From an uncultured delta proteobacterium (GTDB lineage: Bacteria > Myxococcota_A > Polyangia > Polyangiales > B10-G4), in assembly GCA_963727445.1 (NCBI GenBank), contig CAVSGI010000004.1:192001-256000 (forward strand): DNA of 64,000 nt, in the 5' to 3' direction. Below the pieces are notes generated by a model that ran no database searches, was not told the DNA's origin, and worked only from the letters and a program-made list of their open reading frames with translations. This document shows, in pieces, positions 1-64,000 of the stretch (positions within the stretch are counted from its first letter, which is position 1; each line of letters begins with the position of its first letter). Both the position numbers and the translations under genes were made by a program.

Positions 1-163
1 AACCCGCCGCGCCTCGAATCGTGGCGAGGAAGACCGACGCCATCCCGCCCGTGGCTATCTCGAAACGCAGCTGATACCGACCGAAGCGCTGCTGGTCGCC
101 GTCAGTGATGACCGTCGGCTCGATCTCCTCACCGTCGAGGATGCTGAGCAGCTCCTCCGGCAT
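1..163 (-). CDS. Ser/Thr protein kinase, N-terminal part (runs off the window's left edge)
   Basis: Manual translation from the ATG at 163: MPEELLSILDGEEIEPTVITDGDQQRFGRYQLRFEIATGGMASVFLATIRGAAG. This is a typical myxobacterial kinase subdomain I. The start overlaps the stop of the upstream gene. Confidence 0.8.
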   Translation of the reverse strand, partial: MPEELLSILDGEEIEPTVITDGDQQRFGRYQLRFEIATGGMASVFLATIRGAAG

Positions 164-996
164 CACATCGGCCAGGTCGGCGCGGAGAACTGCGTGTCGT
201 CGCTCTGCCCCCCGCTCGACGCGGCCACCGCGATGATGATCACCGCGGCGATCACCGCCGCCGCCCCGACGCCGATCAGGATGGGGACCAGGAGCCCGCT
301 GCCCCCGTCGTCCGCGGCGAGGATGGCGCCGTCCTCTCCCACCTCCGAGATCGAGGTGCTCAGTGGCGACTCTGGCGATCCGGCGCGACTGATCACGGCG
401 CCTCCCGGTCCGACCGCCTCCGCGTAGTACGTGAGGGTCGCCCCGGCGCTCGCCACCACGCTGAGCTCCTCACCCGTGCCCGTCGTCCAATCCTCGGACC
501 CGAGCGGCCGCCCGCCGATGCGAACCTCCCGAACCAGCCCGCCGCGGTCTCCTGCGAGCTCGGTGACGACGCGGGCGCCGCCCGGCATCGCTTCGACCCG
601 CGCGACGACCACCACCCGCTCTCCGGATTCGCTGAGACGCGTGAAGGCCTCCCGCATCGGCGGAGGGATGGCGCGGCCCATCTCGCGGTTGGGGTCGACG
701 CTCGCCAGCTGCGTCAGCGTCGCCTCCATGGCGCTCTCGTCCCCGAGCGCGAGCTGGGCGAGGGCACGCCCCTCGAGGAGCGCGAGCAGGTCGTCTCGCG
801 TCAGGTCGGAGGCCGCCTCCGCTGCGTCGAAGGCATGGAGGGCGCCCTGGAAATCGGCCGACTCGTACAGCCCGAAGCCGTGGTCCACGAGCGGATGCGC
901 GTACGCAGTGCAAGCTCCCCCAACACTCCATACGAGCCCCACGAGGACCGCCCAGAAACAGCAAAGTCGGGCGCGAGAGGGCATGAGCAAGAGCAA
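163..996 (-). CDS. Hypothetical exported protein with TPR-like N-terminus and C-terminal TM helix
   Basis: Signal-like N-terminus ending AYA, helical TPR-like segment, and C-terminal hydrophobic LLVPILIGVGAAAVIAAVIIIAVAA. Translationally coupled to the kinase. Start uncertain. Confidence 0.6.
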   Translation of the reverse strand: MLLLMPSRARLCCFWAVLVGLVWSVGGACTAYAHPLVDHGFGLYESADFQGALHAFDAAEAASDLTRDDLLALLEGRALAQLALGDESAMEATLTQLASVDPNREMGRAIPPPMREAFTRLSESGERVVVVARVEAMPGGARVVTELAGDRGGLVREVRIGGRPLGSEDWTTGTGEELSVVASAGATLTYYAEAVGPGGAVISRAGSPESPLSTSISEVGEDGAILAADDGGSGLLVPILIGVGAAAVIAAVIIIAVAASSGGQSDDTQFSAPTWPM

Positions 997-1105
997 ATCG
1001 TAGAGGGGGGTCGTGGCCCCTGTAAAGCGAGCGGCCCACCGATGCCGCGTTTCAGTGTGCGTCCATGTGGGCGCGACAAAACGCGTGTACTCGTCTCAGC
1101 CCAAT

Positions 1106-2251
1106 TCAGGGATGGTCGCAGCTTCGCAGCCCGATCAGCTCCACCAGTGCATGCACTGCGGGGCGCAGATCGGCCTGGCAGATCGACTGCACGGTGGAGG
1201 AGGGCGCGAGCGCCGCCGCCGCACGCACCAGCCGCGTCGGGGGATAGGCCACGCCGCGCCCTGGCACGTCGCACGACGGAACCGGGCTCTCCGGGTCGGT
1301 CGGGTCGACCATGAAGCGCATGCGGGGGTCCGCGAGCAGGCGGCTGTAGGTGCGGTCTGAGTCGTCCACCAGGTCGAGGGGCACGCCGCCGATGATCGCC
1401 AGAGCGAGGCGGTCGTCCGGACCGGCGCGAAGGGCCGCCATCCCATCCAAGAAGCGACTCACCGGGTAGAGCGCCTCGGCTTCGTGGAGCGCGCAGCGCA
1501 CGTTCGGGTGCTCGGGATAGACCGGTGACTCGGGGTCGAAGAGGAGCGGGTCGCTCGCCGAGCAGTCGTCTTCGTCGGTGACGACGACGACCGCCAGGAA
1601 CGAACCCTCGCGGAGGAAGCCCGCGTTCGTGTCACCGCCGTGGCCGGTGGTGCCGCCTTCGAAGCGGAGGTCCGAGGTGGCGGGCGTCAGCGCCTTGAGC
1701 GTCGCTTCGAGGGGCTGTTCCTGTCCACAGCCGTCGGTGCCCACGTTGATGATGCAGGACAAATCGTCCACCAGCGCCTCCGCGTCGCTCGCATCGCCTC
1801 CGCCGTAGGTGAGGAAGCTCGGAAAGGGCCTCAGACACGCAAAGTCGCGGGGGTTGCCGACGCTGCGCAGGATGCCGTCACCTCCGCGGCGTCGCTCGCA
1901 GGAGCCAATCCGCACGCCGCCGGCTCCGAGGTCGGTGGTGATGACGCCGAGGTGCATGTTCGCGATCGGGTTCCAGTCGACCGTGCCGTCCCCATCGAGA
2001 TCGGGCGGCGCGACCAGCGACTCGATCAAGCGCGGCATCTCCGCGGCGAGCGACACCTGCTCCTCCTCCATCGACTGGCTGTTGTCGATCACGAAGAGGA
2101 CGTCCACCGGGTCGTCGATCTCGCACCGCCCGGGCGCGTCCACCCCGGCGTCCACGATCGCGACTGCCGAGGAGTCCGGGATCTTCAGTCCGGTCTTGGC
2201 GCCGCAGCCCACCGAGAAGCCGAGCACAGTGGCGAGGGCGAGACGAAGCAC
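1106..2251 (-). CDS. Myxobacterial vWA-like Cys-rich lipoprotein
   Basis: Lipobox-like SVGC, MIDAS-like VDVLFVIDNSQSMEEEQ, HLGVITTDLG and FLAVVVVTDEDDCS. Start placed at GTG 2251. Confidence 0.7.
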   Translation of the reverse strand: MLRLALATVLGFSVGCGAKTGLKIPDSSAVAIVDAGVDAPGRCEIDDPVDVLFVIDNSQSMEEEQVSLAAEMPRLIESLVAPPDLDGDGTVDWNPIANMHLGVITTDLGAGGVRIGSCERRRGGDGILRSVGNPRDFACLRPFPSFLTYGGGDASDAEALVDDLSCIINVGTDGCGQEQPLEATLKALTPATSDLRFEGGTTGHGGDTNAGFLREGSFLAVVVVTDEDDCSASDPLLFDPESPVYPEHPNVRCALHEAEALYPVSRFLDGMAALRAGPDDRLALAIIGGVPLDLVDDSDRTYSRLLADPRMRFMVDPTDPESPVPSCDVPGRGVAYPPTRLVRAAAALAPSSTVQSICQADLRPAVHALVELIGLRSCDHP

Positions 2252-2306
2252 GTCGTCCGAAGGTAGCAGCCCTCCACTGGTGGGCCACCAGGGCAGGGCC
2301 GAGCCC

Positions 2307-4611
<2,305 letters not shown>

Positions 4612-4615
<4 letters not shown>

Positions 4616-5313
4616 GCGGCACCTCCGAGGTGGGCTCCGAGGGAGGTGAAGAGGGACAGCCCCTGGTCGTTGCCCAGGATCGCTTCGGAGGCGCGCTCTG
4701 GATGCGGCATCATGCCGAGCACGTTCTTCTCTTCGTTGTAGATCCCCGCGATGTTGGCGATGGACCCGTTGGGGTTGGCGGGGAAGGCGTCGTCCACGTC
4801 GCCCTCGGCGGTGCAGTAGCGAAAGGCGATGCGGCCCTCGCCCTCGAGGGCTTCGAGGGTCGCCGCGTCACATTGGTAGCGCCCGTCCGCGTGCGCGATG
4901 GGAAGGCGAAGCACCTCGCCCTTGCCGATGGCGGCGGTGAAGGGACCGTCGGCTTCGACCCGACAGAAGACGTCCCGGCATTCGAAGCGGAGCTGTTGAT
5001 TGCGGGTGAGGGCGCCGGGCAGCAGGCCGAGCTCGGTGAGCACCTGAAAGCCGTTGCAGATGCCGAGGATGGGCCCGCCCTTCTTCGCGAACGCACGGAT
5101 GGCGTCGACGATGGGGCTGAAGCAGGCGATGGCGCCCGGCCGGAGGTAGTCCCCGTAGGAGAAGCCACCGGGGATCACCACGGCATCGGTGCCGCCGAGC
5201 GAGTCCTCTTTGTGCCAGACGTAATCGGCGTCCGCGCCGAGCACGTCCCGGACGGCGTGCAGCGCGTCCCAGTCCGCGTTGCTTCCTGGAAATCGTACGA
5301 CCGCGATCTTCAA
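4612..5313 (-). CDS. purQ: Phosphoribosylformylglycinamidine synthase glutaminase subunit PurQ
   Basis: [23 protein letters not shown] and GMMPHPER motifs; overlaps the purL start. Confidence 0.95.
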
Positions 5314-5445
5314 CGAGTCCTCCTGGCCATGCGCGCGGCAGGATACGGAGGGGTCCGGGTGGCGGCAACGCGGCGATGATGGCAGCGGAAAAGCGGCTGT
5401 TTTCGCTTTCTCGAGGAGACGGTGAAGGAGAGAGCCTCCTCATGC

Positions 5446-5467
5446 GTCAAAAGCACGTGTTTTTGAC
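5446..5467. promoter_or_regulatory. 22-bp near-perfect palindrome in the divergent purQ intergenic region (putative TF operator)
   Basis: GTCAAAAGCAC/GTGTTTTTGAC with one mismatched pair; AT-rich against a GC-rich background. Confidence 0.45.
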
Positions 5468-5495
5468 CCACCCAGGGCCCGGGGGCACCCTCTAG

Positions 5496-6428
5496 GTGAT
5501 GCTCCGCCGCGAATGCAGCGCCGTCGTTTGGTGCCGGGTCGCCCTGGCCATCGCAATCTCCGGGGCTTGTCTCGCCGCGCCCGCGAGCGCGCAGACCGGC
5601 GCCCGGCACATCGACTCGCTCCGGTCGCTGCAGCGCGCTTGCCGTCAGGCCGAAGGGGAAGGGCGCCGCGAGCTCCTGGTCCTGAGCTTCCCCGCCGGCA
5701 GCTGGCGCTTCGGCCGCTACGACGCGCGTGAAGGCTTTCTGCCCATCGACACCCGACGCAACCTCCGCGCCTTCGATGGTGCCGCCGAGCTCTTTCCCTC
5801 CGGCATGGAGGAGGTGGGCTTCATCGTCGGGGAGGAGCGCGCGACGGAGCTGCGACGCCGCGCGGAAGACCTCACCCTCCGCGTCGCCTTCTTCCTCGGC
5901 TTCGACGACACCACCCGCACCCTCTGTCTCGTCCGCCCCGCGGTCGGCGTCACGACCGTCCGCATGGACGTCGCGTTCCTCGAGCTGACGGCGCGACGTC
6001 ACGTCGTGGCCCGTCAGGACACGGACCGACTCCGCGCCTGGATGGACGACGCCGAGCGCGACGCGATCCCGGGGGAGGGCCCGCGCGGAGCGATCGGCGC
6101 CGCCACGCGGAGCGACGGTGCGGGCATCGCGCCCGAGAGCTGGCAGCAGGTGATCGCCGCCGAAAACCGGGGCAGGACGGCGCGCGCCCTCTCGCGCTGC
6201 CACGCCGAAGGCCTCTCGCACGGCGCCTCCGACGGCACGATCGTGGTGCGGGCCCTGGTCGACCCGCGCACCGGGCACGTGAGCCGCACCGAGGTGGAGC
6301 TCTCGAGCGTGGGCAACGACGCGGCCGCCGCGTGCGTGGCCCAGGCCGTCTCGCACATCGCCTTCGCGCCCGAGCCTGCGCTGGGCAGCTCGGTGATGCT
6401 GAGCCTGCCCGTTCGCCTCATCCACTGA
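5496..6428 (+). CDS. Hypothetical exported protein with C-terminal AgmX/PglI (TonB-C-like) domain
   Basis: Signal peptide ending ASA. C-terminal ...LSRCHAEGL...GTIVVRALVDPRTGHVS...AAACVAQAVSHIAF...LPVRL pattern typical of myxobacterial TonB-C-like domains. Confidence 0.55.
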   Translation: MMLRRECSAVVWCRVALAIAISGACLAAPASAQTGARHIDSLRSLQRACRQAEGEGRRELLVLSFPAGSWRFGRYDAREGFLPIDTRRNLRAFDGAAELFPSGMEEVGFIVGEERATELRRRAEDLTLRVAFFLGFDDTTRTLCLVRPAVGVTTVRMDVAFLELTARRHVVARQDTDRLRAWMDDAERDAIPGEGPRGAIGAATRSDGAGIAPESWQQVIAAENRGRTARALSRCHAEGLSHGASDGTIVVRALVDPRTGHVSRTEVELSSVGNDAAAACVAQAVSHIAFAPEPALGSSVMLSLPVRLIH

Positions 6429-6431
6429 CCG

Positions 6432-6959
6432 CTACTGCGCGGTGAGGCGGTCGAGCTCGCCCGCGTAGCGGTCGGCGAGGCGGCTGATCTGTCGAACGAG
6501 GGAGCGAAAGGCGCGGCGATCGAAGTTCGAGTCCGTGTTGAGGATCATGGACAGGCGGATCTCGCCGTCGGCGGCGTTCCACTCGAGCTTGCCCACGAGG
6601 AGCGCCCAGTTGAGCTCCATCAGGCGCCGGAGCACGCCGGGCGTGCTGGCGGCATCGGGCGGCGCGGTCGCGAGTCGCGCGACGTAGATGTAGACGGTGT
6701 CGGTTTCGTCGCTGTACACGAGGTGCACCGCCAGCTCGCGCTCCGACGTCGTCGCGCGCTGGGTGAACGCGCATCGCGCGCGCGTCTCGGTGACGGTCTC
6801 GCAGCTGTGGGGGATCGAGAGCGCCGTCAGCTCCGCGTCGATGGCTTCGAGGTACCGAGGCGCAGGTCGCGCGGCGTCGGCGTCCTGCGCGTGCAGGGGA
6901 GACGACGAGAGGAGCGTGCCGACGGTGACGCAGGTCGCGACGAGGATCGAAGTGCGCAT
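6432..6959 (-). CDS. YbjN/CesT-like chaperone-fold protein with signal peptide
   Basis: VLRRLMELNWALLVGKLEWNAADGEIRL resembles YbjN; N-terminal signal ending LHA; TACCCT lies 7 nt before ATG 6959. Confidence 0.55.
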   Translation of the reverse strand: MRTSILVATCVTVGTLLSSSPLHAQDADAARPAPRYLEAIDAELTALSIPHSCETVTETRARCAFTQRATTSERELAVHLVYSDETDTVYIYVARLATAPPDAASTPGVLRRLMELNWALLVGKLEWNAADGEIRLSMILNTDSNFDRRAFRSLVRQISRLADRYAGELDRLTAQ

Positions 6960-6993
6960 CCGCGGGAGGGTACCAGCTCCCCAAAGCCCGGGC

Positions 6994-7626
6994 TCAGCGC
7001 AGAATGTCGAAGTTCCCGTGGCCGAGGTCGTTGACCTGATGCTCCGGGAGGAGCAGGCGCATGAAGACCACACCCATGCACTGATCCTTGGCGACGGTGC
7101 CGAAGTTGCGGCTGTCGTCCGAGGAGTGGAATCGGTTGTCGCCGAGGAGGTAGAGCCGCCCCTCCTCCACCTCGTAGTTGGTCAGAGCAAAATCGCGGCT
7201 GGGGCGCTTGAAGATGCCGTGCTCGTGGTTGCCGAGCTTCTCGGTACCCAGCTGCACCGTGTCGGTCCGGTCGTTGAGGGTGTCGGTGAACTGCAGCTCG
7301 CCCTGCCAATCCACGTCCGGGCTCTGGCCGTTGATCACCAGCTGGCCACGGCTCGACTCGACGGTGGCGTGGGGCGGCCCGACCACTCGGCCCATCACCA
7401 GGTCCCGAGGGTTTTCGGGGTTGGTGCAGACGGCGATGTCGCCGAGGGTGATGTCGCTGCTCTTCCAGACGAGCACCGTGTCACCGGCTTCCATGGTCGG
7501 GGCCATTCCGTTGTGACCCACCACCATGATCTCGACCATCGTGAGGCGGAGGATGACCCCGATCACGAAGAGAATCGCCGCGAACCACGCGACGAACTTG
7601 AGGACCGGCTTCCAGAGCTCCCGCAT
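6994..7626 (-). CDS. Signal peptidase I (S26) homologue lacking the catalytic Ser and Lys
   Basis: TM helix; box B HNGMAPT (normally SGSMxPT); box D VMGRVVG (normally IKRVIG); box E GDNRFHSSDDSRNFG intact. Confidence 0.8.
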   Translation of the reverse strand: MRELWKPVLKFVAWFAAILFVIGVILRLTMVEIMVVGHNGMAPTMEAGDTVLVWKSSDITLGDIAVCTNPENPRDLVMGRVVGPPHATVESSRGQLVINGQSPDVDWQGELQFTDTLNDRTDTVQLGTEKLGNHEHGIFKRPSRDFALTNYEVEEGRLYLLGDNRFHSSDDSRNFGTVAKDQCMGVVFMRLLLPEHQVNDLGHGNFDILR

Positions 7627-7689
7627 GAATCTCGCCGGAATTTCCCGGGGTTGATCTCGCCTGTCAACAAAGGAGATACCCTGCGCCGC

Positions 7690-9132
7690 ATGCGGCGAGC
7701 ATTCTGTGCGCTTCTGACCATCATCGCTGTCGGGTGTGGAGCCTGTGAGGAGGAGGACCCGACCCTTGGCACGGAGCGTCCCGAGGAGGTGACGACCGAG
7801 CCGCCGCCCCCGGTCGCCGTCGACGCGCCCGCCAACGCCATCGACGCAGCGCGGGTCCGGGCGCTCCTCGAGTCGTGGCTCGCCGCCCAGAACGCCGGAG
7901 ACTTCGAGGCCTACGAGGCGCTTTATGCCGAGCGTTTCGAGGGCGTGAAGCGCTCCGGCGAGCGGACCTACAGCTACGATCGGGCGCAGTGGCTCGACGA
8001 CCGCCGGCGGATGTTCGCCGGGCCGATGCAGGTGAGCGCAGAGGACGTCCGCGTGTCGAGCGCTTCCGAGGCGGCGGTGCTCACCTTCGAGCAGCACTGG
8101 TCGAACGCGACCTACAGCGACGTCGGCGAAAAGCAGCTGGTGCTGGTGCAGGTGAACGACGAGCTCCGGATCGGGCGGGAAGAAATGCTCGACAGCCGCA
8201 TCCTGGGCCACGGCGAGGTGAGCGCCCCGCCGCTCGCCTCCTTCCTGTTGGTGGTCGACGCCGGCGCGCCATATCTGTTGCTCTCCACCGAGGTCGACGA
8301 AGCGCTCGGGCGCGGTCCACTCACGCTGACGTCGCGTGCGCGCCCGGCCTCCGCCGCGCGCGGCGTGGACCCGGCGGGTCTTCCGGAGCCGCTGCGCGCG
8401 CTGATCGGCGCGCAGGTGGAGGCCTACGACGCGCGCTCACGGGTGTGCACCGGCAACGTCGGCGCGCCGGTGATCGTCCATCGCGTCGTCCCGCACTTCA
8501 GCACGGTTCAGCATTGGGATGGGGATCTCGGTGGCTCGCCGAGCAGCGACCCAGAGATCGCGGCCGACGTCTGGGAGCTCGGATCGAGCGGCGCCATCCT
8601 GGCGGCGCCGCTCGAGGGCGAGGACTGTGAGCGCGCGCTGTGGGCGCGCCTGCCCGCGGACGAGCATCCGCGGCTCTTCACGCAGAGCCTGGCCGAGGGT
8701 CGCGCGCAGGTGGCCGCCCTCTCGGCGTTCCGGAGGCTCCCCGCGCACGCGGCGATCCAGCGCGACTTCCGGAGCTACGGCCGAGGTCACACGGGCGACT
8801 GGGATTCCTATGGCAGCGCGCAGCCCATGGCCATCCGCTGGATTGAGCCAGGGATGGGGCGTGAGCTCGTCACGGTCACCGCCCGCGTCGGGACGGACTG
8901 CGCCGATTTCAACGGGGCGATGTGGTCGGTCTTCGAGGCCAGCTCCGAGGAGCTGACGCCGCTCACCGATCCCGAGGCGCCGGGGTTTTACCAGCCAAGG
9001 GCCATCCTCGACGCCGATGGGGACGGGCGGGTGGAGATCGTGATCGAGGACGGGCTCCTGACCCGTTCCGCGGAAGGGGGCTTCGCGCGGGTCCTCGACG
9101 TCTCGCCGCCCTACCTCGACTGCGATTGTTGA
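7690..9132 (+). CDS. Lipoprotein with NTF2/SnoaL-like domain
   Basis: Lipobox-like AVGC; VRALLESWLAAQNAGDFEAYEALYA...YSDVGEKQLVL NTF2-like segment; ends CDC. Confidence 0.6.
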   Translation: MRRAFCALLTIIAVGCGACEEEDPTLGTERPEEVTTEPPPPVAVDAPANAIDAARVRALLESWLAAQNAGDFEAYEALYAERFEGVKRSGERTYSYDRAQWLDDRRRMFAGPMQVSAEDVRVSSASEAAVLTFEQHWSNATYSDVGEKQLVLVQVNDELRIGREEMLDSRILGHGEVSAPPLASFLLVVDAGAPYLLLSTEVDEALGRGPLTLTSRARPASAARGVDPAGLPEPLRALIGAQVEAYDARSRVCTGNVGAPVIVHRVVPHFSTVQHWDGDLGGSPSSDPEIAADVWELGSSGAILAAPLEGEDCERALWARLPADEHPRLFTQSLAEGRAQVAALSAFRRLPAHAAIQRDFRSYGRGHTGDWDSYGSAQPMAIRWIEPGMGRELVTVTARVGTDCADFNGAMWSVFEASSEELTPLTDPEAPGFYQPRAILDADGDGRVEIVIEDGLLTRSAEGGFARVLDVSPPYLDCDC

Positions 9133-9181
9133 GCCCCCGAGCGCCCGCTGGCGACCGCGAAACAGTCGTGGTAGGACGCTA

Positions 9182-9517
9182 GTGAAAGTGAAAGTCTATT
9201 TCAACAAGAGCGTCGCGCGCGACGATGGCGCGGGAGATCTTGCGAGGGCGGCCGAGGTCGCGCATCCAGGACCCGTCTTGGAAACGCGTACTCTCGCCGA
9301 CGTACCGATCGGCTCGGCGGCGACCGTCGAGAGGGTCGGCGGCCGTCGCGACATCGCGATCCGTTTGATGGAGATGGGCTTGCTTCCGGGGACGCGGGTG
9401 GAGGTGCTTCGCGTCGCGCCCCTCGGTGATCCCATCGAGCTGCGCGTGCGCGGGTTCGCGCTTTCGATACGTCGCGCCGAGGCGAAGAGCGTCGAGGTGC
9501 GAGAGGAGGCGGGTTGA
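9182..9517 (+). CDS. feoA: Ferrous iron transport protein A
   Basis: RLMEMGLLPGTRVEVLRVAPLGDPIELRVRGFALSIRRAEA; start uncertain. Confidence 0.92.
   Translation: MKVKVYFNKSVARDDGAGDLARAAEVAHPGPVLETRTLADVPIGSAATVERVGGRRDIAIRLMEMGLLPGTRVEVLRVAPLGDPIELRVRGFALSIRRAEAKSVEVREEAG
9188..9204. promoter_or_regulatory. Fur-like box at the feoA start
   Basis: TGAAA-GTCTA-TTTCA perfect 5-5-5 inverted repeat, resembling the deltaproteobacterial Fur motif; sits at an iron transport gene. Confidence 0.7.
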
Positions 9518-11703
9518 CCAGCGTCGCGCCACCCGCGTTCAGCGAGACGGCGACGCGAGAGGTCGCCGAAGCACGCATGCCGGTGGTGCTCCTCGCCGGC
9601 AACCCGAACGCCGGCAAGACCACGCTCTTCAACGCGCTCAGCGGCGCGAGAGCGAAGGTCGGAAACTATCCGGGCATCACGGTGGCGCGCCGCTCCGCGA
9701 AGCTGAAGCTCGAGGGCCGCGAGGTGGAGCTCGTCGATCTGCCGGGCACATACAGCTTGAGCGCGCGTTCGGCGGAAGAAGAGGTGGCGGTCGACGCGGT
9801 CCTCGGCCGGCGCGGTGACCCCGCGGCGCTGGTGGTGGTGGTCGTCGACGCCTCGTCGCTGAGCCGGGGCCTCTACCTCGCGCAGCAGGTCGTGGAGACC
9901 GGCCTGCCGTTGGTGGTGGCCCTGTCGATGATGGACGAGGCGCGCGCGCTCGGCATCGGCATCGACGCCGACGCGCTGGGGCGGAAGCTGGGCGCACCGT
10001 GCGTGCCCATCGTCGCCACGCGGGGCGAGGGGCTCGACGCTCTCCAAAAGGCGTTCGAGGATGCCCTCGACGCGGAGGAGGCGCCCACGGCTCGGCTCCT
10101 GCCGCTGCCCGAAGCCCTCGACATCACCCCCGTCGAGCGCGCGGTGAGCGCATGGCTCGAGCCCGAGACGGCGGCGATTCGGCGTGCGTGGGCGCTGTGG
10201 GCGCTGCTCAGCGTGGGCGAGGACGAGCTGGACGTGCCCGCGTCCCTGCGCGACGCGGTGAAGGCGGCGAACGAGCCGCACGACTACGGGGGCGAGCTGA
10301 TCGCGGCGCGCTACGCACGTATCGACGAGATCGTCGACAGCGCCGTCACCGAGCCGACGACCGCGCCGAAGGTATCGAAGACCGAGCGCGTCGACCGCGT
10401 CCTGCTCCACCCGCTCTGGGGGTTCTTGGTCTTCCTGGTCGTCATGGCGCTCCTCTTCGAAGGGCTCTTCGCGTGGACCGATCCATTGATTGGTCTCATC
10501 GAGAACGCCGTCGCGTGGACGCAAGACGCCACCGCGACGCTCCTTCCTCCGGGTCCCTTCCGCGACCTGGTGGTGGAGGGCGTCATCGCGGGGGTGGGCA
10601 ACGTCGTGGTCTTCGTTCCGCAGATCGGGCTGCTCTTTCTGTTCATCGGATTTCTCGAGGACTCCGGTTACCTCGCTCGCGTCGCCTTCACGCTCGACCG
10701 TCTGATGGGCGGCATCGGCCTGCACGGGAAGGCCTTCGTGCCGATGCTCTCCGGCTTCGCCTGCGCCATTCCGGCGGTCATGGCCACGCGCACCATCGAG
10801 AGCCGTCGCGACCGTCTGTTGACCATGATGGTGGTGCCGCTGACCTCGTGTAGCGCGCGTCTGCCGGTCTACGTCCTGGTCATCGCGGCCGTCTTCGCGC
10901 CAGCGCAGGGAGGACTCGTCCTCTTCTTCATGTACCTTCTGTCGCTCGTCGCCGCGCTCACGGCAGCCTTCGTGCTCCGGCGAACCGTCCTCAAGGGGCC
11001 GAAGCCGCCGCTGGTGCTCGAGCTCCCGCCCTACCGCATGCCAGTGGCGAAGAACCTCCTCGCGAGCACCTGGGAGCGGGTGCGCGCCTTCCTGGTGGAC
11101 GCCGGCACGGTGATCCTCGCCCTCACCATCGTCCTGTGGGCGCTTCTGAGCTATCCCCACGATCCCGCCATCGAGGCGCGCTACGACCAGCTCCGCGACG
11201 AAGCGGCCGAGACCAGCAGCCCCTCCGCGCTCGAAGTGCGCCTCGCCGAGCTCGACGGAGAGGAAAACGGCGCGCAGCTCCGGCACTCCTTCGCCGGCCG
11301 GCTCGGCCACGCCATCGAGCCGATCATCGAGCCCCTCGGCTTCGATTGGCGCATCGGCGTCGGCATCATCGGGGCGTTCGCGGCGCGCGAGGTCTTCGTC
11401 TCCACCCTCGGCGTGGTCTTCGGCATCGCCGACGCCGACGAGCAGAGCACGCCGCTACGCGACTCCCTCGGGGCTGCAACCTGGCCCGACGGGCGCCCCC
11501 TCTTCACGCCGCTGTCCGGACTGTCGCTGATGATCTTCTTCGTGCTCGCCTGCCAGTGCATGAGCACGCTCGCGGTCGTGAAGAAGGAGACGGGCGGCTA
11601 TCGCTGGCCGGCCTTCCTCGTCGGCTACATGACCGTCCTCGCTTATTCGGTGACCTTCGCCGTCTATCAGATCGGCAGCGCCTTCGGCTGGGGGACCGGG
11701 TGA
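9514..11703 (+). CDS. feoB: Ferrous iron transport protein B
   Basis: G1 GNPNAGKTT, VGNYPGITV, DLPGTYSL, LEDSGYLAR, GFACAIPA and CSARLPVY; multiple TM helices. Confidence 0.96.
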   Translation: MTSVAPPAFSETATREVAEARMPVVLLAGNPNAGKTTLFNALSGARAKVGNYPGITVARRSAKLKLEGREVELVDLPGTYSLSARSAEEEVAVDAVLGRRGDPAALVVVVVDASSLSRGLYLAQQVVETGLPLVVALSMMDEARALGIGIDADALGRKLGAPCVPIVATRGEGLDALQKAFEDALDAEEAPTARLLPLPEALDITPVERAVSAWLEPETAAIRRAWALWALLSVGEDELDVPASLRDAVKAANEPHDYGGELIAARYARIDEIVDSAVTEPTTAPKVSKTERVDRVLLHPLWGFLVFLVVMALLFEGLFAWTDPLIGLIENAVAWTQDATATLLPPGPFRDLVVEGVIAGVGNVVVFVPQIGLLFLFIGFLEDSGYLARVAFTLDRLMGGIGLHGKAFVPMLSGFACAIPAVMATRTIESRRDRLLTMMVVPLTSCSARLPVYVLVIAAVFAPAQGGLVLFFMYLLSLVAALTAAFVLRRTVLKGPKPPLVLELPPYRMPVAKNLLASTWERVRAFLVDAGTVILALTIVLWALLSYPHDPAIEARYDQLRDEAAETSSPSALEVRLAELDGEENGAQLRHSFAGRLGHAIEPIIEPLGFDWRIGVGIIGAFAAREVFVSTLGVVFGIADADEQSTPLRDSLGAATWPDGRPLFTPLSGLSLMIFFVLACQCMSTLAVVKKETGGYRWPAFLVGYMTVLAYSVTFAVYQIGSAFGWGTG

Positions 11704-11846
11704 GCTGGCAGGAGCCGGCCGTGGTCTTCGTCGTCGGCGCCGCCGTCGGCTACCTGGTGTGGAAGCTCCTCTTGCAGAAGGGGCCCCGCAAGAAGAAGCG
11801 GGGCCCCGACGTGAAGACCTCGGCCCTGACGCGCAAGAAGCGGTAG
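11700..11846 (+). CDS. Small FeoB-associated membrane protein (48 aa)
   Basis: GTG overlaps the feoB stop. MSWQEPAVVFVVGAAVGYLVWKLLLQKGPRKKKRGPDVKTSALTRKKR: one TM helix and a basic tail. Confidence 0.6.
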   Translation: MSWQEPAVVFVVGAAVGYLVWKLLLQKGPRKKKRGPDVKTSALTRKKR

Positions 11847-11866
11847 ACTAGACTAAAGAGTAGCAA

Positions 11867-13147
11867 TCAGCAGCCGTCGGGGCGTCGCCCCATGGCGCGA
11901 AGCGCCGCCCGAAGGTTCTGCAAGCGTCCCGGGCGACAGCCGCGGCCGCCGCCGCCAGCGCAGCAGCGCGACACTTCGGAGACCTCGTCCGCGTAGAGCG
12001 ATTGACCCTCCGCCTTTTCGAGGAAGGTGGTCAGGTCGGCCATCGCTTCGGTGAAGTCCTCGGGCGTGCCCTCGAGGTGGTCCTGATGGAGGATGCCAAG
12101 GTTGAACCACGCTTCGGGCCGTTCCGGGTCGAGGTTGCGGGCCATCTCGTAGCGCTGCTCGGCGTCGTCCATGCGCCCGAGCCCGCGCAGCGCGACGCCC
12201 CAGCCGATCAGCGCGTCGTAGCTGTCGGGGCGGAGCTCGGCGGCGCGAGCGAAAGCGCGCTCGGCGTCCTCGTAACCGCGAAAGCTCGAGGTGATCTGGC
12301 CGAAGTTCATCCACGCTTCGTAGAGCCCGGGGTCGAGGGTGAAGGCGCGCTCGAAGCGGCTGAGCGCATCGACGATGCGCCCCTGCTGCACGTTGATCAC
12401 GCCCCAGGTGTTGTAGAGCGGGGCGTAGTCGGGATCGATCTGGCGCGCCTGCTCGCACACCACCTCGGCGAGGGTGAGGGCCCGGATGTCGTCCGCCGAA
12501 CGGTCGAGGTGCACCAGCGCCATCTCGTGCAGCGCTTCCACGTAGCCCGACTCGATGGCGAGGGCCCGGCGAAGGTCGTTCAGCGCGCCGTCGAGCTCGC
12601 CGCGGCCGCGCTCGAGCTGCGCGACGTTGAGATACGCGTCCGCGCACTGCGCGTCCTTCGCGATCGCCGTCCTGAAGGATTGCTCCGCGCGATCCGCGCG
12701 GTCGCCGGCGAGCTGGGCCAGGCCGAGACCCACGCGCGCGCGACAGTGACTCTCGTCCGCCACCAGCGCCTCGCGATAGGCCTGGCTCGCGGCTGCACGA
12801 TCACCGCAGCGCTGATGCGCCATCCCCGCCATGTAGAGCGCATCCGCCGCGAGGTGCGGTTCGCGGGGCGTGTCGAGGGTCACCTCGGCGGCAGGCGTGC
12901 GCAGGGGCTCCGCCAGGCGGCGAAAGCGCGCGGCCACTTCCTCGCAGGCGGCTTCGGTCCACGAGCCCGCGGCGTCACGCGCCGTGAACGCCGCGACGGC
13001 ATCGTCGAGCTGCTCCTCCTGCTCCGCCCGCGTCGCTGGCGTCTCCGGATCGGGTCTGACCGCGGCGCTGCTGCCGCAACCGATGACCAATCCCACGAGG
13101 GCCGCGCTCGCGAGCCCGATCGCATGTGCATTTGAACGCTTCATCAT
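11867..13147 (-). CDS. TPR lipoprotein, GltE/AglT-like (gliding motility family)
   Basis: Lipobox VIGC, tandem TPRs, and YAPLYNTWG...EAWMNFGQITSSFRGYEDAERAF resembling GltE homologues. Confidence 0.65.
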   Translation of the reverse strand: MMKRSNAHAIGLASAALVGLVIGCGSSAAVRPDPETPATRAEQEEQLDDAVAAFTARDAAGSWTEAACEEVAARFRRLAEPLRTPAAEVTLDTPREPHLAADALYMAGMAHQRCGDRAAASQAYREALVADESHCRARVGLGLAQLAGDRADRAEQSFRTAIAKDAQCADAYLNVAQLERGRGELDGALNDLRRALAIESGYVEALHEMALVHLDRSADDIRALTLAEVVCEQARQIDPDYAPLYNTWGVINVQQGRIVDALSRFERAFTLDPGLYEAWMNFGQITSSFRGYEDAERAFARAAELRPDSYDALIGWGVALRGLGRMDDAEQRYEMARNLDPERPEAWFNLGILHQDHLEGTPEDFTEAMADLTTFLEKAEGQSLYADEVSEVSRCCAGGGGRGCRPGRLQNLRAALRAMGRRPDGC

Positions 13148-13374
13148 CTCTCCCTGACGACCCGCCACCGCCGGTCGCCTTGGGTCGTTCCCCACAGTGA
13201 TTCGCATCGCGCGCTCCGCGGTCGGGCACGCAACTTGAACAACGGTCGGGGATACCTTCGATTCCATCTCGAAAAGGCGGCTGATCTCGCGGAGCTCAGC
13301 CGTCCGCGGCCGCTCGACTGGCCGCCGCCTGCACGACTACCGGCCACTGGGGTGGCCGCAGCCAGAGGTACGCC

Positions 13375-14226
13375 ATGACCCGACGAAACGTTTTCTTCCT
13401 TCGCACGACCCTCGCGCTGGCCCTCGTGGGCGGCTTCCTCGGCCTTGCCGGTTGCGCGGCCGACACGTCCGAGCCCAAGGACGATGCGGCCCTCCTCGCC
13501 GAGGCGGGGGACATCGTGAGCAACAAGGACGACACCTGGTGGGCGCCCACCCAGATGGGGCCGATCGCGTCCGGCGAGACGTTGACCGCGGAGTTCGGTC
13601 GTTCGGTGCGTTACCTCGCGTGGACCTTCGACGCGCGGCAGGACGACACCATCCGCCTGCGCGCGGACGGCGCTGACGGAGCGTTCATGGACACGGTGCT
13701 CTATCTCTTCGAAGCCGACGCCGACGGACGGCCCACGGCGTTCGTCGACTACAACGACGACGACGGCGCGTCCTACGCTTCACGCATCGAGGTCGCGGCG
13801 CCTTCTTCGGGTTCCTACGTGGCGATGGTTCGTCGTTACGATCGGCGGCCGTGGGGTGTCGCCGCGCTCAGCCTCGAGCTCGAGGCCGCGGGGCCTGGCT
13901 TCTGCGGCGGCATCGCCGGCTTCGGTTGTCCCGAGGGACAGTACTGCGCGTACGACGTGGGCATCTGCGGCCGCGGCGATCAGGCGGGTTCCTGCCGCGA
14001 GGTCCCGGACGCCTGCACCCGCGAGTTTGCTCCCGTGTGTGGATGCGACGGAAGCGACTACTCGAACGCGTGCGAGGCGGCCGCGGCCGGCGTCTCCGTC
14101 GACCACGAAGGAGAGTGCGAGACCGAGCCCGCGGGCTGTGGCGAGAGCGGTCCCTGCCCCGAGGGCTCGACGTGTCAGTACTGCTGGGGGAGCTTCGCGT
14201 GCGTCCCCGAAGGCGCGGTGTGCTGA
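13375..14226 (+). CDS. Lipoprotein with PPC-like and Kazal-type Cys-rich domains
   Basis: LAGC lipobox; DTVLYLF...YNDDDG PPC-like segment; CTREFAPVCGCDGSDYSNACEA Kazal motif. Confidence 0.75.
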   Translation: MTRRNVFFLRTTLALALVGGFLGLAGCAADTSEPKDDAALLAEAGDIVSNKDDTWWAPTQMGPIASGETLTAEFGRSVRYLAWTFDARQDDTIRLRADGADGAFMDTVLYLFEADADGRPTAFVDYNDDDGASYASRIEVAAPSSGSYVAMVRRYDRRPWGVAALSLELEAAGPGFCGGIAGFGCPEGQYCAYDVGICGRGDQAGSCREVPDACTREFAPVCGCDGSDYSNACEAAAAGVSVDHEGECETEPAGCGESGPCPEGSTCQYCWGSFACVPEGAVC

Positions 14227-14245
14227 CGAACGCTGGCGCCTGAGC

Positions 14246-15970
14246 TCAGTGGCGTCGCGCTGGGAGCCCCACGCCCGGGGAGCCGAAGGATGGCGCGGCG
14301 CGATGCTGCGAGGGCATGGCGTGGCGCGTGACCGGCCGTTGCAGGGTGCGCTGCTGCGAGGAGCTCGGAGCGCGCACCGCCGGCCCGCGCGAGCCGCCGA
14401 AGCTCGGCGACGGACCGCTGGGACGGGCGACCGGCGCGGCGTGATGTGGCGCGGGGGCGGGCGCCGGGCGCGCGCCGAAGGCGCTCCCGAAGGAGGGCGC
14501 GGGGCGCGGCGCCGGACGCGGCGCGGGCCGCGCGGCGAAGCCGCCGCCGAAAGAAGGCGCAGGGCGCGGTGAGGGGGCGATGCTCGGCGTGGCCGGTCGC
14601 GGCGCCGGGCGCGGGGCGAAGGCGCTCCCGAAGGAGGGCCGAGGCGCTGGCGCCGCCGGGCGCGCACTCGGCGCTGGGGGGCTCGGCCGAGGGGCGGTGG
14701 CGACGCCGGGCGAGACGGAGGGTCGCCCCCAGCTCGGCGCGGCGGGCTGCGGCGCGGCCTGAGGCGGCTGCACGGTGGGTCCGCGCACCACGGTCACGCC
14801 GGGGGTCGGACCGCTCGGGCGCGGCGTCACGCGGGGGCGCGGCCTGAGCTGGCGTGCCGCCTCGTACTGACGGGCGCGCTCGACGGCGGCCCGCACCTCC
14901 GCGTCGCTGGCCTCCCGACCGTAGGCGCCGGCTTCCCACTGCGGGGCGTCGGGGACGCGTGAGCCGATCACGCGACTGGCCGCGGAGGGCCGCGGCGGCG
15001 GCGCGCGGCGCACCCAGTGGTCCCGCGCTGCGCGCGAGAGCGCGTCGTCGGCGGGACGCGGGGGCGAGGAGAGGACCACTGTCGGGCGTCCGGGGCCGGC
15101 GACGCGGACCGAGGGGCGCGCAGCGCCGTCGACGCCCACCGTGGGACGAGCCCCTGCGGCGACGGCGACGGAGGGGCGGTCGCCCGAGCGCACGCGCACC
15201 GTCGGCCGGGTCCGCGCCGAGCGGCCACCCGGCGCGGGTCGCGAGCGGCCGACGTAGACGCGGTCGAGGGGGCGCTGGTGAACCGTCACGTGGCGATCGC
15301 CGAGCCAACGCGGGGAGGGCCCCGGGCAGTAGCCCCACCCGCCGGGCGCGGTGGTCCAGGAGACGAGCGAGGACGCACCCCAGAGCGAGCTCACGAGCGT
15401 CGGCGGGGCGTAATAGGTGTAGACGTCCTGATAGAAGATGTAGTTCACGTCGACGAAGACCCACTGCTGTGCCGGCGGGACCGTCTGCCAGCCGTCGGGA
15501 CCGAGGGGTGCCCAACCCACCATCGTCTCGGTGTCGCGCCAGTTGACCCACGCGGGGCCCCACTGGTCGTCGGGGATCCACACCCATTGATCGTCGGCGT
15601 AGACCCACCGACCGTAGTGCTCGGTGGCCCAGCCCCACTCGGTGTCGGCGACCCAGGTGAAGCCGTAGTCGGTGTAGACCCAGTACCCCTTCTGGTAGGG
15701 GACGTAGGAGGGGTCGTTGGCCGTCCAGACGGTGCCGTAGGGCTCCATCTCGTAGAACGTCCCGTAGGGCGCGAGCTCCTCGTAGAAGACCTCCACCGTG
15801 ATCTGTTGTTGTGCGGGGGCTGCCGTGGCGATCTCGGTCGGCTGCTCGACGTAGTCCACGCCTCCGGGGGTGGTGTGGATGGTGGCGGAGGCGGTGGTCT
15901 CGTAACCGGGCGCGGGGCCGCAGGCGACGAGGAGGAGCGGGGTGGCCGCGAGGACAAGGCGCACGATCAT
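14246..15970 (-). CDS. DUF6600-like lipoprotein with long Pro/Arg/Ala-rich tail
   Basis: FYEELAPYG...PYQKGYWVYTDYGFTWV...WGWATEHYGRW...WGPAWVNWR...VGWAPL; LVAC lipobox; start at 15970 or GTG 15964. Confidence 0.8.
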   Translation of the reverse strand: MIVRLVLAATPLLLVACGPAPGYETTASATIHTTPGGVDYVEQPTEIATAAPAQQQITVEVFYEELAPYGTFYEMEPYGTVWTANDPSYVPYQKGYWVYTDYGFTWVADTEWGWATEHYGRWVYADDQWVWIPDDQWGPAWVNWRDTETMVGWAPLGPDGWQTVPPAQQWVFVDVNYIFYQDVYTYYAPPTLVSSLWGASSLVSWTTAPGGWGYCPGPSPRWLGDRHVTVHQRPLDRVYVGRSRPAPGGRSARTRPTVRVRSGDRPSVAVAAGARPTVGVDGAARPSVRVAGPGRPTVVLSSPPRPADDALSRAARDHWVRRAPPPRPSAASRVIGSRVPDAPQWEAGAYGREASDAEVRAAVERARQYEAARQLRPRPRVTPRPSGPTPGVTVVRGPTVQPPQAAPQPAAPSWGRPSVSPGVATAPRPSPPAPSARPAAPAPRPSFGSAFAPRPAPRPATPSIAPSPRPAPSFGGGFAARPAPRPAPRPAPSFGSAFGARPAPAPAPHHAAPVARPSGPSPSFGGSRGPAVRAPSSSQQRTLQRPVTRHAMPSQHRAAPSFGSPGVGLPARRH

Positions 15971-16095
15971 CACGGTACAGATTGCGAATGATCGCGTCGA
16001 TGCGCCTGTCGAAAACGAGGCCCTGAGCCAAAAAGAAGGGGGTCCAGGCACGGAAAACCGGCCTCGACCCCCTCGATCGCGCCTCAGGCCGGCTC

Positions 16096-18000
16096 TCAGT
16101 GGGCCGCCCGGGTCCTTCGCGCCCGGGCGATGGCCCGGCGCTCGTTGGCGATCCGGCCGCCGAAAGGCGCCTCGATCTCGTCACCGGTCTCGGCGATGAT
16201 CTCGATGACCTGAGCCGGGGTCAGGGCCGGATTGACCGACAACATCTTGCCCGCGAGGTTCGCCACGTTGGGCGAAGCCATCGAGGTGCCGCTCAGCGGC
16301 ACGGTCTCACCGTTCGGGATCAGGCTCTCGACCTCCACGCCGTGGTCGAAGACCCGTACCCGCTCCGGGCCCGAGTTGGTGAAGGTGGCCCAGCCGCCGA
16401 AGCGGTCGACAGCGCCCACGGCCATCATGTTCGGCGCCTCGATGCTCGCCGACACCGTGCCGTACTCGACCACGTCGCGATTGGAGTTGCCCGCGGCCAC
16501 GACGAAGAGGGTGTTCGGGCACTGCTCGAAGACCTGCGCCCAGGTGGCGCGGCGGTATGCCTGCACGGCCTCGGCGCGCGCATGCACCTCCTCGGGGGTC
16601 GTGTAGCGGTCGTGCTCGTAGCGAAGCTGATCCTCGACGTAGTCGGTGGAGAAGCCGAGGCTCGCGTTGACCACCTTGATCTCGTGGCGGTTGATGAAGT
16701 CGGCGATCGCCTCGACGTTCGCCCGCTCGGCGGCGAGCTCCTCGTCGGTGGGGCCGCGGTGGTGGTAGACGCGCGCTTCGCCCGCCCACGCCGAGCGGAA
16801 GATCGCGAGACGCGCGTGTGGATTGCCGGCGACCATGATCCCCGCGACGTGCGTGCCGTGGGCCCACTCGCCCACTTTGTCGAGGTTGTCCTCGAGGCTC
16901 TCTACCGCCTCCACGCTGTCCGCGCCGCGCATCAGCTCGAGCACCGCCTGGGCGGGCTCGGTGGAGGCCATGCCCGCGCGCAGATCCATGATGCCGCGCA
17001 AGAAGGGGCCGTACTCCGTGATCACCTCCTCGCCCGGCTCGAAGAGCAGCGCGGTGTTCGGTGCGTCGCCATCGGCGACCAGGCCGTGGATGTCGTCGAT
17101 CTGGCCGTTTCCGTCGTCATCCTCACCGTTGGGCTGCTCGGCGTCGTTGGTGAAGAGCTGCTCTTCGAAGAGCGCCGGATTGGTGCCGCAGTCCCACACC
17201 GCGATGTTCACTGGCTGGGCGCGACGGTCGTTGCTCAGGTCGACGGTGGAGAAGCGATAGGGACGTGGCGCGCGGCCGTGCTCGTGTTCCGCCTGCACCG
17301 TCGCGATGGCGTCGAGGAAGGTCTGACGGCTGCCGACGATGTCGGGCATGATCCCGTCGAAGAAGAGCACGCTCGACGCGGTTTCGAGGGAGAGCATCTG
17401 CTGCTTGGTCTGCGCGACGCGCGCCGCGAGCTGCTCGGGGGTCTGGAAGAGCTGGAAGAGCACGGTCGCCGAGCCGAAACGGGACTGTGGGAGCTCGCGG
17501 AAGACCTCCGCGATGGCCGCCTTCTGCGCTTCGGCGTCGTCACCCGCCTTGCGCCGCGCGATCTCCGCGAGGAGGGTGGTGCCGGCGTAGGCGCTGTTGC
17601 GATTGCGCGCGCGGGTGCGGATCAGCTTCACCGTCTTGTCTGCGGCCTCCACATCGCCGGCCGCGAGGGCGACCACCGCCAGATCGAAGAGCCGCTCCAC
17701 CGTCCGGCCCTGGAGCTCCGGCGCGGAGGAGGGGTCTTCGCGGTAGGCGTCGAGCTGCGCGAGATCGAAGTCGGGCTGGACCTCGGCGATCCGTTCGCGG
17801 GCGCGCGCGTCGACGTAGACCGGCAGACCGTGCTCGTCCATCGCGACCCAGGGGTCGACAGTCTCGGGCTCGGCGCTCGTGACGGTGGGGCCGACCTCGG
17901 CGGTCGTGGTGGTCGTCGTCGACTCAGTTTGCGGGGTGCTCCCGCAGGCGAGGGCGATGAGAGCGAGGAGGAGGCAGAGAGTGAGAGCGGTGGATCGCAT
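16096..18000 (-). CDS. Subtilisin-like S8 peptidase lipoprotein with N-terminal helical domain
   Basis: Catalytic triad motifs IAVWDCG, HGTHVAG and GTSMASP; AAGN oxyanion motif; ALAC lipobox. Confidence 0.88.
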   Translation of the reverse strand: MRSTALTLCLLLALIALACGSTPQTESTTTTTTAEVGPTVTSAEPETVDPWVAMDEHGLPVYVDARARERIAEVQPDFDLAQLDAYREDPSSAPELQGRTVERLFDLAVVALAAGDVEAADKTVKLIRTRARNRNSAYAGTTLLAEIARRKAGDDAEAQKAAIAEVFRELPQSRFGSATVLFQLFQTPEQLAARVAQTKQQMLSLETASSVLFFDGIMPDIVGSRQTFLDAIATVQAEHEHGRAPRPYRFSTVDLSNDRRAQPVNIAVWDCGTNPALFEEQLFTNDAEQPNGEDDDGNGQIDDIHGLVADGDAPNTALLFEPGEEVITEYGPFLRGIMDLRAGMASTEPAQAVLELMRGADSVEAVESLEDNLDKVGEWAHGTHVAGIMVAGNPHARLAIFRSAWAGEARVYHHRGPTDEELAAERANVEAIADFINRHEIKVVNASLGFSTDYVEDQLRYEHDRYTTPEEVHARAEAVQAYRRATWAQVFEQCPNTLFVVAAGNSNRDVVEYGTVSASIEAPNMMAVGAVDRFGGWATFTNSGPERVRVFDHGVEVESLIPNGETVPLSGTSMASPNVANLAGKMLSVNPALTPAQVIEIIAETGDEIEAPFGGRIANERRAIARARRTRAAH

Positions 18001-18194
18001 GGCGCGGGCATACAACCCCCATCGCGCCCCCGTTGCAACACACCCGCGATCGCGGCCTGGGGGACACGGCGCGCTTCCGGAATCCTTGGGGTTTATCGGC
18101 GGCACCGGCCGTGCACTTTCGCACCTTCGTGCGTAGCTTCAATTCACCGCTGCTGGTTGACCCTCCCTCGACCCCCGATTAACGAATCCGCTCG

Positions 18195-19349
18195 ATGCAC
18201 TCACCCGACGAGACGATGGCCTTCCGGCCGCGCCTGAGCAGGCCCGAGGACACCCTGCGACCGACGCGGGCGGAGATCGATCTCCGGGCCATCGCGCACA
18301 ACCTCGGCGTGCTTCGGGGGGTGGCGGCGGGTGCGCGCATCCTTTCCGTGATCAAGGCGGACGCCTATGGGCACGGGATCGTGCCAGTGGCCCGGGTCCT
18401 CGAGGCCGAGGGGGTCGATGGCTTCGGCGTGGCGCTCACGGAGGAGGGGCTCGAGCTTCGAGAGGCGGGCGTCGCCGGCGAGATCCTGGTCTTGAACGGC
18501 GTCTATGGCGGGGCGCACGGCGAGGTGCTCGAGGCGAGGCTGACGCCGGTCGTCTACGACCTGTCGGAGGTGGATGCCTTCGCTCGCGCGGCGGCCGAGG
18601 ACCGGCCCGTCATGCTTCATCTGAAGGTCGACACCGGCATGAGTCGACTCGGCGTTCCGCACGATCTGGTCGAGCTCTTCCTCGACGGGCTCGAAGCCCA
18701 TCCAGGGGTGCGCATCGCGGGGGTGATGACGCACCTGGCGGCCGCGGATACCGATCCCGAGTTCACGGCGCTGCAGCTCCGACGTTTCGACCAGGCGGTG
18801 AGCCGCATTCGCGCCAGAGGTCAGACGCCGACGACCATTCACGCCGCCAACACGGCGGGCACCTTCCTCCATCCCGCGTCCCGCTACGACCAGGTCCGGC
18901 CCGGGATCTCGCTCTTCGGGTACGCGCCCGGCGCGGAGGGGGCGCGTGCGCTCCGCCCGGCCATGCGCCTTCGCACCGAGATCATCGCGCTCCGCGATCT
19001 CGCACCCGGTGCGAGCGTGGGATACGACCGCACCTTCCGCGCCGAAGGGCCGATGCGCGTCGCCACCGTGCCCATGGGATACGGCGACGGCCTCATGCGA
19101 CACCTGAGCAACCGGGGCGCGATGCTGGTCGGAGGTCTTCGGTGTCCCATCGTGGGCCGCGTTTCCATGGACCTGACGACGATCGACGTGAGCGCGCATC
19201 CGGGCGCGCGGGTCGGCGACGAGGTGGTGGTGCTCGGGGCGCAGGGCGAGGCGACCCTCGACGCCGAGGAGATCGCCGACGCGGCGGGCACCATCCCCTA
19301 CGAGATCCTGACGAACGTCTCGCGGCGTGTGCCGCGCGTCTACATTTGA
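18195..19349 (+). CDS. alr: Alanine racemase
   Basis: VIKADAYGHG (PLP Lys), HLKVDTGMSRLG, GYGDG, GRVSMD and TIPYEIL. Confidence 0.96.
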   Translation: MHSPDETMAFRPRLSRPEDTLRPTRAEIDLRAIAHNLGVLRGVAAGARILSVIKADAYGHGIVPVARVLEAEGVDGFGVALTEEGLELREAGVAGEILVLNGVYGGAHGEVLEARLTPVVYDLSEVDAFARAAAEDRPVMLHLKVDTGMSRLGVPHDLVELFLDGLEAHPGVRIAGVMTHLAAADTDPEFTALQLRRFDQAVSRIRARGQTPTTIHAANTAGTFLHPASRYDQVRPGISLFGYAPGAEGARALRPAMRLRTEIIALRDLAPGASVGYDRTFRAEGPMRVATVPMGYGDGLMRHLSNRGAMLVGGLRCPIVGRVSMDLTTIDVSAHPGARVGDEVVVLGAQGEATLDAEEIADAAGTIPYEILTNVSRRVPRVYI

Positions 19350-19457
19350 CGTCCTGAACAGACGAAAGGCGAGGCGCCTCGCCACCACGCGTGGCGAAAC
19401 GCCCCGGTCCCAGGGGTGTGGCGCAGAGCCTGCGTCCGCACACGGCCTGATCTGGCC

Positions 19458-19474
19458 CTGGCACGGAGGATGCT
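19458..19474 (+). promoter_or_regulatory. sigma54 -24/-12 promoter
   Basis: CTGGCACGGAGGATGCT (GG-N10-GC), 23 nt before ATG 19498. Confidence 0.65.
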
Positions 19475-19497
19475 CCTTCTCTGATCGGGTTTGCGCG

Positions 19498-19926
19498 ATG
19501 TCGAAGTCCAAAGCGGCCGCTGAGTGGCCCCACTCGAGACGGCGGATTCTTCTAGCCGAAGACGACGACGACTTTCGCGAGGCCTTGGCGCTCGCGCTGC
19601 GAAACTACGGCTATGAGGTGATCGAGGTGACGAGCGGACAAGACGTGGTGAAGTACCTGCAATCGATCACGCTTCAGGATGCGATGAAGCCCCGGATCCA
19701 CGCCCTCGTCACGGATCTCCGGATGCCTGACGTGAACGGCATGATGCTTTTGCAGCACCTGGTGAGCCTGGGTTACGAGCTCCCCACGGTCATGATGACG
19801 GCTTTTGGAGACGCCGAGACGCGGCGGGAGGCGGACGAGCTCGGGGCGGTGGCTTTTCTTCCCAAGCCCTTCGCCGTCGAAGACCTCGAGACCTTGCTTG
19901 ACCGTATCACGGGCGCTCCTACGTGA
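19498..19926 (+). CDS. Single-domain response regulator (receiver)
   Basis: ILLAEDD, LVTDLRMPDVNG, MTAFG and FLPKPF. Confidence 0.9.
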   Translation: MSKSKAAAEWPHSRRRILLAEDDDDFREALALALRNYGYEVIEVTSGQDVVKYLQSITLQDAMKPRIHALVTDLRMPDVNGMMLLQHLVSLGYELPTVMMTAFGDAETRREADELGAVAFLPKPFAVEDLETLLDRITGAPT

Positions 19927-21170
19927 CGTCGGTGGATCGCGAAGGGCGCGCCCTGGTACTCATCGTCGAGGACAGCCAGGCGATACAACGGTTGCTCATC
20001 GACAGCCTGACGCCGGAATACGCGACGGTGACGGCCTGCGATGGTGAAGATGCCCTGCGCATCGCGGTCCGGGAGCGGCCCGACCTGGTGATCCTGGACC
20101 TCCTCTTGCCGGTCATGGATGGGGAGTCGTTGGTGGAGGAGCTGCGGGCGGTCGACGCGCTCGAAGACATGCCCATCCTCATGCTCACCGCGAGCGCCGA
20201 CTCCGCGCGCCTCACGCGCCTCCTCGAGGGGCCGGTGCAGGACGTGGTGCGCAAGCCCTTCGACAACGCCGAGGTACGCGCGCGGGTCGGCAACCTGCTG
20301 GCGGAGAAACGCACCCGCGACCTCTTGAACGAGACTATCGGTAAGCACGAGACCAACCTGGTTCGATTGGCCGAGCAGGTCGCGGCTCAACAAACGGCCC
20401 TCCGCAACGCACGCCAGGCCGCCGAGCAGGCCAACCGGGTCAAGACCAGCTTCCTCCGGACGATGTCCCACGAGCTCCGAACGCCCATCACCGCGATGGA
20501 GATCCAGATGAACATCTTCGAGCGCGATCCGGAGAGCGCGCTCTCGGACAAGGCGCGGCTCGGGATGGCGCGCCTCGCACGCTCCACCAAGCGGCTGAGA
20601 TGGATCATCGATACGGTCATGGCCTGGGCGCAGATCGAAGGCGGTCGCTATGAGCTGGACATCTCGCGCATCGACATGGCGAGGCTCGTCGCGGAGGTGA
20701 AGAGCGAGCTCGACGAGTTCGCGCACTTGCGACGCGTGAGCATCGAGTGCGAGGTGGAGGACGACGCGATCGTCTGGTCGGACCGGAGCCTGAGCCGGCT
20801 GATCATCCTGAATCTCCTGAGCCGTGCCGTACAGGACACCGCGAGGGGACGGGTCGTCGTCACCGCGGGGCCCTCGCGGGACGGCGGTGTCTGGGTCGGC
20901 GTACGCGACGGAGCGTCGCGGCTCTCCGAGGCGGAGGAGCGGCAGCTCTTCCGCCCCCATCACGAGTGCGAGCCGCTTCATAAGCGCTCGGGGAGCGGCT
21001 CGGGGCTCGAGCTCCACATCGTTTGGGACATCGCCAGAGCCGTCGATGGCACCGTCGACCTCGAGCGAGACTCCTCTCCGGGCAACCTCCTGATGCTCTC
21101 CCTGCCGAAGCTCTCACGGGGCCGCACCACCGCGACCTACGCGCGGCCGGTTCATCCCGAGGAGCACTGA
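19923..21170 (+). CDS. Hybrid receiver + histidine kinase (HisKA, degenerate HATPase)
   Basis: LIVED, ILDLLLPVMDG and RKPF; H-box MSHELRTP; atypical N and G boxes (NLLSRA, GSGLEL). Confidence 0.85.
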   Translation: MTSVDREGRALVLIVEDSQAIQRLLIDSLTPEYATVTACDGEDALRIAVRERPDLVILDLLLPVMDGESLVEELRAVDALEDMPILMLTASADSARLTRLLEGPVQDVVRKPFDNAEVRARVGNLLAEKRTRDLLNETIGKHETNLVRLAEQVAAQQTALRNARQAAEQANRVKTSFLRTMSHELRTPITAMEIQMNIFERDPESALSDKARLGMARLARSTKRLRWIIDTVMAWAQIEGGRYELDISRIDMARLVAEVKSELDEFAHLRRVSIECEVEDDAIVWSDRSLSRLIILNLLSRAVQDTARGRVVVTAGPSRDGGVWVGVRDGASRLSEAEERQLFRPHHECEPLHKRSGSGSGLELHIVWDIARAVDGTVDLERDSSPGNLLMLSLPKLSRGRTTATYARPVHPEEH

Positions 21171-23491
21171 GCCCGCGACCTAGACGCGAGCGTCTTCAAG
21201 AGAGCTTCCAGGGCGTCCAGGTCGACGGGCTTCGTCAACCATCGCTCGAACGCCGAACCCTCGACGCTTTCGGCCGTCGCGCCGCTCAGCGCCACCATCG
21301 CGGGCGGGTTCGGTTCCGCGGCGAGGGCGGCTGCCACGTCGTGGCCGTTCATCTCTCCTCGCAGCCCGATATCACAGAGGAGGACATCGGGCCGCATGCG
21401 TCGCGCCGACTCCACCGCCCCCCTCCCATCGTGCGCGATCACCACCTCGTAGTGGGCCGCAGAGAGGACCTCGGCGAGGAGCGTGGACAGGTCGTGGTCG
21501 TCCTCCACGATCAAGACACGACATCGCTCGCCGGGAGCCTCGCCCCGCTCTTCCTCTCCGCGGCGATCAGCGGTCGACGGCGGATGCGACGACAGCGGCA
21601 ACCACGATCGAAACGCGGCGCCTCGTCCCCTGCCGGCGCTTTCGGCGGTTACCCGGCCGCCGTGGCGAACCACGATGCTCTCGACCAGGGCGAGGCCGAT
21701 GCCCAAGCCGCCGCTCTCCGGGGCGTCGGGGTGCGGACCCTGCTGGAAGGCCTCGAAGATGTGGGGGAGGATCTTCGGATCGATCCCGGCTCCGGTGTCT
21801 CGGACGACGATCTCCGCTTCATTGCCGGCGGTTCGCAGCTCCACCGAGATCGTGCCACCCGCTTCGGTGTGTCGAACGGCGTTCGAGAGCAGGTTGTCGA
21901 CGACTTGCGTGATGCGCATCGGATCGGCGTCGACCCATACGGGAGATTCGCCGAGCGCGGTGATGACGGCGATCCCTTTGTCGGTGATCCGCGATCGATG
22001 TTCGCTGACCGCGTCGGCGAAGAGCCGCCTCAGGTCGACGGTCTCCATTCGCAGCTCGATCTTGCCCCGCTTCATCCGGGAGACGTCGAGTAGACCCTCG
22101 ACCAAGCGCGTCATCTGCTTCGTGCGCCGCTCCAGGATGCTCGTCACGTCGTCGAACCGATGCTCGCCCGCGCTGCGCTGCCGAAGGACCGCTGCGGCGG
22201 TGCGGATGGCAGCGATCGGGTTGCGCAGCTCGTGGCTCAACATCGCGAGGAAGTCGTCCTTGGCGCGGCTCTCCTGCTCGAGGCGTTCTGCCTGGCGCTC
22301 CAGACGATCGCGGAGCAGCAGCCGCTCGACGGTGAGCCCGACTTGGCGTGCGATGTCGCTGATCAAGGCCCGGGAGGCGACCCCGAACGTTCGGGGGCGC
22401 GGGAAGGCGAAGACCACGGCGCCCTGTCGCGACCCGATGTGGAAGGGGAGCGCCGCGACGGCCTGCGCCTCGGGGCGTTCCGTGGCAAGCGTCGCGACCT
22501 CCTCCGGATCGTGAAGCCAGATCGGCTGACGCAGATGCATCACCTCTTGGACCTGGCCGGGATCGCCGAAGAACGGCTCTCCGTCGCCGCTGGGGGCTCC
22601 ACAGACGACCCGGGTCGAGCCGTCCTGGAGGTCGACCCCCGCCGCGAAGGCGGCCGTTGCTTCGATATCGGGACAGACGACGCCGTGCATCACCTCGCTC
22701 AGCTCGTCCACCGTGTGCACGGCGGAGAGCGCGGCTGTCGCACGCTGCAGGCGCGCCAGGCGATCGTGTATGTCGACGGCTGTCGACCTTCGCTTCCGCA
22801 CCGGACGGGTACCGCTCGGCTGCTTCGATGGTCCAACCGGCGACCCACTCGACGTGGCGCTTCGTACGCGACACGCACCCACGAGCGCGGTCGCGCTCTC
22901 GAGCGCCATCCAGCGGTCCTCCTCCTTCAGCAGCGCGCAATGGTGACAGAGCGCCCCCTCGATGGCGGTCCCGGACGTGCACAGGTCCAGGGGATAGCTA
23001 CAGAGCGCCACGATGTTCTGACTCTGCACGGAGCGGTGCAGCGCGAGCTCGTAGGCCGCCCGCGCGGGTTCGCTCATCACCTCGAAAGCCGTCGACGCCT
23101 GCGCGATGCGGAGTCCCGCGAACCCGTCTCGCCGCGCTCGGTCCGCGCGAGCGCGCCAGGCGCCCGCGAGCTCCTCCGGATCGACCGCCGCGCGAGACGA
23201 GAAGACCTCCCACGGCCACAGCACCTGGATTTGCAAGCGCGCTTCGTGGCGCGGAAGGGAGGGCAGCGACTCCTCCATCGCCGTGCGCGCTTTGAGGGCA
23301 TCGAGTGGGCGCGCGACGACCCACACGCAACGCTCGCCACCCTCGAGTCCCGCTCGGAGGAATCGGAGCACCGTGTCGAGCAGGTCGTTCGCCGAGGAGT
23401 ACACGTGACAGAGGTGCGTTCCCCAATCGAGGGGGCCGATGCCGTCGAGGCCGCTCTCCACCGCGCCGGTTCTGGGGGCAGGGGCTTGCAT
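21152..23491 (-). CDS. MEDS-GAF hybrid sensor histidine kinase with C-terminal receiver
   Basis: MEDS-like WGTHLCHVY...FLRAGLEGGERCVWV...ALCSYPL; H-box LSHELRNP; NLLSNA, DTGAGI and GGLGIGL; receiver LLCDIGL. Confidence 0.88.
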   Translation of the reverse strand: MQAPAPRTGAVESGLDGIGPLDWGTHLCHVYSSANDLLDTVLRFLRAGLEGGERCVWVVARPLDALKARTAMEESLPSLPRHEARLQIQVLWPWEVFSSRAAVDPEELAGAWRARADRARRDGFAGLRIAQASTAFEVMSEPARAAYELALHRSVQSQNIVALCSYPLDLCTSGTAIEGALCHHCALLKEEDRWMALESATALVGACRVRSATSSGSPVGPSKQPSGTRPVRKRRSTAVDIHDRLARLQRATAALSAVHTVDELSEVMHGVVCPDIEATAAFAAGVDLQDGSTRVVCGAPSGDGEPFFGDPGQVQEVMHLRQPIWLHDPEEVATLATERPEAQAVAALPFHIGSRQGAVVFAFPRPRTFGVASRALISDIARQVGLTVERLLLRDRLERQAERLEQESRAKDDFLAMLSHELRNPIAAIRTAAAVLRQRSAGEHRFDDVTSILERRTKQMTRLVEGLLDVSRMKRGKIELRMETVDLRRLFADAVSEHRSRITDKGIAVITALGESPVWVDADPMRITQVVDNLLSNAVRHTEAGGTISVELRTAGNEAEIVVRDTGAGIDPKILPHIFEAFQQGPHPDAPESGGLGIGLALVESIVVRHGGRVTAESAGRGRGAAFRSWLPLSSHPPSTADRRGEEERGEAPGERCRVLIVEDDHDLSTLLAEVLSAAHYEVVIAHDGRGAVESARRMRPDVLLCDIGLRGEMNGHDVAAALAAEPNPPAMVALSGATAESVEGSAFERWLTKPVDLDALEALLKTLASRSRAQCSSG

Positions 23492-23536
23492 CGCGTCAGC
23501 CCCGCGGCCCCCGCGCGCTCGGCGAAAGAGGTCTGA

Positions 23537-24082
23537 TCAATTGCCCCTCCCGAGGTCGAGCATCGCGTCGTCGGGATCGGATGTGTCGGCGATCCGACGA
23601 CAGCTCTGACAGAAGAGCGCGGCCCCTCGCGCGCGCAGACCGGTGCGTTCTCGGCATGCGCTGCAATGGCGCGGCGCCTCGCGGGAATCTTCGATGGTTC
23701 TCTTCACCACATCCAAGAGGTGGTCCACGGAAAACGGTTTCTGGACCAACACGATCCCGAGCTCCTCGACCCGCTCGACGACGCGCGCGTCCGCAAACGC
23801 GGTGACCAACACGGTGGGTGGTGTCGGCATGCGCTCGTCGATGGCCTCGATGGCGTCGAGTCCACTCATCTCGGGCAGACAGTGATCGGAAACCAGAAGG
23901 GTGGGCGGTGTTCCCCGGCGCTCCATGTTCATCGTCACGTCGAGGAGCTCGCGGCCCGAAGTGAGCGCTTTGACCTCGTACCCGTCGAGCTCCAGCAGGA
24001 GTGAGAGCGACTCGCGAACGTCCTGGTCGTCTTCGGCGAGAATCACCAACGGAACCTCGTTCCGGGGAGTAGGGGACTTCAT
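23537..24082 (-). CDS. Response regulator with C-terminal CxxC...CxxC module
   Basis: ILAEDD, LVSDHCLPEMSG and QKPF; tail HCSAC...FCQSC. Confidence 0.85.
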   Translation of the reverse strand: MKSPTPRNEVPLVILAEDDQDVRESLSLLLELDGYEVKALTSGRELLDVTMNMERRGTPPTLLVSDHCLPEMSGLDAIEAIDERMPTPPTVLVTAFADARVVERVEELGIVLVQKPFSVDHLLDVVKRTIEDSREAPRHCSACRERTGLRARGAALFCQSCRRIADTSDPDDAMLDLGRGN

Positions 24083-24095
24083 GAGGAAGGGGAGT

Positions 24096-24112
24096 CGCAA
24101 GGCACGTGCCGA
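24096..24112 (-). promoter_or_regulatory. sigma54 -24/-12 promoter
   Basis: Minus strand TCGGCACGTGCCTTGCG (GG-N10-GC) just upstream of ATG 24082. Confidence 0.65.
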
Positions 24113-24205
24113 CGGCGAATTGCTTGCGCTTGCGTTGCCCCAATCGACGGTCGAGGCTCCTGACCTCTCACATCACTGCAGAACTTGCAGCTCGTGGTGG
24201 CAGGC

Positions 24206-25975
24206 TCACTGAGCGATCTCGACGAGACTGCGGAGCGTGTTCTGAAACGTGTCCACGTCGACGGGCTTGGAGAGGAATGCATCGGCGCCGAGGGCCAGCG
24301 CTCGCTTGCGCAGGCGTTCGTCCGCAAACGCGGTCATCAGCACGACGGGCATGCTCCATCCCCGCGCCCGGACGCTTTCGAGGATCTGCATTCCATCCAA
24401 ACCGGGCATCCGAAGGTCCGTCACGATGATGTCCGCGGGTGTATTCCGCCGCTCGAGCAGGACGGCTGCCCCGAGTCTCTCGAGCACCGCCCGACCATCC
24501 GGCACCGCCACCACTTCGAAGCCCTCTTCCCGCAGGAAGTCGGTCAGCGCCCAGCGTAAGTCGTCGTCATCCTCGGCCAAGAGGACCCGGATCGACGAAG
24601 GGGTGCCCCCTGCGGTCTCCGACTCGAACGTGTCGATGGGGTGATCGTGGCGGTACTCCTTGAGTCGGTAGTGGATCTTGCGCTCGGAGATGCAGAGCGC
24701 GTTGGCCGCCGCCTTCACCGTCCCCAGCGCTTCGTAGGTTTGCAGGATCGCGGCCCGCTCCACCTCTTGTAGCGTGAGCCCCGTGAGACGACCGATGGCT
24801 TCGAGTGGCTGCGATTCGTAGATGGGGGAAGGGAGGTCGGCGGGCATGATGCGGTCGCCCGTCGACATGGTCAGGGCGTGTTGCGCCGCGTTGTGGATCT
24901 CGCGCACGTTCCCGGGCCAATCGTGGCGCAGAAGGAGCCGCTCGGCAGCGGTCGAGGTCGCGGGGACGGCGCGCCCCGCCTCGCTCGCCCCTGACTTCAG
25001 GAAGTGGACCCACAAAGCGATCACGTCCGCGAAACGCTCACGGAGCGGCGGAACCCGGAGCGAGAGCACGTTCAGGCGATAGTAGAGATCCGCCCTGAAA
25101 CGCCCTCTTCGCACCTCCTCTTCGAGATCGCGATGCGTCGCGGCGACCACGCGAACGTCGACTTTCACCGCTTCCGTTCCACCGACGCGCTCGAACTCCT
25201 TCTCCTGCAACACCCGCAGCAGCGACACCTGGACGCTCGCGGGGAGGTCGCCCACCTCGTCGAGGAAGAGCGTGCCCCCGTCGGCGAGCTCGAAACGGCC
25301 GCGGTGTCGAGCCGCGGCGCCGGTGAAGGAACCCTTTTCGTGACCGAAGAGCTCCGAGTGAAGCAGTGTTTCGGAGAGCGCGGCGCAGTTGACCGCCACG
25401 AACGGGGCGCCCCGGCGTGGGGAGAATCGGTGCAGCGTGCGTGCGACGACCTCTTTGCCCACGCCGGTCTCGCCCTGGATCACCACCGAGGACTCGGTAG
25501 GGGCGGCGAGCAGAGCGAGACGCAGGACCTCGACCATGGCGGGGCTGTCGGAGACCACCGTCGGCGGAAGACGGCTGACCCCGCCGCCCTTCGTCTGCTC
25601 GGGGCGAGCGGAGAAGCTCGCCGCGATCCGTGCAACGGAGACGGGATCGGGCCGGCCACAGACGACTGCATCGACGCCGGACCGGTCCGCCAGGCTGAGC
25701 GTCTCGCCGGTCGGTTCACCGATCGCCAGCACCGTCACCAGAGGCAGCGCCGAAGCAGCCTGCAGCATGGCGTTCAGAGCATCCTCGTCGCTCTGGCCGA
25801 TGAGCACCAGGCGTGCCGCCGTTCGCTGGACTGCACCCTCGAGCTCCGCGATCGTCACTCGATCGATCGACGCCCCTGCACTGGTCAGCAGCCCCACGTC
25901 GAGGTCGCCCACTACGATGAGTTGATCTCGCACTTCCAACCCGCTCTCAGAATGAGCGAAGGTGGTTTGCAGCAC
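24206..25975 (-). CDS. sigma54-dependent enhancer-binding protein (AAA+, HTH) with C-terminal receiver domain
   Basis: GETGVGKE, ELFGHEKGSFTGA, LFLDEVG, FRADLYYRL and WPGNVRE; Fis-like HTH; then VLLAEDD...IVTDLRMPGLDG...SKP. Start uncertain. Confidence 0.92.
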   Translation of the reverse strand: MLQTTFAHSESGLEVRDQLIVVGDLDVGLLTSAGASIDRVTIAELEGAVQRTAARLVLIGQSDEDALNAMLQAASALPLVTVLAIGEPTGETLSLADRSGVDAVVCGRPDPVSVARIAASFSARPEQTKGGGVSRLPPTVVSDSPAMVEVLRLALLAAPTESSVVIQGETGVGKEVVARTLHRFSPRRGAPFVAVNCAALSETLLHSELFGHEKGSFTGAAARHRGRFELADGGTLFLDEVGDLPASVQVSLLRVLQEKEFERVGGTEAVKVDVRVVAATHRDLEEEVRRGRFRADLYYRLNVLSLRVPPLRERFADVIALWVHFLKSGASEAGRAVPATSTAAERLLLRHDWPGNVREIHNAAQHALTMSTGDRIMPADLPSPIYESQPLEAIGRLTGLTLQEVERAAILQTYEALGTVKAAANALCISERKIHYRLKEYRHDHPIDTFESETAGGTPSSIRVLLAEDDDDLRWALTDFLREEGFEVVAVPDGRAVLERLGAAVLLERRNTPADIIVTDLRMPGLDGMQILESVRARGWSMPVVLMTAFADERLRKRALALGADAFLSKPVDVDTFQNTLRSLVEIAQ

Positions 25976-26079
25976 CAGTGTCTCGTGGCGTCTGCAGACA
26001 CTCCTCCGGGCAAAGTCCGCTAACTGCAGAATCTGCAGCCGTATCTTTCAGGCGGTAGCGGAAAACTGCGTGCTCCAGG

Positions 26080-26096
26080 TTGGCGTCAGTCGTGCA
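26080..26096 (+). promoter_or_regulatory. Possible sigma54 -24/-12 promoter
   Basis: TTGGCGTCAGTCGTGCA (GG-N10-GC), 15 nt before ATG 26112. Confidence 0.5.
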
Positions 26097-26111
26097 GGGC
26101 GCGAGGGGCCC

Positions 26112-27353
26112 ATGTCGCTGTCTTCGAGCGAGCGCGTCTCCGAACCCGGGGATTGCGGTGAGGATCCGACGCAGCGCAGAGCGTCACGGCGCTCCCGTCC
26201 ATTGGTGCTGATCGTGGAGGAGAACGAGGCGGTCCGACAGCTCCTGATGCAAAGCCTCCAGCCCGAGTACGCCACGCTCTGTGCAGAGGATGGCCCGGAG
26301 GCATTGAACCTGGCGATTCGGCACGTGCCCGACCTGGTCATCTCGGCTCTCCTGTTGCCGGGGATGGGTGGAGAGGCGTTCGTGCAAGAGCTCCGTGCCG
26401 CAAGCGCGCTCGTCGACGTACCCGTCCTCGTCGTCACCGCCGTCACGGATGCAGCGCGACTCACGCGGTTGCTCGAGGGTCCCGTCCAGGACGTGGTGCG
26501 AAAGCCCTTCGACGACGGCGAAGTACGTGCCCGCGTCGGCAACCTCCTCGCCGAGAAGCGCGCGCGCGATCTGCTGAACGATGCGATCGGAAAGCACGAG
26601 AGTGACCTGGTGCGCTTGGCGGAGAGAGTCGCCGCGCAAGAGGCGGCGCTCAGGAAGAGTCACCAGGTCGCCGAGCTGGCCAACCGCACCAAGGCGAGCT
26701 TCCTCCAAACCATGTCCCACGAGCTCCGTACGCCGATCACGGCGATGGAGATTCAGATGAAGATCCTCCAGCGCAATCCATCGAGCGTGTCTTCCACGAA
26801 GGCGCAAGTCGGACTCGCGCGCCTCGGCCGCTCCACCAAACGCCTGCGCTGGCTCGTGGACACGGTCGTCGGCTGGGCGGACATACAGGGGGGCCGATGC
26901 GAATTGGACGTTTCGAGCATCGACGTTCGCGACTTGCTTTCGGGTGTGATGGAAGAGCTCGAGGACTTCTCCGCGCTGCGACGGGTGCAACTCGTCTGTG
27001 AAGCCGGGAAAGGAGTGCAGCTCTCCTCGGACCAGCGGCTCGTTCGGCTCGTCGTTCTCAATCTGATGAGTCGTGCGATTCAGGATGCGTCGGGCGATCG
27101 GGTGGTGGTCACCGCCGAGCAGACCGCAGACGAGGTGCGCATCGGGGTTCGGGACGGCGGCGGCCGGCCGTTCGATGCAGGCGCGGGCTCCGGGCTCGAT
27201 CTACACATCGTCCTGGACATCGCGCGGGCGGTCCACGGTGACATCCGACCCGAGCGAGGCGGCCAGGCCGGCGACCAGTACGTCGTGACACTGCCGCAGC
27301 TGCTTCGGGGGCGAACGACAGCGACCTATTCACGAGATAGTGAAGAGCCCTGA
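26112..27353 (+). CDS. Hybrid pseudo-receiver + histidine kinase; paralogue of 19923..21170
   Basis: Shares long near-identical stretches (RLTRLLEGPVQDVVRKPFD, TMSHELRTPITAMEIQM, RGRTTATY); the receiver Asp is replaced (ISALLLP). Confidence 0.85.
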   Translation: MSLSSSERVSEPGDCGEDPTQRRASRRSRPLVLIVEENEAVRQLLMQSLQPEYATLCAEDGPEALNLAIRHVPDLVISALLLPGMGGEAFVQELRAASALVDVPVLVVTAVTDAARLTRLLEGPVQDVVRKPFDDGEVRARVGNLLAEKRARDLLNDAIGKHESDLVRLAERVAAQEAALRKSHQVAELANRTKASFLQTMSHELRTPITAMEIQMKILQRNPSSVSSTKAQVGLARLGRSTKRLRWLVDTVVGWADIQGGRCELDVSSIDVRDLLSGVMEELEDFSALRRVQLVCEAGKGVQLSSDQRLVRLVVLNLMSRAIQDASGDRVVVTAEQTADEVRIGVRDGGGRPFDAGAGSGLDLHIVLDIARAVHGDIRPERGGQAGDQYVVTLPQLLRGRTTATYSRDSEEP

Positions 27354-27440
27354 GCGCAGTGAGGTCCCCGCGGGCCTCGCGGATCATGGCTCGGTGGCCG
27401 CTTACTCGGCGTCCGGGTGCACTGCTGCCATAATGAGCGC

Positions 27441-28313
27441 GTGGCGGAGTCCGTCGAAACCACCCCGGCAGGCGGGGACTCGAAGGGGCAGCCCGAGCCT
27501 CAGAGCGAGGACGGTGGCCCCGGTCCCCTGGTGCGCGCCGCCGATGCGCTGATCGCCATCCCCATCAAGTTCTTCGCCGAGATCGGGACCACCGCCCAGC
27601 TCGTCGGGCAGTCGATCTTCTGGGGGATCCGCCGGCCGTACCGCGTGCGGCTCTGGATAGAGGCGATGGACTTCATCGGCGTCGGCTCCATCTTCATCGT
27701 CGGCCTCACGGCGTTCTTCGTCGGGATGGTCTTCGGGATCCAGCTGGTCTACGGCGTGCGCCAGTTCGGAGCGGAGAACCAGGTCGGCGCCGTGGTGGGC
27801 CTGGCGCTCACCCGCGAGCTGGCCCCGGTCTTCTCTGCCTTGATGGTGTCGAGCCGTGCTGGAAGCGCGATGACCACCGAGCTCGGATCCATGCGCGTGA
27901 CCAATCAGATCGACGCGCTCACCACCATGGCGGTCAACCCGGTGCAGTACCTGGTCGTGCCGCGGCTGATCGCCGGGACGTTGATGGTTCCGCTGCTCAC
28001 CATGCTTTTCAACCTCGTGGGCATCTTCGGCGCGTGGTTCATCTGCGTGAAGGTTCTCGGCCTCGACAGCGGCATCTTCATCGACAAGGTGCGCTGGTAC
28101 GTCGACGCGCGAGACCTGAGTCAGGGTTTGGTCAAGGCGGCGGTCTTCGGGTTCACCGTGGCGCTGATCGCATGCCGGCAGGGCTTCTTCGCGAGCGGGG
28201 GCGCGGCAGGCGTCGGTCAGGCGACGAATCGCTCCGTCGTTCACAGCGCGGTCGCGATCCTGGTCCTCGACTACGTGGTCACCAGCATGATCACCGGCGA
28301 AGGCGGGCTGTGA
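27441..28313 (+). CDS. mlaE: MlaE-family ABC permease
   Basis: RELAPVFSALMVSSRAGSAMTTELGSMRVTNQIDAL and GGAAGVGQATNRSVV. Confidence 0.92.
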   Translation: MAESVETTPAGGDSKGQPEPQSEDGGPGPLVRAADALIAIPIKFFAEIGTTAQLVGQSIFWGIRRPYRVRLWIEAMDFIGVGSIFIVGLTAFFVGMVFGIQLVYGVRQFGAENQVGAVVGLALTRELAPVFSALMVSSRAGSAMTTELGSMRVTNQIDALTTMAVNPVQYLVVPRLIAGTLMVPLLTMLFNLVGIFGAWFICVKVLGLDSGIFIDKVRWYVDARDLSQGLVKAAVFGFTVALIACRQGFFASGGAAGVGQATNRSVVHSAVAILVLDYVVTSMITGEGGL

Positions 28314-28358
28314 GCGCGCGGAGGGACGGAGGATCCGGTTCAGATCCGCATTCGGGAC

Positions 28359-29108
28359 GTGGAGAAGAGCTACGGCGATCACCACGTGCTCCGCGGGGTC
28401 AGCTTCGACGTCTACCGCGGCATCACCAACGTCATCATCGGGGCATCGGGCGCGGGCAAGTCGGTGCTCACCCGACAGTTGATCCGTCTCGAGCGGCCCG
28501 ACGCGGGCTCCATCGAGGTCGACGGGCAGGACATCGTACCGATGAACGAGGTGCAGCTCACCGAGGTGCGGCGAAAGTTCGGCATGGTCTTCCAGATGTC
28601 GGCGCTCTTCGACTCGATGAGCGTCTACGACAACGTCGCCTTCCCGCTCCGCGAGCACACCAAGCTGGGGCGCGCGGAGATCCGCGAGCGGGTGATGGGG
28701 CGCCTCTCGGATCTCGAGGTCGCCCACGCCGCCAAGAAGATGCCATCGGAGCTCTCGGGCGGGATGCAGAAGCGGGTGGCCGTGGCCCGCGCCCTGGTGC
28801 TCGAACCCGAGGTGCTGATCTACGACGAGCCCACCACGGGCCTCGATCCCATCACCTCGCGCACCGTCGACGAGCTGATGATCCACACCCGCGAGCAGTT
28901 CGGCGTGACGGGCATCGTGATCACCCACGACATGGCGTCGGTCTTCAAGATCGCCGACCGCATCAATTACCTCTATCAGGGACGCATCACCGCTTCCGGT
29001 ACTCCCGAAGAATTCCTGGCTTCCAGTGACCCCGCGACGCGCGACTTCCTCGAGGCCTCCGGGGTGGGAACTTCGGCGGTCTTCGAGCAGCGCCTCTCGG
29101 GCGCCTGA
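28359..29108 (+). CDS. mlaF: MlaF-family ABC ATPase
   Basis: GASGAGKS, FQMSALFDS, LSGGMQKRV and YDEPTTGLDP. The true start may be ~28310 if there is an indel. Confidence 0.9.
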   Translation: MEKSYGDHHVLRGVSFDVYRGITNVIIGASGAGKSVLTRQLIRLERPDAGSIEVDGQDIVPMNEVQLTEVRRKFGMVFQMSALFDSMSVYDNVAFPLREHTKLGRAEIRERVMGRLSDLEVAHAAKKMPSELSGGMQKRVAVARALVLEPEVLIYDEPTTGLDPITSRTVDELMIHTREQFGVTGIVITHDMASVFKIADRINYLYQGRITASGTPEEFLASSDPATRDFLEASGVGTSAVFEQRLSGA

Positions 29109-29173
29109 GCCGCGACCTCGACGGTGTGATGGGCGCCACTTGTGGTGTTAGCGTCCGTCCCTAGGAGGAGCGC

Positions 29174-29875
29174 ATGCGCGTCATCAGCCCGATCGCCTCG
29201 ATTCTGATTCTGCTTTCCTTCGCCTGCGGCGGCGGTGGCTCGGCCCAGACGGAAGAGACCACCACCACCAACTCCATGGACGACCCAATCGTCGACTCCG
29301 AGACTTCCGGCACCGTTGGTGACGAGGCCGTGGGGGAGGAGCCGGAGGAGGAAAGCACGGACGCGCCCGAGGTGCCGGTGCCCAGCGGGCCGGTGGAGGT
29401 GACGGTCCACCTGAAGGTCGGCGGCGAGCAGGTTCCGGGGACGGTGGTCGTGGCGAACGAGGACGGTGAGACGGTGGCCGAAGGCGCGTCCGGCGATACC
29501 TTCACCGTGGACTCCGGCTTCTATCAGATCACCGGGTCCATCACCGACGCGTCGATCCTCGTCGACACGCCGAGCGTGAGCACGGAGCAGGAGATCCCGG
29601 CGGGGGAGCCGCGCAACGTCGACGTGGTATTTCCGCGGGCACTCGTCCGCCTGAACGTGACCCGGGGCGGCCGCGCGATACGCCACCCCGAGGTCACCCT
29701 CTTCCGCCAGGGAAGTGAGGAGCCGTCGGCCAGCTTCCGCGTGACCGACGAGCACGTGCCCATCTCACCCGGCCGTTACGAGGCTGACGTCAAGCTGCGC
29801 GGCCACGAGATCCGCGTCCGCGGCCTCACCTTCATGGACGGCGCGACGCAGAACATCCCGGTGAACATCGAGTAG
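29174..29875 (+). CDS. Hypothetical lipoprotein
   Basis: SFAC lipobox, acidic linker and beta-rich repeats; AGGAGG RBS upstream. Confidence 0.65.
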   Translation: MRVISPIASILILLSFACGGGGSAQTEETTTTNSMDDPIVDSETSGTVGDEAVGEEPEEESTDAPEVPVPSGPVEVTVHLKVGGEQVPGTVVVANEDGETVAEGASGDTFTVDSGFYQITGSITDASILVDTPSVSTEQEIPAGEPRNVDVVFPRALVRLNVTRGGRAIRHPEVTLFRQGSEEPSASFRVTDEHVPISPGRYEADVKLRGHEIRVRGLTFMDGATQNIPVNIE

Positions 29876-29974
29876 CGGCGACGACGTCAGCTCGACTCGA
29901 CGCAGAGAGTACGTTCCGGCGCCGACGCGTCGTCCGAGGCAAAGGCGTCCCCGCCGTCGCCCAATGGCGTCGGT

Positions 29975-30856
29975 TTACTGGCGGGGGTAGTTGCGGACGA
30001 CGACTTCGCTGACCTTGCCGCGCCGAGAGGCGTTGCAGTTGACGGCGCGCGGCGCGGCGACGGTGTCGATCTCGAAACCGCGATAGAGGTCGCGGATGAA
30101 GGGTACGTCGCTGTTCGAGAGCATGAGCTTGCAGCCGCGGCGGTCGAGGACGCGGTAGACGTCGCGCAGCTTCACCTGCATGTCGGGGCCGAAGCCGTCC
30201 TGGGCGTAGCTGGTGAAGTTCGCGGTGTCGCTGACGGGGGCGTAGGGTGGGTCGAAGTAGACGAAGTCGCCGGGGCGCGCGTTCTCGAGGAGCGCCTCGA
30301 AGCTCGCGTTCTGGATCTCCACGCCGTCGAGCGCCGCGCTCGCGGCCCGCAGCGCCTCGGCGTCGAGGATCTTCGGGTTCTTGTAGCGCCCGATGGGCAC
30401 GTTGAACTCGCCGCGACGATTGACGCGGTGCAGACCGTTGAAGCAGGTCTTGTTGAGGTAGATGAAGGTCGCCGCGCGCTCGTCTTCGTCGAGCTTCGAT
30501 GCGTTGTAGCGGCGGCGAACCGCGTAATAGGTGTCCTTCTCGTGGCCCTTTGCGGCGAGGCGCTGCAGGTGGCCGATGACCGAGCCGACCTCGTCGCGGA
30601 CCATTTGATAGACGTTGATCAGCGCGGGGTTCACGTCGCTCACCAGGGCGCGCCTGGGCTGGCGGCGGAAGAACAGAGCGCCGCCCCCGAAGAAGGGCTC
30701 GACGTGGCGCATCATCTCCACCCCCGCGGGCAGGAGAGGCTCGAGCTGGCTCAGGATCCGGCCCTTGCCGCCAACCCACTTCAGGATGGGTGCAGGCGCC
30801 CTTTGGGGCGCCTTTTGCAGAGGAATTCGGGCGAGAACAGCAGCGGATGTGGCCAT
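29975..30856 (-). CDS. DNA adenine methyltransferase (Dam/D12 class), orphan
   Basis: LKWVGGK, EPFFGGGA, YLNKTCFNGL, FNVPIG, DPPY and LSNSD; no endonuclease adjacent. Confidence 0.93.
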   Translation of the reverse strand: MATSAAVLARIPLQKAPQRAPAPILKWVGGKGRILSQLEPLLPAGVEMMRHVEPFFGGGALFFRRQPRRALVSDVNPALINVYQMVRDEVGSVIGHLQRLAAKGHEKDTYYAVRRRYNASKLDEDERAATFIYLNKTCFNGLHRVNRRGEFNVPIGRYKNPKILDAEALRAASAALDGVEIQNASFEALLENARPGDFVYFDPPYAPVSDTANFTSYAQDGFGPDMQVKLRDVYRVLDRRGCKLMLSNSDVPFIRDLYRGFEIDTVAAPRAVNCNASRRGKVSEVVVRNYPRQ

Positions 30857-30857
30857 A

Positions 30858-30876
30858 TGTCGGACACTATCCGACA
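30858..30876. promoter_or_regulatory. Inverted repeat immediately upstream of the MTase start
   Basis: TGTCGGA-CACTA-TCCGACA with perfect 7-bp arms. Confidence 0.45.
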
Positions 30877-30927
30877 CTGTCCTACATCCGAAAAAAGCGA
30901 CAGATCGGGGGTATTCTGGGGGACGTC

Positions 30928-31485
30928 ATGATCCCAGCGCCCACCGGTCCCTGTCCCCGTTGTCACGTCGCCCTGCGTCCAGCCGAGGTTCACGGCATCG
31001 GCCTGCACGGATGCATGCAATGCGGGGGGTTGTGGCTCGACTTCGCGGCGACCGGGAAGGTCCTGTCGTCGATGGACGGCGGTGCGCTCGAGCTGGCCGA
31101 CCAGGCTGCGCGCGCTGCCCAGACAGCGGTCGACACCTCCCAAACGGGGCTCGCCTGTCCGGTCTGCTTTCAGCCCTTGTCGCGCCTGCACGTCGGCGGG
31201 ACGACGGTCGAGGTCGATCGCTGCAACGAGCACGGCACCTGGTTCGATCGCAACGAGCTGCGCCAGGCGGCCGAACAGGTCGCGAGCCGGCGCGGCGCGG
31301 CGGCGCCTCGGGGCGCGGTGGCCGCCGCCGCCAACGGCGAGTACTCGCTCAGCAACGATCCGCGCTTCGCCGATTGCTTCGACGACGACGACGGAGATTA
31401 CGATGACGATTCGGTCGGCGAGAGCGTGGCCCTCGCCGGCGCCTTCGTTCTCTTCGACGTGCTGCTCAGCTTCCTCGACAGTTGA
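30928..31485 (+). CDS. Double zf-TFIIB-type zinc-ribbon protein
   Basis: CPRC...CMQCGGLWLD and CPVC...DRCNEHGTWFDRNEL. Confidence 0.8.
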   Translation: MIPAPTGPCPRCHVALRPAEVHGIGLHGCMQCGGLWLDFAATGKVLSSMDGGALELADQAARAAQTAVDTSQTGLACPVCFQPLSRLHVGGTTVEVDRCNEHGTWFDRNELRQAAEQVASRRGAAAPRGAVAAAANGEYSLSNDPRFADCFDDDDGDYDDDSVGESVALAGAFVLFDVLLSFLDS

Positions 31486-31500
31486 GGCGCCGAGCGCCTG

Positions 31501-32778
<1,278 letters not shown>

Positions 32779-32916
32779 GAGGGGGCGGACTGTAGCAGAC
32801 GGAGCCTCCTCTCAATATCGTTCAGATATTCCTCGTCGTTCTTCCCCGCGATCGCACCCGCCGCGCTCACCGATCCATCACGTGCCATTTGTGAGATGTG
32901 TTCTAGGCTTCACGCC

Positions 32917-33810
32917 GTGATGAAGCGGCTCATTCTCGTCCTCCTCTTGGCTGGGTGTGCGGACAGCGGGCGCGCCACCGTGGACTCCGGCAGCCGGGAC
33001 AGTGGTGCCTACGACACGGGCACGGCCGACGACGGCGGATCCGACGGAGCGCCGGCGGATACCGGCGTCACGGATACGGGGAGCGCGGACACCGGGGGCG
33101 CGGACACGAGCGCCGCGGACAGCGGCACCGCCGACACCGGGTCATCGGATTCCGCGACGGCCGACACCGGGACGAGCGATGGTGGCGGCAGCGCCATCGT
33201 GGTCGACGGCAACATCGGCGCGACCGAATGGGCCGGCGCCGTGGAGGCGACCAACGGTGAGACCTCCATCTGGGGCACGAACGCCTTCACCCGCATGCTG
33301 GCCACCATCCGAGGCGACACCTTCTACCTGGCGATCGAAGGACAGCTCGAGTCGGGAGCCGAGAACGCGCTCGTCGTCTACGTAGACAATCAGCGTGGCT
33401 CGGCGGTGGGCGTGGTCGATCCGATCAATCTCACCGATGGGACGGGGGCCCTCGACAACGCGGTGAGCGCCGGCATCACCACCCCCACCGACGTGCGGGT
33501 GGACTTCGCCTGGGGCACGCGCGACTTCGGCCGCGCAGAGAGCGGCTTCGACGACCGCATGGGATGGCGAGACGTCGCGACCAATCCGAGCAACTTCAGT
33601 TGGCTGGATGCGACCGATGGACCGACGGTGTGCAGCGCGACGGCCTGTGAGACCTCCATCGCGCTCTCGCGCCTCGGCGGCTCTGGCGACATCGCGCTCT
33701 TCGGCCGCCTGGTGAACACCGACGGCACGATGATCTCGAATCAATGCGTGCCCGAGGACAATCCGGACATGCCGAACGTCGTGATGACGGTCCTCACGGT
33801 CGCCCGCTGA
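32917..33810 (+). CDS. Lipoprotein with D/T/S/G-rich linker and DOMON/CBM9-like domain
   Basis: LAGC lipobox; repeated DTG/DSG; IVVDGNIGATEW...FYLAIEG...LVVYVD. Confidence 0.6.
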   Translation: MMKRLILVLLLAGCADSGRATVDSGSRDSGAYDTGTADDGGSDGAPADTGVTDTGSADTGGADTSAADSGTADTGSSDSATADTGTSDGGGSAIVVDGNIGATEWAGAVEATNGETSIWGTNAFTRMLATIRGDTFYLAIEGQLESGAENALVVYVDNQRGSAVGVVDPINLTDGTGALDNAVSAGITTPTDVRVDFAWGTRDFGRAESGFDDRMGWRDVATNPSNFSWLDATDGPTVCSATACETSIALSRLGGSGDIALFGRLVNTDGTMISNQCVPEDNPDMPNVVMTVLTVAR

Positions 33811-34556
33811 TGCGGGACGTCATCGCGATCCGAAACCTGGCGCTCGACTGCATCGTCGGCGTCTACCCGCACGAGCGCGACACGCCGCAGCGCCTGGTGC
33901 TGGACGTGGAGCTCGAGCTCGACATCGAGGAGGCGGCGCGGACCGAGTTGATCGGCCGCACCATCAACTACGACCTCACCTCGGCGCAGCTGGTCTTCCT
34001 GCTCCAGAGCTGCCGCTTTCGGCTCATCGAGACCGCGGCGCATGCGCTCTGCCGCTATCTGCTGGCGCCCCCCGCCCCGGGCGTTCGGCGCGCGCAGGTC
34101 GCGCGGGTTCGCCTCGAGATGACCAAGCCCGAAGCGCTCGGCGGGGCGGCGGTTCCGTCGCTGAGGGTGGAGCGCGACGCGGCGTGGGCCGGCGTCTACG
34201 CGCAAGAGCGAAAGCCCTTCGGCCTGGTGGACATCATTCACGAGACGAGCGAGGCCGGCATCTACCGGCTCAACCTCGAGCCGGGCGGCGTGATCCCCAT
34301 GCACGTCCACCGCCGCATGCAGGAGAGCGAGATGGTGCTGGGCGACGGAATCGAGTGCCAGAACGAGCCCGCGCCCTTGGGCACCGTTCGGCGCTGGCCC
34401 TTCGGAGCGCCCCACACCTACCGGAACACCAGCGAGTCCTTTCAGTCGATTCTATGCGTCGATTGCCCGCCATTCGACCCGAGTGACGAGGTCGAGGTGG
34501 AAGAAGAAGCGGCTGACGTGCCCATCGAGCCGGGGTGGCGCGAGGGCGCGGCGTGA
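33810..34556 (+). CDS. folB: Dihydroneopterin aldolase fused to a cupin domain
   Basis: IRNLALDCIVGVYPHERDTPQRLVLD, TINY, LIET and KPEAL; C-terminal IPMHVHRRMQESE...APHTYRN cupin motifs. Confidence 0.8.
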   Translation: MRDVIAIRNLALDCIVGVYPHERDTPQRLVLDVELELDIEEAARTELIGRTINYDLTSAQLVFLLQSCRFRLIETAAHALCRYLLAPPAPGVRRAQVARVRLEMTKPEALGGAAVPSLRVERDAAWAGVYAQERKPFGLVDIIHETSEAGIYRLNLEPGGVIPMHVHRRMQESEMVLGDGIECQNEPAPLGTVRRWPFGAPHTYRNTSESFQSILCVDCPPFDPSDEVEVEEEAADVPIEPGWREGAA

Positions 34557-35336
34557 AGATCAGCGAGGGGCGGGTGCTGGTCACCGGGGCGAGCCGCGGC
34601 ATCGGTCGGGCCATCGCCGAGGACCTGGTCGCGGCGGGCGCGCGCGTCTTCGCCACCGGGCGCGACGCCGATGCGCTGCGCAGCCTCCGTCAGACCGCGC
34701 CCGAATCGCATCGCGACCTTCGAGGCAGAGCTGACCGACGCCAAGAGTCGGGGGCGCCTCCTCGATTTCGCGACCCGTCTCTGGGAAGGGCTCGACGGTC
34801 TGGTCTCGGCGGCCGGGGTCGTCCGCTACGAAGAAGCGCTCGCGATGGACGAAGCATCGCTCCGCGCGCAGCTCGAGGTGAACCTGGTCGCGCCCGCGCT
34901 TTTGGTGCGCGACTTCGCGAAGCACTTACGTAAGAGTGAGGCGCCGGGAGCGGTGGTGCTGGTCGGCTCGACGCTCGCGACCCATCCGGCCCCGATGACC
35001 GCGGCCTATGCAGCGAGCAAAGCAGGGCTCGCGGCGCTCGCGCGCACCTTCGCCCTGGAGCTCGGGCCCCATGGGATCCGGGTCAACGCGGTGGCGCCAG
35101 GGTTGGTCGACACCGAGATGATCCGTGTGCCTCGCCTTCGCGAGGGGGAGCCGGAGCCGTCGGGCGAAGAGCGTGAGGCGCGGATCGTGGCGCAGCTCGC
35201 GGAGCTGGGCGGGCTCAGCCTGCTCGGGCGCTTGGGCAAGCCGGCGGAGATCGCGGAGGCGGTTCGCTATCTCCTCGATGCGCCCTTCGTGACCGGGCAC
35301 GTCTACGTCGCCGATGGCGGTCTCACGGTCGCCTGA
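34553..35336 (+). CDS. Short-chain dehydrogenase/reductase (frameshift near 34702)
   Basis: VTGASRGIG in frame 34535; YAASK, IRVNAVAPG and VTGHVYVADGG in frame 34671. Confidence 0.8.
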
Positions 35337-35351
35337 CGCGGCGCTAAGCAG

Positions 35352-35990
35352 CTATTGCTCGCGGCGGAACGACTCGACGAGCTCGGTGAAGGGCGCTTCC
35401 GCGCGCGCCATCAGCGAGGTGTCGCCGACCATCTTGAAGAACACCGGCCCCTCGGGGCCTTCGACGATCGCGCCGAGCATGCGCTGATCACCGGAGGGCG
35501 CACCGGTGCGGCCGCCCATGTCTCCGCCGGTGAAGGTGCCGGTGACGTCGATGACGGTGACGTTCATGTCGTTCACCGTGCGCTGACTGATGTTCGGCTG
35601 GGTGCCCTCGGGCAGTTGGAACTGACCGACCCAGCGGGCGATGTTCGCTTGGACGCTGCCGCCCTGCCCGGCGCCGAAGTAGAAGACGGTCATCGTCGCG
35701 GCTTGCTCGCCTTCCTGTTCGGGGAAGAGGTACTCGGCCGCGCGCATCGACGAGGAGGGGGCCTGTGCTCGAAAGGGGGAGGGGACCTCCCACGCGACGC
35801 CGCCGACGGGGGGACCACCCGTGCGGGTCGGTGCCTGTGCCTGCTCGATGTCGAGGCCAGCGTGAGGATCGGCGGGGGCCGACGGATTGCCTTCGGAGGC
35901 CGCGGTGGTGGTCGTGGCGGGTGCGGGCTCGGGCTCGTCCTCGCAGGCGACGCAGAAAAGGAGCAGTGAAATCGTGGCGAGGGTGCGCAT
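35352..35990 (-). CDS. Hypothetical lipoprotein
   Basis: CVAC lipobox; SSMRAAEY, GGSVQANIARWVGQF and GPVFFKMVG conserved-hypothetical pattern. Confidence 0.65.
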   Translation of the reverse strand: MRTLATISLLLFCVACEDEPEPAPATTTTAASEGNPSAPADPHAGLDIEQAQAPTRTGGPPVGGVAWEVPSPFRAQAPSSSMRAAEYLFPEQEGEQAATMTVFYFGAGQGGSVQANIARWVGQFQLPEGTQPNISQRTVNDMNVTVIDVTGTFTGGDMGGRTGAPSGDQRMLGAIVEGPEGPVFFKMVGDTSLMARAEAPFTELVESFRREQ

Positions 35991-36075
35991 GGCTCTGGGG
36001 TACACGTCCCCGCCGCGCCTCACAAGGATGCGCGATAGTTGACCTTCGAACTTGGACATCCGTACAGTCCTGCGC

Positions 36076-38544
36076 ATGAGCGCAGGTACCTTCGACTCCG
36101 ACCCACAGGCCTTTCTCCAGCGGCAGAAGAAGCCCTGGGCAGCCGCCCGAGGGCTCTCGGCGGTGTTGCGCAAGTGGCATCGAGACGGGGGCTATCAACG
36201 CGCGTTCGTCCTCGACCGTGAGCTTCCCGGTCGCGAGGGCCGCAGCGTCCCGATCCCCGAGGATCTCGCCGAGGGAGTCGCGGCCGCGCTCTCGAAGCGA
36301 GGCGTCGAAGCGCTCTACGATCATCAAGCGCGTGCCTACGCGCTCGCCAAGGGTGGGCGCGACGTGGTGATCGCGACGCCCACCGCGTCGGGCAAGAGCC
36401 TCTGTTACAACCTGCCCGTTCTCGACGCGCTGAGCGCGCGATCCCGAAGCGCGCGCGCTCTATCTCTTCCCGACCAAGGCGCTGTCGCGCGATCAAGAGG
36501 ACGCGCTGCGCGCGCTCATGCGCGACGCCGGGCTCGCGCACGGCGCGATCACCTACGACGGAGACACGCCGGGCGACGCGCGGCGCGCGGCGCGGGAGCG
36601 GAGCGGCGTGCTGCTCACGAACCCCGACATGCTCCACGCGGGGATCCTTCCGCATCACGCGAGCTGGGCGCGCCTCTTCGCGAACCTGCGCTACGTCGTC
36701 ATCGACGAGCTCCACAGCTACCGCGGCGTCTTCGGCAGTCACCTGGCGAACGTGATCCGGCGCCTGTCGCGCATCGCCGAGTTTCACGGTTCGAAGCCCG
36801 TCTTCCTCTTCGCGTCGGCGACCATCGGCAATCCAGGCGATCACGCGTCGCGGATGATCGGGCGCGACGTGACGGTCATCGACGAGAGCGGTGCTCCTGC
36901 GGGGCCGCGGCGGGTGATGGTCTACAATCCGCCGGTCATCAATCCGGAGCTCGGGATCCGGCGGAGCTATCTGAAGTGCGCGGTGCAGGTCGCGGCGGAT
37001 CTGGTGCGCGCCGACGTCTCGACCCTTGTCTTCGGTCAGTCGCGCAACGGGGTCGAGGTGATGCTGAAGTACCTCCGCGACCGCCTCGCGGCCGACAAGA
37101 TCCCGGCTGACGTGATCCACGCCTATCGCGGCGGCTACCTGCCGGACACGAGGCGGCGCATCGAGGCGGACCTGCGCGCCGGCAAGATCAAGTGCGTCGT
37201 CGCCACCAACGCCCTCGAGCTGGGGATCGACATCGGCAGCCTCGACGCCGTGGTCTGCGCCGGCTACCCGGGCAACGTCGCCGCGCTCTGGCAGCGTTTC
37301 GGCCGCGGCGGCCGGCGGGCGACGGAGAGCCTCGCGGTGCTGGTCGCGTCGAGCGATGCCCCTCGACCAGTACCTGGCGAGCGACCCGGAGCAGATCGTC
37401 GGCGCGCCGGTGGAGCACGCGCGCATCGATCCGGACAACGTCGAGATCCTCGTGCAGCACCTGAAGTGCGCCGCCTTCGAGCTGCCCTTCGAGGAGGGTG
37501 ACGCGTTCGGCGACGTGCCCGCAGAAGCGGTGAGCGACGCTCTGGGCTTCTTGGCGAAGCACGCGGTGCTTCATCCGGCGCCCGGTGCCTCGGGCAAGAC
37601 CGTCTACCACTGGGCGACCGACGCCTACCCCGCCAACGCACGTGTCGCCTGCGCATCGTCGGCTGGGACAACTTCGTGATCATCGACCTCGAGACGCGAC
37701 GAGACCATCGCCGAGATGGACTGGCGCGAGCACCCACACCATGCTGCACGAGCAGGCCATCTATCAGCACGCGGCGGAGCAGTACCAGGTCGAGCGCCTC
37801 GACTTCGAGAACCACAAGGCCTTCGTGCGCAAGGTCAAGCCCGACTACTACACGACGGCGATGACCCACACCAACGTGAGCGTCTACGAAGAGGAGGACG
37901 GCGCCTTCGTGAAGCTGGGCGGAAGCGTTCGGACTCGGCGGCCGGTGCCGGCGAGGTGAGCGTCGTCGAGAAGGTCGTCGGCTACAAGAAGATCAAGTTC
38001 CACACCCACGAGAACGTCGGCTACGGCGACGTGCACCTGCCGGAGATGCAGATGCACACGACGAGCTTCTGGCTGACCTTCCCCGAGGAGCTGGTGCGCT
38101 CGCTTCGGCGTGCCGCGGGCCGCGGTGGTGCGACGCGCTGCGCGGTCTCGCGAACGCGATGCACACGGTGGCGTCCGTCGGGCTGATGATCGACCCGCGC
38201 GACCTCGGTGCACAGCCTCGGCGATCGCAAGCGACGAGGGCGGCACGCCCGACAAGGCGCCCGGCGAGGGGCCCGGCTTCGACCCGACGATCTTCCTCTA
38301 CGACCACATCCCCGGCGGCGTCGGCCTCGCGCCGCGGCTCTTCGGGTCGAGCGGGAGACGCTGCTGCGCCGCACGCGGCGCCTCGTCGAGAGCTGCGCGT
38401 GCGAAGCGGGCTGCCCCGCATGCATCGGGCCCGAAGCCGGCATCGGCACCATCCAAGAAGGACCTGCGCAGAAGAAACCGGTCGCGCGAAAAGCCCTCGC
38501 CCTCGACGTCCTCGACGCCATCGGCGTGACGGCGATCGCACTGA
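36076..38544 (+). CDS. DEAD/DEAH helicase with DUF1998/MZB domain (MrfA/YprA/Hrq1 family), multiply frameshifted
   Basis: TPTASGKSLCY, NPDMLH, IDELHSYRG, SATIGNP, ATNALELGIDIG, QRFGRGGR, IFLYDHIPGGVG and CACEAGCPACIG, spread over several frames. Confidence 0.85.
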
Positions 38545-39946
38545 TGAAGCTCTCCGACAAGCTCGCCCGCCTCGAGAAGGCTGGGGCGTTCGGAGCCGCA
38601 GGGCCCGTGGAGACTCGCTTCGCGAGTCGGAACGCGACCGGAGCGCAGGACGCCCCTGCCGGGAGTGCATCCTTTGGTGACACGCGCCTCCTCTCGCCCA
38701 TGCCCGAGAGCGACGTGCGCACCGCGCGAGCGGCGCGCGCGCATCGCGCGTCTCAAGGAGATGATGGATGGCGTCGCCGCGCGGCAGCAGAGCCGCCTCC
38801 TCGAGCTCGCCCACCGCGAGCCGGCGCCGCTCTACGAGCTGCCCGGTGAGACGCACGAGACCGCGCACGGTGCGCTCCACGTCGTCGAGCAGCACCTCGA
38901 GCCATCCCATCATCACGGCCGCGTCCCGGTGCGGAGCGCCCTCGCGGTCGACCCCGCGCTCGTCGCGCGCCTCGCCCTCGACCCGAGCCTCGCGGACGTC
39001 GATCCGAAGAAGCTCCTCTTCATCGACACCGAGACCACGGGCCTGAGCGGCGGCACCGGCACGCTGCCGTTCCTCCTCGGCATGGCCTTCTTCGAGGACG
39101 AGTCTCTCTGCGTGCGCCAGCTCTTCCTTCCGCGCCCCGGCGCCGAGGCGCCGATGCTTCGCGACCTCGCCCGGCGCTGCGAGGAGGCGTCGGCGATCGT
39201 CAGCTACAACGGCAAGGCCTTCGACTGGCCGCTCCTGCGCACGCGCTTCGTGATGAACCGCGTGCCCGTGCCCCGGGTGCCGCCTCATCTCGACCTGCTC
39301 CACGCGGTCGCGGCGCGTCTACAAGAGGCGCCTCGAGCGCGTGCGGCTCCTTCACGTCGAGGTGGACGTCCTCGGCATGACCCGCGAGCACGACATCGAC
39401 GGCGCGGAGATCCCGGGCATCTATACCCAGTACCTGCGCGGCGATCTCGATCCGCGGATGCCGGTGGTGATCGAGCACAACGCCAACGACCTGATCGCCC
39501 TCGCCGCGATCCTGGGTCGCATCGCGGGCGACTTCGTCGCGGTGCGCGAGGCCGACGATCCGCGCGACCACCTGGGTTTCGCGGAGGTGGCCGAACGCGC
39601 CAAGGACGGCGAGCGCGCACGGCGCTTCGCCGAGGCGGCCCTCTACGGAGGGGGAGGCCGCGAGGTCACGGTGCCGGCAGGGCTCCTCGCCGCGCGCGTG
39701 GCGCGGCGCGCGGGCGACGTCGAAGGGGAGGGCAAAGCGCTCTCCTACGCGCTTTCGATGCTCGAAACGGATGGCGACCTCCTGGCCGCGGAGGTCCATC
39801 TCGCCCTCGCCAAGCACCACGAGCATCGCACCAAGGACCTCGGCGCCGCCCTCGAGCACGCCCGTCACACCGTCCCTGCCGAGACCGCGACGCTTTCGGC
39901 CAAGCGCGTGAGCCGTCTCGAAGCGCGCCGCCAGCGTAATCGGTGA
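38544..39946 (+). CDS. RNase_H_2/DnaQ-like exonuclease with TPR tail (MrfB/YprB-like), frameshifted
   Basis: FIDTETTGLSGGTG, SYNGKAFDWP, HLDLLH and HNANDL; directly downstream of the helicase. Confidence 0.82.
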
Positions 39947-40016
39947 GCCGCGGGCGGCGACTCCCGCTCCGCGGCCGGCTGACGACGGTTGTCGCTTCGT
40001 CAGGCCTTTGTCCCGT

Positions 40017-41132
40017 ATGCTCCGGGCCGTGCGCCGAAAGGCAAAGGCCACCCTCATGGCAGCCCTCTTGCTGCTGACCTGCACGACGGCGCAGGCGGAC
40101 GACGTCCTGGCCGGGATCTTCGTCCGCGGCGACACCGATACCACCACCGTCATCAGCCCCAAGGCGGAGCTCACCGCGGGCATCGTCGACGACTCGACCA
40201 CGGTGACCGCCGGCTACGCCGCCGACATCTGGACCAGCGCGTCCATCGACATCCGCACCATGGCGACCCAGGCCGTCTCGGAGCAGCGCGACGAGCTGAC
40301 CGCGGGCGTCGCCAGAGAGATGACCGACGTCACCCTTCGCGGCGGCTACCGTTTCTCGCACGAGCCGGACTACGTCTCTCACGGCGGCACGCTCTCGGTG
40401 GTTCAGCGCCTGGCCGAAGGCGCCGCCACCATCGAGACCGGGCTCACCGCCGCCTTCGATACGGTCGGCCGCTCGGGGGACGAGTCCTTCTCTCGCGGGC
40501 TCTCCACCGTCGGCTTTCGGCTGGCGTATACCCAGGTCCTCGATCCATCGACGGTGCTACAGGGCGCTTACGAGCTGATGCGGCGCGACGGCTATCAGGC
40601 GAGCCCCTACCATTTCGTCGGGCTCGGCGGCGACGGCCTCTGCAACGGCACCGCCCAGCTCTGCGTGGCCGAGAGCCATCCATCGATCCGCTGGCGCAAC
40701 GCCTGGGTCGTGCGTCTGAGACGCGCTCTCGGCGATCAGTGGTCGACCGGCCTCGATTACCGCTTCTATGTGGACGATTGGGGGATCGCGTCGCACACCG
40801 CGAGCGCCCAGGTGATCTGGCTCCCCGACGAAGATTCGCAGGTCATCGCGCGCTACCGCTTCTACTGGCAGGGCGCCGCGGACTTCTACCAATCCGTGTA
40901 CGCGATGACGGCCGAGCGGCAAAGGTACGTGACCCGCGATCGCGAGCTGTCGCCCATGAGCACCCAGCGCCTGGTGCTGGCCTACCAGCGCACCTTCGAG
41001 CTCACCGAGGCCGGACCCGCCACCACCATGACCCTGTCGGTCGGCGGCACCATCCTCGACTACCGCGACTTCAACGGTCTGGACACGGTGGCCGCGCTCG
41101 ACGCCTCCCTTTCGCTTTCGGTGGAGCTGTGA
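40017..41132 (+). CDS. DUF3570-family outer-membrane protein
   Basis: Signal peptide; ADIWTSASID, SHEPDYVS, GYQASPY, YRFYVDDWGIASHT, RYRFYWQGAADFY and TRDRELS. Confidence 0.75.
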   Translation: MLRAVRRKAKATLMAALLLLTCTTAQADDVLAGIFVRGDTDTTTVISPKAELTAGIVDDSTTVTAGYAADIWTSASIDIRTMATQAVSEQRDELTAGVAREMTDVTLRGGYRFSHEPDYVSHGGTLSVVQRLAEGAATIETGLTAAFDTVGRSGDESFSRGLSTVGFRLAYTQVLDPSTVLQGAYELMRRDGYQASPYHFVGLGGDGLCNGTAQLCVAESHPSIRWRNAWVVRLRRALGDQWSTGLDYRFYVDDWGIASHTASAQVIWLPDEDSQVIARYRFYWQGAADFYQSVYAMTAERQRYVTRDRELSPMSTQRLVLAYQRTFELTEAGPATTMTLSVGGTILDYRDFNGLDTVAALDASLSLSVEL

Positions 41133-42523
41133 CGCGGGCGCTCCTACTCTCGTTGGTCCTGCTCTCGGTCACGTCCTCGGCCTTCGCCCAGGAGCTTCCG
41201 CCACCGGAGTTCGAGGGGGCCGACGAGGGCGACGATCTACCGCCGCCGGAATACGGAGACGAAGGCGATGAGGGCGGGCTGCCGCCGCCCGAGTACGGCG
41301 ACGAAGGAGACGGTGGCGCGGGCGCAGAAGGTGACGGGGATGCGATGGAGGGGAGCCCCGAGCAGGAGATGGAGGAGTTTCAGGCGCCGAAGGTCATGGT
41401 GGTGGCGGCGCCGCGCACCCCCCGCGAGCTGTCGCGCGAGGTGAACGACATCCTCTCCGCCGTCGGTCAGCTCGAGAGCCCCGACGCGTTCGTTCGCGAG
41501 GCGCGGGCGCGCGGCTATCCCCCCGACCGCGGCGAGGCCTTCGAGGTCCTCTTGCCCGAGATGGACATCGCCCTGGTGCTCGTCATCTCGGTGGTGCGCG
41601 AAGAGGGCGAGCGCCGGCTCCGGGTGGAGTATCGCGACGGGCGAATCGGTTTCGCGCTCCTCGAGGAGTCTCATCCTCTCGCCGGCGATCGCCTGCGCGC
41701 CGAGTCGCGCGAGCGCATCGTCTCCGAAGCGCGTCTGGCGCTGGCCGCCATCACGCGCCCCCCCGGGGCTCCCGCACCCGAAGGGTTGCCCGAAGCAGCC
41801 GCCGACTCCCGCGAGGGCCCGCCGGCCGAGCCGGGCGCGGCGGTACACGTCTTTCTCGGCGCGGGCTTCGGCTTCGGGATGCGCTCCTTCCGGTTGCCGA
41901 CCTCGGTGGGCATCGTACGCCTCACCACCGATCCCTTCCCGGCCGTCTCCCTTCGCTTGGGGCTCGACTACGAGCCCACGGCTCAGGGGCGGGTCAACCT
42001 GCGCGGCGAGCTCTCCTACGTCACCTCGGTCGGCCTCGAGGTCACCGACATGCGCACCGACATGACGACCCTCAAGACGCCGTCGCGCAGCCAGCGCTTC
42101 GACGTGCGTCTCGGTGCGACCTACCGACTGGCGGACGGTCCCGATGGTGTCTCCCTCGGTGGCGCGTTGGGCTTCGGCGTGCGCGCTTTCGATTCAGAAG
42201 CGGCGGTCACGCTCCCCGACTACGCACTGAGCGGCTTCTCGCTCAGGCTCAGCTTGATCGTTCCGCTCCTCGAGGGGCGCGTGATCATCGCGCTCCATCC
42301 CGAGCTCGACTGGGTGGCCTTCGTCGACGACGGGCTCACCCAGGAAGGCGTCGCCGGCAGCGCGGTGGCGGTCGGCGCCGAGGCGAGGCTCCTCGTCGGC
42401 ATCGCCGGTCCCTTCTACGCCGAGCTCTACTATCGCGAGAGCCACGCCTTCTTGAGCTCGGACCTGGGCGAAAGCGGAGACGTCGAGCGCTACGCGACCG
42501 TCGGTCTCCTCTACCGCCCGTGA
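41129..42523 (+). CDS. Hypothetical exported protein with acidic repeats and C-terminal beta-barrel-like region
   Basis: Signal ending AFA; three LPPPE(F/Y) repeats; alternating beta strands; GTG overlaps the DUF3570 stop. Confidence 0.6.
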   Translation: MTRALLLSLVLLSVTSSAFAQELPPPEFEGADEGDDLPPPEYGDEGDEGGLPPPEYGDEGDGGAGAEGDGDAMEGSPEQEMEEFQAPKVMVVAAPRTPRELSREVNDILSAVGQLESPDAFVREARARGYPPDRGEAFEVLLPEMDIALVLVISVVREEGERRLRVEYRDGRIGFALLEESHPLAGDRLRAESRERIVSEARLALAAITRPPGAPAPEGLPEAAADSREGPPAEPGAAVHVFLGAGFGFGMRSFRLPTSVGIVRLTTDPFPAVSLRLGLDYEPTAQGRVNLRGELSYVTSVGLEVTDMRTDMTTLKTPSRSQRFDVRLGATYRLADGPDGVSLGGALGFGVRAFDSEAAVTLPDYALSGFSLRLSLIVPLLEGRVIIALHPELDWVAFVDDGLTQEGVAGSAVAVGAEARLLVGIAGPFYAELYYRESHAFLSSDLGESGDVERYATVGLLYRP

Positions 42524-42530
42524 CCCGTGC

Positions 42531-43268
42531 TCAGAAGGAGGCGCCTGCGCTGATGTAGAACCAGGGGATGATCCCCCAGCTGTTGGGATCGGGGTTCGAG
42601 AGCGACAGCCCCGGCCCATAGAGCGCCGCGGCGCCGACACGGAAGTTGAAGCCGCCGTTCATCGGGTGGATCCGGTAGCCGATGTGGGCGTTGCCGATCG
42701 CGCTGGCGCCAGAGCCGGTCGCGGTCAGACCGCCGGCGCTCGCCGAGCCGTCCGTGAATATCATCGTCGCACCGGCGCCGATCTCGAGCACGTGAGAGCC
42801 GGCCCTCAGGCCCAGGTACTCCGCCGTCAGTGGCACGGTGACGTACGACACGTTCGAGCTACTCGTACCCACGTTCGAGCCGTAGGACATGTAGCTGAAG
42901 CCGATGCGAACGCCGAGCTGGTCGAAGAGCAGGCGCTCGTAGTTCACCGAGTAGAAGAGGCCTGCGCCCAGGCCCTCGACGAAGATCGTGTTCGGCGCGG
43001 GGTGCTCTTCTTCGACGTCGGTCGGCACGACGACCGTTCCGGGTGTCGCCGCCGGTGTCGCGGCAGGGGTGGTGGTCGCGGTGGTCGGCCCGGTGGTGGT
43101 CGTCTGCGATCCCATGGGCTGCATCACTGGAGCCGAGCTCTGTCCCGTCGTCCCCGTTCCCGCTTCCGAACCTTCTTCGTCGGTGGCGTCGGGATCGGCG
43201 GCGTAGGCGGTCGCGGTCTGTGCGAGTAAGAGACCGGCGGCGATCATCGGTAGTGACTTCGTGAGCAT
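42531..43268 (-). CDS. Small outer-membrane beta-barrel protein
   Basis: Signal peptide, Thr-rich linker, NTIFVEGLGAGLFYSVNYER and terminal WFYISAGASF (aromatic C-terminus). Confidence 0.7.
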   Translation of the reverse strand: MLTKSLPMIAAGLLLAQTATAYAADPDATDEEGSEAGTGTTGQSSAPVMQPMGSQTTTTGPTTATTTPAATPAATPGTVVVPTDVEEEHPAPNTIFVEGLGAGLFYSVNYERLLFDQLGVRIGFSYMSYGSNVGTSSSNVSYVTVPLTAEYLGLRAGSHVLEIGAGATMIFTDGSASAGGLTATGSGASAIGNAHIGYRIHPMNGGFNFRVGAAALYGPGLSLSNPDPNSWGIIPWFYISAGASF

Positions 43269-43297
43269 GTTCCCTCCAAGCGTTCCGCGGCGGAGGG

Positions 43298-43314
43298 AGC
43301 ACCGTTCGTGCCAT
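43298..43314 (-). promoter_or_regulatory. sigma54 -24/-12 promoter
   Basis: Minus strand ATGGCACGAACGGTGCT, followed by a GGAGGG RBS and ATG 43268. Confidence 0.55.
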
Positions 43315-43433
43315 CACGCTCTTGCCGAGATCCTCACGGGTTCGCGCGTGTCGGTTCGAAACCTACAGAATCGAAACATCACACACGTAACCACGAGTTC
43401 ACGCCAAAGAGGCGTGGAGGTGAACACGAAGGT

Positions 43434-45812
43434 TCAGCGACGCGATCGACGTCGAAAGAAAAGCGAAGAGGTGATGAATACGGCAAACGCCAGCGCGTCG
43501 AAGCGCGTCTCATCGCGACCGACGATGATGCAACCGCAACCGCCATCGCCCATCGGCGGTGCAACGGTGCCGGTGTCTGCATCGGGCGCGCCACCGTCGG
43601 CGCGGGGCACCCTCGCATCGGATGTGCCTGCGTCCTCGGAGACGCAGGTCGTGGCGCCCGCACCTCCGCTCAGCGTGATCGCGAGCCAGCCTTTCGGGCG
43701 ATTGAACCCGCGATCCGACAGATCGTCCCGCTTCTGTGCGACGGCGAGGAGCGTCGTCGTCTCGCCATCGGCGACGTCGAGGCAGAGCGTCAGGTCCGTT
43801 CCGTCGGACTCGGAGACGAGCGCACCGTCCCGATAGAGGCGCAGCACGTCGACGCCGATGGCTTCGGGATCCATCGCGTGGATGGTCAACGCTCGGGCGT
43901 CCGCGATCGTGTCTCCATCCGCGGCGCCGTCGATGCTCACCACCGGGCGCGTGGCGTAAGGCGCCAGCATCGGATCGCCGAGCACCAGGTTCTGCCAGTA
44001 CACGTTGGGCAGGTTGCGGTGATAGGCCTCGGCGAGGGTGGCGCCGTCGACGTATTGAGTGATCAGCGATCGCGCGGGGAACACCGAGTTGAGTGGCTCG
44101 TCGGTGGTGCCGTGAACGCCGCCCACACCGCGCGCGACCCAGCGCGCGATCGAGACCTGTCTCTCCATGGAGGGGTCGTCGAAGTTCTCGGGCACCGCGC
44201 CGAAGCTCGTCAGGTTGTCGACGAGCGCGCCCGGGGCGAAGTCGTTGCCCTCGATGGTGTCGCCGATGGTCGCCGTGCCGGTGAAGAAGGCCGCGAGGGT
44301 GTGACCGGTGAGGTCGGCGTCGAAAGGCACTTGGCGCGCATCGGTGTAGCCGCGATCCATCAGGTCGCTGATCACGCGCGGGTACTGGCCGTCGAGGGCC
44401 CCGCGCGCGGGGTCTCTTCCTTCCATGAAGAGGAACTCTCCTGCGGCGCCGCCCATCGCCTCCGCTTCGAGTGCGCTGTCGAGGAGCATCTCCGCCTCGC
44501 TGAAGGAGCGCCCGTGGAGCATCGTCACCAGCACCGGGCGGAAGTCGACGCCGCCAACGCTCTCTGCCCAGCCCGGCTCGAAGAGCCCACTGTGGAAGGG
44601 GTTGGCGAAGCGGGCGGCGTAGCAGGGCGTCCCGGTGCAATCCGCCGTGACGCCAGGCGCCTGACCGAGGAGGGCGGCTCCGTCCATGGTCGTGTCCCAG
44701 AGCCCGAGCGCGGCCGCGAGCGACACCCGTCGCGTGGTCGCCCCGTCCGGGATGCGCACCCTGAGGGGCACGCCGCGGATGACGAGCACGGCCTCGATGC
44801 GGTCGCGGACGCCTGCGGCCTCGAGGCACGCGCCCAGGGGCGTCAGGATCTGGTCGCGAAAGTCCGCGAGGTCGATGTCGATCACTGTGTCGATCGACAG
44901 AGCGCAGACCTGCCCCATGGGCACGTCGCGTTCGCGCGCGTAGCGCTCCGCGAGCGCGACCGACTCGGGGACGTCGGCGTTCGCCAACACCGCGGTCGTC
45001 GCGGGGCCGGGGACGGCGTAGGCCGCCGACGCGTGGGTGAGGGTGATGGCCGACAGGGCGAGGGCACCCGCGAGCGCCCGCCGGCGCCGCAACAGGAAGA
45101 GGAGCACCAGCATCGCGAGCGCCCAACCGCCCTCTGGCGGCAGAGCCGTCGTCGCACAACCGCCCGCGACGATCGTCTCCGGCGGGGGCGCGCCTTCGAC
45201 GCGGAGCGATTGGGAGATCACGCCGACGCGATCGCCCACGCTGGTGCCGTTGCCGTTGCCGCGGACCTCGGCTGCGTGGATCCACGCCGTACCCGCGCTC
45301 GGATCGGAAGGCGCGGTCCAGGTGAGGCGGCTGGTCCGCGCGCCACAGGCCCGCGCGATGGCGAGGGGCCGACCATCCGCCGTGGTCTGGAGCTCCGTCG
45401 CGCCCTCGGGGAGCATCCCCCCCTCGGCCCGGCAGCGCTCCTCGTCGGCGATCTCGCTGTCGGGCAGGAGCGAGAGCGTCCCGATGGCCCCGCCGTCTCG
45501 GTCCGTGACCTCGAGCACCATGCCTCGATCGCCATCGCTGAGGCCCATGTCGAAGGAGAGCTCGTAGCTCGCGCCCGGCCGGTAGCCTGCCTCGGGCAGC
45601 CCGCGCACCTCGAAGGGGATGTCGGGCTCGCCGTGACAGACGGCGCAGGTGAACCCGTCGTTCGGCGATCCGGTGAACCACCGTCCACCGCCCCCGCCCG
45701 CATCGGCGGCGAGGTCGAAGCGCCCCGGATCGGAAAAAGCGTGCGCCCGCGCCGGCCCGAGCGCGACCGTGAGCGCCGCGATCGCGACGAGAGGCAGCGC
45801 TCTCATGGGCAC
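43434..45812 (-). CDS. Composite surface protein: Reeler/choice-of-anchor-V-like domain + internal MYXO-CTERM-like segment + TIGR03790-like domain + C-terminal MYXO-CTERM
   Basis: Signal ending AHA; TCAVCH; internal GGC...LLFLLRRRR; VLANADVPESVALAERYA, GALVDNLTSFG, GTTDEP and WQNLVLGDPM; C-terminal GGCGC...FFRRRSRR. Confidence 0.7.
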   Translation of the reverse strand: MPMRALPLVAIAALTVALGPARAHAFSDPGRFDLAADAGGGGGRWFTGSPNDGFTCAVCHGEPDIPFEVRGLPEAGYRPGASYELSFDMGLSDGDRGMVLEVTDRDGGAIGTLSLLPDSEIADEERCRAEGGMLPEGATELQTTADGRPLAIARACGARTSRLTWTAPSDPSAGTAWIHAAEVRGNGNGTSVGDRVGVISQSLRVEGAPPPETIVAGGCATTALPPEGGWALAMLVLLFLLRRRRALAGALALSAITLTHASAAYAVPGPATTAVLANADVPESVALAERYARERDVPMGQVCALSIDTVIDIDLADFRDQILTPLGACLEAAGVRDRIEAVLVIRGVPLRVRIPDGATTRRVSLAAALGLWDTTMDGAALLGQAPGVTADCTGTPCYAARFANPFHSGLFEPGWAESVGGVDFRPVLVTMLHGRSFSEAEMLLDSALEAEAMGGAAGEFLFMEGRDPARGALDGQYPRVISDLMDRGYTDARQVPFDADLTGHTLAAFFTGTATIGDTIEGNDFAPGALVDNLTSFGAVPENFDDPSMERQVSIARWVARGVGGVHGTTDEPLNSVFPARSLITQYVDGATLAEAYHRNLPNVYWQNLVLGDPMLAPYATRPVVSIDGAADGDTIADARALTIHAMDPEAIGVDVLRLYRDGALVSESDGTDLTLCLDVADGETTTLLAVAQKRDDLSDRGFNRPKGWLAITLSGGAGATTCVSEDAGTSDARVPRADGGAPDADTGTVAPPMGDGGCGCIIVGRDETRFDALAFAVFITSSLFFRRRSRR

Positions 45813-46273
45813 GTCACCATCCGCCCGTGCGCCCAGTCGCGGATCGTGACGAAGTCGGGATCCTCTTTGCTTCGATAGACGTCCCGGCCGAGCTCGTCGC
45901 GACCCATGTGCCCGGCGCCGCCCGCTTCGATCGCCAGCGGCTTGCGCAGCAGCGGCGCGTCATCGACCGATTGCGCCCCGCCGAGCATCGAGCGCGCGCG
46001 ATCGTAGGTGAGAGCGATCTCGTCGTCGGTGGGGCCGTCGAGCTGCGGGGTCATCGGATCGAGGCGGGTGCGCCCCGGCGCGAAGACCTGAAAGGCCCGA
46101 TGCATGGTGCCGTGGCACGCAGGGAAGCCGCAGTCCCGCGCCAAGACCGGATAGACCTCGAGCTCGAAGGCGCACTGGTCCACGGGTGGGGGATGGGGCT
46201 CCGGGGCCGCGCCGACACAGGCGGTCGCCAGGGAGCTGAGGGCCAACAGAAGGAGGACGACCGAGCGCGACAT
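45803..46273 (-). CDS. Lipoprotein with CX4CH motif (cytochrome c-like)
   Basis: ATAC lipobox; FELEVYPVLARDCGFPACHG...LLRKPL...HMG...IRDW. Confidence 0.6.
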   Translation of the reverse strand: MSRSVVLLLLALSSLATACVGAAPEPHPPPVDQCAFELEVYPVLARDCGFPACHGTMHRAFQVFAPGRTRLDPMTPQLDGPTDDEIALTYDRARSMLGGAQSVDDAPLLRKPLAIEAGGAGHMGRDELGRDVYRSKEDPDFVTIRDWAHGRMVTCP

Positions 46274-46339
46274 CGCCGCCGATATGAAACGACGCCCCTC
46301 GGCTTTGTGCAAACGGGGGTGTGGAGTAGAGTAGGGCGC

Positions 46340-46555
46340 GTGAAGGCCTTCGCCCTGCTCCTGCTCGCGGCTCTCGCCGTCGCCGCCACCGGCTGCGTCA
46401 CCGTCAGCCCGTGGGAGCGCGAGGTCCTCGCTCGCCCCGACATGAGCTTCGAGGGCAACCGAACGGTCAGCACCGCCGAGGGCCACTCCTCCGAGACCCG
46501 GGAGGGCTCGGCCGGGGGGCTCGGATCCGGCGGCGGCGGCTGCGGCTGCAACTAG
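46340..46555 (+). CDS. DUF4266-family small lipoprotein
   Basis: GCVTVSPWEREVLARPDM...REGSAGGLGSGGGGCGCN signature. Confidence 0.85.
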   Translation: MKAFALLLLAALAVAATGCVTVSPWEREVLARPDMSFEGNRTVSTAEGHSSETREGSAGGLGSGGGGCGCN

Positions 46556-46706
46556 ACACGCTCCCCCGAGGTCCCAGCGGGGACTGATGACTCCAATCCC
46601 CATCCGGGTCTGGGGATCCCCCAACGGCTGGTGACCCCGTGCCCCAAAAGGGCCCCCGAGTGCGGACGCGAGGCCGCAATCTGGCGTGTTAAGGAGCCTG
46701 TGAGCT

Positions 46707-46723
46707 TCGGCACGATGGCTGCA
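46707..46723 (+). promoter_or_regulatory. sigma54 -24/-12 promoter
   Basis: TCGGCACGATGGCTGCA (GG-N10-GC), 19 nt before ATG 46743. Confidence 0.55.
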
Positions 46724-46742
46724 CTTACAGCCACCAGAGCCG

Positions 46743-47918
46743 ATGATTGGACCCCGCACACTCACTGCCGTCCTCGCCTTGGCCCTGGGCTGTAACGCCG
46801 GAACCATCGCGATGGAGCGGCTTCCTTATGACGGTGGAGCCGACTCCGGTTCCACCATGGACGAGGACGCCATGGTCATCGAGGAGATGGCCGCGCGCGA
46901 CCTCTTCGATAGCACTGTGCTCCCACTCCTCGAGTCGAACTGCGTCTCGTGTCACGGCGAGAGCGGCTCGGTGGTGGGATACCGCTTCCTCACGCCGGAT
47001 CCCGACATCTATACGTCGGTCACCAGCTGGCCGGCGCTCGTCAGCCGCGCCAATCCGACCTCTAGCCGCATCCTGACGCTGGACAGCACGCACCCGGGCC
47101 CCGAGTGGAGCACCACCCAGGCCGACACCGTGCAGCGCTGGCTCGAGCGCGAGGGCGAGGAGTATGCCGGCAGCGGTGAGGAGCCCGACCTCATCACCGA
47201 CGCGAAGGTGCTCGAGGCAGGTCTCAACCTCTTCCCCCTCGACGTCCTCGGCCTGCCCGGGAGCCAGCTCAGCCTCACCGCCGAGCCCACCCCCGCGGGT
47301 TGGTACCTGTCCAACATCGAGGTGAACGCCGGCGCCGACGGCGTCCGCATGTCGCATCCGGTCATCATCCAATGGGTCGACGGAGACGCGACGGTCGATC
47401 CGAGCGATCGCTTCGCGGGCATGGACGTGGTCGCCCCCGCCTACACCCGGGTCGCCGTGGGCGGCGGCACCGCGAGCCTCTCGGGTCTGCCCGACGGCGC
47501 GAGCATCAGCTGGCACTTCGACGCCGCGGGCCCCGAGTCGGGTGGCACCGGCGGTGGCGACGGCGGCGTGGGCGGCGGTGACGCCGGCATGGGCACGACC
47601 ACCGGTGGCTGTACGGCGCTTCCCTCCTTCACGGCGAACGTGCGCCCGCAGCTGATGATGTACTGCACGAGCTGCCACGACGGCAGCAACCCCGACGCGA
47701 TGTCGGCCGTCGACATGTCGAACGTCGCCGATAGCAGCGACTCGGCGCAGGCGCTGGCCTGCGGCCAGATCCTCTCGCGCTCCCGCGGCGCGACCCCGTC
47801 CATTCTCCTCGCGCCCGATTCCACTGGGGGTCTGGCGCACCCGTTCCGGCTGAGCTCGTTCCAGCTGGCGACGTTCAGCGCGGCGATCACCGATTGGGTC
47901 GCCATGGAGGCTCCCTGA
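46743..47918 (+). CDS. Di-heme c-type cytochrome lipoprotein
   Basis: ALGC lipobox; CVSCH and CTSCH, each in an F..V.P.L...CxxCH context. Confidence 0.7.
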   Translation: MIGPRTLTAVLALALGCNAGTIAMERLPYDGGADSGSTMDEDAMVIEEMAARDLFDSTVLPLLESNCVSCHGESGSVVGYRFLTPDPDIYTSVTSWPALVSRANPTSSRILTLDSTHPGPEWSTTQADTVQRWLEREGEEYAGSGEEPDLITDAKVLEAGLNLFPLDVLGLPGSQLSLTAEPTPAGWYLSNIEVNAGADGVRMSHPVIIQWVDGDATVDPSDRFAGMDVVAPAYTRVAVGGGTASLSGLPDGASISWHFDAAGPESGGTGGGDGGVGGGDAGMGTTTGGCTALPSFTANVRPQLMMYCTSCHDGSNPDAMSAVDMSNVADSSDSAQALACGQILSRSRGATPSILLAPDSTGGLAHPFRLSSFQLATFSAAITDWVAMEAP

Positions 47919-49162
47919 TGAAGCGACTTCTCGAGGCCCTCGCGCTCACCGGTGTCATCGCCGGGCTCGGCTGCCAGGGTGGCGTGTCGGGCTCTGCGCG
48001 CGACGCGGTGCCGGATGCGACCCCCGACCCCGCGAGCGATCCCGGGACGTCCGACACCCCCGCCGACGGCGTGGTCGCCGACGACACCACCGGGACCGAC
48101 GACACCACGCCCGACTGGGCGGCCGGTGAGCTCTCGCCCGAGTGGCAGGGGCGCCTCGACGACCGGGACCTCGACTACGGCGCCGCGCTGCGGACCGCGT
48201 CCCTTCGTCTGCGCGGCGACCTGCCGACGCTCCTCGAGATCCGCATGCTCGACGAAGCCACCGACCAGGCGTCGGTCTACCGCTCCTTTCTCGAGTCCTT
48301 CATCACCGACGATCGCTTCATCCCGCAGATCCGGAACTACTTCCGCGACACCTTCAAGATGGGCCGCGGCGACCTCGACACCGCCCCGCTCTTCGCCGCC
48401 GAGCTCGCGGTGGAGGGACGGAGCATGACCGAGCTCTTCACCGCGACGAACGGCACCTGCCCCACGATGCAGGACGAAGCCATCGTCCCCGCCGATTGCG
48501 ACAACGGCGTCCCCACCCACGCCGGCATCCTCACCAACCCGGCGGTGATGCGGCACTTCAACAGCAACCTGGCGTTCCGCCGGGTGCGCTGGGTGCAGGA
48601 GACCTTCGCCTGCAACGCCTTCCCCGCCGAGCTCGGCGACCCCATCGACATCGGAGGCGCGGCTCCCTACACCGCGCCGTGGCCCTTCGAGAGCATCGCG
48701 GGCGCCGACACGGGCGGGCGCATCGACTTCCACGACATCGAGAGCGTCACCTGCGCGAACTGCCACGCGACGATGAACCACCAGGCCCCGCTCTTCGGAC
48801 ACTTCGACGCCGACGGCCGCTGGAGCGACTCCATCGCCGTCACCCTGCCGAGCGATGGATCGCCCCTGGTCGCCATGTCGGACTGGCTCCCGGACGGCGA
48901 GACCACCGCGTGGCGCTTCGGTGTGCCGGCGGCCGACCTGCCTGCCTTCGGCGCAGCGATGGCCGCGGACCGCGACGTGCACCGCTGCACCGTCTCCCGC
49001 GCCTGGAACTGGGCGATGGGGAAGGGAGACATCGTGCTGACCCGCGCGGCGGTTCCGGACGAGGTCATCGACACCATGGTCGACGACTACATCGCATCGG
49101 GGCACCGCATGGACCAGCTGCTCCTCGCCATCTTCACCTCCGACGACTTCGTCAACTTCTGA
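47918..49162 (+). CDS. Lipoprotein with heme-c motif (PSCyt/DUF1588-like)
   Basis: GLGC lipobox; LRTASLRLRGDLPT, HAGILT, FRRVRWVQETFAC and CANCHATMN. Confidence 0.6.
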   Translation: MKRLLEALALTGVIAGLGCQGGVSGSARDAVPDATPDPASDPGTSDTPADGVVADDTTGTDDTTPDWAAGELSPEWQGRLDDRDLDYGAALRTASLRLRGDLPTLLEIRMLDEATDQASVYRSFLESFITDDRFIPQIRNYFRDTFKMGRGDLDTAPLFAAELAVEGRSMTELFTATNGTCPTMQDEAIVPADCDNGVPTHAGILTNPAVMRHFNSNLAFRRVRWVQETFACNAFPAELGDPIDIGGAAPYTAPWPFESIAGADTGGRIDFHDIESVTCANCHATMNHQAPLFGHFDADGRWSDSIAVTLPSDGSPLVAMSDWLPDGETTAWRFGVPAADLPAFGAAMAADRDVHRCTVSRAWNWAMGKGDIVLTRAAVPDEVIDTMVDDYIASGHRMDQLLLAIFTSDDFVNF

Positions 49163-49902
49163 TGCTGGCCATGATGATGAAGAACACCCGATACCTCGTC
49201 CTCGCCGCGCTCCTGGTCGCCTGTGGTCAGGGCAGCGAAAGTGGTCGCGACGACTATCTGTCGCCGACCGATCCCGAAGCCGCCGCCGCCACCGGCACGG
49301 CGCCGGGGAGCGAAGAAGGCGGCGCCGCCAGCGGAACCGAGAGCACCTTCGACCACCCCGCGGCCCTCGGCGGCTCGGCGGTGACCGCGCGCGAGGCCCT
49401 CGAGCGCATGGCCGAAGAGGGACCCCCCGGCTACACCGCGCGCATCCACGGCTGCCGGAAGATGCCGTACCGCACCCTCGGCCGCGTGCTCGCCGGTCTC
49501 GGCGTGAACCTCGACGCAATGGGTGAGACCGACGCTGGCAACATGTGGCGCCGGTCGGACCAGGCGCTCGGCGCCGCCAACTACGGCGCTCGCATCGGCG
49601 AGAGCACCGAGGTCACGGTCTCCGTCGCCTCGCGCACCTTCGACATCCTCGTCCAGGCCGCCCCGGAGGTCATCGCCAACCTTCCGAGCGTCGAGCGCTG
49701 CATGATCGGTGGCGTCGGCGTGAGCGTCTTCGACGGTGCGGGTCACTGCACCCGTGATGGCCTCAGCTGCCTCCTCGGCGAGCCCGCGAGCGATGTCGTC
49801 GTCGCCCAGTGTGACGACGTGGTGCGACGCGCCGCCGACCCCGCCCAGGGGCAGGCAATCGCGGTCGCCTCTCTTCTCTCTGCTGCCCACACCTGCGAAT
49901 GA
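49162..49902 (+). CDS. Hypothetical Cys-containing lipoprotein
   Basis: LVAC lipobox; coupled to both neighbours by overlapping stop/start codons. Confidence 0.6.
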   Translation: MLAMMMKNTRYLVLAALLVACGQGSESGRDDYLSPTDPEAAAATGTAPGSEEGGAASGTESTFDHPAALGGSAVTAREALERMAEEGPPGYTARIHGCRKMPYRTLGRVLAGLGVNLDAMGETDAGNMWRRSDQALGAANYGARIGESTEVTVSVASRTFDILVQAAPEVIANLPSVERCMIGGVGVSVFDGAGHCTRDGLSCLLGEPASDVVVAQCDDVVRRAADPAQGQAIAVASLLSAAHTCE

Positions 49903-51305
49903 GGACGAAAGACATGAGCACCAAGAAAGAAAGAGAGAGAAAGCGTCGCGTCGGGCGCCGTGCGCTCATGAAGTGGAGCCTGGCTGCGGGTGCGGCCTTC
50001 GGTCTGCCCCAGTGGAAGGTCTTCGAGGTCCTGGAGATGACCGGCGGCAAGGCCCTCGCCGACGACGCCTCCTGCGCGACCACAAACCGCTCGGTGCACA
50101 TCGTCGCCGGCCGCGGCGGCTTCGCCTGGTTCACGCTTCTGTGGCCGCACAACGACATCGCCGCCGCCCGCAACTCGAGCTTCGCCTGGCACGCCATCGG
50201 CGAAGAGATGATGGCGGAGGACACCCACAAGCCCCTCACCCTCGGGCCCCACACGCCGTGGCAGTCCCTGCCCGGCGGCCGTCAGGTCACCTGCCTCATG
50301 GGCGGCACCAACGAGACGCATACCAACACCCCCGCGACGACCGAGCGCGTCTCCATGAACAACGGGCTCTTCGCCACCTGCGCGGCCATCCAGACCGCCA
50401 GCCCCACCGTGGTGCCGGTCATCGCCGTGGACGACGCGCCCTACCGCGGCGCCGAGGGCTCGCCCCGCGTGGCGCGCGTCGGGAGCGCGAACGACATCGT
50501 CTCCCTCTTCAACGCCGCGGCCTCGCGCGCGGGCGGCCTGCTCAGCAATCCTCAGAACGCCGAGCTCTACTCGAACGCCTACAGCGCGTTCCTCAGCCTT
50601 CGCGCCGCCGCCGGTCGCGAGACCATGCGCGCCGGACACGCGGCGGCCACGCGCTCGGCGCAGCTCCTCGGCCAGAACCTCGCCGACCGGCTCCGCCCGA
50701 CCGACGAGGACTTCGCCCGCTACGGCATCGACGCCGGGAGCCGCACCGAGAACCGCAACCTGGCGCGCGGTCTCATCGTCACCGCCAAGGCCTTCTCCCT
50801 CGGTCTCACCTCCTCGGTGATCCTCCCGGCGTTCCGCGACGACCCCCACGGCGCCTTCGCCGACATGGGGAACCTCACCAACACCGTGAGCACGTTGCAG
50901 CGCACCCTCGACGCCTTCATGGGCGACCTCGACGCGGTCGACGACCCGACCTGCTCGGGCACCTCCATCGGTGACAACACCGTGATCTCCATCCACGGCG
51001 ACACCCCGAAGAACCCGCTCCAGCGCGCCAACTGGCCCGACGGAACCCCGGGCAACGCCAACTGGACCTACGTCCTCGGCGCTGGCTATCTGAAGACCGG
51101 CTGGTTCGGCGGCATCAATCGCGGCGGCAACGTCACGACCTACAATCCCACCACCGGCGAAGACAGCGGCTCGAACACCGGCAACACCGCCGAGTCCTCG
51201 GCCGCCGCTGTCACCTACTGCGTGGCCCGAGGCGACATGCGCCGGGTGAACGACTTCTACAGCGGTGCGGACATCAACGGGCTGGTCTCGGACGCGACGG
51301 TCTGA
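49899..51305 (+). CDS. Tat-exported DUF1501/DUF1552-like protein
   Basis: Twin-arginine VGRRALMKWSLAAGAAFGL; DDPHGAF; last gene of the four-gene operon. Confidence 0.6.
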   Translation: MRTKDMSTKKERERKRRVGRRALMKWSLAAGAAFGLPQWKVFEVLEMTGGKALADDASCATTNRSVHIVAGRGGFAWFTLLWPHNDIAAARNSSFAWHAIGEEMMAEDTHKPLTLGPHTPWQSLPGGRQVTCLMGGTNETHTNTPATTERVSMNNGLFATCAAIQTASPTVVPVIAVDDAPYRGAEGSPRVARVGSANDIVSLFNAAASRAGGLLSNPQNAELYSNAYSAFLSLRAAAGRETMRAGHAAATRSAQLLGQNLADRLRPTDEDFARYGIDAGSRTENRNLARGLIVTAKAFSLGLTSSVILPAFRDDPHGAFADMGNLTNTVSTLQRTLDAFMGDLDAVDDPTCSGTSIGDNTVISIHGDTPKNPLQRANWPDGTPGNANWTYVLGAGYLKTGWFGGINRGGNVTTYNPTTGEDSGSNTGNTAESSAAAVTYCVARGDMRRVNDFYSGADINGLVSDATV

Positions 51306-51328
51306 GTTTCGCGGTGTAACCTGCGCGG

Positions 51329-52604
51329 ATGCGCGCTCGGGTGCTCGCGACGGCGCTCGCTCTGATGGCTCTCGCCGCTTGTGACGAGCCGGACCGGGGA
51401 GCGCCTGCCGCCCCGGTCGCCTCCGCGCACGAGGCGGCACCTCTGCGTCCGCCGCCTCCGGTCGTGCTCTGGGTCGGGGGCGACGTGCTTCCTTCGGGCC
51501 CCTTTCGCCGTGTTCTCGAGGCAGAGGGTCATCCGGCGGAGGCGCTCGCGGAGGTGATCGCGCCGACGATGAAGGTGATCGGGGACGACTTCGTGCTGGT
51601 GAACATGGAGGCGCCTGTCGCCGAGGAGGTGCGCGTAGACAACGACGCGTTCCTCGCGACCAAGCAGGGGCCCCGGCGCGTGCGCACCCCCTTGAACGCG
51701 CCTGCCTATTTCCTCGAGGGCCTCGCCCGCGCCGGAGTCGACGCGGTGATGCTCGCCAACAATCACACCCTCGACCAGACACGCGAAGGTCTCGGCGAGA
51801 CCATCGAATCAGGCGGAGCGACGCGGGCTGATCGTGACCGGCGCCGGACGCGCCCCCGATCTCGTGTGGCCCATCGTGTTGGGAGACGACGCGAGCTCGA
51901 TGGCGGTGCTCGCCTATTTCGAGCGCGATCTTCCGGAGCCGAACCTCGAGGCGGGGGAGCCGGGCGTGAGCGTCCTCGGCCCGCAGGCGGTAGAGGACGT
52001 GCGGAGGGAGCGCGCCGCCCACCAAGCGGTGGTGGTGGTCGTGCACGTGGTCTACGAGCTCCGCACGCGCATCAAGCCCGAGTGGCGGCGTTGGGCGCGA
52101 GCGCTGGTGGACGCCGGAGCCGACGCGATCATCGTCCACGGACAGCACGTGCCCACCGCGGTCGAGCACATCGACGCGGCCGATGGGCGGCGCGCGGTGG
52201 TGGCCTGGGGCATCGGCAACTTCGTCTCGGACATGGGCAGCCGCGCCCGTCCCGGGCGCGACCTTCCCGAGGACGCACAGAAGTGGGATCTGCCCCATAC
52301 CCGCGAGGGCCTGGTCGCGCGCGTCGAGCTCATGGACGGCGCGGTGCGCACGAGCCTATTGCCGATCTTCGTGACCTCCACCGCGTATCTCGTCTACAAC
52401 CGCGTGCTCGACGCTCCGCCTCGATATTCGCTCGTCCCCCTGTCGGGGTGCGGGCCGGCCACGGCGCTCCCCGAGCAGTGGCCCGAGCCGTTTCGCAGCG
52501 ACATTCGCGAGTGGCACGACGAGCGGCGCGATCATCTGCTGAGGGCCACGCGCCTCGCGGAGGCTCCCTGCGAGCCCGGAGAGCCGCGGCCGCTGCGTCC
52601 CTGA
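51329..52604 (+). CDS. CapA (PGA_cap) metallophosphatase-family lipoprotein (frameshift ~51820)
   Basis: GGDV, VNMEAP, LANNHTLD, AGADAIIVHGQHV and WGIGNFV across two frames. Confidence 0.78.
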
Positions 52605-52629
52605 CCCGCGTGTGGCAACATAGGGGCAC

Positions 52630-53484
52630 ATGTGCAGGCTCTTCGGCTTTCGTAGCGTGATTCAGAGCCAGGTGCACCGTTCGCTGGTGAAGGCGGACAA
52701 TGCACTCGGTCAGCTGAGCACCGATCATCCCGACGGTTGGGGAGTCGCCTATTATGTCGACGGCGCGCCCCACGTGACGCGCAGCCCCACCGCCGCGATC
52801 GACGACCACATCTTCCATCGCGTGAGCGGCATCGTCGCCTCGGAGACGGTGATCGCGCACGTGCGCAAGGCCACCGTTGGTGGGCTCAACGTCCTGAACT
52901 GCCATCCCTTCCAATACGGGCGCTGGGTCTTCGCCCACAACGGAGAGATCAAGAAGTTCGACCAGAGCCGCAAGAAGCTCCGCGAAGAAGTGGCTCCCAA
53001 GCTTCGGCGCTTCATCCTCGGCGACACCGACTCCGAGGTGATCTTCTTCCTCTTCTTGAGCGAGCTCTCGAAGTACGGACCGCTCTCGAACAAGTTCTCC
53101 ATCGACGAGGTGGTCGAGGCGCTTCGAGAGACGGTCGCCAAGGTGAGGCAGGTCTGCGACGGCGAGGCGAAGGAAGACAAGGCGCTCCTCACCCTGATGG
53201 TCACCGACGGGGCGACCATGGCCGCGACCCAGGGCGGCAAGGAGCTCTTCTGGTCGACCTACAAGACGCGGTGCGGCGACCGCGACAGCTGCCCCAGCCT
53301 CTCCCCCGAGTGCGAGGCGCCCACCGAGAGCGGCTTCGTGAACCACCTGATCTTCTCCAGCGAGCCGATCGAGGGCGAGAACATCTGGAACGAGATGGAG
53401 CACGGCGAGGTCGTCGGCGTCGACTGGCGGATGCGCCTCGCACGCTTCCATCTCGAAAAGAAGAAGCTCGAAGTCGTGGCGTGA
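52630..53484 (+). CDS. Class II glutamine amidotransferase (EgtC/YafJ-like)
   Basis: MCRLFG, HPDGWG, AHVRKAT, NCHPF, FAHNG and GDTDSE. Confidence 0.88.
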   Translation: MCRLFGFRSVIQSQVHRSLVKADNALGQLSTDHPDGWGVAYYVDGAPHVTRSPTAAIDDHIFHRVSGIVASETVIAHVRKATVGGLNVLNCHPFQYGRWVFAHNGEIKKFDQSRKKLREEVAPKLRRFILGDTDSEVIFFLFLSELSKYGPLSNKFSIDEVVEALRETVAKVRQVCDGEAKEDKALLTLMVTDGATMAATQGGKELFWSTYKTRCGDRDSCPSLSPECEAPTESGFVNHLIFSSEPIEGENIWNEMEHGEVVGVDWRMRLARFHLEKKKLEVVA

Positions 53485-53500
53485 CGCCGCCGGCGCGGCC

Positions 53501-54400
53501 TCAGCGGAGGAGGTAGACGACGGGGACGCGGATCTCGTCGGTGCTCGCGAGCGCGGCGAGCGCAGGCGGCGCGGGGACCCTTCGAAGCGCTCGCGCAGCG
53601 TCCAGGGCCGAGTCGTCGAGGAGCGAGGCGCCCGAGCTGCGCGCGACGCGTACGCCGAGCACGTGGCCGCCATCGCCGATCCTGAGCGCCAGGACCACAC
53701 GACCCTGAAGAGCGTCGCGCATGGCGGCGCGGGGATAACGGACGTGTGACCGGAGGAGGCCTTCGAGGGAGTGCACGTAGCTGCGAAGCGCGCGCCGGCG
53801 GTCGTGGACGCTCGGCCCGCGAGGCGCGGGAGGCGAGCGTCGGGCCGTGCTGCCGGTGCCCGTTCCGCTGCCGCCGCGGCCTGCCGTCGTGGCGACCGCC
53901 ATCCCGCCGGAGCCTTCGGCGAGCGGCGTCACGTCGGGCGTCGTGCTCGCGGGCGCCGGGGCTGCGGGCTCGATCGCCGGCTCCGGTTCGGGCGGTGTTT
54001 CGGCAACGGGCTCGGGCTCCGGCTCGACGATCGGTTCGGGCTCGACGATTGGTTCGGGCTCGACGACCGGCTCGGGCTCGGCGCGCTCCGGTTCCGCGAT
54101 GCGTGGCGCCGGGATCGCGGCTGGCTCGGGCTCGATGACGGGCTCGGGCTCGCTTTCGACCGGGACCTCGGCGACGTCGAGGGGCGCCTCGAAGGGCACG
54201 AGCTCGACGACCATGCTCGATGGCAGATCGAGGGCGAGGCCATCCGTCGGCAGATGCGCGAGGCCGACGCCAAGGGCGCCATGCGCCGCGAAGGACACCG
54301 CGAGCATGTAGGAGAGCGACATGCGCGAGCGCGGGGCGCACGCGGGCGCAGCCCCTTCGGGGGGAGACCAGCGCGCTCGCTCCAACGTGGCCCGTTCCAT
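53501..54400 (-). CDS. Energy transducer TonB-family protein
   Basis: TM helix with SxxxH (SFAAHG), EPEP repeats and C-terminal YPRAAMRDALQGRVVL...SSGASLLDDSAL. Confidence 0.85.
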   Translation of the reverse strand: MERATLERARWSPPEGAAPACAPRSRMSLSYMLAVSFAAHGALGVGLAHLPTDGLALDLPSSMVVELVPFEAPLDVAEVPVESEPEPVIEPEPAAIPAPRIAEPERAEPEPVVEPEPIVEPEPIVEPEPEPVAETPPEPEPAIEPAAPAPASTTPDVTPLAEGSGGMAVATTAGRGGSGTGTGSTARRSPPAPRGPSVHDRRRALRSYVHSLEGLLRSHVRYPRAAMRDALQGRVVLALRIGDGGHVLGVRVARSSGASLLDDSALDAARALRRVPAPPALAALASTDEIRVPVVYLLR

Positions 54401-54415
54401 CTTCACGAGGTGATA

Positions 54416-54432
54416 CTGAAAATGAGTATCAA
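54416..54432. promoter_or_regulatory. Fur-like box upstream of tonB
   Basis: TGAAA-ATGAG-TATCA in an AT-rich patch 16-31 nt before ATG 54400. Confidence 0.65.
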
Positions 54433-54473
54433 GAGCAGAATACAACGCGGCGGGGGAAGATTCGAGCCGAAAT

Positions 54474-55814
54474 TTATGAATCATCCCGGGAATTCACGCG
54501 GACCCACGGATAGCCGAAAAGCGTGTCCTTTTCGGCCGCGAGGTCGGTGGAAGGGTCGATCAGGCGGCGGCTCCGGTGGCCGTTCGTCGAGACGAAGACG
54601 TCGGCGTAGACTTGGACGCGCTCGCCCCGCGCCGCGTGCTCGTCGCGGAGGTGATGGGCGTACTGGAGGATCAGATCGGGCTGGGTCGCCATCTGATGCA
54701 CCTGAGGCGCGGTGAGCTCGCGCGCGGGTGAGATCTCCTCGACGCGGCCGTCTTCGTGGACGACGCGAAAGCTCGCGAGGCCGCTTCGCTCGACGATCAT
54801 GACGTACCAGGACCAGCGAAAGCCCTGCTCGGTCTCGAGCACGTTGCCCGGATAGAGGTGGTGGCGGAGCGGGAGCGCGATCTGGATGGCGAGCCAGAGC
54901 GCGAGCGCATACGTCGCCGGGCGGGCGAGCGCGTGTGGCGTCGTCGACGGTGCGGGCGCTTCGAGTCGGCCGCGCGAGAGCGCGATGGGCCAGTCCGGAT
55001 CGAAGAAGATCGGCGTCAGCGCGATCATGATCCACGGGAACATGCCGATGGGGAACAGGATGCGCGTGACGACGTGGAAGACGATGACGACGACGTACGC
55101 CGCGGTGCGGGTGCGCCGGAGAGAGAGCCAGAGCGGGATCGTGAGATCGAAGGCCGCGCCCCCCCAGCTCATCGCGTACGCGACCCACCCTTGCGCGACG
55201 AGTGGTCCGAGGATCGGCACGTCGCTGCGCGCCGCGAGCCAGATCCCGAGCGGCTCCGCGTGGAAGAGCCAGTCGGGCTCGAGCTTCGCCACGCCCGCGA
55301 AGAAGTAGATGATGCCGAGCTGGGCGCGCAGCGCGAAGACCGCCGCGAAAGGCACCGTGGGGTCGAGGGGTCGGCCGCGCCGGCGCGCGCGCGAGGCGTC
55401 GAGGGAGAGCACGTTCGCGGCGGGCATGACGGCGAGCAGGGCCGCGATGAGGGTGATGGCGTAGTAGTGGTTGAGGTAGGTCGTGACGTCGATCAGCTCG
55501 ACCCAGGCGAAGAGGACGAGGAACGACACGATGGCGACGCGGTAGAAGAGCCCGAGGGCCACCAGGAGCGCGGCCGCGCCCAGGAGCGCGAAGTGCAGGT
55601 ACATGAGCGGCGCGGGCCATGCGCGGACGAAGCCGAAGCCGTAGTACGTGAAGTGAAAGCGCGGCTCCACGTAGAGCGAGTCGATCCAACCGTTGGCCGC
55701 GAAGCGGATCGTCGCCCAGAGCATGACGGCCCCGAAGAGGATCCGGAGCGCCGCGAGGGAATGCCCGGGGACGCGTCGACCCAGGAGCTCCCTCAACCTG
55801 TCGATGGGCGCCAC
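54474..55814 (-). CDS. HTTM / vitamin-K-dependent gamma-carboxylase-like membrane protein
   Basis: SLAALRILFG, YLNHYY, IYFFAGVAKLEPDW, IGMFPWIM, RWSWYVM, QPDLILQYA and VYADVFVSTNG...LIDP. Confidence 0.85.
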   Translation of the reverse strand: MAPIDRLRELLGRRVPGHSLAALRILFGAVMLWATIRFAANGWIDSLYVEPRFHFTYYGFGFVRAWPAPLMYLHFALLGAAALLVALGLFYRVAIVSFLVLFAWVELIDVTTYLNHYYAITLIAALLAVMPAANVLSLDASRARRRGRPLDPTVPFAAVFALRAQLGIIYFFAGVAKLEPDWLFHAEPLGIWLAARSDVPILGPLVAQGWVAYAMSWGGAAFDLTIPLWLSLRRTRTAAYVVVIVFHVVTRILFPIGMFPWIMIALTPIFFDPDWPIALSRGRLEAPAPSTTPHALARPATYALALWLAIQIALPLRHHLYPGNVLETEQGFRWSWYVMIVERSGLASFRVVHEDGRVEEISPARELTAPQVHQMATQPDLILQYAHHLRDEHAARGERVQVYADVFVSTNGHRSRRLIDPSTDLAAEKDTLFGYPWVRVNSRDDS

Positions 55815-55828
55815 GTCGGAGGCCCGCT

Positions 55829-58259
55829 TCAGTACGACAGGCGCAGCCCGACGAATGCCTGGCGCGTCATCCCGGGTTGGATGCCGGCGGGAGCGCGGCT
55901 CGCGATGTAGCGTGCATCGAAGAGGTTTCGGACCTCGCCGAAGACGGTCACGTGCCACGGCGCGTAGGCGTAGGCGACGCGCATGTTCACGACGGTGCGC
56001 GCGCCGATGAGCCCCGCGGTGCCGTCCAGCGTGGGCTCGAGCGAGTTGTAGGGGTCCGCGTACTGCGTGCTCGTGTGGTTCACCGACACCTGCGCCTCGA
56101 TTCCCAGCGGGTGTGCGAAGTCGAGGCGGGCCGACAGCGTGTGCTCGGGCACGTAGGGCACCGTGTTTCCGCTGATGCCCTCGATCCATCCGGAGCCGAA
56201 GTGGGCGCGGGCGAAGGTGTAGGCGACCGTGAGAGGGAGCTCGAAACCGAGCGATGCCGCGGTCGCGAGGTCGCAGCGCGTGCTCGCCTCGAACCCGTAG
56301 GTCGCGGAGCGACCCGCGAGCTGCGCTCCGCCCTCGGCGGTGGTCGTCGCCGCGCTGGGCGGAAGGACCTGCGTCTCGTAGTCCACGAAGAAGGCGGTCC
56401 CTTCGTAGTTCAGCCAGCGCGCCGGCTGGCCCCTGAGGCCCCACTCGAAGTTCCACGCCCACTCGGCCTGCAGGGCGACGTCGCGCCCATAGCCGAGGAT
56501 CGCGTCGCGCACGCCCGGTGGAACGAAACCGCGGTGCACGCCGCCGTAGGCTGCCAGCCCTTCGTCGACCCTCAAGGTCGCGCTGACGCCGGGGATCACG
56601 GCGACCGTCGGTCGGCTGGGCGCTCTGGGGAGGGTCGAAGGTCGTCACCGCCGGAAGCTCGTAGGTGCCATCGATGACGCCGCCGGGATCGGAGACGGCG
56701 CGGCTCACCTGGATCGAGGAGAACATGCTCTCGATGCGCACGCCGGGTGCGATCTCGAAGTGCCGGTCGAAGAACTCGAAGGTCGGGCGCAGATAGGCGG
56801 CGAGGGCGAGGACGCTGCGGGTCTGTTGTCCCTGGATGTCGCCGGTGCGTGCGTTGGGTGAGACGCCAGCGACGTCCAGGTCGTCCCCCTGTTCGTAGTG
56901 AAGGCGCACGCCACCGATGATCTCGCCAGCGACCGCGCCCAGGTCGTAGCTCGCGGTCACCCGCGGTTCGACGCCGGCGACCGTGTAGCGGCGGAGACGC
57001 CCGACGTTCGAACGCAGGAAGTAGACGGAGGAGCCGTCATTCGAGCCCGTGCCCGTCGCGGGGAGGACGTTTCCGAAAGGGTCGATGATGCGGTCGACGT
57101 CGGCGCCGGTCGCGCTGGTGCGGAGAAAGTCCTGGCGCCACCAATCGCGTGTCGTGAGGTTGAAGTAGCCGGTGGTCGCGAGGGTGACGTCGCGCGTCAG
57201 CTCGACCTGATGGGAGAGCTGGGCGGCGTAGCGGCGGATGGGGAAGCGGTCGTTCTGAGCGAAGTTTTGGAGGGCGCCGTTGTCGAACTGGAGCGTGGTG
57301 AGCCCGAGGTTCGTCGAGGTGCTGTCCTCGTCGTAGAACTGGAGCTTCACGCGGAGCTCGCCGGCGTCGTGGAGGTCGAGCGCGAGCCGACCCATGACGT
57401 CGGTCTGTCCCAGCCCCAGATGACGCGGGCCCTGGAAGCGCTGGTGCATCGCGGTGATCAGGTAGCCGACGTCGCCCACGGTGTCACCGGCCGAGGCGAA
57501 GCCGAAGTAGTAGCCGTCGGTGCCGAAGCGCGCCTCGCCGCGGAGGCTGAGCTCTGCGGGCGGGGCGAGGGTGACGAAGTTCACGACGCCGCCGATGGTG
57601 CGCGGCCCGTAGAGGATCGACGCCGCGCCACGCACGACCTCCACGCTCCGCATACGCTCGATGCGCGGCGCCACGTAGAGCTCCGGGTAGTCGTAGGGCA
57701 TCATCTGGATCGGGACGCCGTCCTCGAGGACGAGCACGTTGCGACTGCGATCGGACGAGAGGCCGCGGAAGCCGATGTTGGGGCGCAGCCCCATCCCCTC
57801 CTCGTCCCGCACCTGAACGCCGGGCACGCGGCGCAGGACATCCGACACGCTGACGGGCTGCTGGCGCTCGAGCTCGGTCTCGGAGACCGAGAACGCGGGC
57901 ACCGGCGCTTCGTCCGGATCGATGAGCCTGCCGCCGACGACCACGATGTCGCTCGTCTCGTAGTCGGCCTCGTCGAATTCGAAGTCGTCCTCGGCGTAGT
58001 CGTCCTCGGCGTAGTCGTCCTCGTAGAGGTCGTCTTCGTCCGTCTCCGAGTCCGTCTCCGAGTCCGAGTCCGTCTCCGAGTCCGAGTCCGTCTCCGAGTC
58101 GGTCTCCGTCTCCGAGTTCGTCTCGGAGTTCGTCTCCGAGTCGGTCTCCGTCTCCGAGCTCGCGCCCGCGCCCCCCTCCTGCGCCGAGGCGGGGGACGTA
58201 CAGGCGAGCGATGCGATGACGAAGAGGACGGGCGCCGCGAGGCGTGGGCGGCGCGTCAC
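55829..58259 (-). CDS. TonB-dependent receptor, FecA-like (frameshift near 56607)
   Basis: Plug LRRVPGVQV...RPNIGFRG...VLEDGVP...EVVRGAASILYGP..GGVVN; C-terminal NLFDARY...PGMTRQAFVGLRLSY. Confidence 0.88.
57985..58160 (-). repeat. Coding tandem repeats (12/18-bp SETD-type units and 15-bp DDYAE units) in the receptor N-terminus
   Basis: GTCCGTCTCCGA-type units repeated ~8 times and GTCGTCCTCGGCGTA twice. Confidence 0.8.
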
Positions 58260-58273
58260 TTCCGAAGACAAGG

Positions 58274-59377
58274 TCAGTCTCCGTCGCTCGGGTTGAAGCC
58301 GAGGCTCACCGCCAGCGTGGCGCCGACCTCGGTCGCCAGCGTGACCTCGAGATCCCCGAGGGCGTCGTAGGCTGCGTCGCCTGCCGCGTGATCGGCACCC
58401 GCCGCGTACTCGGCGAAGGGCTCGGGGAGCGCAGCGACCGCCGCATCGGCCGCGTCGAGCTCTCCGCGGACCCGCTCGGCCAGCGCCGGGTCGCGGGTCG
58501 CGAGGTAGTCGTCGAAATCGTGCGTCGTCCCCATCCAGACGTCGCGGACGCCGGCGAGGTTCGCCGCCATCGCCTCCACCGAGGCGTTGGCGTACGGCGA
58601 CTCCACGTCGTCCGGCAGGGGCGCCGCCATGTAGCCGATCGGCTCGCCGATCTTGTCGACCTTCACGTGGTCGACCAGGGCGGGTAGGGCGGTCAGGAGC
58701 TCGGAGATCGCCGAGAGCTCGGCCGGGTACACGACGTTGCCGGATTGTCCAGCCGTCGCGAGGGTGGACGCGAAGTCGCCCCCGTCGGGGCTCCACGCGT
58801 CGGCGAGGCGGGTGCTCGTGCGCGCGACGTGGTCGGTCAGCGCCGCGAGGTAGGCGCACCGCCGCATGTCCGCCAGGGCCGTCATGGTCGTGGATTCGTC
58901 GTCAGCGAAGAGCAGGTACTCGAGCGCGAACAGGCCCTTGCTCCCTCCACCGAGCGCATCGACGTAGGCGGCGTCGATCGCGTCCGTGCCCGCGATGTTC
59001 GCTTCGATGGCGGTGGGATCGGTCGGGGCGAAGGACATCTCTGGCCCGAGGTTCATTTCGTCCGCCGGCCCGAAGCCGTAGGCGAGGGTGCGCTGCCATG
59101 ACAGGAACGCGTCGCGCCACGCGCCGCGCAAGGTGGCGAGAGAGGCCGCGTCCGGCGCTCCGCAGAACGCGGTCGCAGCGTCGTCGAGGGCGGACGCTTG
59201 CATCTGCACCGACGCGTAGCCCGGCACGATCACCTCCGTGCTCACCTCGGAGAGCAGCGCCGCGCGGTCGTAGGGCGGCACGCTCGGCTCGCTACACCCG
59301 GCGGCCGAAAGGGAGATGACGAGGGTGAGCATCGGAAAGGAAGAAGAATGGGGCATCGTGATGTCGGGCTTTCTCAT
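58274..59377 (-). CDS. Imelysin-family lipoprotein (no HxxE motif)
   Basis: AAGC lipobox; WRDAFLSWQ...FGP, KGLFALEYLLF and terminal LGFNPSDGD. Confidence 0.8.
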   Translation of the reverse strand: MRKPDITMPHSSSFPMLTLVISLSAAGCSEPSVPPYDRAALLSEVSTEVIVPGYASVQMQASALDDAATAFCGAPDAASLATLRGAWRDAFLSWQRTLAYGFGPADEMNLGPEMSFAPTDPTAIEANIAGTDAIDAAYVDALGGGSKGLFALEYLLFADDESTTMTALADMRRCAYLAALTDHVARTSTRLADAWSPDGGDFASTLATAGQSGNVVYPAELSAISELLTALPALVDHVKVDKIGEPIGYMAAPLPDDVESPYANASVEAMAANLAGVRDVWMGTTHDFDDYLATRDPALAERVRGELDAADAAVAALPEPFAEYAAGADHAAGDAAYDALGDLEVTLATEVGATLAVSLGFNPSDGD

Positions 59378-60777
59378 AGGGATTCGAGGAAACGGATGAG
59401 GGAATCGCGCTCATCTCTGCTCATCGTCCGAAACGCTTCGCGCGCGGCTTCCGCCTCGCCGCCGTGCCAGAGGATGGCCTCGGCGAAGCCGCGCGCGCGT
59501 CCGTCGTGGAGCAGGAACTGATGATGGACGACGGTGTCGAGGAGGCCGATCCCCCAGAGCGGGGGGGTGCGCCACTCGGTGCCCGTGGCTTCGTAGTCCG
59601 GGCGGCCGTCCGCGAGCTCCTCGCCCATGTCGTGCAGGAGCACGTCCGTGTACGGCCAGATGCGCTGGTTCGAGAGCGCCGCCACTTCGTGGTCGCCCGT
59701 CGTGAACGACGGGACGTGACAGTCCGCGCACCCCGCGCTGCGGAAGAGGGCGCGGCCTTCGAGCACCACGGGCTCTTTCGGGTCGCGGCGCCCCGGCACC
59801 GCGAGCGTTCGGCCGTAGAAGACCATCGCGTCGAGAACTTCGTCGCTGGCTTCCGTCGGCCCGCCGTCGGGCGCCGCAGCGCATTCTGCTTGTGCAGACG
59901 TGCACTCCTGCTCCGGAAAGAGCGAAGTCGTGATGCCGATGTCGCCGTGAAGCGCACCCGCGGTCTGCGCGAGGATGCTGGGCACGTTCGCCTTCCATCC
60001 GAAGCGGCCGAGCGCGGTTGCGCCCAGGCTCGGGTCCCAGACGTGGTTGGGTCGGCCCGAGATCCCGTCCCCGTCGGCGTCGTCGGGATCGGCGTTCGCG
60101 ACGATGTCGGCCTCGGCGATCGCCTCGAGGAGCCCGAGCCCGTACTGCGGCGCAGCGACGCGCGCCGACTGCATCGCGCCGTCGCCCATGGGCCCGAAGG
60201 CCAGCGAGGAGATCTCGATGTGGGGGCGCCTCAGGGAGTAGCCGGTTCCGTCGCCATAGGTGCCGGGCACCTCCTCCCAGGTGACGCGCGTCGCACCTTC
60301 TGCCGGGATGCCCATGATGCTGCGGGGCTGCAGCTGGCCGCCGTAGGTCGGGTCGGGGAGCGGGCCGCCATGCGCGTCCTCGCCGGGGACGCTCAGACGG
60401 ATGAGCATCGAGAGCATCTCTTCGTCCGGACCGGGGGGCTGGCCGCGTCCATCGCGCTGGTGGCAGGCGGAGCAGCTGGTGGCGTTGTACACGGGGCCGA
60501 GCCCATCCCGGGTCATGGTGCTCGACGGTGCGACGACCCAGTTGTCGCCGTTGAAGTTGTTGCCGACCTCGAAGGTGCCGACCTCGTCGAAGCTGAGGTT
60601 GGCCGCGGGCCGCGTGTAAGCGTCCTCGGACGTGTCGAAGACGGTGGTCTCTCCGCCCGAAAGCTCCTCGCCTCGTTCGTATCCGGAAGCGCTGCTGCAG
60701 GCAGCCGACCAGAGCGCCGCGAGTGTCGCGATACGCGCGAAGGTGCGCGCGGTGTTCGATGGACGTTCCACGTTCAT
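59374..60777 (-). CDS. Di-heme oxidoreductase (DHOR/DUF1111) family lipoprotein
   Basis: LSGGETTV, DGLGPVYNATSCSACH, YGGQLQ, GRFGWKA, CADCH, WRTPPLWGIG and LHDGRAR. Confidence 0.9.
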   Translation of the reverse strand: MNVERPSNTARTFARIATLAALWSAACSSASGYERGEELSGGETTVFDTSEDAYTRPAANLSFDEVGTFEVGNNFNGDNWVVAPSSTMTRDGLGPVYNATSCSACHQRDGRGQPPGPDEEMLSMLIRLSVPGEDAHGGPLPDPTYGGQLQPRSIMGIPAEGATRVTWEEVPGTYGDGTGYSLRRPHIEISSLAFGPMGDGAMQSARVAAPQYGLGLLEAIAEADIVANADPDDADGDGISGRPNHVWDPSLGATALGRFGWKANVPSILAQTAGALHGDIGITTSLFPEQECTSAQAECAAAPDGGPTEASDEVLDAMVFYGRTLAVPGRRDPKEPVVLEGRALFRSAGCADCHVPSFTTGDHEVAALSNQRIWPYTDVLLHDMGEELADGRPDYEATGTEWRTPPLWGIGLLDTVVHHQFLLHDGRARGFAEAILWHGGEAEAAREAFRTMSRDERDSLIRFLESL

Positions 60778-62015
60778 TCCCCGGAGTCGTCGATGCGAAG
60801 GTCGATGCCGAAGAGCGCGGCGATGTCCTGTACCGACGTCGTCACGGCCCCGAGGTCCAGGTAGACGGCGTCGAGGGCCTGGCGCCCTGGCGCATCGTCG
60901 GTGCCGAGGATCAGCGCGTCGAAGGGGCAGCTGCCCTCGAGGGTCGCGCTCGGGCATCCCGCGACCTCGGGCCAGGCGCGCACGTCGTCGAGGGCTTTTT
61001 GGATCTCCGCGCTCACGCGCGCGTCGAGCTCCGGATCGCGCGCGCGGACCAGGTCCGAGAGGCTCGGGCCATCGACCTCGGTCCCGTCCGTGCGTGTGTA
61101 GTGACCGTGGTAGAGGTTCGAAATGCCGAGGACGTCGTTCTCCAGATCGGCGTTCGTCGTGTCGCTGAAGCACGAGTGCTCGTCGTTCTGATCCTTCGTC
61201 GTGTAAGCCACGCGGATCCGCTGTCCGGCGAGCTCGGGCCCGGCGAGGGTTCCCATCCCGACCAGCACCCGCCTGAGGGCCTCGCGCGGATCCGACGCGA
61301 GGAAGCGCGCGCGGTAGTTCGTGTCGTCGCCCGGGGCCCAGGCGTCGCGGATCTGTGTCAGGTCGTCGACGAGGAGCTGACTCGCCACGTCGAGATACGC
61401 GCCGCGCCGATCGGCGTTCGCCGCTATCCCGTCGACGTAGTCCGTGTACGGCCGGTCCCCCGGACCGTCGGCGTCGAAGTCCTGGCCCCAGAGCAGGAAC
61501 TCGATCGCGTGATAGCCGGTGGTGACGTTCTCCTCGCCAGGCATCATGTTTCGCTGGGCGAGGAGCTCGGCCGTGATGTCCGGGACGTCCTCCGGGCTGT
61601 TGATGATGCCCCCGTCGATGGGCATGCCGTCGGCGCCCCGGACGTAGTCGATCGTCGCCTCGTCGAGGGGCCATGCGTTGATCAGCGCCTCGAGGTTTCC
61701 ACGCTCCGGATCGTCGATGGGGCCGTCGTAGAAGCGGGCGATCTCGGTCTGCTGGTAGGGCACCCGCGCAAGGACCCAGCGCGTGCGCGCCATCGCGAGC
61801 GCCGCGTCGGTGGCCGCGCCGGACGACAGCGGCATCAGCGCGTCGCGGAGCGCGCTCGCGCTCAGGGCGGAGTCGTCGTAGCCCGCATGCAGCACGTCCG
61901 CGTAGGTCGCGAGCGCCGCGGGTGCGTCCTCGAGGGCGTCTTCAGACGAGCCACAGGCGACGAGGGCCAAGGCCGCCAACACGCCCGGGGAGGCGTTATT
62001 GACTTTGACTTTCAT
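60774..62015 (-). CDS. Imelysin/IrpA-family iron-regulated lipoprotein
   Basis: INAWPLDE, TTGYHAIEFLLWGQD and EHSCFSDTT; LVAC lipobox. Confidence 0.9.
   Translation of the reverse strand: MKVKVNNASPGVLAALALVACGSSEDALEDAPAALATYADVLHAGYDDSALSASALRDALMPLSSGAATDAALAMARTRWVLARVPYQQTEIARFYDGPIDDPERGNLEALINAWPLDEATIDYVRGADGMPIDGGIINSPEDVPDITAELLAQRNMMPGEENVTTGYHAIEFLLWGQDFDADGPGDRPYTDYVDGIAANADRRGAYLDVASQLLVDDLTQIRDAWAPGDDTNYRARFLASDPREALRRVLVGMGTLAGPELAGQRIRVAYTTKDQNDEHSCFSDTTNADLENDVLGISNLYHGHYTRTDGTEVDGPSLSDLVRARDPELDARVSAEIQKALDDVRAWPEVAGCPSATLEGSCPFDALILGTDDAPGRQALDAVYLDLGAVTTSVQDIAALFGIDLRIDDSGE
61999..62015. promoter_or_regulatory. Degenerate Fur-like box at the imelysin start
   Basis: Minus strand TGAAA-GTCAA-AGTCA, with the same TGAAAGTC core as the feoA box. 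Confidence 0.5.
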
Positions 62016-62153
62016 CATCATGTTCATATTCGGAAAACGAGCCGAAGGCAAGCGCTCCTCCGTATCGCCATTTCCCCTGTGTTCACGGGATGATCGAAGG
62101 GCTCCCCCCGAGCGCGATGGCAGCGCTGTCCCCAGCCCTGTACAACCACCCCG

Positions 62154-62897
62154 ATGACCGGGCGCAGCCACCTCGTCCTCGATATCGAGACCGTCCCCGA
62201 TCCCGAGATGCCCTGGGATGGCGCGAAGCAGGGCTTTCCTCCCGCGCCCTTCCACAAGTGCGTCGCGCTCGGCGTGCTCTGGCTCGATCACGACCACCAC
62301 CTGCTCAAGATGGGGGTCTTCGGAGAGAAGACGGAGGGCGGCGAGTCAGGGGCGCCGGTGGACGAGGAGAAGACGCTCTTTGAGTTCGCCAAGTTCGTTG
62401 GCAACAAGAAGCCGCATCTCATCACCTACAACGGGCGACGCTTCGATCTGCCGGTGCTCGCGAACCGCATGCTTCGTTACGGCATCCCCTTCACCGCGTA
62501 CTACTCCGATCGCGACTACCGCTATCGCTACAGCGACCTCGGCCACCTCGACCTCGCCGACATCCTCACCGACCACGGCGCCGCGCAGATGGCGAAGCTC
62601 GACCACGTCGCGCGCCTGGTGGGGATGCCGGGCAAGATGGATGTGGACGGCTCGATGGTGGATCAGCTCTACAAGGAAGGGCGCATCGAGGACATTCGGG
62701 AGTACTGCCTCCACGACGTGGTGCAGACGGCTTTCGTCTTTCTCCGCGTGGAGCTCCTGCGCGGCCGGCTGGCGCGCGAAGCCTATCGCGAGCGCGCCGA
62801 GGCTCTGTGGAACGCGCTCGCGGAGGACGAGCGCGCCCGGCCCGTGCTCGAAGCGGCCGACAAGGCCAAGGTGCTGCTCAGCGAGGAGGCGCCATGA
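62154..62897 (+). CDS. DnaQ-like 3'-5' exonuclease (PolB-exo-related)
   Basis: LDIETVPD, TYNGRRFDLP, HLDL and YCLHDV. Confidence 0.85.
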   Translation: MTGRSHLVLDIETVPDPEMPWDGAKQGFPPAPFHKCVALGVLWLDHDHHLLKMGVFGEKTEGGESGAPVDEEKTLFEFAKFVGNKKPHLITYNGRRFDLPVLANRMLRYGIPFTAYYSDRDYRYRYSDLGHLDLADILTDHGAAQMAKLDHVARLVGMPGKMDVDGSMVDQLYKEGRIEDIREYCLHDVVQTAFVFLRVELLRGRLAREAYRERAEALWNALAEDERARPVLEAADKAKVLLSEEAP

Positions 62898-63661
62898 AGA
62901 TGCCGGTGGTGATCTGGGGCATGGGGCAGATGGGTGGCGTCTTCGCCCACGCGCTGCTCCGTGCGGGCCATCCCGTGTACCCGGTGACCCGCACCACCGA
63001 TCCCGAAGAGGTCGCGCGCGTCGTCGAGAGCCCGCTGCTCTGCCTTCTGGGCGTCGGGGAAAAGGACCTCGCGGAGGTGGTGCCGAAGGTGCCAGCGCCC
63101 TGGCGGCATCACCTGGCTCTGGTGCAGAACGAGCTCCTGCCGCACGTCTGGGAAGCGCTCGGCGTCGTCGATCCGACGGTGGCCGTGGTCTGGTTCGAAA
63201 AGAAGAAGAGCGTCCCGATCACGCCCGTGCAGTCGACGCCGATCGGCGGACCGCGGGCAGCGCTTCTGGTCTCGGCCCTCGAAGGCCTCGGCGTGCCCGC
63301 GCACGAGATCGAGACCAGCGCGCTGCGCGACGAGCTGGTGAAGAAGAACCTCTACATCTTGACCGCGAACGCGAGCGCGCTCTCGAAGGAGGTGAGCGAG
63401 AGCGTCACCACCGGTGAGCTCCTGGATGCGCACCGCCCACTGATCGACGGCGTCGCGCGCGATGCCCTCGCCATCCAGTCGCACCTCACGAACGCGGAGC
63501 TCTCGCCGTCGCTCCTGGGTGGGCTCTGGGATTCCTTCGCAGCCGACCCTCATCATCGGGCCCGGGGCCGCTCTGCGCGGGCGCGTCTGACGCGCGCGCT
63601 CGCGATCGCCGACGAAGCCGGCCTCGAGGTGCCCGCGCTCCGCGCCCTCGCGAACGGTTAG
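62894..63661 (+). CDS. Rossmann-fold protein (ketopantoate-reductase-like)
   Basis: VIWGMGQMGG, LVQNEL and KNLYIL. Confidence 0.6.
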   Translation: MKMPVVIWGMGQMGGVFAHALLRAGHPVYPVTRTTDPEEVARVVESPLLCLLGVGEKDLAEVVPKVPAPWRHHLALVQNELLPHVWEALGVVDPTVAVVWFEKKKSVPITPVQSTPIGGPRAALLVSALEGLGVPAHEIETSALRDELVKKNLYILTANASALSKEVSESVTTGELLDAHRPLIDGVARDALAIQSHLTNAELSPSLLGGLWDSFAADPHHRARGRSARARLTRALAIADEAGLEVPALRALANG

Positions 63662-64000
63662 TCCGAGTACATCACGTCGACGTACTCGCGTCTGCTCGGG
63701 TTCGGGTGACGGCGGATCACCTCGCGAGGTCGCGCATCGATCACCGGCCGCGTACCCGAGACGGGGCGGATCTGGGGATGCCGATCGCGCCTGCGTCCGA
63801 AGAGGGCCCCCAGCAGCGCCCCGAGGAAGGCCCCGAAGGCGGCGCCGCTCGGTCCGCGGAAGGAGCCGAGGATGCCGCCGAGCAGTCCCCCCGCACCGGC
63901 GTACGCCGTCTGCTGCCCGTGGCCTCGCCGGGTCGCCTCCTCGCGCGCTTCGCTCACCGTCTGCTTCACGTCCCCCCGCTTCGCCCAGTCCAGCATCTGC
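63658..64000 (-). CDS. Hypothetical protein with Gly-zipper membrane segment (start outside the window)
   Basis: GAGGLLGGILG...GAAFGAFLGALLG; convergent with the previous gene. Confidence 0.45.
   Translation of the reverse strand, partial: QMLDWAKRGDVKQTVSEAREEATRRGHGQQTAYAGAGGLLGGILGSFRGPSGAAFGAFLGALLGALFGRRRDRHPQIRPVSGTRPVIDARPREVIRRHPNPSRREYVDVMYSD

Follow-up and report, generated by a model that had tools for sequence, protein, structure and literature searches.

The locus described here raises the question of whether a single bacterial gene can give rise to two separately exported and anchored surface proteins. In the window, by which we refer to the whole analysed stretch of 64,000 nucleotides, the initial annotation had described one uninterrupted reading frame of 792 amino acids with a MYXO-CTERM sorting tag in its interior, directly followed by what appeared to be a second signal peptide. 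This description is correct with respect to the reading frame, which comprises 792 codons on the minus strand (43434-45812), starts with GTG, lacks an internal stop and contains all of the named motifs. The likelier start is the ATG at 45806, which overlaps the stop codon of an upstream lipoprotein gene as ATGA and defines a protein of 790 amino acids, the same length as in its database copy. The features of the region are listed below.

43434..45806, minus strand: whole reading frame of the predicted polyprotein precursor (790 amino acids from ATG 45806; 792 from GTG 45812)
45738..45806, minus strand: signal peptide 1, assigned from its sequence to the signal peptidase I (SPase I) type, A-H-A followed by F; A23 and A25 invariant in 9/9 fusions
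45171..45737, minus strand: domain 1, a Reeler- or choice-of-anchor-V-like beta-sandwich with CxxCH, its fold also similar to the large domain of cytochrome f
45633..45647, minus strand: CxxCH motif (CAVCH), possibly a site of heme c attachment, located 30 residues downstream of the Phe predicted as mature N-terminus
45078..45167, minus strand: internal MYXO-CTERM tag (TIGR03382), composed of GGC motif (Cys219), spacer, TM1 and RRRR
45153-45167, minus strand: GGC motif of the internal tag
45090-45125, minus strand: TM1
45078-45089, minus strand: RRRR
45036-45077, minus strand: second hydrophobic stretch
45015..45089, minus strand: signal peptide 2, with RRRR as n-region, a hydrophobic h-region and an A-x-A c-region (here A-Y-A) before xPGP; predicted SPase I cut at 45015/45014
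43956..45014, minus strand: domain 2, TIGR03790 family, gingipain/caspase-like fold, first residues VPGP
43659..43952, minus strand: Ig/FnIII-like domain (Big_7 below cut-off; fold comparison with Z about 10-11)
43437..43544, minus strand: terminal MYXO-CTERM-like tail identified in the sequence, GGCGC, TM3 and RRRSRR; G758, C759 and C761 invariant
43530-43544 and 43437-43454, minus strand: GGCGC and RRRSRR of the terminal tail
45803..46273, minus strand: upstream lipoprotein of 156 amino acids with CxxxxCH and HMG motifs, its stop overlapping the ATG of the reading frame

The joint between the two halves and its conservation

The identification of the internal segment as MYXO-CTERM tag is supported by the NCBIfam model TIGR03382, which matches residues 218-245 with 22.3 bits at a cut-off of 15.85; with TIGR03901.2 the segment reaches 17 bits, under the cut-off of 20. 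The tag contains a single Cys, where many MYXO-CTERM tags carry two. With about 550 residues behind it, it is not located near the C-terminus, a position that it would assume only once signal peptidase has cut. At the actual C-terminus, a linker connects the Ig-like domain to the GGCGC tail, which is matched by neither NCBIfam model and scores 16.5 bits with a hidden Markov model trained on the tails of this genome, while the terminal tails of the homologues P0007 and P0008 reach about 19 bits at a cut-off of 20. With respect to the globular parts, the TIGR03790 model matches residues 272-606 (103.8 bits, cut-off 67), and the choice-of-anchor V model scores 36.8 on the window protein, under the cut-off of 42 that is passed by P0011, P0012, P0014 and L022.

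The fusion is conserved. Among the best 120 of 258 homologues, we found eight full-length proteins of several sources besides the window's own that are fused in the same register, with identities of 50-75% and covering 92-99% of the query, and for two of them (L005 and L124) the underlying DNA displays open frames and the same lipoprotein gene upstream. Relatives are assigned to Polyangiales, Sandaracinaceae or Myxococcota. Cys219, Arg242, Ala264, Ala266 and VPGP are invariant in all nine aligned fusions, whereas the residues neighbouring Cys219 vary, and in one protein (P0006) the basic cluster at the joint is weak. The segment comprising TM1, the loop and signal peptide 2 shows a pairwise identity of 25-29%, compared to 33% for signal peptide 1, 53% for domain 1 and 72% for domain 2. 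Cys219 and the alanines at positions -3 and -1 do not change despite this low identity. The joint preserves properties rather than sequence, as is the case for signal peptides.

The two halves and the joint in other proteins

Both halves are also found as independent proteins. Stand-alone TIGR03790 proteins contain about 550 amino acids and carry an N-terminal signal peptide that ends just before xPGP. Among the best 120 of 258 homologues, A-x-A precedes xPGP in 9/9 fused and 80/89 stand-alone proteins (22/120 being unscorable), and the internal A-x-A of the fusions thus coincides with the normal predicted mature start of the family. By a simple rule, the SPase I pattern consisting of a basic n-region, an h-region and small residues at -3 and -1 is found internally in all nine fused proteins, with an h-region hydropathy of 2.2-3.4 compared to a median of 2.6 in stand-alone proteins. 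Likewise, this genome encodes a stand-alone paralogue of domain 1 that ends with its own tag and a stop, as do most of the 42 domain-1 loci (duplicates included).

In some of the same 42 loci, the tag of domain 1 is followed by other passengers, namely a signal peptide and DUF3570 (L022, L312, L314, L316), or a lipobox with either DUF4266 (L308) or a DUF2271-like domain, whose DUF2271 match is below cut-off (L321). DUF3570 is presumably an outer-membrane barrel and as such could not remain tied to the inner membrane, which supports cleavage at the joint. In a further locus (L309:2683-3852, plus strand), domain 1 continues in frame into a DUF4266-like lipoprotein possessing a Met of its own, and TM1 is either absent or garbled, reflecting either an intermediate state or an assembly error.

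A scan of the genome identified 88 terminal tag-like matches and three credible internal tags, latter selected by eye from 17 candidates of a regular expression and 11 of a hidden Markov model. A signal-like segment follows the internal tag in 3/3 cases, more than chance would provide, compared to 7/75 read-through frames behind terminal tags evaluated with the same loose rule. Besides the window gene, the joint is contained in a gene on contig C2 (G000:C2:136415-138823, plus strand; L062), which encodes a lipoprotein, an internal MYXO-CTERM tag and a lipobox signal, and in a gene on contig C8 (G000:C8:80506-85596, plus strand; L063), where DUF4114 and Cys-rich MopE-like repeats precede an internal MYXO-CTERM tag and a lipobox signal. 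In relatives, these proteins comprise about 1400 and about 1800 amino acids, respectively; in this assembly, the former is frameshifted upstream and the frame of the latter seems shifted near its 3' end. The C2 family is matched in 84/151 and the C8 family, partly via its repeats, in 70/151 genomes of the order, in both cases including the unpublished genome G122. Among the top 30 loci of the C2 family, 28 are fused (one of them, L069, being from G122), one starts past the joint, and in L093 two genes are naturally found instead of one, the lipoprotein signal being preceded by a stop, an AAGGAG site and a new Met, whereas 27 of the top 30 C8 loci were parsed as fused. Phylum-wide, the C2-family joint is found in 24/29 loci. 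The loci were collected as top matches to joint-spanning queries and these fractions thus lean towards fusion. Both the Cys motif of the tag and the lipobox Cys are retained at the joints of these sister families.

As judged from these sequences, the combination of a tag and a second signal is modular. The suggestion that RRRR serves both as the end of the first sorting signal and as the n-region of the second signal peptide is true for the window protein. As a conserved feature, we have rejected it, since loop lengths in the two sister families range from 6 to 40 residues and a long repeat is found in its place in L316. In this locus (L316:1653-4196, plus strand), the cytoplasmic loop has grown into a Ser/Pro/Thr/Arg repeat far longer than in the close relative L314, with the frame remaining intact.

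Proposed processing and its alternatives

The open and conserved frame, the independent existence of both halves with their own signals and the presence of genes for myxosortase and SPase I in the genome make it probable, in our view, that one precursor would be cut at a membrane hairpin to yield two separately lipid-anchored proteins. The cognate myxosortase matches Mrt_core (NF040914) with 119.3 bits, above the cut-off of 100, and there are three SPase I genes. In the proposed mechanism, signal peptide 1 would take domain 1 through the Sec translocon and subsequently be removed, after which TM1 would halt transfer with RRRR remaining cytoplasmic. The second hydrophobic stretch would then restart export and SPase I would cleave after Ala266, freeing a second protein that begins with VPGP, as in the stand-alone family. 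TM3 would again stop transfer, and both tags would undergo lipidation on Cys and subsequent cleavage by myxosortase, as proposed for TraA. In the end, both proteins would be anchored and a hairpin of about 47 residues would be discarded.

Cutting one precursor into several proteins is better known from viruses; in bacteria, polyproteins that are processed by housekeeping signal peptidases are considered rare and exceptional. In Bradyrhizobium japonicum FbcH and in flavivirus prM-E, a membrane anchor is followed by an internal signal that is cut by signal peptidase to release a second protein. In its predicted features, the window protein shares this arrangement of anchor and internal signal, but the two known cases are unrelated in sequence and are not known to contain a sortase-type tag or a lipid anchor. 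We found no relevant paper on bacterial polyproteins with internal signal peptides and signal peptidase, and none on a tag-plus-signal joint in a literature search with incomplete coverage of subscription journals.

The assumption that MYXO-CTERM is strictly C-terminal does not hold, since an internal copy has already been published for MXAN_5598 of Myxococcus xanthus. In the part of the study that we draw on, rare reading frames are described to carry an internal MYXO-CTERM, MXAN_5598 is considered a likely fusion of two genes, and its N-terminal part is proposed to be processed and anchored, for which myxosortase would have to accept a tag that is extended far beyond its C-terminal end (Guo, Haft, Wall, mBio 2025, PMC11980579). 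The window protein resembles this case in containing an internal tag within an apparent two-gene fusion. It differs in that both of its halves are predicted to be tagged, whereas the second half of MXAN_5598 is an outer-membrane barrel with an OmpA domain, and in that its joint recurs in several families; moreover, the passage on MXAN_5598 names neither a second signal peptide nor a polyprotein. Orthologues of MXAN_5598 beside ftsZ were found in none of 30 short and 14 longer loci. The part of an earlier preprint that we consulted contains no mention of an internal tag, a fusion or a polyprotein (Haft, bioRxiv 10.1101/2023.06.07.544157). The known TraA/MrtX system shares the Cys motif, helix and basic tail, and its Mrt_core enzyme has a counterpart encoded in this genome, whereas in the window protein another export signal and about 550 residues lie behind one of the two tags. 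As the cleavage of TraA by MrtX was rebuilt in E. coli according to the same source (PMC11980579), the processing model is directly testable. In Haloferax volcanii, HVO_0405 also originates from a gene fusion, and its central sorting tag was shown to be cleaved by a sortase-like enzyme; the archaeal example involves an archaeosortase and PGF-CTERM, is described as strain-specific and, as far as its description was accessible, is not ascribed a second signal peptide (PMC7157517). Based on the predicted features and this partial view of the literature, the tag-plus-signal joint is a recurring design and a variant of MYXO-CTERM sorting with a partial published precedent in MXAN_5598.

Of the alternatives to cleavage into two anchored proteins, we first consider that SPase I frees the second protein while the internal tag is not processed by myxosortase, leaving domain 1 held in the inner membrane by the hairpin of TM1, loop and signal. 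The score of the tag under the cut-off of TIGR03901.2 and the fact that cleavage of an internal MYXO-CTERM stands as a proposal in the consulted part of PMC11980579 would be in line with such a scenario, which we nevertheless hold to be unlikely given the invariance of Cys219 amid varying neighbours in 9/9 fusions, the retention of the Cys motif in sister families and the cleavage of the internal archaeal tag of HVO_0405 (PMC7157517).

Alternatively, the product might be a normal membrane protein that is not cleaved, has three helices and two domains in the periplasm, and retains the signals as relics of the fusion. Such relics are frequent in fusions and the full-length model contains helices at 226-241 and 246-259, albeit with low confidence. 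It is difficult to reconcile this view with an Ala pair at -3 and -1 that does not vary despite an overall identity of about 50% and that is located exactly at the mature start of the stand-alone proteins, or with the lipobox Cys retained at the sister joints, and we thus regard it as distinctly improbable.

Very improbable, in our opinion, is that the second protein would mostly be made from an in-frame start within TM1, which would turn the gene into two nested genes. There are ATG, GTG and TTG codons in the window 33, 31 and 26 codons before VPGP, inside TM1, of which the TTG before RRRR would yield a normal signal peptide. These codons are not conserved in the two other DNA copies, and a Shine-Dalgarno-like site is missing before them in 3/3 DNA copies and found at only 2/28 and 1/27 joints of the sister families, where eight joints are devoid of ATG, GTG and TTG altogether. 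Also, domain 1 would still be made solely as long precursor, as there is no stop at the joint.

Finally, an assembly error joining two genes through a lost stop, although frameshifts in other genes of this assembly call for evidence from homologues, is scarcely credible in light of eight further proteins fused in identical register, with L005 and L124 confirmed in DNA. This check rests on the homologues; the contigs of two runs contain scattered parts of the gene and leave the joint uncovered.

The distribution of the window-type fusion is patchy and not monophyletic. It is found in 2/401 genomes of the order, whereas stand-alone TIGR03790 proteins are found in 36, and a first metagenome scan using the N-terminal third as query had returned no matches. 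Domain 1 and TIGR03790 were not found as separate adjoining genes in any of 156 TIGR03790 loci, a number that includes duplicates and loci with flanks of 1.5 to about 7 kb. In a tree of domain 2 with 23 rows, consisting of the nine fused and 14 stand-alone proteins selected from a first tree, the fused proteins require at least three changes and their grouping in a joint clade is rejected (AU test, p 4e-79); four changes are needed in a quick tree with 45 rows. A genome of the same genus (G001) contains a stand-alone TIGR03790 copy behind an unrelated gene, which nests among the fused proteins, as do P0010 and P0013, two stand-alone proteins from short contigs that were analysed at protein level only. 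The fusion probably arose by loss of the stop between neighbouring genes, and both fusion and its loss seem easy, as would be expected for a joint from which the parent proteins are recovered; we propose that the fusion is tolerated for this reason. The fixed 1:1 stoichiometry ascribed to the two products would follow from the layout. As purpose of the fusion, we have rejected it, since its rarity, its lack of monophyly and the attachment of domain 1 to other passengers provide no support for selection on this ratio.

The joint is conserved and takes varied passengers with SPase I or lipobox signals, and a single genome contains it in at least three families. If the proposed processing is true, the annotation of such genes as encoding single proteins would be wrong, internal tags would be substrates of myxosortase and Sec would be able to resume export past a sorting tag.

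The predicted products and neighbouring genes

Since the full-length model is poor, with a pLDDT of 50 and low confidence for residues 1-61, domain 2 was folded alone, resulting in a pLDDT of 96.5. Together with the Ig-like domain, it superimposes on the catalytic and Ig domains of the gingipains RgpB/Kgp (peptidase C25) with a Z of 19.2 and an rmsd of 4.7 over 351 residues, but with an identity of only 12%. At the positions that we take to correspond to the gingipain His and Cys, as placed by motif, we find Thr in 106/110 and Ser in 110/110 proteins, and a separate His is conserved in 108/110. In light of these replacements, domain 2 is probably not a cysteine protease, and its model would identify it as a probable non-cysteine or inactive relative of gingipains. 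No relevant paper on TIGR03790 was found.

In fold comparisons of its predicted model, domain 1 resembles Reeler (Z 10.8, rmsd 3.2, 126 residues) and the large domain of cytochrome f (Z 9.5, rmsd 3.6, 143 residues). A sequence profile search with the domain retrieved Reeler at an E-value of 0.006, whereas neither a chain nor a Pfam family of cytochrome f was listed. In cytochrome f, the amine of the N-terminal Tyr is a heme ligand. With a rule that preferred these residues, the predicted mature N-terminus after A-x-A is a Phe or Tyr in 44/46 homologues of domain 1, and in 38 of the 46 the CxxCH motif follows at a fixed spacing of exactly 30 residues. Like in cytochrome f, the motif would thus be found close to an aromatic processed N-terminus on a beta-sandwich domain, although domain 1 is about 60 residues shorter and unmatched at the level of sequence profiles. 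Taking this pattern together with the known N-terminal ligation, the modelled domain 1 may represent a cytochrome f-type heme c protein, and genes for cytochrome c assembly are present in the genome. The resemblance could bear on the origin of cytochrome f; we found no relevant paper connecting cytochrome f with Reeler. Tentatively, and with considerable doubt, one might go further and envisage for myxobacteria a general and modular joint of sorting tag, basic loop and new signal peptide, allowing any neighbouring exported genes to fuse and split freely. Its first product here would be a surface cytochrome of the cytochrome f type, found outside oxygenic phototrophs and with heme ligation by the processed N-terminus. 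The matches to GspD in this genome are all under cut-off and export to the surface by type II secretion is therefore not established here.

The upstream lipoprotein (45803-46273, minus strand) is conserved immediately upstream of domain 1 in 29/42 loci (duplicates included) and is a possible heme partner. Elsewhere in the assembly, we noticed probable frameshifts, as in a TonB-receptor-like gene that continues in an unrelated membrane-protein frame (window 54474-58859, minus strand) and in a secretin gene that is found in pieces (G000:C18:38782-40748). The secreted protein encoded downstream of the fused gene (42531-43268, minus strand) shows alternating C-terminal strands and a final Phe, similar to an outer-membrane barrel; it is not found beside the fused gene in the relatives examined. 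A divergent cluster (46743-51305, plus strand) encodes lipoproteins with CxxCH motifs, with only weak matches to cytochrome c, and a protein with a Tat signal.
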